Shown: positions 1 through 32,000 of the stretch, piece by piece
How positions within the stretch are numbered: the stretch's first letter is position 1
Layout: each line of letters begins with the position of its first letter
Program-made: the position numbers and the translations under genes
The notes under the pieces: model-generated
What the model was told of the DNA's origin: nothing
The model's database searches: none
Seen by the model: the letters and a program-made list of their open reading frames with translations, nothing else
NCBI RefSeq assembly: GCF_000010625.1
Contig: NC_010296.1
Coordinates: forward strand, 2,730,001 to 2,762,000
Reading direction: 5' to 3'
From: Microcystis aeruginosa NIES-843
Lineage (GTDB): Bacteria; Cyanobacteriota; Cyanobacteriia; Cyanobacteriales; Microcystaceae
Length of the DNA stretch: 32,000 bases

Positions 1-792
1 AGCGTGGCCACTAATATAAGTATGCACCTGATGGCCCTCTAAAAACGCTCTTAATTTCTCGGCATCGGCTAAATAATCCCCCGGTCGATTTCTGCCGACG
101 GCAATACCGTAGAGGGGTAAATGACCGATTACTAGCCGCATTCTAGCATTTTTAGCGTCGCTACTACTCAAGTTTTTTGCTGCCCAATTTAGTTGTTGCC
201 CAGAGATTAAATGAGTGGAGGCATCCCAAACTAGATAGAATATACCATTTTGAGTGAAAGTATAATAAAAAGGAAAGCCGGTTTTATCGATAAAATTTAA
301 ACTTGTATCATGTTGGGGGTTTTGCCAATAATCTTGGGCTAATTTTCTCTCTTGAGCATAGACAAATTTTCCTGCCGATAGAGATCCAGAAGCGTCATGA
401 TTACCGATGGTAAAACCAAAAGGTATTTTAGCAGCTCGCAGGGGCGCGGCGATATGGCGATCAAAGGCTGACCACATGGCGTTAATTGCTGCCTCTGTCA
501 AGCTGCTTTTTTGTCCTGCCACCATGTCGCCACCACAGAGGACCAGATCGGGTTTATTATTGATAATTAAAGGGATAGCTCGATCGATTTCGGGATCGTA
601 AGTTGTGGAACCGTATTGACTATTAAGGTCACTAATCACAATTATCTTGACTTTTTTCGCCTTTTGTGCTTGTTTAACAGCCGACTCAGGGGGATTTTTG
701 GAAGTAACGGGCTGTAAAATTTGATGAGCGCAAGCTACCAAGCTAAAACCGCCTAAACTGCCACTGATCAGCAAAAATTTACGGCGTTGCAT
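1..792 (-). CDS. Metallophosphoesterase (calcineurin-like), exported; C-terminus lies beyond the left window edge
   Basis: Absent from the ORF track because it has no stop in the window. The reverse-strand ATG at 790-792 opens 264 codons with no stop down to base 1. The N-terminus MQRRKFLLISGSLGGFSLVACA has an RR-type signal and an LVAC lipobox-like site. The ordered motifs VISDLN, GGDMV, TIGNHD, VIGHLP and ISGHA follow. Confidence 0.8.
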   Translation of the reverse strand, partial: MQRRKFLLISGSLGGFSLVACAHQILQPVTSKNPPESAVKQAQKAKKVKIIVISDLNSQYGSTTYDPEIDRAIPLIINNKPDLVLCGGDMVAGQKSSLTEAAINAMWSAFDRHIAAPLRAAKIPFGFTIGNHDASGSLSAGKFVYAQERKLAQDYWQNPQHDTSLNFIDKTGFPFYYTFTQNGIFYLVWDASTHLISGQQLNWAAKNLSSSDAKNARMRLVIGHLPLYGIAVGRNRPGDYLADAEKLRAFLEGHQVHTYISGHA

Positions 793-899
793 AGGATATC
801 AATCTCGTCTTTAATTGAGGTCACGTCAGTTATTGTAGCAATTTTTGTCCCCTCGCTCGCTTTTTTGTTGATCATCCCAATTAACTATCAGGAGATAAC

Positions 900-1370
900 T
901 TGACAATTCTCTTAACTTCTTTTGCGCCTTGGTTATGCCATCACCGGAGTAATTCCTCCGATGATTTGTTAGTATCCATTCAAGATAATTATCCAAAAAA
1001 GCTTTTATTTTTGCGTCAACTTCCCGTTAATACCCATCGAGCCAGTGAACGAGTTATCAAAGCTATTCAAGACAAAAAGCCTGATTTCGTTATTTGTTGT
1101 GGCATGGCAGAAAGTCGTTATCGTTTAAGTTTAGAATCTCAGGCTAGGAGTAGCACAAAAAAGTTATTTACACCAATTCCTCTTAAGGATTTTGTCAAAG
1201 AGCTTGCCTATAGCTATATCAGCGATAATGCCGGTCAGTTTGTCTGCGAAGAATTATATTTTCAAGTCTTAAAACATCATCCGAGAGCTTTATTCGTTCA
1301 TGTGCCGCTTTTAACTGACAAAAATTTTGCCATTATTCAAAGAGATTTTCAAAAAATTATCAGTAAGTAG
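900..1370 (+). CDS. Peptidase C15 (pyroglutamyl-peptidase I)-like protein
   Basis: TTG start with AGGAG 7 nt upstream. The N-terminus TILLTSFAPW resembles the Pcp N-terminus. Candidate Glu/Cys/His triad contexts are GMAESRYR, NAGQFVCEELYF and LFVHVPL. The TAG stop coincides with the first bases of a MITE terminus. Confidence 0.6.
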   Translation: MTILLTSFAPWLCHHRSNSSDDLLVSIQDNYPKKLLFLRQLPVNTHRASERVIKAIQDKKPDFVICCGMAESRYRLSLESQARSSTKKLFTPIPLKDFVKELAYSYISDNAGQFVCEELYFQVLKHHPRALFVHVPLLTDKNFAIIQRDFQKIISK

Positions 1371-1477
1371 GGTTTGCTGAAAAAGTTTTTCCTAGGGGCA
1401 GGGTGTGGGGTGTAGGGTGTAGGGTTTTACCCATTTTCAGGTGGTCAACTACCTAATTTTCAGGGAAAAAGTACCTG
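1368..1477 (+). mobile_element. MITE-Y, truncated copy (left half only)
   Basis: TAGGGTTTGCTGAAAAAGTTTTTCCTAGGGGCAGGGTGTGGGG...CAGGGAAAAAGT matches the first ~110 bp of the copies at 21848-22055 and, inverted, 24524-24741. It is replaced by MITE-X sequence from 1478. Confidence 0.7.
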
Positions 1478-1770
1478 ATACTAAATCCGTTGAGTATAGG
1501 CTAGTTATGAGAAGAGGCACTCATGCAAGAGGCACTCATGCAAAGGGGAGAATAAATAATGGGACTTAGACAAAAAACAAATCGAGAAAAGCCTCAACTC
1601 CAATCCCCGCTTGGGATTTACTTCGAGAAGCCCAAAATCGCTGAAACCCAGATATATCAAGGAAAATCATAAATCGAGGTTAACCCTTTGTCCCGTAATG
1701 GTTTGAGCCTTTTTTGCTGACCGAAAACGCCTAAGTCCCAATAATCAGTTTTTAATAACCGGATTTATTG
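1478..1770. mobile_element. MITE-X copy carrying a nested MITE-Z (1560-1740)
   Basis: The ends ATACTAAATCCG...CCGGATTTAT match the TACTAAATCCG / CGGATTTAGTA termini of the copy at 24491-24807. The internal 181-bp insert has perfect 10-bp inverted termini TGGGACTTAG / CTAAGTCCCA. A 15-bp tandem duplication (AGGCACTCATGCAAG) lies at about 1506-1537. Confidence 0.65.
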
Positions 1771-1961
1771 TTAGGCAGTGGCTTCGACATCGCACTAACT
1801 GTCACTAGCTAACTTATGATTGATTGTTATCAGCTTTGCAAAACAAGATTTAGGATCAAAAATAACCTAGAAGCACTGTCCCAATAGAAAACCTAAGCCA
1901 CCTAACGGTGAAGTTAGGTGTACTTTCACAACTGATATCTTTAAGAACGCTTTTCTGGGTT

Positions 1962-4424
1962 CTAATATGGACCTAGGAATCTCTCTCCATTGAAGTGAAT
2001 CATGTGATCGGGCTGATCAGCTACCCAAACTTCTGTTTCCCAGGAAATTTCAGCAAGATAACGAGTCATTTCCCTACGACTGGGAAAAGCAGTAACAAAG
2101 ACAAGACCCTTACAGCTTAATTGAAAAAGTTGCTTTAGTTCATTGTGGCGTTTCAAATTCACTGGACCATGACTCGTCACCGCTTCTATAAGGACAAGCC
2201 AATCTTGGTATCTATGATAGATAACAAGATCAGGCATTTTCCCGTGAGGATCTAATTCAATCCCCATTTCTCGGAATTTTTGTGTTTCGTTGATTATAAA
2301 TTTATCACCAGCATCGCCAATATATAGAACTACGCCCCCTGGCGTAAATCTTGGACAAAAGCTTTCTAAGATGTCTTTAATTAAAATATTTTGCCCACCT
2401 GATGAAAGCTGAATCGCCCGACCATCGGGTAAGGTTATAGGAATCATGGGCAGATTTCGATTCCTGGCTTGCAACCAATTAGTCACTGAAAGCGCATAAT
2501 TTCTACGAGCTTCTTCCCACTGCTCAGAGCCATAAACTTGAAGCAGTGATAACGCTTGCCGATCAAGTTGGTAGCACCACCTAGGGCTATTAATTGGTCG
2601 GTCTGGTTTGTCTGGATTCTGAACCACCAGTCCCATCTGCACAAATTGATGCATTGTCTGTTTTCGAACAGTTTCGCGTGTGTTTGGTGCATATTGTTTT
2701 CCGTAATGATCACGGAACCAATCCATCATTTCTGTAATTCCGCGTTTTGGTGCAGTAGCTTGGCTCCAGGGTTTATCAGGTTGAATATCTGCTAACGCAA
2801 GTAAGCATAGTGCAGACCTTTCATTCTGTTGCGCTCTAGGAGCAGAGATAGCCTTGAGAATTGTCAGTGCTTCTTCGATTCGTTTGTTTGCTTGAACTGC
2901 GGCACTTGCTTCATCCATAATTGATAGAACTTCATGTACAACTTGATCGATTTCTTCTTGGTTTAAGTCATTGTCCCCAACTTGAACTCCTATTTGGATT
3001 AAGTCATTTTTACATGGATACTTAACCCTACGAAGGTCGGTAGCATTGACTTGTGTATTTCCACTAAATTGACGAAAGTAGCTATCAAATAAAGTTGAAT
3101 TAAGAAATGCGGCTAACCCTTTAGCTACATCAGGAGGCATTCCTCTGCCTTTAGCATGATAATAATTAAGATGATTTTCGACACCTAGAGATTTTGAACC
3201 AATAGGAGAACACACAGCAGCAACAACACGACGCTTTTCTTCTTTGGATGAAAAACGTTTTGTCAAAACATACCAGCCAGGCTCAATTAACCATTTTTCT
3301 GTTTCGTTATTTTTTTCTACCGCAATGGGCTTGCGGGGATTATCAGGAGGAAACACTACTTTCCTTACTTTTACAGATTCTGGATAAAGTAGGGGAACAG
3401 TTCTATCACTCAAATGGTTTCTTAAAGACGATTTCAGGCGAAAATCAACAACTGGACCTGTGGAAACTTCTAAGCCTATCTCATCCAATGTACAGGGCAT
3501 TTTATTCATTTGAACTCTCAAGGAATTCTTGAGAGAATTTGTAACAATATGAATAAACTGTTCAGAATCATTCGGCTCAATCACTTCGTCATAGGGGGTA
3601 TATCTAGATTCTGAAATCTCGTCTAATGCCATCTCAGAATTACTGGTTATTTTTACAGTGCTAGGTTTTTGTTTAGATCTTAGGGCGTGAAAAATAATAT
3701 TTTCCTGTAATACCTCATCTTCTGAGAAGGTTGCTGATCTACTCTCAAATATATGGATTTTATCTAGTTTCATATATTCTAGGAAGGCTTTTCGGAAAGG
3801 GCGAAAATACTTGCCATTGCAAAAACTTCTCGGCGTAATCGCAACCACTTCGCCATCGTCTATAAGTTGTACGATGGCAAGCCAAACAAATGCGCTGTAG
3901 AGATTTACAGTATCAATCCCAATACTTGCAAGAACTTTCTTTTCTGCTGATTGGCTGTGAATCTTCTTATAAGGTGGATTCAGAATCGCATGAGTAAAGC
4001 CTGGAACTACCTTCTTAAAGAGTGGCAAGTTCATTTCACTACTAGCTTTGATGAAATTCTCCCCCCGCAAGCAATAATCTGCTTGAATTCCTTTTCCGTT
4101 CAAAGCGGCACAGCATTCTGTGAGGGTTTGATTTAGCGAGGGGAAGAAGACTGGTTCGACTTCATATGCTGTAATGCTGCAACTACTAACCTGATCGGGG
4201 TTTGCCAGTAACCGCTCTACTACAGCAGCAGTTAAAGTTCCAATTCCAGCCCCAGCATCTAGAAGGTGAATATGACCAGACAGGTTGTTGAATTGTCCTG
4301 CCATGAAACGCGCAACAGTTGCGGGGGTCAAGAACTGACCCAACTGACTACGCTGTTTCAAGTTCAATCTTGAAGAGTAGTAGACTCTGGCTATATCAGC
4401 AGAATCAGTAAGGAACGTTGCCAT
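1962..4424 (-). CDS. Single-chain restriction-modification enzyme: gamma-class N6-adenine DNA methyltransferase (Eco57I/TaqI-like) fused to a PstI/BsuBI-family restriction endonuclease
   Basis: The N-terminal part has GQFLTP, motif I LLDAGAGIGTL (aa 54-64) and motif IV NPPY (aa 149-152). The C-terminal 306 aa (nt 1962-2882) carry strings I recognise from PstI/BsuBI nucleases: YAPNTRETVRKQTMHQFVQ, PINSPRWCYQL, HGKMPDLV, LVLIEAVTSHGP, AEISWETEVWVADQPDHMIHFNGERFLGPY. The 820 codons form one uninterrupted frame. Confidence 0.85.
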   Translation of the reverse strand: MATFLTDSADIARVYYSSRLNLKQRSQLGQFLTPATVARFMAGQFNNLSGHIHLLDAGAGIGTLTAAVVERLLANPDQVSSCSITAYEVEPVFFPSLNQTLTECCAALNGKGIQADYCLRGENFIKASSEMNLPLFKKVVPGFTHAILNPPYKKIHSQSAEKKVLASIGIDTVNLYSAFVWLAIVQLIDDGEVVAITPRSFCNGKYFRPFRKAFLEYMKLDKIHIFESRSATFSEDEVLQENIIFHALRSKQKPSTVKITSNSEMALDEISESRYTPYDEVIEPNDSEQFIHIVTNSLKNSLRVQMNKMPCTLDEIGLEVSTGPVVDFRLKSSLRNHLSDRTVPLLYPESVKVRKVVFPPDNPRKPIAVEKNNETEKWLIEPGWYVLTKRFSSKEEKRRVVAAVCSPIGSKSLGVENHLNYYHAKGRGMPPDVAKGLAAFLNSTLFDSYFRQFSGNTQVNATDLRRVKYPCKNDLIQIGVQVGDNDLNQEEIDQVVHEVLSIMDEASAAVQANKRIEEALTILKAISAPRAQQNERSALCLLALADIQPDKPWSQATAPKRGITEMMDWFRDHYGKQYAPNTRETVRKQTMHQFVQMGLVVQNPDKPDRPINSPRWCYQLDRQALSLLQVYGSEQWEEARRNYALSVTNWLQARNRNLPMIPITLPDGRAIQLSSGGQNILIKDILESFCPRFTPGGVVLYIGDAGDKFIINETQKFREMGIELDPHGKMPDLVIYHRYQDWLVLIEAVTSHGPVNLKRHNELKQLFQLSCKGLVFVTAFPSRREMTRYLAEISWETEVWVADQPDHMIHFNGERFLGPY

Positions 4425-4459
4425 CTGGTCATCTAGTAGCAGTTATGAATCAATAGTTA

Positions 4460-5710
4460 CTAATTCTGTACGCAAATATTGCATCTAGAATTAGCTTTGT
4501 ACGCTTTGACCCGTACTGGGTTAACTACGAACCTCTCTATCGGATTCCCGCTAAAGGCGGCCTCTCCGACTACCTTTCTTCCAATATTTAAGGAACCATT
4601 AATATCTGCTCCATAGAAATAACCCGACGAGCTTCTGAATAGTCCTCTTTTAATTCTCTTGCCTAAATAGCTTTTTTGCTTTTGAATAGACTCTAAGTCC
4701 AAGAAACTACATTTAGAGGTATAGCTTTCATTAGTTGTTTTGACCTCTATTCCTACTAAATTTGCTTTATAGGTAAGTTGTTCGATCAACCTTGAATGAG
4801 GAATATTTACGAATGACTGGTTATTTCTATCTCCAATATTAATGTTTTGTTTCCAGCCTTGATTATGACCAATAACTAAAAGGTTAATTTGATGAGCTAG
4901 TAATTTATCAATAATATATTTACTAGCGGTGTGGAGGTAATAATCCACCTGGCAATTACGCTTTAAAGTTAAACCTTGTATTCTTTTACTGGTCTTCTGT
5001 AGACTGGGTAATTCCGATTTGAGTTTAGCTAGTGTCTTGTTGTACTTTTGATTGCAGGATTTTAAGGCTTTTCCACATACTAAAGTTGGCTGAAATTCGG
5101 GAATATTAGAGGTAACAGCAGCTAGGTTATTTAAGCCTAAATCGATAAAAGCATATCTTTCTCCCTCTTGACTTGATGAGGATGGTTGTTCATAGACAAT
5201 CTCTAAACAATAAGCACCCAATTTAGGAATAATCCTGACCTCTAAGACTTTCTTTAAATTAGTTTTAAATTCTCAATTAGTCCCTGATAGCTTGATTAAA
5301 CCTTGCTTCAACGCTTTTTGAGAAATGGCTTGATAGTTATAAGTTAAAACGTTTCTACCTTTTTCCTTGTCTTTGTATCTTGGCAACTTAGGCTCTCCTG
5401 TAAATTTATCTGGCGATTTTTTGGATTGTTCTTTCGCTTTTTGGTAGGATTTAAAGGTTTTTTCTACTTGCTTTAATACTAACTGACTTACTTTGGCGGG
5501 TAAGGCTTGATAATCTGGACTCATTTTTAAGGCATGATGTAACTCAGTCATTGTTAAAAATGGTTGATGTGAAAAGAAAACTTGACGGTTTAAATAAACA
5601 GCACAATTATACAGATTCTTCGATAAAAATCCTAATTTATCAATTACTGAATAATTTTTGTGATTAAATTTAATTAGATGTTTTTGAACTAATTTCATCA
5701 TTCTCCTCAA
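4460..5710 (-). pseudogene. tnpB: tnpB (RNA-guided nuclease family, OrfB_IS605/IS607 type) interrupted by one in-frame TGA at 5273-5275
   Basis: Track ORFs 5273-5710 and 4460-5221 are in the same frame (1251 nt = 417 codons). My reading across the junction is ...LSGTN*EFKTNLKKVLEVRIIPKLGAYCLEIVYE. RuvC-like contexts are retained: AFIDLGLNN, SRLIEQLTYK, GADINGSLNIG. Confidence 0.85.
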
Positions 5711-6263
5711 GGCATTTAATTAAACATTCTGTCTTTCTATTTCGTCGTCTTAATGAGTATAATCGAGCGCAAAATGAGGTAATTATGCTCACGAAGTCTT
5801 GCCTTAAATCGTCTTTTCTTTCTTCTGCTAGATTAACGACCTCTAGCTCTCTATTTGTTTGAGTTAAAAGAACTTTCAGATAATTAAACCCTACTCTGCT
5901 TAAACGATCTTTATGTTCTACGACAATCAAATTATAATCAGTTTGTTCTAGAAGTTTTAATAATAGCTTTCGATGATCATTGACTCCACTTCCTACTTCT
6001 TTAACTACTCGAACAATTTGATAGCCTTTCGCAATACAATAAGCTTCCAATCTTTTTGCCTGAGTCTCTAAGTTAGATTTATTTTCTGAACTAGAAACTC
6101 GCGCATAAATAGCTACTTTATTTTCACCGCAAGAACGGTCATCTTCAAAAATAATAATTGTTCCTGTAGGAAGACGTTCTCCTTGTAACTGCCCTCGATT
6201 CCACATTCTCCAAGCAGTGTCATAACTGATCCCTTTTTTCTTAGCATAATCTGATAGTTTCAT
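5670..6263 (-). CDS. tnpA: IS607-type serine recombinase transposase TnpA (MerR-like HTH plus resolvase domain)
   Basis: MKLSDYAKKKGISYDTAWRMWNRGQL is the HTH. VAIYARVSSSENKSNLETQ is the catalytic Ser context. VEHKDRLSRVGF is the resolvase core. Confidence 0.9.
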   Translation of the reverse strand: MKLSDYAKKKGISYDTAWRMWNRGQLQGERLPTGTIIIFEDDRSCGENKVAIYARVSSSENKSNLETQAKRLEAYCIAKGYQIVRVVKEVGSGVNDHRKLLLKLLEQTDYNLIVVEHKDRLSRVGFNYLKVLLTQTNRELEVVNLAEERKDDLRQDFVSIITSFCARLYSLRRRNRKTECLIKCLEENDEISSKTSN

Positions 6264-6483
6264 GTGAACTGCAACGTAAACTTGTACTAACCATATTAGC
6301 AGTTGTTTGCAGTCATTTGCATATATTTTTTACAAAACTTTACAATACCACAGAACTCCTTCCCGGTACACCTAACTATCAATTATATCGCTCCCTGCGG
6401 TCCCACACCCTCCTCTATCCCACTTCCATCAGTTAAACACCCCCTCAATTTGGGCATAATTACCGCATTTCCACAGCCAAAAG

Positions 6484-6578
6484 TCTATTGGTCTGTCAAT
6501 CTTGAAATTGTGGATAGGGGAATGCTGCCAAATTATTCGCCCCCAATCCCTCAAAATCACCTTGACAGACCAATAGAA
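6484..6578. repeat. Perfect 16-bp inverted repeat (TCTATTGGTCTGTCAA / TTGACAGACCAATAGA) with a 63-nt spacer
   Basis: Read directly at 6484-6499 and 6563-6578. It lies 31 nt downstream of the hemA stop on the minus strand. Confidence 0.8.
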
Positions 6579-6608
6579 TCGCCCTTAATTTTTGTGGATT
6601 ACCAGTCC

Positions 6609-7895
6609 CTAACTATATTCTTCTCCGACACTGAGATTAAAGAGCATTTGCAGGGACTGTAAACAGCGCTTACGCGCTTCGATATCCTGTTGGGCGCGCA
6701 GTTGTACCATGGGTTCGTGAAGGATTTTATTGACGATACCGCGGGTCATTGCTTCGATAACTTCTTGGTGTTTTTCGGCGAATTCCGTCCCCAGACGGGA
6801 GAGGGCCTTTTCTAATTCCTGTTCGCGAATATCTTCAATTTTGCTTCTTAAACAGCTAATTGTCGGGACAGTGTCCAAAGAACGCCACCAAAGCTCGAAA
6901 GCTTCCACTTCCTGCTCTAGGAGTGCCTCTGCTTCCCTGGCCATCTGACGGCGACTTTCCTGATTGGCGGCAACCACCGCTTTGAGATCATCGACGTTAA
7001 AAGCTTGCACTTGTGCCAATTCCTTCACGTCGGTATGGACGTTGCGGGGAACAGAAATATCGATTAACATCAGCGAGTTAGCAGTAATCGTCACTTCTGT
7101 CAATAAAGTTTTAGTTAAAATTGGTTCCGTGGCTCCGGTACTGGTAAAGACGATATCCGATGCCGCTACGGTAGTCATCATCTCTTCTAAGCCATATAGT
7201 TGCAGCGGTAGGTGAGGAAATTCACGGGCCAACTCCTGGGCCCGTCTTTGGGAGCGATTGATGATCGCAATTTGCTGAGAACCCTTAGCCAGAAGGTGAG
7301 TAACTAATAATCGGGACATTTTCCCTGCCCCGATAATAGCGATTTTCTTGCTGCTGAGGTCTGTCACCTTAGCATGGGCTAACTCCACCGCTGCCGAACT
7401 GATCGATACGGCTCCCGTGCCGATGCTGGTTTCCGTGCGGACGCGTTTACCGGCAGTCATCGCTTGTTTAAACAGGCGATCGAGTAACTGGCTAATAGTA
7501 TTGTACTTCTGGGCTAATTTATGGGTATTTTTAACTTGAGCGAGAATTTGCCCTTCACCGAGGACAAGACTTTCTAAACCAGCCGACACCCGCAGCAGAT
7601 GACGGACAGCATCCTGATGCAGCAGGGTAAACAGGTAACGACGCAGGACATTAAGGGGAATATGCCCGATTTCAGCGAGAAACTGGGTAATTTCCACCAC
7701 GCCCTTTTCCGTATCCGTAACCACGGCGTAGATCTCCAAACGGTTACAGGTGCTGATAATCGCCACCTCTTGGATGTGGGGATAACCCTTGAGGTGGGTA
7801 AGGGCGGACTCGATTTTCGCTTCCGGGATACTCAATTTTTCGCGAATTTCCACAGGGGCTGTCTTGTGACTCAAGCCCACTACAGCAATATTCAT
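6609..7895 (-). CDS. hemA: Glutamyl-tRNA reductase
   Basis: [30 protein letters not shown], and an NAD(P)-binding [10 protein letters not shown]. The 428 aa are full length. Confidence 0.97.
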
Positions 7896-8079
7896 TTATG
7901 TTCTCCTACAAATGTTGCTCAGGCTACAAAAATTATTGATAAAGATCAGTGCGTTATGTCTCTAATTGTTGCAATTTAGTCCCAATCGGGATGCAAATAA
8001 AAGATGTTTGAAAAAAAACTTTATATATTTTTACCAATGGGGGCGAGGTGAGCCATGCCCACCCCACCGGGTCAGAGAA

Positions 8080-9117
8080 TTATCTCAGTTGAATGTATTT
8101 GGGTCGGTCGAACAGGTGAACGGTATCAACAAAGCGAGCGGTTTTCGATTGGGTGGAGATAACCAAGCTTTGGGTACGAGCGCCACCATGGAAGAAGCGT
8201 ACCCCTTCCATCAGGGTGCCGGGGGTGATCCCACAGGCGGCAAAGAGGACGGTTTCGCCACTGGCTAATTCTTCGCAACCGTAAACGCGATCGGGATTAG
8301 TGATGCCCATTTCTTGCAGACGAGCGAGATTACCCTCGCGGCTTTCGCCGATTAAACCGGTTTTGACCACTTCGGGATCATAGATTAATTGTCCCTGGAA
8401 GTGACCGCCTAGACAACGCATAGCCGCCGCCGAGATTACCCCTTCCGGAGCGGCACCGATACCCATGAGAGCATGAATATTAGTTCCCGAAAAAGCGCAG
8501 GAAATAGCGGCCGATACGTCACCATCGCTGATCAGACGAACTCTGGCCCCGGCGTTGCGGATTTCTTGGATTAATTCCTTGTGACGGGGACGATCCATAA
8601 CTACTACCACCAGTTCTTCGATCGAACGATTGAGACAATCGGAAAGGACTTTCAGGTTTTCCGTCGCCGATTTATTAATATCCACATGACCTTTAGCTGC
8701 TGGGGGAGCGGCTAATTTTTTCATATAAAAGTCAGGAGCGGCGAATAACCCACCTTTTTCGGAGATAGCTAACACGGCCATAGAACCATTTTGACCGTAG
8801 GCGACCAAGTTAGTGCCTTCGCAGGGATCGACGGCGATATCGATTTCGACTAATTCGTCGGGATTACAATATTGTTTGGCATCAACTTGGGTACAGATAC
8901 CCACTTCTTCGCCAATATAGAGCATGGGAGCTTCGTCTCTTTCCCCTTCTCCAATAACGATGCGACCGCGCATATGAATTTTATTCATCCGTTCGCGCAT
9001 CGCTTCTACAGCGACGTGATCGGCGGTATTTTTTTCGCCTTTACCCATCCACTTCGAGGAGGCAATGGCAGCCTGTTCGACCACTTCGATAATTTCTAAC
9101 CCTAGCGTACTTTCCAC
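8080..9117 (-). CDS. glpX: Class II fructose-1,6-bisphosphatase / sedoheptulose-1,7-bisphosphatase (GlpX type)
   Basis: GTG start with GGGAGGA upstream. [44 protein letters not shown] and [20 protein letters not shown] are typical of the cyanobacterial bifunctional F-I enzyme. Confidence 0.95.
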
Positions 9118-9247
9118 TCGATGATCCTCCCTACAGCTGATCTATGATTTATCTAGTGAGTTTGTTTCCTTAACAGTCAAAAGTCTATCACCAGACGGGG
9201 ATCATTCTTAAGTTTTTATGTAGATCATCTGGAGGAGACTGGTATAG

Positions 9248-9745
9248 CTAGGGAGTTTTTGCTGGCACTGTCGCCTCCATCTCCGTTATTGAGACCTGGA
9301 TCGCTGATTTCGGCGTTAAACGACGGATAAATTCTAGGGGTAAACCGTCTGTGTCGGCAATAAAGGTGACTTCATAGACGTGATCGCCGATCATCTGTTG
9401 TTGGGGGGGCAAAAGAATGTTTAAAGGTTGATATAAATCGGCATCCTCTTGATGGGCTTGCTGAAAGTTATTTGTTAATTTTTCTAACCATTCTGGTAAA
9501 TTGCTGACATTTTCTGTTAGGTCAAAAGACAAGTGATAATAACCGACATAATGCTGATCGCTAAAGGCATCGGGGGCGGGTTGCGGTTGAGGAATTTGGA
9601 TTAATTCAATGCGTCCGTTTAACCCCGTTAGCCAACAGGCCAAAGTATAACCCGTGGTGAATCTTTCCTCGAGGGTAAAACCGAGAAGTTGGTAAAAAGC
9701 GATCGCTCGATGGATATTAGCGGTGCGGATAGAAGCATGGTGCAT
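9248..9745 (-). CDS. VOC (glyoxalase/bleomycin-resistance/dioxygenase) family protein
   Basis: The N-terminal HHASIRTANIHRAIAFYQLLGF is a VOC beta-alpha-beta opening. The ORF is 165 aa with an ATG start. Confidence 0.7.
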   Translation of the reverse strand: MHHASIRTANIHRAIAFYQLLGFTLEERFTTGYTLACWLTGLNGRIELIQIPQPQPAPDAFSDQHYVGYYHLSFDLTENVSNLPEWLEKLTNNFQQAHQEDADLYQPLNILLPPQQQMIGDHVYEVTFIADTDGLPLEFIRRLTPKSAIQVSITEMEATVPAKTP

Positions 9746-9768
9746 TTTCAGGAGAAAGAATTATGAAG

Positions 9769-9893
9769 TGGGGTGTGGGGTGTCGGGTGTCGGGTGTCGG
9801 GTGTGGGGTGTCGGGTGTGGGGTGTGGGGAGAATAAATAGAAATAATCTCCTATCTCCTATCTCCCGTCTCCTGTCTTCTGTCTCCTGACTCC
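9769..9893. repeat. Two adjacent heptanucleotide tandem arrays (STRR-type): GGTGTSG units, then CTCCYRT units
   Basis: GGGGTGTGGGGTGTCGGGTGTCGGG... runs over 9769-9829. CTCCTATCTCCTATCTCCCGTCTCCTGTCTTCTGTCTCCTGACTCC runs over 9847-9893. Confidence 0.9.
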
Positions 9894-9906
9894 CGATGGC
9901 TAATGA

Positions 9907-10422
9907 TTAATCAAAAAGACGAAAATAGGGATAACGTTTGGGAACCCCCGGTTCTTTTTCCAGATCAAAATTAATTACATCCCAACAGGGTTCATCGGGG
10001 GCATCGGGGCTAAATTCTACTGGTAAACCGTAGAGACGGGGAATAGTGGCTTCACCCGGTCCATTACCGCGCCAAGTGGTGTTACGTTCTAGGTAGGAAC
10101 TAACTAAATCGCGATAACGGTTGGCAATAATTACTTTAGTCGCTTTAAATCCTTGAGTATAGAGGCGATCGAGTGCTTCGTGAATCTCAAAACGAATACC
10201 ATCCGGGTGAGTGTGTTGACGATACCACTCACCATTCCAGAGTCGCCAATGCCGTCCTGACTGCAAGTGAACCAACTCACCCGTTTTGGGATCGGCTTCA
10301 AAAGCCCCATGGCGCGGACACAAATAGGTATCCGTCAAAGTGAGGGCAGGGATTAGCTGCCGACAGTGAGGACAATGGATATCGGGGCCAAAAACAGGGT
10401 ATTGTAAACTTGCATTGATCAT
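9907..10422 (-). CDS. Conserved hypothetical protein with CPHC...CPRH zinc-ribbon-like motif
   Basis: Long ORF. I place the start at the internal ATG at 10422 (MINASLQYPVFGPDIHCPHCRQ...) rather than the track start at 10488, whose 22 extra residues look like upstream read-in. The start choice is uncertain. Confidence 0.6.
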   Translation of the reverse strand: MINASLQYPVFGPDIHCPHCRQLIPALTLTDTYLCPRHGAFEADPKTGELVHLQSGRHWRLWNGEWYRQHTHPDGIRFEIHEALDRLYTQGFKATKVIIANRYRDLVSSYLERNTTWRGNGPGEATIPRLYGLPVEFSPDAPDEPCWDVINFDLEKEPGVPKRYPYFRLFD

Positions 10423-10530
10423 GGAAGAACCTAAACTAAAAATTGCTATCTTTGTACCAATAAGCCTATCCATATTATACCCAACCAAATTGGACGGGTA
10501 TTCTCTTTCGACTTTAGTGCAGCTCCTTTC

Positions 10531-11082
10531 ATGTCTTTAGATAACTTAAGATCAACTTCTAATTTCTGGCCGCTTGTCGATGTCAGTCAAGCGGCTTTTA
10601 TCGCCCCCAATGCCACGGTAATGGGCGATATTTCCCTAGCTGTCGGGGTGAGTGTTTGGTATGGGGCGGTATTGCGCGCCGACGTGGAACGCATCGAAAT
10701 TGGGGCCTATACTAATATCCAAGATGGGGCGATCCTACACGGAGATCCGGGCAAAATTACTATCCTTGAAGATTACGTTACCATCGGGCATCGGGCGGTA
10801 ATTCACGCAGCCCATATTGAACGCGGTTGTTTAATCGGCATTGGGGCAGTGATTCTCGATGGTGTGCGCGTCGGGGCGGGTAGTATTGTCGGGGCGGGTA
10901 GTATTGTGACAAAAGATATACCACCGCGATCTTTAGTGGTGGGTATTCCCGCTAAACGCGTCCGGGAAGTCTCGCCACAGGAGGCTCAAGAGTTGATCGA
11001 ACACGCCGAGCGCTATGCTAAACTTGCCCTCGTTCATGCGGGAAAAGGTACTGATACCGGATTCCCAAAAGGGGCGGATTAG
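10531..11082 (+). CDS. Gamma-class carbonic anhydrase-like / left-handed beta-helix (hexapeptide repeat) protein
   Basis: Hexapeptide periodicity (IGAYTNIQDGAILHGD, IGHRAVIHAAHIERGCLIGIGAVILDGVRVGAGSIVGAGSIV) plus a His triad context typical of the YrdA/PaaY group. Confidence 0.8.
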   Translation: MSLDNLRSTSNFWPLVDVSQAAFIAPNATVMGDISLAVGVSVWYGAVLRADVERIEIGAYTNIQDGAILHGDPGKITILEDYVTIGHRAVIHAAHIERGCLIGIGAVILDGVRVGAGSIVGAGSIVTKDIPPRSLVVGIPAKRVREVSPQEAQELIEHAERYAKLALVHAGKGTDTGFPKGAD

Positions 11083-11147
11083 GGTATAAATATAAAATGA
11101 GAATCAAGTAACAATCTTTTAAGCACTGACCGAGGAGAAGGAAATCT

Positions 11148-11267
11148 ATGGACTGGAGAGTGTTAATCGTTTTAACCCCTTTGCTTATTGCTGGTGGCTG
11201 GGCTGTCTTCAATATCGGCGCTGCCGCTCTTAGACAAGCTCAACAGTTTCTCAGCAAACAAAGTTAA
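11148..11267 (+). CDS. psbY: Photosystem II protein Y
   Basis: Below the track size cut-off. GAGGAG lies upstream of the ATG. The product [39 protein letters not shown] (39 aa, one TM helix) closely resembles cyanobacterial PsbY as I remember it. A terminator follows. Confidence 0.85.
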
Positions 11268-11288
11268 TAAAAGTTTATAATTTTTAGT

Positions 11289-11326
11289 AAAACCGACCGC
11301 CTAGGCGATCGGTTTTTAATTTTTTC
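11289..11326 (+). terminator. Rho-independent terminator after psbY
   Basis: ACCGACCGCC / GGCGATCGGT forms a stem with 9 of 10 pairs, followed by TTTTTAATTTTTT. Confidence 0.75.
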
Positions 11327-11346
11327 TTATCCAGCGATCGCTGATT

Positions 11347-11498
11347 GGGGTGTAGGGTGTAGGGTGTAGGGTGTGGGGTGTAGGGTGTGGGGTGTAGGGT
11401 GTAGGGTGTAGGGTGTAGGGTGTAGGGTGTAGGGTGTAAGATGATGGGGAAATGGGGGAATTATGAATTATGAATTATGAATGATAACTGATAACTGA
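11347..11498. repeat. Heptanucleotide tandem arrays: about 13 GGTGTRG units, then ATTATGA x3 and ATAACTG x3
   Basis: Read directly. GGGGTGTAGGGTGTAGGG... spans 11347-11437, followed by GAATTATGAATTATGAATTATGAATGATAACTGATAACTGATA. Confidence 0.9.
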
Positions 11499-11603
11499 TA
11501 AGTACCTAAGCAAAATTAATTACACATTTCGATCAAGCTTTTGCCTTTTGCCTCTTGCCTTTTGCCTATCCTAACCAAGAAATTAATTTTGCACGACTAC
11601 TTA
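11499..11603. mobile_element. MITE-W copy 1 (core = TTTTGCC/TCTTGCC heptamers)
   Basis: Termini are TAAGTACCTAAGCAAAATTAATT and AATTAATTTTGCACGACTACTTA (inverted, sharing TAAGTA and GCAAAATTAATT). TA occurs at both junctions. A second degenerate right end lies at about 11617-11650. Confidence 0.65.
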
Positions 11604-11653
11604 ACTGAATTGTCATCTCGACTAGGAAACTAATTTTACACTAATACCTAACC

Positions 11654-12988
11654 ATGAAATCTAACTATCAAAATCTCATTGAAGAACTTGCCCGTCTGGA
11701 AATTATCACCGATCCGGGGCAAGTGGCGAAACTTTCCTTAGATTATTATCATTTTAGTCCCATTTTAGAGGCACAACTGCAAGATAAACGGGCTGATTTA
11801 GTCATTCGTCCCCACAATAGCCAAGAGGTTATTGACATCGCTAAAACCTGCGTTAAATACCAAATTCCTTTAACAGTTAGAGGTGCGGGTACAGGTAATT
11901 ATGGTCAATGTGTTCCCTTGCAGGGCGGAGTAATTTTAGACACAACCAAACTAACAAAAATTATCTCGATCGAACCGGGTACAGCGCGAGTAGAAGCGGG
12001 GGTGAAAATGGCATTTTTTGATAAACAAGCTCGCGCAATCGGTTGGGAATTAAGAATGGCTCCCTCTACCTATCGGACGGCGACAATTGGCGGTTTTATC
12101 GGGGGTGGCAGTGTGGGCATGGGTTCGATTAATTATGGACAATTAAAGGATAGGGGCAATCTGCAAGCAGTGCAATTAGTCACCCTAGAAGCGGAACCAA
12201 AAATTATCGAATTACGGGGGGATGAGGTAGAAAAAGTCAATCATGCCTACGGAACCAATGGCATTATTACCGAGTTAGAAATAGCCCTCGCTCCCTGTTA
12301 TCCTTGGGCAGAATTTATCGTTACTTTTGCCGATTTTCTCACCGCCGCTAAATTCGGTCAAGCTCTTAGTGATAGTGATGGCATTGTCAAGAAAATGGTT
12401 AGTGTTCACTCTTGGCCAATTCCCGCTTATTTTACTGCTCTTAAGGATTATTTAACCACGGGGAAAGCGGCAGTTTTGTTAATAGTATCGGACAGCGATC
12501 GAGTCGCATTAGAGTCTTTAATTAAAGAATATAATGGTGAACTTACTTACTATAAAACGCCAGAAGAAACCCAAAAAGGCAACAGTATCTTAGAATTTAC
12601 TTGGAATCATACCACTCTCCATGCGCGTAGTTGTAACCCCAAGATAACTTATCTACAAGCTTTTTATTTTAATCTAGCTACGGTAGAGAAACTCCATAAT
12701 TATTTTGGTGAGGAAATAATGATGCACCTAGAATTTTTGAAATTTCAAGGTAAAGTTATTCCCGCCGGTCTTCCCTTGCTAGAATTTACCACAGAAACTC
12801 GATTAAATGAGATTATTGCTATCTATGAACAACAGGGGGCAGCCATTGCCAATCCTCACACTTATATCATGGAAGATGGCGGCAGCAGACAGATTAATCC
12901 GCTACAACTAGAATTTAAACAACTCGTCGATCCCTACGGATTGAACAATCCGGGTAAAATGCGAGCATGGGTTGAAGCAAGGGGGTAG
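11654..12988 (+). CDS. FAD-binding oxidoreductase (PCMH/FAD_binding_4 type)
   Basis: VIRPHNSQEVIDIAKTC...IPLTVRGAGTGNYGQ is the FAD-binding N-terminal domain pattern. The ORF is 444 aa. Confidence 0.75.
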   Translation: MKSNYQNLIEELARLEIITDPGQVAKLSLDYYHFSPILEAQLQDKRADLVIRPHNSQEVIDIAKTCVKYQIPLTVRGAGTGNYGQCVPLQGGVILDTTKLTKIISIEPGTARVEAGVKMAFFDKQARAIGWELRMAPSTYRTATIGGFIGGGSVGMGSINYGQLKDRGNLQAVQLVTLEAEPKIIELRGDEVEKVNHAYGTNGIITELEIALAPCYPWAEFIVTFADFLTAAKFGQALSDSDGIVKKMVSVHSWPIPAYFTALKDYLTTGKAAVLLIVSDSDRVALESLIKEYNGELTYYKTPEETQKGNSILEFTWNHTTLHARSCNPKITYLQAFYFNLATVEKLHNYFGEEIMMHLEFLKFQGKVIPAGLPLLEFTTETRLNEIIAIYEQQGAAIANPHTYIMEDGGSRQINPLQLEFKQLVDPYGLNNPGKMRAWVEARG

Positions 12989-13028
12989 GGATTCGATTCA
13001 AGCTAAATTAAACAAGATAGTTCACCGC

Positions 13029-13191
13029 TAAGTAGTTGGACAAAAGTAAAGTTAACTGTGGGGTAAGGAGTCGGTCGTCAGAAGTCGGTCGTCAGGAGTC
13101 GGTCGTCAGGAGTCAGGAGTCGGTCGTCAGTAAGAATTGCGGCAATTTACATTTCTTAAGATAGACAACAGAATTTATGTCCGACTACTTA
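13029..13191. mobile_element. MITE-W copy (core = GGAGTCGGTCGTCA 14-mers)
   Basis: Termini are TAAGTAGTTGGACAAAAGTAAAG and GAATTTATGTCCGACTACTTA (inverted). TA flanks both junctions. The core is four tandem GGAGTCGGTCGTCA-like units at about 13066-13130. Confidence 0.6.
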
Positions 13192-13312
13192 CCAACGAAT
13201 CACTAACCGCTAAAAAGGGAGTGGGGAAAACAAAACTCCCCGCTGCCCCCTGCCTATTCCCAGACTTGCCCCGATCCGATACAATTAAACGGTTGTCTTG
13301 GAAGAATTAATA

Positions 13313-14608
13313 GTGATCGAGCGTTATACTCTCCCTGCAATGGGGAATTTGTGGACGGATAGATATAAATATCAAACATGGCTAGAGGTAGAGATAGCCG
13401 TCTGTGAAGCGCAGGCAGAATTAGGCTATATTCCCGGGGATGCAGTGGAAGAAATTAAGGCAAAGGCTAATTTTAATCCTGATCGCATTTTAGAAATAGA
13501 AGCAGAAGTGCGCCACGATGTCATCGCCTTTTTAACAAATGTTAACGAGTATGTGGGCGAGCCGGGGCGTTATATTCATTTGGGTTTAACCAGTTCCGAT
13601 GTACTAGATACTGCCCTGTCCTTACAATTAGTCGCCAGTTTAAACCTGATTCTAGAACAATTAGAAGATTTTATTCAAGCCCTGCGCTATCGCGCCCAAG
13701 AACACCGTTATACAGTCATGGTAGGACGTTCCCACGGCATTCACGCCGAACCGATCACCTTTGGCTTTAAACTAGCGGGATGGTTAGCGGAAGTGCTGCG
13801 GGGACGCGATCGTTTAATTCGCTTGCGCCAAGACATCGCCATCGGTAAGATATCCGGTGCAGTGGGAACCTATGCCAATATTGACCCGAAAATTGAGGCG
13901 TTAACCTGTCAGAAGTTAGGATTAGAACCGGATACCGCTTCCACTCAAGTGATATCGCGCGATCGACACGCCGATTATGTGCAACAATTAGCCTTATTAG
14001 CGGCTTCGATCGAACGTTTTGCCGTGGAGATTCGCAACCTGCAAAGAACCGATGTCCTAGAAGTGGAAGAATACTTTTCCAAAGGACAAAAAGGCTCCTC
14101 CGCTATGCCCCATAAACGTAATCCCATCCGTTCAGAACGCTTAACGGGAATGGCAAGAATTATCCGTAGTCATAGCGTTTCCGCCTTAGAAAATATCGCC
14201 CTCTGGCACGAAAGAGATATTTCCCATAGTTCCGTAGAACGGGTGATGCTGCCGGATGTTTGCATTTTGACCCACTTTATGCTGAAGGAAATCACCGATT
14301 TAGTCAAAAATCTGCTGGTGTATCCCGAAAACATGAAGCGAAATATGAATGTTTACGGTGGCGTGATTTTCAGTCAAAGAGTTCTTTTAACTTTGGTGAG
14401 TAAGGGAATTAGCCGGGAATCTGCCTATAAAATCGTCCAAGAAAACGCCCATCGCGCTTGGAACACCGATAACGGCAATTTTAAAGCTTTTATCAGCCAA
14501 GATGAGCGAGTTACCGGCATTTTATCCCCCGACGAGATCGAAAGTTGCTTTGATCCCCAGCAGCACTTGAATCATCTTAATAGCATCTACCAAAGGTTAG
14601 ATATTTAA
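13313..14608 (+). CDS. purB: Adenylosuccinate lyase
   Basis: (V)IERYTLPAMGNLWTD, HLGLTSSDVLDTA, and the fumarate-lyase signature GSSAMPHKRNP. I prefer the GTG at 13313 over the in-frame TTG at 13298 because homologues begin MIERY. Confidence 0.95.
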   Translation: MIERYTLPAMGNLWTDRYKYQTWLEVEIAVCEAQAELGYIPGDAVEEIKAKANFNPDRILEIEAEVRHDVIAFLTNVNEYVGEPGRYIHLGLTSSDVLDTALSLQLVASLNLILEQLEDFIQALRYRAQEHRYTVMVGRSHGIHAEPITFGFKLAGWLAEVLRGRDRLIRLRQDIAIGKISGAVGTYANIDPKIEALTCQKLGLEPDTASTQVISRDRHADYVQQLALLAASIERFAVEIRNLQRTDVLEVEEYFSKGQKGSSAMPHKRNPIRSERLTGMARIIRSHSVSALENIALWHERDISHSSVERVMLPDVCILTHFMLKEITDLVKNLLVYPENMKRNMNVYGGVIFSQRVLLTLVSKGISRESAYKIVQENAHRAWNTDNGNFKAFISQDERVTGILSPDEIESCFDPQQHLNHLNSIYQRLDI

Positions 14609-14652
14609 GGAGCGAATTAGGGAATAGAGAAGCGGGGGTGATCGAGATAGAG

Positions 14653-14925
14653 ATGAAAATTTTATCGGTAGAAGACGATCAAGCGATTGGGCGATTACTT
14701 TCAGACACCCCCAGCGCCGATAACTATACCGTGGACGTGGCTGCGGACGGAAAAACTGACTGGGAAACGATCAAACGATAGGAGTAATATCTACTGGTGT
14801 TAGATAGAGGAGTAGGACGGTCTCAGGCTTTGTCGGTGGGGGAGGGTGTGGATTGTTCCTTCTAAGCGCATTAGTTGCCCGTGATGCTCCAATCTGTATC
14901 TGAAGAACAGTTATAATTCTTGGTT
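14653..14925 (+). pseudogene. Decayed response-regulator receiver-domain remnant
   Basis: MKILSVEDDQAIGRLLSD...YTVDVAADGKTDWETIKR, then in-frame TAG and TAA, then YLLVLD. After a frame change it reads ALVARDAPICI (compare LTARD). The remnant ends at the IS630 junction. Confidence 0.7.
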
Positions 14926-14934
14926 ACTAATGTA

Positions 14935-16077
14935 ATACCATTTTTCTAAATTCCTGACAGACATAGAGCTTCTAAAATCCAAGACCATCCCGTCAAATAC
15001 CCGATCGTGTCATTGGATAGAGAATTTAAAAGATGGTAAAGTTTACTTCTTAAGTTATCAAGGGAGTTAAAATTGCCCCAGGCCAATAGGTTTTTCAAAT
15101 ATAGCCAAACTCTCTCAATTGGATTTACTTCTGGACAATAGGGAGGTTGATAAAATAGGATAATATTATCAGGTATTTCTAGGTCGGTCGCCGTATGTGC
15201 GGGAGCATTATCTAATTGAATAATATGTAATTCCTCAGAAAAAGCTTGAGAAAAAAGCGTTAAATATTGATTAAAACATTCCCCATCTAAATGAGAAAAT
15301 TCATAGAAAAAACTGCTACCTGTTCGAGGTTCTATTAAACCATAGAGCCAGAGATATTGAAAATTATACTGAAAATTACCAAGGGGCTTTATGCCTTTAA
15401 TTGTTATTTTATCTCTGACAATGGTATGACAGCCGAAGCGACTTTCATCTTGACACCAGAAGCGGACTTTTAAATATTGACTAACTTTTTCAGATTCCTT
15501 TTCTAGTAAAGCTTGTAGCTGTTCAGATAGATTATTTTGGAATATTTTTACTTCTCCTGGTAATTGTTTTAAATTTTGAGGTCGAGCCACTTTTAATTTA
15601 GCTTGTAATTCATTTCTTACGAGACGGTAAACAGTTATATAACTGGTGGGTATTTCTAAAATAATTGATACCCAAAAATGAATTTCTTTATAACTTTGAA
15701 ATCCTTCTGGGTCTTTTAATTCATTCTGAATTAGAGCGGCTTCTTCCACTGAAATCTTTTTGGGTCTTCCCAGTTTTTCTGGTTCTGACAAGAGATTTTC
15801 TATCCCTCCTTCTCGATAACAACTTAACCAGCGATGAATAGTTCTTTCTGAGCGTCCTATTAACACGGCGAGATGACGAACCGTTTCTACCTCCTTAATT
15901 TTTAGTAGATACAGGGATTGTACTTTAGCAAAGTTTAAAGAGGTTACTTGTTGCTTCAACAAGGATTTTAAGTCTTCTACTGACTCAGCAACATTAATAT
16001 TAGGGACTCCACTCATTGCCTTTTTACCACACAAACTATACCTTTACCAAGTATGACATACTTTTTGAAAAATGGTA
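14935..16077 (-). mobile_element. IS630-family insertion sequence, copy 1
   Basis: Inverted termini are ATACCATTTTTC (14935-) and GAAAAATGGTA (-16077). TA occurs at both junctions, allowing a 1-nt offset. One transposase ORF lies inside. Confidence 0.8.
14946..16016 (-). CDS. IS630-family (Tc1/mariner-like DDE) transposase
   Basis: An N-terminal HTH (RTIHRWLSCYREGGIENL) is followed by CQDESRFG, IQLDNAPAHT and YCPEVNPIERVW. The ATG at 16016 is preferred over the track TTG at 16034. Confidence 0.9.
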   Translation of the reverse strand: MSGVPNINVAESVEDLKSLLKQQVTSLNFAKVQSLYLLKIKEVETVRHLAVLIGRSERTIHRWLSCYREGGIENLLSEPEKLGRPKKISVEEAALIQNELKDPEGFQSYKEIHFWVSIILEIPTSYITVYRLVRNELQAKLKVARPQNLKQLPGEVKIFQNNLSEQLQALLEKESEKVSQYLKVRFWCQDESRFGCHTIVRDKITIKGIKPLGNFQYNFQYLWLYGLIEPRTGSSFFYEFSHLDGECFNQYLTLFSQAFSEELHIIQLDNAPAHTATDLEIPDNIILFYQPPYCPEVNPIERVWLYLKNLLAWGNFNSLDNLRSKLYHLLNSLSNDTIGYLTGWSWILEALCLSGI

Positions 16078-16094
16078 TAAGTTTGGGGAACACT

Positions 16095-16808
16095 ATGAGC
16101 AACCAAAAATTAAAAAAAATAATTAATTATCATTTATCAAAAGTCCTCGAATATAATGCTTTTGAGCGTTTTGAAGGTGTCACTGACAAGAGTAGTTTTC
16201 TTAATATGATTGGTAATGATCCAGCTTTTGCTCCTTTTTTTCTTAATGATACTAAATACGTTACAGCAAGGATTGGAGGGAACCTAATTACTAGCCTCCA
16301 CCGTAAACTTGGTGATATGTATGAGGAAATTTTTCAGACACTATTAGCAGATAAACTTAATATATCTTCGGAAGATTTATCTTATAGTCTTATGCTAAAT
16401 ATTGACAACAAATCACAGAAACGTTCTACCGATGGATTAATCAGCTACTCAAAATTATCTTTAGAGAATGCTAGACGTATTGAACAGTTAAAAACGGATA
16501 AAACAGCGATTGGGATGGCTTTTGAAGTACGTTCTTGCTATCAGATTGGTGACTCAAAACGCATACAGGCTGACCGAGACATGGCTCTAGCACTAAATAA
16601 TAAAAAAATAGAACCAGTCATGATTATTTTTTGCTCATCTTCTTTGACCAGTCCTGTAAGGCGTCTAAGAGAATATTGGAAAGTCTACGAGGGGGACAAT
16701 GCTTTTGAGTTTGTCAAACTGCTGACAGGGTTTGATTTACTCAGCTACTTCAAACAGGAAGATAAGTTAATACGAGAAATTATGGACAAGATTTTTGACA
16801 TGATGTAG
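16095..16808 (+). CDS. Putative type II restriction endonuclease (family not assignable by eye)
   Basis: This 237-aa ORF converges on the methyltransferase gene with a 2-bp gap. It is AT-rich. A candidate PD-(D/E)xK-like region is STDGLI...GMAFEVRSCYQIGDSKR. The start is set at the ATG at 16095 because the track start at 16053 lies inside the IS630 terminal repeat. Confidence 0.55.
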   Translation: MSNQKLKKIINYHLSKVLEYNAFERFEGVTDKSSFLNMIGNDPAFAPFFLNDTKYVTARIGGNLITSLHRKLGDMYEEIFQTLLADKLNISSEDLSYSLMLNIDNKSQKRSTDGLISYSKLSLENARRIEQLKTDKTAIGMAFEVRSCYQIGDSKRIQADRDMALALNNKKIEPVMIIFCSSSLTSPVRRLREYWKVYEGDNAFEFVKLLTGFDLLSYFKQEDKLIREIMDKIFDMM

Positions 16809-16810
16809 TC

Positions 16811-18112
16811 TTAAGCTTTTTTTACACAAATTGCTGTTTCATAGAGTTTCTTCTTACCTCCACGTTTCCGCAAAACAAGAATTTGCTCAACAGCAAAACC
16901 ATTCTTTTCAAAAATTTTACCCAATAATATGTCAGTAAAAATATCAACGCCAGATAGTCTAGAATTGCCAACTATATATGCCCCTCTAAACTTTTTACTG
17001 GTAACTTTGGCAAGTTGAGCTATATGGTTATCCATCATATTAAAATATTTTATGGCGTAGTTACACATCAAGTTATTTTGTGGACGTAACTGGTTAACCA
17101 TCGGCAAAAGTATATCAAAAATATGATCATTTGGGGCTACTTCAATCTCATAAAGCATTGACGTAGCCTTACCCCATGTGCCACCAATTGAGGCACAATC
17201 TAGATCGGCAGATTCAGAAGCCTGTGAGAAAACTTCCATAAAGAAAAGTTGTGGACGAGTAGTATGGACATAACTAAATCTATTAGGATAAGGAGGAGAA
17301 GTAATCACTCTATCTATTGTTTCTTCGACAAAACTAGATAATTGGGTACTATCACCTAGGTAAACTTTTATAGTTCCCCACTTGTCTCTTGTAGATAAAT
17401 GTTTTAGATCAGTGATAATAGCTTCAAAGTTGTCACGGAAGTCTTTCCAAACCTTAATTTCACGGTTATGTTTATCATCAAAACTAATAGTAGGGTGATT
17501 TCGATGAATATTAGCGCAATCTAGAACCGAAGAACACAAAGCTAACCAATAAAGATGTTTATAGTTCTCATTCTCTATTTTCCAAACAGCCCGACGAATT
17601 AGAAGTAACTCTTTTAAAACTTCTTTTCTCCACCATCTAAATACATTGTGAATTGGTGGGATAGTTAATTGATATTTTTCCTCGGCAGTTTCTAAAGACA
17701 AATTCTTCGCTTCATCTAAAGTATCAAGAAGATAATTTTCAAAAGATTGAAAATGTTGAGTTAATTGTTCAAGATCAACTGCCCAAGTCAAGGCATATTC
17801 AGATGCAAGTTTTAGTAATGGATTCAACTCTATGCCTATAGCAAATAGTCCAAGTTTCTTAGCTTCTATTATCGTCGTACCTTTTCCTAAAAAGGGATCG
17901 CACAATACAGTTTTTGATGAACATTCTAAATATTCACATAGAAATCTAACTAATTCAGGAGCATAACTTGGCGTTAGTCTAAACCAACGATGAACAGGTT
18001 CATTAAGACCATTCAAGAAAGTAACATCCCCAAGTTTGGGTGTCAAAAAATTAAACCCTTCTTGAATGTATTGATCTGTGTAACTTGGTTCAAATAATTC
18101 AAGTTGGATCAT
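16811..18112 (-). CDS. DNA methyltransferase, N4-cytosine/N6-adenine family (motif I before motif IV, SPPY)
   Basis: DPFLGKGTT is the FxGxG SAM motif. About 190 aa later comes ITSPPYPNRF (motif IV). The ATG at 18112 has AAGGGAGA 6 nt upstream, so I prefer it to the track GTG at 18169. Confidence 0.85.
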   Translation of the reverse strand: MIQLELFEPSYTDQYIQEGFNFLTPKLGDVTFLNGLNEPVHRWFRLTPSYAPELVRFLCEYLECSSKTVLCDPFLGKGTTIIEAKKLGLFAIGIELNPLLKLASEYALTWAVDLEQLTQHFQSFENYLLDTLDEAKNLSLETAEEKYQLTIPPIHNVFRWWRKEVLKELLLIRRAVWKIENENYKHLYWLALCSSVLDCANIHRNHPTISFDDKHNREIKVWKDFRDNFEAIITDLKHLSTRDKWGTIKVYLGDSTQLSSFVEETIDRVITSPPYPNRFSYVHTTRPQLFFMEVFSQASESADLDCASIGGTWGKATSMLYEIEVAPNDHIFDILLPMVNQLRPQNNLMCNYAIKYFNMMDNHIAQLAKVTSKKFRGAYIVGNSRLSGVDIFTDILLGKIFEKNGFAVEQILVLRKRGGKKKLYETAICVKKA

Positions 18113-18212
18113 CTGATTCTCCCTTGTGTTGATGGTTAGATTCTGTGTGATACTCGGCAAATCTTTCACAAACTAAATTGATTACTCTATCAGCATGAGT
18201 ATAGGTTGCATA

Positions 18213-18479
18213 TTAACTCATAATTTTGTCAGCATATAAAATGGTTTTAAGTTCATCGAGTGAGACTTGATAATATTGGGCAATTTTTTCAAGTAAAGTG
18301 GTATTTAGAAACAAAAGTCCATTCTCTAATTTACTTAAGACAGACTGATCCATATCTAAATCGGCCGCAACCTTCCTAACTAATTTAGCTTTAGACTCCC
18401 GAAGTTCTTTGATTCGTTTGCCAAAGGAACGATAGCCATCGCTTTTTGACATATTTTTTTCTTGATTAATTTTATTCAA
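18213..18479 (-). CDS. XRE-family helix-turn-helix protein, likely controller of the adjacent RM genes
   Basis: FGKRIKELRESKAKLVRKVAADLDMDQSVLSKLENG is an HTH_3 pattern. The gene is co-directional with and immediately upstream of the methyltransferase. The start is either TTG at 18479 or ATG at 18452. Confidence 0.75.
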   Translation of the reverse strand: MNKINQEKNMSKSDGYRSFGKRIKELRESKAKLVRKVAADLDMDQSVLSKLENGLLFLNTTLLEKIAQYYQVSLDELKTILYADKIMS

Positions 18480-18537
18480 GATATTACTGTATCATACTGT
18501 GTTCGCTTCAGTCCACAGTTGCTGGAAGTTTTGCCTG

Positions 18538-18640
18538 AGTGCGATGTCGAAGGCACTACCTAGCAGTACGCCGATTTTGTCGGGTGCGTTTCTTGCTGCA
18601 AATCCGACTAAGCAACTAATCGACGACAGGGAACGCACCC
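18538..18640 (+). repeat. Hairpin repeat copy A (HP family)
   Basis: AGTGCGATG...CGCCGATTTTGTC followed by GGGTGCGTT (18582-18590) pairing with AACGCACCC (18632-18640). Relative to copy B it carries two ~21-nt insertions. Confidence 0.8.
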
Positions 18641-18641
18641 T

Positions 18642-18754
18642 ATGCCATTTTTCTTTATTCGTGGCAGACATTCTACTCCTTTCTCCCTTTTTGGGAGAAG
18701 GGTTGGGGGTGAGGGAAATTAACCATCTCTGCCATTACTTTAGAAAAATGGTAT
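18642..18754. mobile_element. MITE derived from the IS630 copy-1 type element
   Basis: The left end is ATGCCATTTTTCTTTATTCGTGGCAGA. The reverse complement of the right end is ATACCATTTTTCTAAAGTAATGGCAGA. Both match the IS630 copy-1 left end ATACCATTTTTCTAAATTCCTGACAGA. At 113 bp it has no coding capacity. Confidence 0.7.
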
Positions 18755-18768
18755 TAGCAAGATCCTAT

Positions 18769-19470
18769 TCACGTTTCATCAGGATTATCCTCTATATTGT
18801 TGACTTTCGTTAATTGTGGAAAAATATCTCGTACTGCCTCTTCAAATTTTTTGTAGGAAGATAAGGATTCTAATTTCGACAATGGGATGTTTGTACCAAT
18901 CTGTGAATATAAATCGTCAATTTTTAGTTTATTTCGATAGCGTTTAGTAATACCTTCTCTGGCTTTATTGATGGCATTTTTAATCGTTTCTTTCGGATTG
19001 CTAAAAGATTCGGGTTCTTTATCGATTGCTAACTCACTATCACTTTTATTTGTACACAATTCTTTTTTTAGTAATTCTTTGTCTGCTAATATCCAGGCTT
19101 CAGTCATTTGTATTGGAACGATAGCAACTAAATTTTTACATAAGTCTCGCTCGTCTGATTTAATAGCATTAAAAGCCGGATTAATTCTTTCCTTAAATGC
19201 GTTTTTATCTGTTTTATCATCTGCGTCTGCATGGAAGCACAAAACCATTGCTCCCTTCTCCGCCGCTTGAATTGCGTATTTTTTAGCTTTTTCTCGGATA
19301 TTTTCGCCAGAGATTTGTGGAAGACAAATTGGATCAAAAATTTTTATATCTTGTTCATCGTCAAAAGCAACTCTCTCGAAAGTGCGCTGAATAATATTCG
19401 GTAAAAATCTATGATCGGAACTGCCTTCTGTAGCTAAGGCAATAATTATTTGTTTGATTTTTTTTGCCAT
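18769..19470 (-). CDS. Toprim-like (DUF4276-like) protein, putative nuclease partner of the upstream ATPase
   Basis: This 233-aa ORF starts 10 nt after the ATPase stop. An N-terminal beta-strand is followed by Glu (IIIALATEGSSD, E15). CFHADADD (D82, D84, D85) is a DxD-type metal site. Together these give the Toprim signature order. Confidence 0.65.
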   Translation of the reverse strand: MAKKIKQIIIALATEGSSDHRFLPNIIQRTFERVAFDDEQDIKIFDPICLPQISGENIREKAKKYAIQAAEKGAMVLCFHADADDKTDKNAFKERINPAFNAIKSDERDLCKNLVAIVPIQMTEAWILADKELLKKELCTNKSDSELAIDKEPESFSNPKETIKNAINKAREGITKRYRNKLKIDDLYSQIGTNIPLSKLESLSSYKKFEEAVRDIFPQLTKVNNIEDNPDET

Positions 19471-19480
19471 CTTAATTGAT

Positions 19481-20908
19481 TTACGTTAATTGGTTTTGTT
19501 GATTTTTAATATTTTTAATCGCACTTTCAGCATCAGCAGTTTTTAGATATTCGACAACTTCCGAGAGAGTTAGCTTGGCCTCATTTTCGGAGAAAAATAA
19601 GGTTAATTGCTTTTTATTCTCTTTGATAACAGGGTGAAAATTACTGCTTTTCATCTTAATTCGCTTCCCTTCAATAGTGGATATTATAGTGGTAAGTTGA
19701 GAAAGCCAAATGCTGACATTTTTATCATCTTGCCAATTAATTAATTGACTCACCAGAACCGGAGAATGAGTGTTCACTATTACTTGGCGTAAAGGCATTT
19801 CAGTATCTTCAAAATCGACAGTTAGCTCTTTTAATAATCTTGCCATTGCTTGAATACGAAAAGGATGGATGCCATTTTCTGGCTCTTCAAAACACAGTAA
19901 TCCTGTGTGTTGTCGGTCGTATTGCAGGACACATAATGTTAATAAACGTAGGGTTCCTTCGGAAAGCACTCTCGAAGAAAACTCCCGACCATCATCACCT
20001 TTTACCTTGATAATAAATTGTCGATTTGCTTTGTCGTCATAAACATTAACTTCTGTAAGATTCGGTAGCAGATTATTGAGATCACGGGAAATTGCTGTGA
20101 GGGTATATTCATCATCTTGTTTGATGCGAAATAAAGCAGCGGCTAAATTCTTTCCGCTTGCTGTTATTGTATCTCTGATGCCCATATCTTGACGCGTAGG
20201 TTCTCGCAGATCTTCGGGATTAAGCTGCATAAACTTCCAACTCAGCATTTCTTGTTTGGCGGCTAATATATGTTTAAAATCTATGGTATTAATGCTGCTT
20301 AAAACAGTTTGTGATGCGTTTTTTGCGGGAAATACTTTTTTATTTCCTTGTTGACCGTCTTGAGGTACAACAATGGTAGCAATACCATTAATATCTTCAG
20401 TCTTAATATAAGGAATGGCTCTCCTACCCGTTACTACTTTTGGTCGCCAAGTTTCCAATACTGTCTTAGGAATATAATTTTTTACCCAATTATCTTCATT
20501 GTGCTTTAAGTTTTCTAAACTTTCATAAACAATATACAAGTTTTCAAAGCCACTTATATTAGACTCTCGTTTAATTTTTAATTGATAGCGTAATCTTGTA
20601 TATTTAAGATCGACTTCCCCACCCCAATTATCTTTTACCTTGCGATTGACTAACATTTCAACTATAAATTCCATTTCCGTGGCGTAGTCGTCCTCATCAT
20701 ATTGGGTAAAAAGTTCGCTAGGATGTCCTCGTTGCTCGCTAAAAGCCGTCTTCAGATCCACTTCTGCCAGCCGCGCCAACAATTGCAAAGCATCAAATAA
20801 ATTACTCTTACCAGAAGCATTAACCCCAGCAACTACAGTAAGCGGCGTGAATACCATTTCAAAATTATGAAAGGATTTAAAGCCATGAATTTTAATATAA
20901 GTAATCAT
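19481..20908 (-). CDS. ABC/SMC-type ATPase of the OLD/AriA/GajA-like group (AAA_15/AAA_21-like)
   Basis: Walker A is GVNASGKS (aa 28-35). A signature-like LSEGTLRLL follows, then Walker B/D-loop LLCFEEPENGIHP and H-loop NTHSP. A long insertion lies between the N- and C-terminal ATPase halves. Confidence 0.8.
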   Translation of the reverse strand: MITYIKIHGFKSFHNFEMVFTPLTVVAGVNASGKSNLFDALQLLARLAEVDLKTAFSEQRGHPSELFTQYDEDDYATEMEFIVEMLVNRKVKDNWGGEVDLKYTRLRYQLKIKRESNISGFENLYIVYESLENLKHNEDNWVKNYIPKTVLETWRPKVVTGRRAIPYIKTEDINGIATIVVPQDGQQGNKKVFPAKNASQTVLSSINTIDFKHILAAKQEMLSWKFMQLNPEDLREPTRQDMGIRDTITASGKNLAAALFRIKQDDEYTLTAISRDLNNLLPNLTEVNVYDDKANRQFIIKVKGDDGREFSSRVLSEGTLRLLTLCVLQYDRQHTGLLCFEEPENGIHPFRIQAMARLLKELTVDFEDTEMPLRQVIVNTHSPVLVSQLINWQDDKNVSIWLSQLTTIISTIEGKRIKMKSSNFHPVIKENKKQLTLFFSENEAKLTLSEVVEYLKTADAESAIKNIKNQQNQLT

Positions 20909-21025
20909 AGTTTTAGGCGATAGGTAATATTAAAACATCAGCGCAATATTTAACCATACTGGAAAATCTTCTCAACTTTCGCCTGATACTGTCCTACTAT
21001 AATCTAGACATTGGTTTACAGAGGT

Positions 21026-21090
21026 AGTGCGATGCCGCCGATTTTGTCGGGTGCGTTACCTGCCGCAACGAGGGAGAACGCACCTTACTG
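21026..21090 (+). repeat. Hairpin repeat copy B (HP family)
   Basis: AGTGCGATGCCGCCGATTTTGTCG followed by GGTGCGTT (21050-21057) pairing with AACGCACC (21077-21084). Confidence 0.8.
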
Positions 21091-21310
21091 ATCGATTCCT
21101 GAGAGTATAGGGTCTTAGTCTAACAAAACCCATAGACAACAGCTTATCTGGCTGACGGCCGACGGCTGAGGACCGGCGGCTAAAAATTAACATTGCAAGA
21201 AAACTTAACAATTGGCCAAGAAACTCGATCGAGTAGGTAGAATAGCAAGTAAATCATTTTGTAAACTCCAACCGATTAATTAACCAGAATAGAGATAACC
21301 CAGAACGCCT

Positions 21311-21841
21311 GTGATAGATAAAAGACGCACTACTCGCGATCTCCCCCAAATTAACGAAAGAATCCGCTTTCCCGAAATCCGCGTTATCGATAGCGACGGC
21401 TCTCAACTAGGAATTATTACTCCTGCCGAAGCTTTACGCGTGGCCGAAGAAAAGGAACTTGATCTCGTCCTCGTCAGTGAAACGGCAAGTCCTCCCGTTT
21501 GCCGGATTATGGACTATGGTAAGTACAAGTTTGAACAGGAGAAAAAAGCGCGTGAAGCCAAGAAAAAACAGCATACAGCCGATATAAAAGAAGTTAAAAT
21601 GCGCTATAAAATCGATGAGCATGACTACAACGTGCGAGTCAACCAAGCGCAACGTTTTTTAAAAGCGGGAGATAAGGTAAAAGCGACGATTACCTTCCGA
21701 GGCCGGGAAATTCAACACTCTAACCTAGCGGAAGAATTACTGGCGCGCATGGCCAAAGATTTACAGGATGTGGCTGAGGTACAGCAAGCGCCAAAAAAAG
21801 AAGGTCGTAACATGATGATGATGTTATCGCCGAAAAAATAA
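21311..21841 (+). CDS. infC: Translation initiation factor IF-3
   Basis: [44 protein letters not shown] and [14 protein letters not shown]...TFRGREI. There is no ATG at the N-terminus, so the start is GTG 21311 or the adjacent ATA 21314. Confidence 0.93.
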
Positions 21842-21847
21842 CTAACT

Positions 21848-22055
21848 AGGGTCTGCTGAAAAAGTTTTTCCTAGGGGCAGGGTGTAGGGTGTGGGGTGTG
21901 GGGTTTTACCCATTTTCATCGGGTAAATTACCTAATTTTCAGGGAAAAAGTCCAGGGATTTCCCCCCGACCACTCCCATATCTGGTACTTTTTGATTGAC
22001 AAAAAGTCTAAAAGTCTTACCCAACAAGGTTTTTAGATTTATTCAGCTAACCCTA
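21848..22055 (+). mobile_element. MITE-Y, full copy
   Basis: Termini are TAGGGTCTGCTGAA and TTCAGCTAACCCTA (inverted). TA occurs at both junctions around the GGG...CCC core. An internal GGTGTRG heptamer run is present. Confidence 0.75.
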
Positions 22056-22063
22056 ACTAATCC

Positions 22064-22097
22064 GGAAAAAGGGGCTAAGACCCCTTTTTTGTTTTTC
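22064..22097. terminator. Possible bidirectional intrinsic terminator between infC and phoX
   Basis: AAAAAGGGG CTAAGA CCCCTTTTT is a perfect 9-bp hairpin with A/T tracts on both sides, but only four G:C pairs. Confidence 0.4.
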
Positions 22098-22137
22098 AGA
22101 AATCCGGAAAGGAAACCAATAATTTAAAACAAATGTA

Positions 22138-24345
22138 TTATCCAGATTTTGACTCAATTCGCCGAATCGCCACCACTGCCGGCCGGGGAGGTTGATTAAC
22201 TTGACCACTGGGCCAATTCGACCCTAGGGGTACTTGTCGTATTTGTTCAAATTCCTGCCCATTAGTGGTTTTAAGGGCAAATTTGCGGTTTTCAAAGGCC
22301 AAATCCCGACGAATTCCCCCCGCTTCCCCCGGATGTTGTACTGCCAAAAATAACGTCTCTTGGTCGGGAGTAAAGTACAATCCCGTTAATTCCGCATCCA
22401 TGGGAGCGATAGCAAAAGGATAGGGATGCTCTTGACCCTTGGCAAACACCCAAGCGCTATTATTGCCAAAAATACCCAATAAATCCCGTTGACTAACCGG
22501 GACACCTTGGGGATAACGAGTTTTCATCTCTCGATTTAACCCACCCGTGGAAATATCGCTAACCATCCAGAGATTTCCCTGTTTATCGAAAGCGAGGTTA
22601 TCGGGATTAGAAAAACCCTCACCTTTCTCTGTCGGTTCCCCTCCATAAGCGACCACATCCCAACGAAAACTTAAGGAAGCAGCATCGTTATTATCTTCCC
22701 TTAAGCTGATAATCCAACCAAATTCGTAGGGTATTTCGCCATTTGGCCCCTTAAATATTTCCTTATCGGCTCCTCCCTCCGCTTCACTGGGACTACCAGA
22801 GGTAAAGGTCATATATAAAGTGCCATTCTCGTCCACTTCCGTATCTTCCGGGCGACCAGTACAAGTGACCCCAACGGCGTTAGCGGCAAAATGAGCATCG
22901 ATGAGAATTGCCCCCTGTTTTTCCGTCCTATTACCTTCATACAGGTCTGCGAGGGTCTTATATTTAGCTTTGTAGGCCAGAATCTCCTCATCGTCCTTAA
23001 ATAGCAGTAATTTAGTATCATTGACCGTTCTTTCGGGATTCGGCAAGGCTACCACCCCATCCCCGCGACTAGCGGCAATTTGACTCGGTAGGACGGGATT
23101 TATCTCCGTGTCGGGATTTAAGGGTATCCAATAACCGGTTTTATCGGCGTTGAATTTGGCCCCGTAGAGCATTCCTTTTTCTAGGAGTTTTGAGTTATTT
23201 TTCTGCTTAATATCGCTAATTTTGCCCTCCGAAACGAATTTATAGATATGACCGCCTCTGCGATCGCAACCTGAATAAACCGCCAAGGGTTGCCCCGTCC
23301 GAGGGAGAAAAGCGACCGCTTCATGGCGAAAACGCCCTAACCAAGTGTGTTTTGTGCCGTAATCGTCGGGATTGGCCGGATCCACCTCCACCATCCAACC
23401 GTATTTATTTCCTGCTAACCCGAAGACGTTACCCCGGCCATCCACTTCCGAACTATTGAGAATAAAGGGGGTAGTATCGGGATGCAAAGAGGAACCATCT
23501 TTTAACACTACCTCGGTCACTTGGTCTTGAAAGTTCTCCTCGGCACTAAATACAGTCCCCCAAGGCGTTGTTCCCCCGGCGCAATTTTGCAACGTTCCGA
23601 TAATTTTTGCCCCTAATCCGTCATCGTAGCCAAGTTTATCGGTTTTGGTAAAAATTGCTACAGCAGGACCGGTCGTTTTCAGGTAGTGACCGTCCTTTAG
23701 TCCAGAGATACCGGTAATGCGGCGATCGGCTTTACTATAGGTACGTTGCCATTTTCCCGTTTGATCTTTAGCCAGGGAAATTACGCCAATTCCCTGATCA
23801 ATTAAGCCTTCTAGGGATATTTCCTCGATTTTTGCCTTTAAGCTGGCATCTTGCAGGTGATAGGCGGCAATTTCACCCTTTTCATTCGTTTTTTCCCGTA
23901 CTTCCTTGACGGGTAGGGTTTTACCGATCACTTGTTCAAAGGTTTGTAGCCAAGTACGACCACTGATATATTCAAAATTAACGGTTAGATAACCTTGACC
24001 CGGACTGGTTTCGATAAAAGATAGATAATCATTGTTATAACCGAAACGGGAATCACCCACTGCATCCCCCCACTGGGCCAGCACATCATAGGTGAATCCT
24101 TGCGGAAGAACGAGATCATCTAGGACTTTATAGGTTTGATAGGCACTTTTTTGGCTTTCATCGCTCATGCCGTCAATTTTTAAGGGAATCGGCAGTTTGA
24201 CTGCAGCAAAGTTTAACCCGAAACTATTGGCAGCGATCGCAGGACTGCTGATCAGAGAGGAAGATTTTTTCTCTTGCAGACTGAAAAAAGAGACACCAGC
24301 AGTGGCAGTTAAAAAGGTGAGGAAATTACGGCGAGAAATACTCAT
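22138..24345 (-). CDS. phoX: PhoX-family alkaline phosphatase (DUF839), Tat-exported
   Basis: The twin-arginine signal is MSISRRNFLTFLTATAGVS. The motif NCAGGTTPWGTVFSAEEN is typical of PhoX. Beta-propeller-like repeats are present. A Pho-box promoter lies upstream. Confidence 0.85.
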   Translation of the reverse strand: MSISRRNFLTFLTATAGVSFFSLQEKKSSSLISSPAIAANSFGLNFAAVKLPIPLKIDGMSDESQKSAYQTYKVLDDLVLPQGFTYDVLAQWGDAVGDSRFGYNNDYLSFIETSPGQGYLTVNFEYISGRTWLQTFEQVIGKTLPVKEVREKTNEKGEIAAYHLQDASLKAKIEEISLEGLIDQGIGVISLAKDQTGKWQRTYSKADRRITGISGLKDGHYLKTTGPAVAIFTKTDKLGYDDGLGAKIIGTLQNCAGGTTPWGTVFSAEENFQDQVTEVVLKDGSSLHPDTTPFILNSSEVDGRGNVFGLAGNKYGWMVEVDPANPDDYGTKHTWLGRFRHEAVAFLPRTGQPLAVYSGCDRRGGHIYKFVSEGKISDIKQKNNSKLLEKGMLYGAKFNADKTGYWIPLNPDTEINPVLPSQIAASRGDGVVALPNPERTVNDTKLLLFKDDEEILAYKAKYKTLADLYEGNRTEKQGAILIDAHFAANAVGVTCTGRPEDTEVDENGTLYMTFTSGSPSEAEGGADKEIFKGPNGEIPYEFGWIISLREDNNDAASLSFRWDVVAYGGEPTEKGEGFSNPDNLAFDKQGNLWMVSDISTGGLNREMKTRYPQGVPVSQRDLLGIFGNNSAWVFAKGQEHPYPFAIAPMDAELTGLYFTPDQETLFLAVQHPGEAGGIRRDLAFENRKFALKTTNGQEFEQIRQVPLGSNWPSGQVNQPPRPAVVAIRRIESKSG

Positions 24346-24421
24346 ATTTTCGGCAATAAAGTCAAAACTGATACTCAGACCTTGATTAGGTTAAATTTTA
24401 TTACGGACACTTGACATAGGG

Positions 24422-24465
24422 ATTATACAGTATCCAAGTTATGACTAAGTTAACAGCCAGTTAAA
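24422..24465 (-). promoter_or_regulatory. Pho-box promoter of phoX: three 8-bp direct repeats at 11-bp spacing plus a -10 TATAAT
   Basis: The minus strand reads TTTAACTG gct GTTAACTT agt CATAACTT ggatactg TATAAT. The boxes sit at 24458-24465, 24447-24454 and 24436-24443, and the -10 at 24422-24427. This matches the cyanobacterial SphR/PhoB box pattern PyTTAAPyPy(T/A) with one deviation per unit. Confidence 0.65.
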
Positions 24466-24490
24466 AAGCTCTCCTGCAAAAATCTTCCGT

Positions 24491-24807
24491 TATACTAAAT
24501 CCGGTTATTAAAAACTGATTATTTAGGGCTTGCTGAATAAATCTAAAAACCTTGTTGGATAAGACTTTTAGACTTTTTGGAAACCAAAAAGTGCCAGATC
24601 CCGGAGTGATCGGGTGGAAAATTCCTGGACTTTTTCCCTGAAAATTAGGTAATTGACCCCCTCAAAATCGCTAAAACCCTACACCCTACACCCTACACCC
24701 CACACCCTGCCCCCAGGAAAAACTTTTTGCCGCAAACCCTATTTATCCCCCCTTTTGCATGAGTGCCTGTCCTTATAAGTAGCATTATGCTCAACGGATT
24801 TAGTATA
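24491..24807. mobile_element. MITE-X copy with a nested inverted MITE-Y (24524-24741)
   Basis: Perfect inverted termini are TATACTAAATCCG (24491-) and CGGATTTAGTATA (-24807). TA flanks the TAC...GTA core. The internal Y copy is itself flanked by TA (GATTATT-TA-GGGC...ACCC-TA-TTTAT). Confidence 0.75.
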
Positions 24808-24832
24808 AATTCTGCTGTAAGCTGATAGCTAG

Positions 24833-25933
24833 ATGGTCAGGTCACGGAAATCGATGCAAAGTTCACTGAAAAGGATTATCATCGGGGCGAGTTTTTTTCT
24901 CGCTACGGTAGTCGGAGCAACTATCGGTTATATGGCCTACGGTTGGAGTTTTCTCGATGCCGTTTATATGGTGATAATCACCATATTTGGAGTAGGTTTC
25001 GGGGAAGTTAAACCGATTAACACTCCCAGTCTGAGAGCTTTTACCATGTTAGTTATCGTCTGTGGGACCACCTCGGCCGTTTATGTGGTGGGAGGTTTTT
25101 TTCAGATGCTCACCGAGGGAGAAATTAACAAAGCTTTTAGCGATCGCCAGATGAATAAAGAGATGGAATCCCTAGAAAATCACGTCATAATCTGCGGTTT
25201 TGGGCGTATAGGACGCATTCTAACGACTAAATTGGCAAAAACAGCCCAATCCTTTATTATCGTCGATAATAACCCCGATCGCATTGGATTAGCTCAGGAA
25301 AAAGGTTACTTAACTCTTAATGGTAACGCCACCGATGAAAGTATTCTCCAGAAAGCCGGTATCGACAAAGCGCGAGTTTTAGCGACGGTGTTGCCCGATG
25401 ATGCTTTAAATGTCTTTATCACTTTAACCGCAAGGGAACTCAGTCCGCAACTATACATTATCGCCAGGGGAGAATATCCCAGCACCGAGAAAAAATTAAA
25501 ACTAGCCGGGGCCGATCAAGTGGTCTTACCTGCTACCATTGGAGCAGAGAGAATGGCCCATTTAATCACCCATCCGGCCGCAATCGATTTTTTACAGGAA
25601 GATGAAGGTAGGCGCAATCTCAACGAATTATTAGCCGATATCGACCTGCAATTTGAAGAATACTCGATTTTAAGCGATTCGCCCTTTTTGGGACAACCCA
25701 TCAGTCAGATGGAAGTGCGGGGACAGGGTGCTTTTATTATCGTTGCTGTCCGTCAATTTGATGGTCGTGTCATCGCCCATCCCGACCATTCCACCATTCT
25801 ACAGCAAGGCGATACGGTCATTTTATTAGGTCATCGGGGCGATGTTCCTAATTTTGCCCGTCGTTATGCTCTGCGTCGAGAAATGCGCTATCGGGGGTCT
25901 TCTTGGTGGGATATTTACCCAGAAAAAAGTTGA
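24833..25933 (+). CDS. Two-TM potassium channel with RCK (TrkA-N/TrkA-C) domains
   Basis: The pore region is TIFGVGFGEV. A Rossmann motif VIICGFGRIGR follows, then a C-terminal TrkA-C-like segment. Confidence 0.8.
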   Translation: MVRSRKSMQSSLKRIIIGASFFLATVVGATIGYMAYGWSFLDAVYMVIITIFGVGFGEVKPINTPSLRAFTMLVIVCGTTSAVYVVGGFFQMLTEGEINKAFSDRQMNKEMESLENHVIICGFGRIGRILTTKLAKTAQSFIIVDNNPDRIGLAQEKGYLTLNGNATDESILQKAGIDKARVLATVLPDDALNVFITLTARELSPQLYIIARGEYPSTEKKLKLAGADQVVLPATIGAERMAHLITHPAAIDFLQEDEGRRNLNELLADIDLQFEEYSILSDSPFLGQPISQMEVRGQGAFIIVAVRQFDGRVIAHPDHSTILQQGDTVILLGHRGDVPNFARRYALRREMRYRGSSWWDIYPEKS

Positions 25934-26002
25934 GCTTTTCTGGAATTAATTTCGCCGCAGATGGAGATAGGAATGGCTCACCAATTATCTCCAGATACAG
26001 CT

Positions 26003-26203
26003 ATGAAATTAACCTATCGCAGCATTGCTTACGACAAAAATCCCACTGCCACCGTTGCTTCCAGTCCGCTGATTTTAGGCTATCGTGGTGTTCCCTATTT
26101 AAAAAACCGTGGTGTCGTTCAAACCATTCAGAAACAGGTAGCCGTTACCTATCGCGGTCAAGCCTATAATATCACTCAGTCTTTAGCTTCTTTGCCCATG
26201 TAA
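26003..26203 (+). CDS. DUF4278-like small protein
   Basis: MKLTYRSIAYD...LGYRGVPY...VTYRGQAY shows the repeated (Y)RG-x-x-Y motifs typical of this cyanobacterial family. The internal ATG at 26003 is preferred over the track start at 25961. Confidence 0.6.
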   Translation: MKLTYRSIAYDKNPTATVASSPLILGYRGVPYLKNRGVVQTIQKQVAVTYRGQAYNITQSLASLPM

Positions 26204-26358
26204 GAACCCTCTTTAAGTTTTTAACTTCTAGTTCTTTTTCAATCAATCTCTTTTAAATATTGTCAATTAATGATCACAGCAATTACCTTAAACGGGTTTT
26301 ATCTTCCCTCTTGCTCCAAGGGGGATTTTTAACTTGTTTTGCCAGCAAGGAATATATG

Positions 26359-26464
26359 TTCATAGTTAACAAAATTAATTACACATATTTTTCCCTTCCG
26401 CAGTTCCGCAGTTCCGGTGTTCCCCTTTTCTGGGGTGTGAATTTAATTTTGTCGAACTGCTGAT
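26359..26464. mobile_element. MITE-W copy, degenerate (core = CCGCAGTT units)
   Basis: AACAAAATTAATTACACAT at the left and GAATTTAATTTTGTCGAACTGCTGA at the right resemble the W termini. The core is TCCGCAGTTCCGCAGTTCCGGTGTTCC. Confidence 0.5.
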
Positions 26465-26516
26465 AGTTATCAGTTTTTTGTAGAATAGGGAGATTGAGAA
26501 AACGAACATCTGCCCT

Positions 26517-26978
26517 ATGACAAGATTTCCTTTGACTGGTCGCTATTCTGGTTTATGCGTCTTACTCACTTTATTCTGGTTAAGCGGTCAATCTTTACCC
26601 GTGCGAGCGGAAAAAATCTATAATCCCCTCCCCCTCATCCTCAATAAAGAAATTAACGATACTCTCACCGACAAAGATATTCCCACGGGTGAGGGGGGGT
26701 TTGCTAGAGATTATACCGTAGATTTGGACAAGGACGATCAGGTGGCCATCGATCTCAAATCGGAAAATTTTGATGGAGTTTTAATTCTCCTGGCCGACGA
26801 TGGTTCCACTGTAGCGGAAAATGATGATGGTCCCGATGGTGGCACTAATGCCCTCCTCTTTGCGCGCATTACCGAGTCGGGTAAGTATGTTATTCGGGTG
26901 AGAGCTTTCGGAGAAACCGGTGGGGGAAAATTTACCCTGAAATTAACCCGTTTACGGGCTGTGGATGGCAAAAATTAG
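26517..26978 (+). CDS. Secreted protein with bacterial pre-peptidase C-terminal (PPC) domain
   Basis: The signal peptide is LCVLLTLFWLSGQSLPVRA. It is followed by DYTVDLDKDDQVAIDLKSENFDGVLILLADDGSTVAENDD...GKYVIRVRAF, a PPC-like pattern. Confidence 0.65.
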   Translation: MTRFPLTGRYSGLCVLLTLFWLSGQSLPVRAEKIYNPLPLILNKEINDTLTDKDIPTGEGGFARDYTVDLDKDDQVAIDLKSENFDGVLILLADDGSTVAENDDGPDGGTNALLFARITESGKYVIRVRAFGETGGGKFTLKLTRLRAVDGKN

Positions 26979-27733
26979 CTAATTATTGTCAAAAAAACCA
27001 AGAATAGAGCCTCTGTCCACTCCACTACTGCACCGTAGGTATCGCCGGTGTGACCCCGAAGACGACGATATAACCAGTAACCAGTAAGCAGAGCGAGGGC
27101 GATTCCGGCACTAATGGCGATTATTCCCCACCTTAGACCGCCAAATAGGGCGATTAACCCCCAAATTATTCCCCCACAGTCCCAGGGCAGACAAAAAGCC
27201 ACTTTATGAAAGGCTCCCTTGCCGGTGGGTTTGAGGTAGGGATAAAGAGCGATCGCCATTACTTGCCCCCAACGTCCCCAAATTGGTGCTAAAATTAGAG
27301 CTAAGGCTCGATTATCGCTTAAATCAGTCAAAGCGGCGATTTTTAGCAGCAAAACCATAGTCACGGCCATGACTCCAAAGGCCCCGGTAACACTATCGGC
27401 CATGACCGCTAAACGACGCGGGGGGTCGGTGACAGCTAAACCATCGGCCGTGTCACTAACTCCATCAAGGTGTAGTCCTCCCGTTAGATAAACCCAAACC
27501 CCCACAAGGACAACTGCACGAGTTAGAGGTGGCATTCCCAGACCAGCTAGAGTTATATCGAGCAAAACTAGAATTAAACCCAAAAATAAGCCCACTAAGG
27601 GAATCCATCGGGCAATTCTGCCAAAATCCCGCCAGGCAATCGGAACGGGAATAATCGTGTAAAAAGCGATCGCACCTAAAAATGAGCGAATTTCTTGACA
27701 AATGAAGTTAAATATGGTAGTCAATCCCCCCAA
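26975..27733 (-). CDS. cobS: Adenosylcobinamide-GDP ribazoletransferase (cobalamin synthase)
   Basis: FYTIIPVP and GGLHLDGVSDTADG are present in a polytopic membrane profile. The start is TTG. The 3' end overlaps the convergent PPC gene by 4 nt. Confidence 0.9.
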   Translation of the reverse strand: MGGLTTIFNFICQEIRSFLGAIAFYTIIPVPIAWRDFGRIARWIPLVGLFLGLILVLLDITLAGLGMPPLTRAVVLVGVWVYLTGGLHLDGVSDTADGLAVTDPPRRLAVMADSVTGAFGVMAVTMVLLLKIAALTDLSDNRALALILAPIWGRWGQVMAIALYPYLKPTGKGAFHKVAFCLPWDCGGIIWGLIALFGGLRWGIIAISAGIALALLTGYWLYRRLRGHTGDTYGAVVEWTEALFLVFLTIIS

Positions 27734-27866
27734 AATTAGATTCCGGTATGGCAGCGTTTCTCATAAAGATGAAGTATAACTTAATTTTGTATCGGCCACC
27801 CTGTGGGATTTTCAAAACATCTGAGAACGCCTATAATAATTCGGCATAACACGCTTATTGTAATGT

Positions 27867-28065
27867 TAAGTACCTAAGCAAAATTAATTACACATCTAAG
27901 CCACTACTCCGTCAGACTTCTGGTGTGAGGAAACAGTGAACTGAAAACTCAAATCCGATCCCTAATAGCTGTCTCCCGTCTCCCGTCTCGGAGTCTCCCG
28001 TCTCGGAGTCTCCTGTCTCGGAGTCTCCTGTCTCGACTAGGAAATTAATTTTGCACGACTACTTA
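27867..28065. mobile_element. MITE-W copy 2 (core = GTCTCCC/GTCTCGGA units)
   Basis: Termini are TAAGTACCTAAGCAAAATTAATTACACAT and GAAATTAATTTTGCACGACTACTTA. TA occurs at both junctions. The core tandem GTCTCCCGTCTCGGAGTCTCC... spans about 27971-28036. Confidence 0.7.
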
Positions 28066-28090
28066 TAGGAAGAGTTCTTGCGATCGCTCT

Positions 28091-28161
28091 ATTTGAGCGT
28101 AATATACGGAAAGATTCTTTAAAAAGTGCGTATTTAGCGTGATATACGGAAAATTTCCGTA
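28091..28161 (+). promoter_or_regulatory. Candidate operator: direct repeat ATTT(G)AGCGTRATATACGGAAA x2, the second extending into the palindrome TACGGAAA-A-TTTCCGTA
   Basis: The repeats are at 28091-28112 and 28132-28153. The palindrome, with 8-bp arms, is at 28145-28161, about 80 nt upstream of the 28240 ATG. Confidence 0.4.
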
Positions 28162-28239
28162 CACTATATAGTTATGCTGCTTCGATTGTTGATGGTGGCA
28201 TAGTTTGGATATTCAGCCATAGCATTTAGGAGAGAAAAA

Positions 28240-28482
28240 ATGGCTAACCAAGTCATATGCTCGCACTGCAATAGCAAAAACATTCAACCAACTAACCAAA
28301 AAAATTATGTCGAGTGTAAAGATTGTGGAGGTATTACCGATACTCGTGATTGGGCAGCTAAATTTCTTGGCTCGGCAGTAGGAACTGGGATAGCTGTGTT
28401 GGCTGTCGGTTTACTTCCAGATGAAATTACGGATGGTATTGCTGAAGGTGTCACTGATTTCATGGACGACTTTATGGCATGA
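28240..28482 (+). CDS. Small zinc-ribbon plus single-TM protein, unknown function
   Basis: AGGAGA lies 6 nt upstream of the ATG. CSHC...CKDC form two CxxC pairs. A TM helix GSAVGTGIAVLAVGLL and an acidic tail DEITDGIAEGVTDFMDDF follow. Confidence 0.55.
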   Translation: MANQVICSHCNSKNIQPTNQKNYVECKDCGGITDTRDWAAKFLGSAVGTGIAVLAVGLLPDEITDGIAEGVTDFMDDFMA

Positions 28483-28532
28483 CCATAGAGGCTGATTTAG
28501 TATGTATTAGTTCTAGTCTTTGAGAGTTCCGA

Positions 28533-28688
28533 ATGAAGAGAGTTAAAGCCATATTCGCACTCCTTATAGGTGTTGCGATCATAATATTTGCCCTAGTTGG
28601 TTCATTCCCAATTGCAACTAAAATTGGTGTCATTTGCATCTATGGTGTTAGTATGGCAATTATTTTCAGCTATCTATCTTCTGGCTGA
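28533..28688 (+). CDS. Possible 51-aa two-TM membrane peptide
   Basis: Below the track cut-off. The product is MKRVKAIFALLIGVAIIIFALVGSFPIATKIGVICIYGVSMAIIFSYLSSG. It starts 50 nt after the previous stop and has only a weak GAGAG upstream. Confidence 0.35.
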   Translation: MKRVKAIFALLIGVAIIIFALVGSFPIATKIGVICIYGVSMAIIFSYLSSG

Positions 28689-28796
28689 GAGTCTATACTT
28701 TTGGTGGCAATCGATTTCGAGCAAAGAATAAACCCATTTCAGCCAAATGTGTGATAATGAAAGAAATTAGTTCAGTCTGGCATACCTTAATTCTTC

Positions 28797-29075
28797 ATGC
28801 AATTTGAGTGGGACGAAGCGAAAAATATTGAAAATATTCGTAAACATGAGATTGATTTTGCTGATGTTCCCACGATGTTTGATGGAGAAATGCTGATTGA
28901 GCTAGATGATCGTTTCGACTATGGCGAAGATCGCTGGTTTGGGATCGGTTTTCTCGGTTCTGGAATAGCAGTAGTAGTCTGGACGGAACGTCAAAAAAAT
29001 GTAACCCGAATCATTTCAGCGCGAAGAGCCAACCGTCATGAGCAGAAACGATTTGAACAGTACCTCTCGTACTAA
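28797..29075 (+). CDS. brnT: BrnT-family (DUF497) ribonuclease toxin
   Basis: FEWDEAKNIENIRKHEIDFADV...DRWFGIGF...RIISARRANRHEQKRF is the BrnT pattern. Confidence 0.85.
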   Translation: MQFEWDEAKNIENIRKHEIDFADVPTMFDGEMLIELDDRFDYGEDRWFGIGFLGSGIAVVVWTERQKNVTRIISARRANRHEQKRFEQYLSY

Positions 29076-29316
29076 TTGGGCAGCTTTAGAGTCAAGGTCA
29101 GAAGAGAATATCGACTACTCAGATATTCCGCCGCTGACAGATGAATTTTTTGAACGAGCTACTTTACGTATTCCAGCAGATCAAGCACACAACCTAGTTC
29201 AGCTTGATCCAGATGTGAAACAGTGGTTTCAGGCTCAAGGAGAACAGTATAAAACCCTAATAAACAAGGTTTTGCGTCAATATATGGAAAGCAACCAAAC
29301 TCAGCACCAAGCATAA
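29038..29316 (+). CDS. brnA: BrnA-like antitoxin (DUF4415-type)
   Basis: The gene overlaps the brnT 3' end by 38 nt. IDYSDIPPLTDEFFERA...VQLDPDVKQWFQAQGEQYKTLINKVLRQYM is the BrnA/DUF4415 pattern. Confidence 0.8.
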   Translation: MSRNDLNSTSRTNWAALESRSEENIDYSDIPPLTDEFFERATLRIPADQAHNLVQLDPDVKQWFQAQGEQYKTLINKVLRQYMESNQTQHQA

Positions 29317-29439
29317 CCCTTCGTTGGAGCCGACCTTCAAAAGTGATCTTTATACCCTAAAATTTATCTGCGGCGGCTCAACTTAGCCGTTAGCCTGCTC
29401 TGCTTCTGGGTTGAGGCACTTATGCCCTCTTGCATTTTT

Positions 29440-29490
29440 AGTGCGATCGCCGATCTTGTAGGGTGCGTTAATGAAATGTAACGCACCTTA
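29440..29490 (+). repeat. Hairpin repeat copy C (HP family)
   Basis: AGTGCGATCGCCGATCTTGTAG followed by GGTGCGTTA (29462-29470) pairing with TAACGCACC (29479-29487). Confidence 0.8.
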
Positions 29491-29748
29491 TCTAATGTTC
29501 AAAATCCGTGCGTTACGCTAACGCTAACACACGCTACATCATATCGATCGCCAAGATTAAGTGATTGCCAAAGCGATCGGGTATAACACAACGTTGCACC
29601 TGACTTAATAAAGCGATCAATGATAAACTAAAATCATGGTAAGCAATCTGGGTTAAGGATTTTGCGAATCAGTCGTCGGGGGGCGTTGGATCCCCTTGCT
29701 TTTTTTGTGCGCTACTATGGAATTAAATGATTAAAAGCTAAGACTGCT

Positions 29749-30126
29749 ATGGCACTGGCATCGAATGGACAAACAGCTATAATCCGCACAGAGCGAGGGC
29801 TTACAATTGCGGATACTCGTATTACTCTGTATGACGTGATGGATTATCTCAAAGCTCAGTATCCACCCAAGTTTATTCGTGATGCCTTCAATCTTACAGA
29901 TGCTCAGATTCATGCCGCCCTTTCCTACATTGAAACACATCGAACAGAAGTGGAAGCAGAGTATCAGGAGGTTTTAAAGACTGCCGCAGAAACTAAACAA
30001 TTTTGGGAAGAGAGGAATCGCGAACGTTTTGCTCGGATCGCTGCTACTCCTCCTCGTCCAGGCTATGAAGCGGTTAGAGCTAAACTTCAGGAACGGAGAG
30101 CAAAGCGGGAAGCGAAGAAGCAATGA
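29749..30126 (+). CDS. DUF433-domain protein (antitoxin-like HTH)
   Basis: ERGLTIADTRITLYDVMDYLKAQYPPKFIRDAFNLTDAQIHAALSYI is the DUF433 pattern. A basic coiled C-terminal tail follows. Confidence 0.75.
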   Translation: MALASNGQTAIIRTERGLTIADTRITLYDVMDYLKAQYPPKFIRDAFNLTDAQIHAALSYIETHRTEVEAEYQEVLKTAAETKQFWEERNRERFARIAATPPRPGYEAVRAKLQERRAKREAKKQ

Positions 30127-30515
30127 TTGTTCTGGCTGATTACAACTTGAATCGGCAGGCAATTCTGATCTCTGGAAGTCTTGTTGTTAGCGGGTTATTA
30201 GATCTCGCTCTAATTCGGTTGAGGACATTTGAAGACGTTGGCTTACCCGCAGACAGCAATGATCGAGTAGTTTGGAGATTTGCCCAAACCAACGGGATGC
30301 TCTTACTTACGGCAAACCGGAATGCGAAGGGTGAAGACTCGTTGGAACAAGTAATGCGTGAAGAAAATCAACCGACTTCATTTCCGATCATTACGATTGG
30401 CGATCCGGATAGGGTCAATGAATCTGATTATCGAGAACGCTGCGTTGAAAGGCTTGTAGAAATTGTGATCGATATCCAAGACTATATGGGGGCTGGTCGG
30501 TTGTTTATTCCATAA
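30123..30515 (+). CDS. DUF5615-like (PIN-like) protein, putative toxin partner of DUF433
   Basis: An ATGA start/stop overlap links it to the upstream gene. MIVLADYNL...DRVVWRFAQTNGMLLLTANRN follows the DUF5615 pattern. Confidence 0.65.
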   Translation: MIVLADYNLNRQAILISGSLVVSGLLDLALIRLRTFEDVGLPADSNDRVVWRFAQTNGMLLLTANRNAKGEDSLEQVMREENQPTSFPIITIGDPDRVNESDYRERCVERLVEIVIDIQDYMGAGRLFIP

Positions 30516-30589
30516 GGTGATTGGCGCATCATATCTGTTGGTGACACGGCATAACAACCCCAATGCACACCGACCGACGAAAGCTAATC

Positions 30590-30640
30590 AGTGTGATCGC
30601 CAATCTTGTAGGGTGCGTCTCACGCACCTTTTACCTTTTT
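30590..30640 (+). repeat. Hairpin repeat copy D (HP family), terminator-like in this context
   Basis: AGTGTGATCGCCAATCTTGTAG followed by GGTGCGT (30612-30618), loop CTC, ACGCACC (30622-30628), then TTTTACCTTTTT. It lies 75 nt after the DUF5615 stop. Confidence 0.75.
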
Positions 30641-30645
30641 AAATA

Positions 30646-31783
30646 TACTTTGCACGGCTACAACTTGCATTTTTTACTCAAGGACAATAATATAGTTTAA
30701 GAGTCATAATTAGAAGCAAAGCACTCATTGAAAACATGATTAACCTAGAATTCACCGAAGAAGAAAAGAACTCACTGTATTATGAAAGATTTCATCATCC
30801 TCATCCCCGGGTTCAACTTAAGATGGAAGTTCTTTGGTTAAAGAGTCAAAAGATACCGCACCAAAAAATTTGTCAGTTAGCAGGAATCTCGCCAAATACC
30901 TTATTAACTTATCTTCGAGATTATCAAGAAGGCGGAATAGAAAAATTAAAAGAAATCAACTTCTATCGCCCTAAAAGTGAATTAGAGTCTCAAAGAGAAA
31001 CGCTCAAAAAATATTTCGAGAAAAATCCACCAGTCACAATAAATGAAGCTGTATATAGGAGAGAAGAATTGATGGGAATAAAACGAAGTCCTACCCAAGT
31101 GAGAAAATTTTTAAAATCAATGGGAATGAAATGTTTAAAAGTAGGTTCTCTTCCTTCTAAAGCTGACCCAGATGAACAAGAGGACTACAAAGAAAAAAAG
31201 CTAGAACCCAGACTAAATGAGGCTAAAGAAGGAAAAAGGGCTGTTTTTTTTGTTGATGCCGCTCACTTCGTCATGGGAGCATTTCTCGGTTTTGTTTGGT
31301 GTTTTGAGAGACTTTTTGTTAAGTCACCGAGCGGGCGTAAACGCTTCAATGTTTTAGGAGCATTAAATGCAATAACTCATGAAGTTATTCTGGTTACGAA
31401 TGACACTTATATTACAGCAACTCAAGTCTGTGAACTCCGGTCAAAAATAGCTGCTTTAGGACTAATGATTCCCATCACTCTCGTATTAGATAATGCCCGC
31501 TATCAGAAATGTAAAATTGTTGAAAAATTGGCTCTTTCTTTGTCAATAGATCTACTCTATCTACCGTCTTATTCGCCTAATCTAAATTTAATTGAAAGGC
31601 TGTGGAAATTTGTCAAAAAGAAATGTTTATATGGTAAATATTATGAAAACTTTTCTGACTTTTCTTCAGCCATTTATGAATGTTTGAATGATGCCCATCT
31701 GAAACATAAAAAAGAACTGGATTCCTTGCTGACTCTACGATTTCAGAAGTTTAATAAATCTCAGATTATGAACGTCTAAAGTA
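30646..31783 (+). mobile_element. IS630-family insertion sequence, copy 2
   Basis: Inverted termini are TACTTTGCACG (30646-) and CGTCTAAAGTA (-31783), matching at 9 of 11 positions. The element is directly flanked by TA on both sides (30644-30645 and 31784-31785). Confidence 0.85.
30736..31779 (+). CDS. IS630-family (DDE) transposase
   Basis: The N-terminal HTH is ICQLAGISPNTLLTYLRDYQEGGIEKL. It is followed by FFVDAAHF, LVLDNARYQKC and YSPNLNLIERLWKFVKK. Confidence 0.9.
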   Translation: MINLEFTEEEKNSLYYERFHHPHPRVQLKMEVLWLKSQKIPHQKICQLAGISPNTLLTYLRDYQEGGIEKLKEINFYRPKSELESQRETLKKYFEKNPPVTINEAVYRREELMGIKRSPTQVRKFLKSMGMKCLKVGSLPSKADPDEQEDYKEKKLEPRLNEAKEGKRAVFFVDAAHFVMGAFLGFVWCFERLFVKSPSGRKRFNVLGALNAITHEVILVTNDTYITATQVCELRSKIAALGLMIPITLVLDNARYQKCKIVEKLALSLSIDLLYLPSYSPNLNLIERLWKFVKKKCLYGKYYENFSDFSSAIYECLNDAHLKHKKELDSLLTLRFQKFNKSQIMNV

Positions 31784-32000
31784 TATAAGCCCGTCTAACA
31801 AATCACTGCACCCGACCGTATACCTGGACTTCCCCGTTGACAAAAGGCCATAACCTGTGCTGTAGGAGGGATTAAGAGAATTTACAGCGCCCCGTTACTG
31901 GGTACAAATCAAGGAAACCCCTAATAAATCTAACGCTTTTTGTTGCAGTTGAGTCGGTCGAGTTATCTTAGAAAAACGATAACTTCCCTCCCTAATCGTA

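What the first reader, a model, noticed from the sequence alone, without database searches (positions are those of the whole stretch)
18769..20908. Two-gene ABC-type ATPase plus Toprim-like (DUF4276-like) module: candidate split-OLD / PARIS-like defence system
**Seen in sequence**
- A 475-aa ATPase carries GVNASGKS, LSEGTLRLL, LLCFEEPENGIHP and NTHSP.
- After a 10-nt spacer comes a 233-aa protein whose conserved acidic residues occur in Toprim order: E15 in ATEGSSD, and D82/D84/D85 in HADADD.

**Established knowledge**
- OLD-family nucleases combine exactly this ATPase type with a Toprim nuclease.
- In PARIS the two halves are separate proteins (AriA, and AriB with DUF4435).
- In Gabija they are fused (GajA).

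**Inference**
- Here the partner looks DUF4276-like rather than DUF4435-like, so this may be a distinct, possibly uncharacterised branch.
- Context supports defence. The pair lies in an AT-rich patch directly next to an RM system and is bracketed by co-oriented hairpin repeats (18538-18640 and 21026-21090).
- I cannot tell from the sequence alone whether this pairing has already been tested.
Basis: partly seen in the sequence, partly recalled or inferred. Interest (0 to 1): 0.8.

Follow-up and report, generated by a model that had tools for sequence, protein, structure and literature searches.

The report
Known HEC-01 ATPase–DUF4276 defence candidate
This Microcystis gene pair (an ABC-type ATPase plus a small DUF4276 protein with nuclease-like acidic motifs) is real and intact, but it belongs to a candidate anti-phage system already catalogued as HEC-01, so it is a routine new member and not a new kind of system.

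Summary
Two minus-strand ORFs (475 aa, 19481-20908; 233 aa, 18769-19470) lie 10 nt apart and carry every quoted motif. The ATPase is an AAA_15/AAA_21 ABC ATPase and the partner passes Pfam's DUF4276 threshold. Both match PADLOC's HEC-01A and HEC-01B models almost end to end (3.6e-141; 2.3e-49).

HEC-01 was defined by Payne et al. (2024 preprint), where one homologue gave no protection in E. coli. A later cold-seep study reported protection from another homologue. The pair is not PARIS, OLD, Gabija or MADS, because their defining models are missed or score below cut-off.

In 86 of 86 loci across many phyla the ATPase gene sits directly upstream. The two genes usually overlap by 1-8 nt, and the two proteins co-vary. 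In Microcystis the pair sits next to infC, beside a slot that holds different defence genes in different strains; here that slot holds a complete Type II R-M system.

The Toprim assignment is only partly backed by my tests. The motif positions and a weak profile match to the P2 Old Toprim motif fit. Foldseek found only generic Rossmann-like folds. The "bracketing hairpins" are a dispersed genome repeat. The mechanism remains untested.

The parts
19481..20908 (-). HEC-01A: 475-aa ABC-type (AAA_15/AAA_21) ATPase. Motifs: Walker A at 20804-20827, ABC signature at 19940-19966, Walker B at 19862-19900, H-loop at 19760-19774.
   Evidence: Pfam AAA_21 2.3e-32 and AAA_15 5.1e-21, the latter covering 1-374 of 374 profile positions. 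PADLOC HEC-01A PDLC04184 3.6e-141, covering 1-463 of 464. The catalytic motifs are >=98% conserved in 76 homologues. Coordinates verified.
18769..19470 (-). HEC-01B: 233-aa DUF4276 protein, the putative Toprim-like metal-dependent nuclease. Motifs: Glu motif ATEGSSD at 19414-19434, HxDxD at 19216-19233, QMTEAW (E124) at 19093-19110. A C-terminal helical domain spans aa 131-228.
   Evidence: Pfam DUF4276 2.5e-9, 38.1 bits against a cut-off of 30.2. PADLOC HEC-01B PDLC04212 2.3e-49. Invariant residues. AF2 model with pLDDT 89.8 places E15 just after strand 1 and HxDxD just after strand 3. Weak hhalign match to the P2 Old Toprim Glu motif.
19471..19480 (-). 10-nt spacer (ATCAATTAAG) between the two genes. 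In most other phyla the two genes overlap by 1-8 nt.
16053..18479 (.). Context only, not part of the module: a complete Type II R-M system. REase 16053-16808 (+), MTase 16811-18169 (-), HTH controller 18213-18479 (-).
   Evidence: PADLOC REase_II 1.5e-66, MTase_II 4.2e-31 and Control_protein/HTH hits, Pfam N6_N4_Mtase and HTH_3. This trio is absent beside the pair in 7 of the 9 other Microcystis species loci (L007-L015).
18569..18642 (+). Context only: a copy of a dispersed palindromic Microcystis repeat, lying downstream of the pair.
21036..21087 (+). Context only: a second copy of the same dispersed repeat, lying between the ATPase start and infC.

Best explanation
The locus is an intact, chromosomal member of the HEC-01 candidate anti-phage family. 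It is a self-contained two-gene operon encoding an ABC-type ATPase (HEC-01A) and a DUF4276 protein (HEC-01B).

Most likely mechanism, by analogy with PARIS/OLD-type systems:
- The ATPase acts as the sensor and regulator and forms a complex with the partner.
- A phage cue changes its ATP-dependent state.
- That change activates or releases the partner, which uses its acidic cluster (E15, D19, D82, D84, D88, E124, plus H80) to bind divalent metal and cut nucleic acid, stopping the infection.

Shown here: family membership, intact and conserved catalytic motifs in both proteins, strict gene pairing with frequent start/stop overlap, co-variation of the two proteins, and a defence-rich neighbourhood.

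Inferred, not shown: complex formation, the trigger, nuclease activity and its substrate, and any phage phenotype for this particular homologue.
For: - Family assignment: PADLOC HEC-01A 3.6e-141 and HEC-01B 2.3e-49, both near full length. Pfam AAA_15, AAA_21 and DUF4276 all pass their cut-offs.
- Catalytic motifs: ATPase motifs are >=98% conserved in 76 homologues. The partner's E15, D19, H80, D82, D84, D88 and E124 are invariant.
- Gene pairing: an ATPase homologue lies directly upstream on the same strand in 86 of 86 loci from Cyanobacteria, Bacteroidota, Desulfobacterota, Chloroflexota, Calditrichota, Acidobacteriota and others. The junction is most often a -4, -8 or -1 overlap.
- Co-variation: the A and B identity matrices correlate with r = 0.68, and 0 of 999 permutations reach that value.
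- No third gene: none is conserved among 102 immediate neighbours.
- Defence context elsewhere: immediate neighbours hit 193 PADLOC families at 1e-10, against 13 for genes >=7 kb away.
- Defence context in Microcystis: the slot next to the pair holds Type II R-M, PD-T4-4_A, PDC-S09 or an LmuA/PD-T4-6-like gene, depending on the strain.
- Toprim-like layout: in the AF2 model E15 follows strand 1 and HxDxD follows strand 3. The best hhalign match lands on the P2 Old Toprim Glu motif, with score 27.7 against at most 19.9 in 40 shuffles.
- Literature: HEC-01B is described as TOPRIM-like with an OLD-like metal site (10.1101/2024.01.29.577857). DUF4276 is assigned to the Toprim superfamily (PMC12065111). 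One HEC-01 homologue protected E. coli B against at least one of T4, T5 and T7 (10.1101/2024.09.26.614923). mad3 and mad4 deletions reduce MADS defence (10.1101/2023.03.30.534895).
Against: - The HEC-01 homologue tested by Payne et al. gave no protection against any phage in their panel.
- Foldseek with the full model and with the 1-130 core found no significant PDB or BFVD match. No solved Toprim protein was among the 50 matches listed; the hits were lumazine synthase, Argonaute MID, PurE and KaiC.
- No Toprim-clan Pfam model is hit by any of 33 family members.
- The hhalign probability is only 14%.
- Many immediate neighbours in other genomes are housekeeping genes.
- The neighbourhood control is crude. 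It counts redundant sub-models, and adjacent proteins are longer on average.
- Nothing here tests complex formation, the trigger or the substrate.
Confidence: 0.6

Rival explanations
1. The pair is a housekeeping or DNA-repair module and not a defence system. In this reading a RecF/SMC-like ABC ATPase works with a Toprim-like partner on chromosomal DNA, in the way RecF works with the Toprim protein RecR.
For: - The ATPase N-terminus matches SMC_N, RecF and AAA_23.
- In Microcystis the pair sits at one fixed chromosomal site next to infC in all 15 loci retrieved.
- Many neighbours in other phyla are housekeeping genes.
- One HEC-01 homologue showed no phage protection.
- The family is almost absent from phage and plasmid records.
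Against: - The RecF/SMC matches cover only about 45 N-terminal P-loop residues and fall far below the family cut-offs.
- The pair has low GC (0.354 against 0.452 in the flanks).
- It evolves faster than its neighbours (partner 90-100% and ATPase 95-100% identity, against 98-99.5% for infC and purB).
- Its distribution is patchy across phyla.
- Immediate neighbours are enriched for defence genes compared with distant ones.
- Another homologue did give a positive phage assay.
Confidence: 0.1
2. The pair is a defence or abortive-infection module, but the DUF4276 partner is not a Toprim nuclease. It would be a different metal-dependent or nucleotide-binding effector or adaptor built on a generic Rossmann-like fold.
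For: - Foldseek returns only generic alpha/beta sandwiches, with TM <=0.47 and E >=0.004.
- No Toprim-clan HMM is hit.
- A1 matches no PDB sequence.
- The large conserved C-terminal helical domain (aa 131-228) has no counterpart in canonical Toprim domains.
Against: - The invariant Glu-Gly after strand 1 and the DxD after strand 3 are exactly the Toprim signature positions.
- The only above-chance profile similarity to OLD falls on the Toprim Glu motif, and its relaxed extension puts DxD on DxD.
- The rank-3 BFVD hit is an RloB-like protein.
- Two independent papers assign the family to Toprim from structure comparisons.
Confidence: 0.15
3. The pair is functionally tied to the adjacent Type II R-M system. 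It would act as a guard that fires when the R-M system is inhibited, as PrrC does with EcoprrI, and so would not be an autonomous system.
For: - The pair lies directly next to a complete R-M system inside the same low-GC patch.
- HEC-01 was originally discovered embedded in modification-based systems.
Against: - The R-M trio is absent beside the pair in most other Microcystis species loci (L007-L011, L014, L015). It lies on the other side in L013 and about 5 kb away in L012.
- No R-M family recurs among the 102 immediate neighbours in other phyla.
Confidence: 0.05

Closest known systems
HEC-01 (Hma-embedded candidate 01; PADLOC-DB v2; Payne et al. 2024 preprint)
   Same: Both proteins match the HEC-01A and HEC-01B models nearly end to end, with by far the best scores. 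The architecture is the same: an ABC ATPase followed by a TOPRIM-like DUF4276 gene on the same strand.
   Different: This copy is not embedded in an Hma system. It sits beside a Type II R-M system at a Microcystis chromosomal hotspot. This homologue has not itself been tested.
PARIS (AriA ABC ATPase plus AriB DUF4435 Toprim nuclease)
   Same: It is a two-gene system with a separate AAA_15/21 ATPase and a small putative Toprim effector. The ATPase hits AriA models at 3.5e-33. It is the best mechanistic analogy.
   Different: The partner is DUF4276, not DUF4435, and hits no AriB model. The AriA score is about 100 orders of magnitude weaker than the HEC-01A score. PARIS is typically carried by satellites or prophages, whereas this family is almost absent from phage and plasmid records.
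MADS Mad3/Mad4 (methylation-associated defence system, Pseudomonas aeruginosa)
   Same: Mad3 is a related ATPase and Mad4 is a DUF4276 protein. NCBIfam MAD3 is hit at 5.5e-42 and MAD4 at 0.0034.
   Different: Both scores are far below the equivalog cut-offs (144 against 420 bits; 17.5 against 160 bits). MADS is an 8-gene system whose mandatory genes mad6-8 are absent here.
OLD-family nucleases (P2 Old, class 1) and Gabija GajA (class 2)
   Same: They combine an ABC ATPase of the same AAA_15/21 type with a Toprim nuclease. There is weak profile similarity at the Toprim Glu motif.
   Different: In OLD and GajA the two domains are fused in one polypeptide. PF20469 (OLD-like Toprim) is not hit here. 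No GajB-like helicase is present.
Menshen NsnC variants with a DUF4276 C-terminal domain
   Same: They carry the same putative effector domain family, in a system that also contains an ABC ATPase (NsnB hit at 5.7e-17; PMC12065111).
   Different: Menshen is a three-gene system with an NsnA component. The best 150 relatives of this partner are all stand-alone proteins of about 220 aa.

Membership tests
HEC-01 (PADLOC candidate system) | A protein that matches a HEC-01A ABC ATPase model | tested here: met
   PDLC04184 3.6e-141, residues 1-461 against profile positions 1-463 of 464.
HEC-01 (PADLOC candidate system) | An adjacent, co-oriented protein that matches a HEC-01B (TOPRIM-like/DUF4276) model | tested here: met
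   PDLC04212 2.3e-49, residues 6-220 against profile positions 2-218 of 222. The gap is 10 nt and the strand is the same.
HEC-01 (PADLOC candidate system) | Anti-phage activity | not testable with these tools
   Literature only: one homologue was negative and another positive. This homologue has not been tested.
ABC-type ATPase (AAA_15/AAA_21) | Walker A, ABC signature (LSxGxxR), Walker B (hhhh[DE]EPE) and H-loop, all present and conserved | tested here: met
   All four motifs are present and >=98% conserved in 76 homologues. Pfam AAA_15 matches over its full length.
Pfam DUF4276 (PF14103) | Score above the gathering threshold | tested here: met
   38.1 bits against a 30.2-bit cut-off. All 33 family members match.
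Toprim superfamily | A conserved Glu at the end of strand 1 and a DxD after strand 3 of a four-stranded alpha/beta core | tested here: met
   E15 directly follows strand 10-14, and H80-x-D82-x-D84 directly follows strand 76-80 in an AF2 model with pLDDT 89.8. All of these residues are invariant.
Toprim superfamily | Significant sequence, profile or structural similarity to established Toprim domains | tested here: inconclusive
   - hhalign against an OLD Toprim profile: E = 0.002, probability 14%. The match falls on the Glu motif and scores above the reversed profile and 40 shuffles.
- Foldseek against PDB and BFVD: no hit with E <= 1e-3 and no solved Toprim structure in the top 50. One RloB-like BFVD hit has probability 0.92.
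- No Toprim-clan Pfam model is hit.
PARIS | An AriB partner carrying DUF4435 | tested here: not met
   The partner hits neither DUF4435 nor any AriB model.
OLD family (classes 1-2, including Gabija GajA) | ATPase fused to an OLD-like Toprim domain (PF20469), plus a GajB helicase for Gabija | tested here: not met
   The two parts are separate proteins, PF20469 is not hit, and no helicase lies adjacent.
MADS | Mad3 and Mad4 equivalog scores, and the mandatory genes mad6-8 | tested here: not met
   MAD3 scores 144 bits against a cut-off of 420, and MAD4 17.5 bits against 160. The neighbours are Type II R-M genes, infC and purB.

The most novel reading that the evidence does not exclude
In Microcystis, the HEC-01 pair may be a fixed 'anchor' of a defence hotspot next to infC. 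It would act as a second-line guard that fires when phage counter-defence proteins disable whichever variable system occupies the neighbouring slot, following PrrC/PARIS logic. It would do so through a divergent Toprim branch (DUF4276 with its own helical C-terminal domain) whose substrate, for example host tRNA, differs from that of OLD nucleases.
Probability: 0.12. Interest if true: 0.6.

Novelty: new member of a known kind. Interest (0 to 1): 0.27.

Why it matters
HEC-01-type ATPase-DUF4276 pairs are widespread: the partner family has 1,435 clusters at 50% identity. They are abundant in environmental surveys, yet no mechanism is known and the two published phage assays disagree.

This locus adds no new type of system. 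It does offer a clean natural example in a bloom-forming cyanobacterium: an intact pair at a fixed chromosomal site beside a slot that swaps defence genes between strains.

It also yields a concrete list of invariant residues for mutagenesis: K34, E342, E15, D82, D84, D88 and E124. Its value is as a routine annotation and a possible model for cyanophage-host work.

Tried and rejected
1. Embedding in Type I R-M systems. Gene sizes around the pair suggested HsdM/S/R neighbours. Pfam and PADLOC scans of the 102 immediate neighbours showed no recurrent R-M family, so I rejected the idea.

2. Module-specific boundary repeats. The flanking hairpins turned out to be a dispersed repeat, so I rejected this too. 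Rfam found nothing in 14000-22500. Promoter and terminator scans did not exceed the shuffled controls.

3. Structural proof of Toprim. Foldseek with the full model against PDB and BFVD, and with a re-modelled 1-130 core against PDB, gave only generic Rossmann-like hits. HMM searches against PDB sequences found nothing for either protein.

4. Profile comparisons with P2 Old. hhalign of the shallow A1 alignment against the single P2 Old sequence gave nothing. A homologue search seeded with only the Old Toprim fragment returned 5 near-identical fragments and was wasted. A viral-contig scan for Old gave only close relatives at 73-100% identity. One hhalign run used a wrong flag and is invalid; it was repeated correctly.

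5. Fusion proteins as evidence of interaction. None appeared among the best 150 relatives.

6. Carriage on phages or plasmids. Essentially none was found.
Full report
**Observation**

The two ORFs exist exactly as described. A 475-aa ORF lies at 19481-20908 and a 233-aa ORF at 18769-19470, both on the minus strand. A 10-nt spacer, ATCAATTAAG, separates them. All quoted motifs translate from verified coordinates: GVNASGKS, LSEGTLRLL, LLCFEEPENGIHP and NTHSP in the ATPase, and ATEGSSD and HADADD in the partner.

The pair and the neighbouring R-M genes form a low-GC patch. GC is 0.354 for the pair and 0.341 for the R-M genes, against 0.452 for purB and infC.

**Identity**

Pfam places the large protein in AAA_21 (2.3e-32) and AAA_15 (5.1e-21, full profile length). 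It places the small protein in DUF4276 at 38.1 bits, above the 30.2-bit gathering score.

In PADLOC-DB the two proteins hit HEC-01A (PDLC04184, 3.6e-141, 1-463 of 464 positions) and HEC-01B (PDLC04212, 2.3e-49, 2-218 of 222 positions). These scores are far better than those for AriA (3.5e-33), mad3, PDC-M07A, AbiLi, Old or GajA. NCBIfam MAD3 and MAD4 are hit only far below their equivalog cut-offs.

The locus is therefore a member of the catalogued candidate system HEC-01.

**What the literature says**

- Payne et al. (bioRxiv 10.1101/2024.01.29.577857) defined HEC-01 as an ABC ATPase plus a TOPRIM-like protein found embedded in Hma systems. They reported structural similarity of HEC-01B to the BpOLD Toprim metal site, and saw no protection against their coliphage panel.
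- A cold-seep metagenome study (10.1101/2024.09.26.614923) reported that one HEC-01 representative protected E. coli B against at least one of T4, T5 and T7.
- Burman et al. (PMC11464382) included DUF4276-associated ATPases in their AAA15/21 tree and listed MADS3-4 among the ABC ATPase plus TOPRIM systems.
- The Menshen analysis (PMC12065111) assigned DUF4276 and RloB to the Toprim superfamily.
- In MADS, mad3 and mad4 are accessory genes whose deletion reduces defence.
- Only four papers in the searchable library mention DUF4276, and none is a mechanistic study.

**Source and local context**

The exact ATPase sequence is encoded in a Microcystis chromosome (AP019314.1) with the same gene order, except that this window carries an extra IS630-type transposase at 14946-16034.

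The window layout is as follows:
- purB at 13298-14608 (+)
- IS630-like transposase
- Type II REase at 16053-16808 (+), PADLOC REase_II 1.5e-66
- MTase at 16811-18169 (-)
- HTH controller at 18213-18479 (-)
- a repeat copy
- HEC-01B, then HEC-01A
- a second repeat copy
- infC at 21311-21841 (+)

In all 15 Microcystis loci retrieved, the pair lies next to infC. The stretch between the pair and purB varies between strains:
- the R-M trio (this window and L001-L003)
- a PDC-S09-like 110-aa gene (L007)
- a PD-T4-4_A-like 490-aa ATPase (L009, and ORFs of the same size in L011 and L015)
- about 5 kb of extra genes, including an LmuA/PD-T4-6-like protein (L012)

The R-M system is therefore an independent neighbour in a defence hotspot and not a partner of the pair. 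The pair also diverges faster than its flanking genes. Partner identity is 90-100% and ATPase identity 95-100%, against 98-99.5% for infC and purB.

**The flanking "hairpins"**

The two copies share an identical 21-nt core, with 0 chance matches expected. A third copy lies at 29449 in the window. Microcystis loci carry one to four copies in various positions, and several strains have only one copy next to the pair.

These are a dispersed small palindromic repeat, so they are not evidence for a mobile cassette boundary. No Rfam family matches, and promoter and terminator scans do not exceed shuffled controls.

**The pair as a unit**

A genome-wide scan with the partner alignment returned 80 loci from many phyla. 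A tblastn search found an ATPase homologue immediately upstream on the same strand in all 86 loci held. The stop/start junction is most often -4, -8 or -1 nt, which suggests translational coupling.

Pairwise identity matrices of A and B correlate (Mantel r = 0.68), and 0 of 999 permutations reach that value. This fits co-inheritance without partner swapping, although shared phylogeny contributes to the correlation.

An exhaustive profile search found 1,435 partner clusters at 50% identity with E <= 1e-3. The best 150 are all stand-alone proteins of about 220 aa, with no fusions. The family is nearly absent from phage records (1 of 50,697) and absent from plasmid records (0 of 72,556).

**Neighbourhoods outside Microcystis**

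I first suspected that the pair was embedded in Type I R-M systems. Pfam scans of the 102 immediate neighbours showed no recurrent family and many housekeeping genes, so I rejected that idea. There is no conserved third gene.

At E <= 1e-10 those neighbours hit 193 PADLOC families, including DrmMI, Type IIG, DpdF, Hhe, HmaA, BrxH, HsdS and SoFic. The 118 genes lying >=7 kb away in the same loci hit only 13, several of them generic. This comparison is crude but points to defence-gene enrichment right next to the pair.

**Catalytic machinery**

In 76 ATPase homologues, Walker A, the LSEGTLR signature, Walker B (EEPENGxHP) and the H-loop (THS) are >=98% conserved. In the partner, E15, G16, D19, H80, D82, D84, D88, E124 and W126 are invariant down to 45% identity. 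D85 is not invariant.

**Is the partner a Toprim?**

An AF2 model with pLDDT 89.8 and pTM 0.86 shows a strand-helix core followed by a helical C-terminal domain. Strand 1 spans residues 10-14, helix 23-37, strand 2 42-44, helix 58-71, strand 3 76-80, helix 89-104 and strand 4 114-117. E15 sits right after strand 1 and HxDxD right after strand 3, which are the canonical Toprim positions.

The fold and sequence searches did not confirm this:
- Foldseek found no significant PDB or BFVD match. The matches it listed were generic Rossmann-like folds: lumazine synthase, PurE, KaiC and the Argonaute MID domain.
- This held both for the full model and for a re-modelled 1-130 core. TM scores were <=0.47 and E-values >=0.004.
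- The only suggestive hit was an RloB-like phage protein (probability 0.92, E = 0.014).
- No Toprim-clan Pfam model is hit by any of 33 family members.
- Neither protein has a sequence relative in the PDB.

A profile-profile comparison gave weak support. I compared a 157-sequence DUF4276 profile with a 115-sequence OLD Toprim-domain profile. The best local match had E = 0.002 and probability 14%. It aligned LATEGSSDhRFL with P2 Old's LLVEGKTEtnvL, which is the Toprim glutamate motif. The relaxed extension placed HADAD on Old's ADCD. The score of 27.7 exceeded the reversed profile (15.8) and all 40 block-shuffled profiles (maximum 19.9).

I conclude that a Toprim-like metal-dependent nuclease is the best reading. 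My own evidence consists of motif geometry plus a weak, above-chance profile signal. The stronger claim rests on published structure comparisons that I could not reproduce with Foldseek.

**Mechanism**

The most likely model follows PARIS/OLD logic. The ABC ATPase senses a phage cue and controls a bound DUF4276 nuclease. Complex formation, the trigger, the substrate and the phenotype are all inferred.

The rivals are less likely but not excluded:
- a housekeeping RecF/RecR-like repair module
- a partner that is not a Toprim effector
- a guard tied specifically to the adjacent R-M system

**Verdict**

However, the system type is already catalogued as HEC-01 and has been phage-tested with mixed results. 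This is a new, ordinary member of a known candidate family in Microcystis. Interest is low to moderate and comes mainly from the unresolved mechanism of the family.

Noticed in passing
window 14946-16034 (-): An IS630-family transposase (DDE_3 plus HTH domains) lies between purB and the REase gene. It is absent from the otherwise collinear Microcystis chromosome AP019314.1 (L001), so it looks like a recent insertion. A second, only distantly related IS630-type transposase lies at 30736-31779 (+).
   Followed up: partly
L011 7136-9987 (Microcystis sp. BLCC-F210): The ATPase gene of the homologous pair is split near its 3' end by an insertion of about 1.4 kb that carries a 339-aa ORF on the opposite strand. 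The system appears to be inactivated in that strain.
   Followed up: partly
L007, L009, L012, L015 (between the pair and purB): The slot next to the pair holds different defence-like genes in different Microcystis species: a PD-T4-4_A-like ATPase (6.7e-64), a PDC-S09-like gene (2e-21) and an LmuA/PD-T4-6-like gene (1e-16). The infC-purB gap behaves as a defence hotspot.
   Followed up: partly
window 18492-18671 (-): This 59-aa ORF is called as a gene in the public annotation of the related genome. It lies entirely over the palindromic repeat copy and has no family hits, so it is probably not a real gene.
   Followed up: partly
window 28797-29316 (+) and 29749-30515 (+): Two small overlapping gene pairs lie near the third repeat copy. 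According to the precomputed Pfam labels on the collinear locus L001, the first corresponds to BrnT toxin/BrnA antitoxin and the second to a DUF433 protein plus a 130-aa partner. Both are likely toxin-antitoxin modules.
   Followed up: no
window 18569-18642, 21036-21087, 29449-~29500: These are copies of a short palindromic repeat family (core CGCCGATTTTGTCGGGTGCGTT ... AACGCACC) that is dispersed in Microcystis intergenic regions. No Rfam family matches it and its function is unknown.
   Followed up: partly
A1 members (partner homologues): Four of 33 DUF4276 homologues give weak Pfam hits to DUF3226 (best 0.0015), and 10 of 33 to BKACE (best 0.0025). These may reflect remote relationships or chance.
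   Followed up: no
MT836135.1 8405-9028 (phage-like contig from human faeces): This is the only match to the partner protein in the phage collection (43% identity over 89% of the protein). The record is an unannotated 12.6-kb contig. I did not check whether an ATPase gene lies upstream.
   Followed up: no
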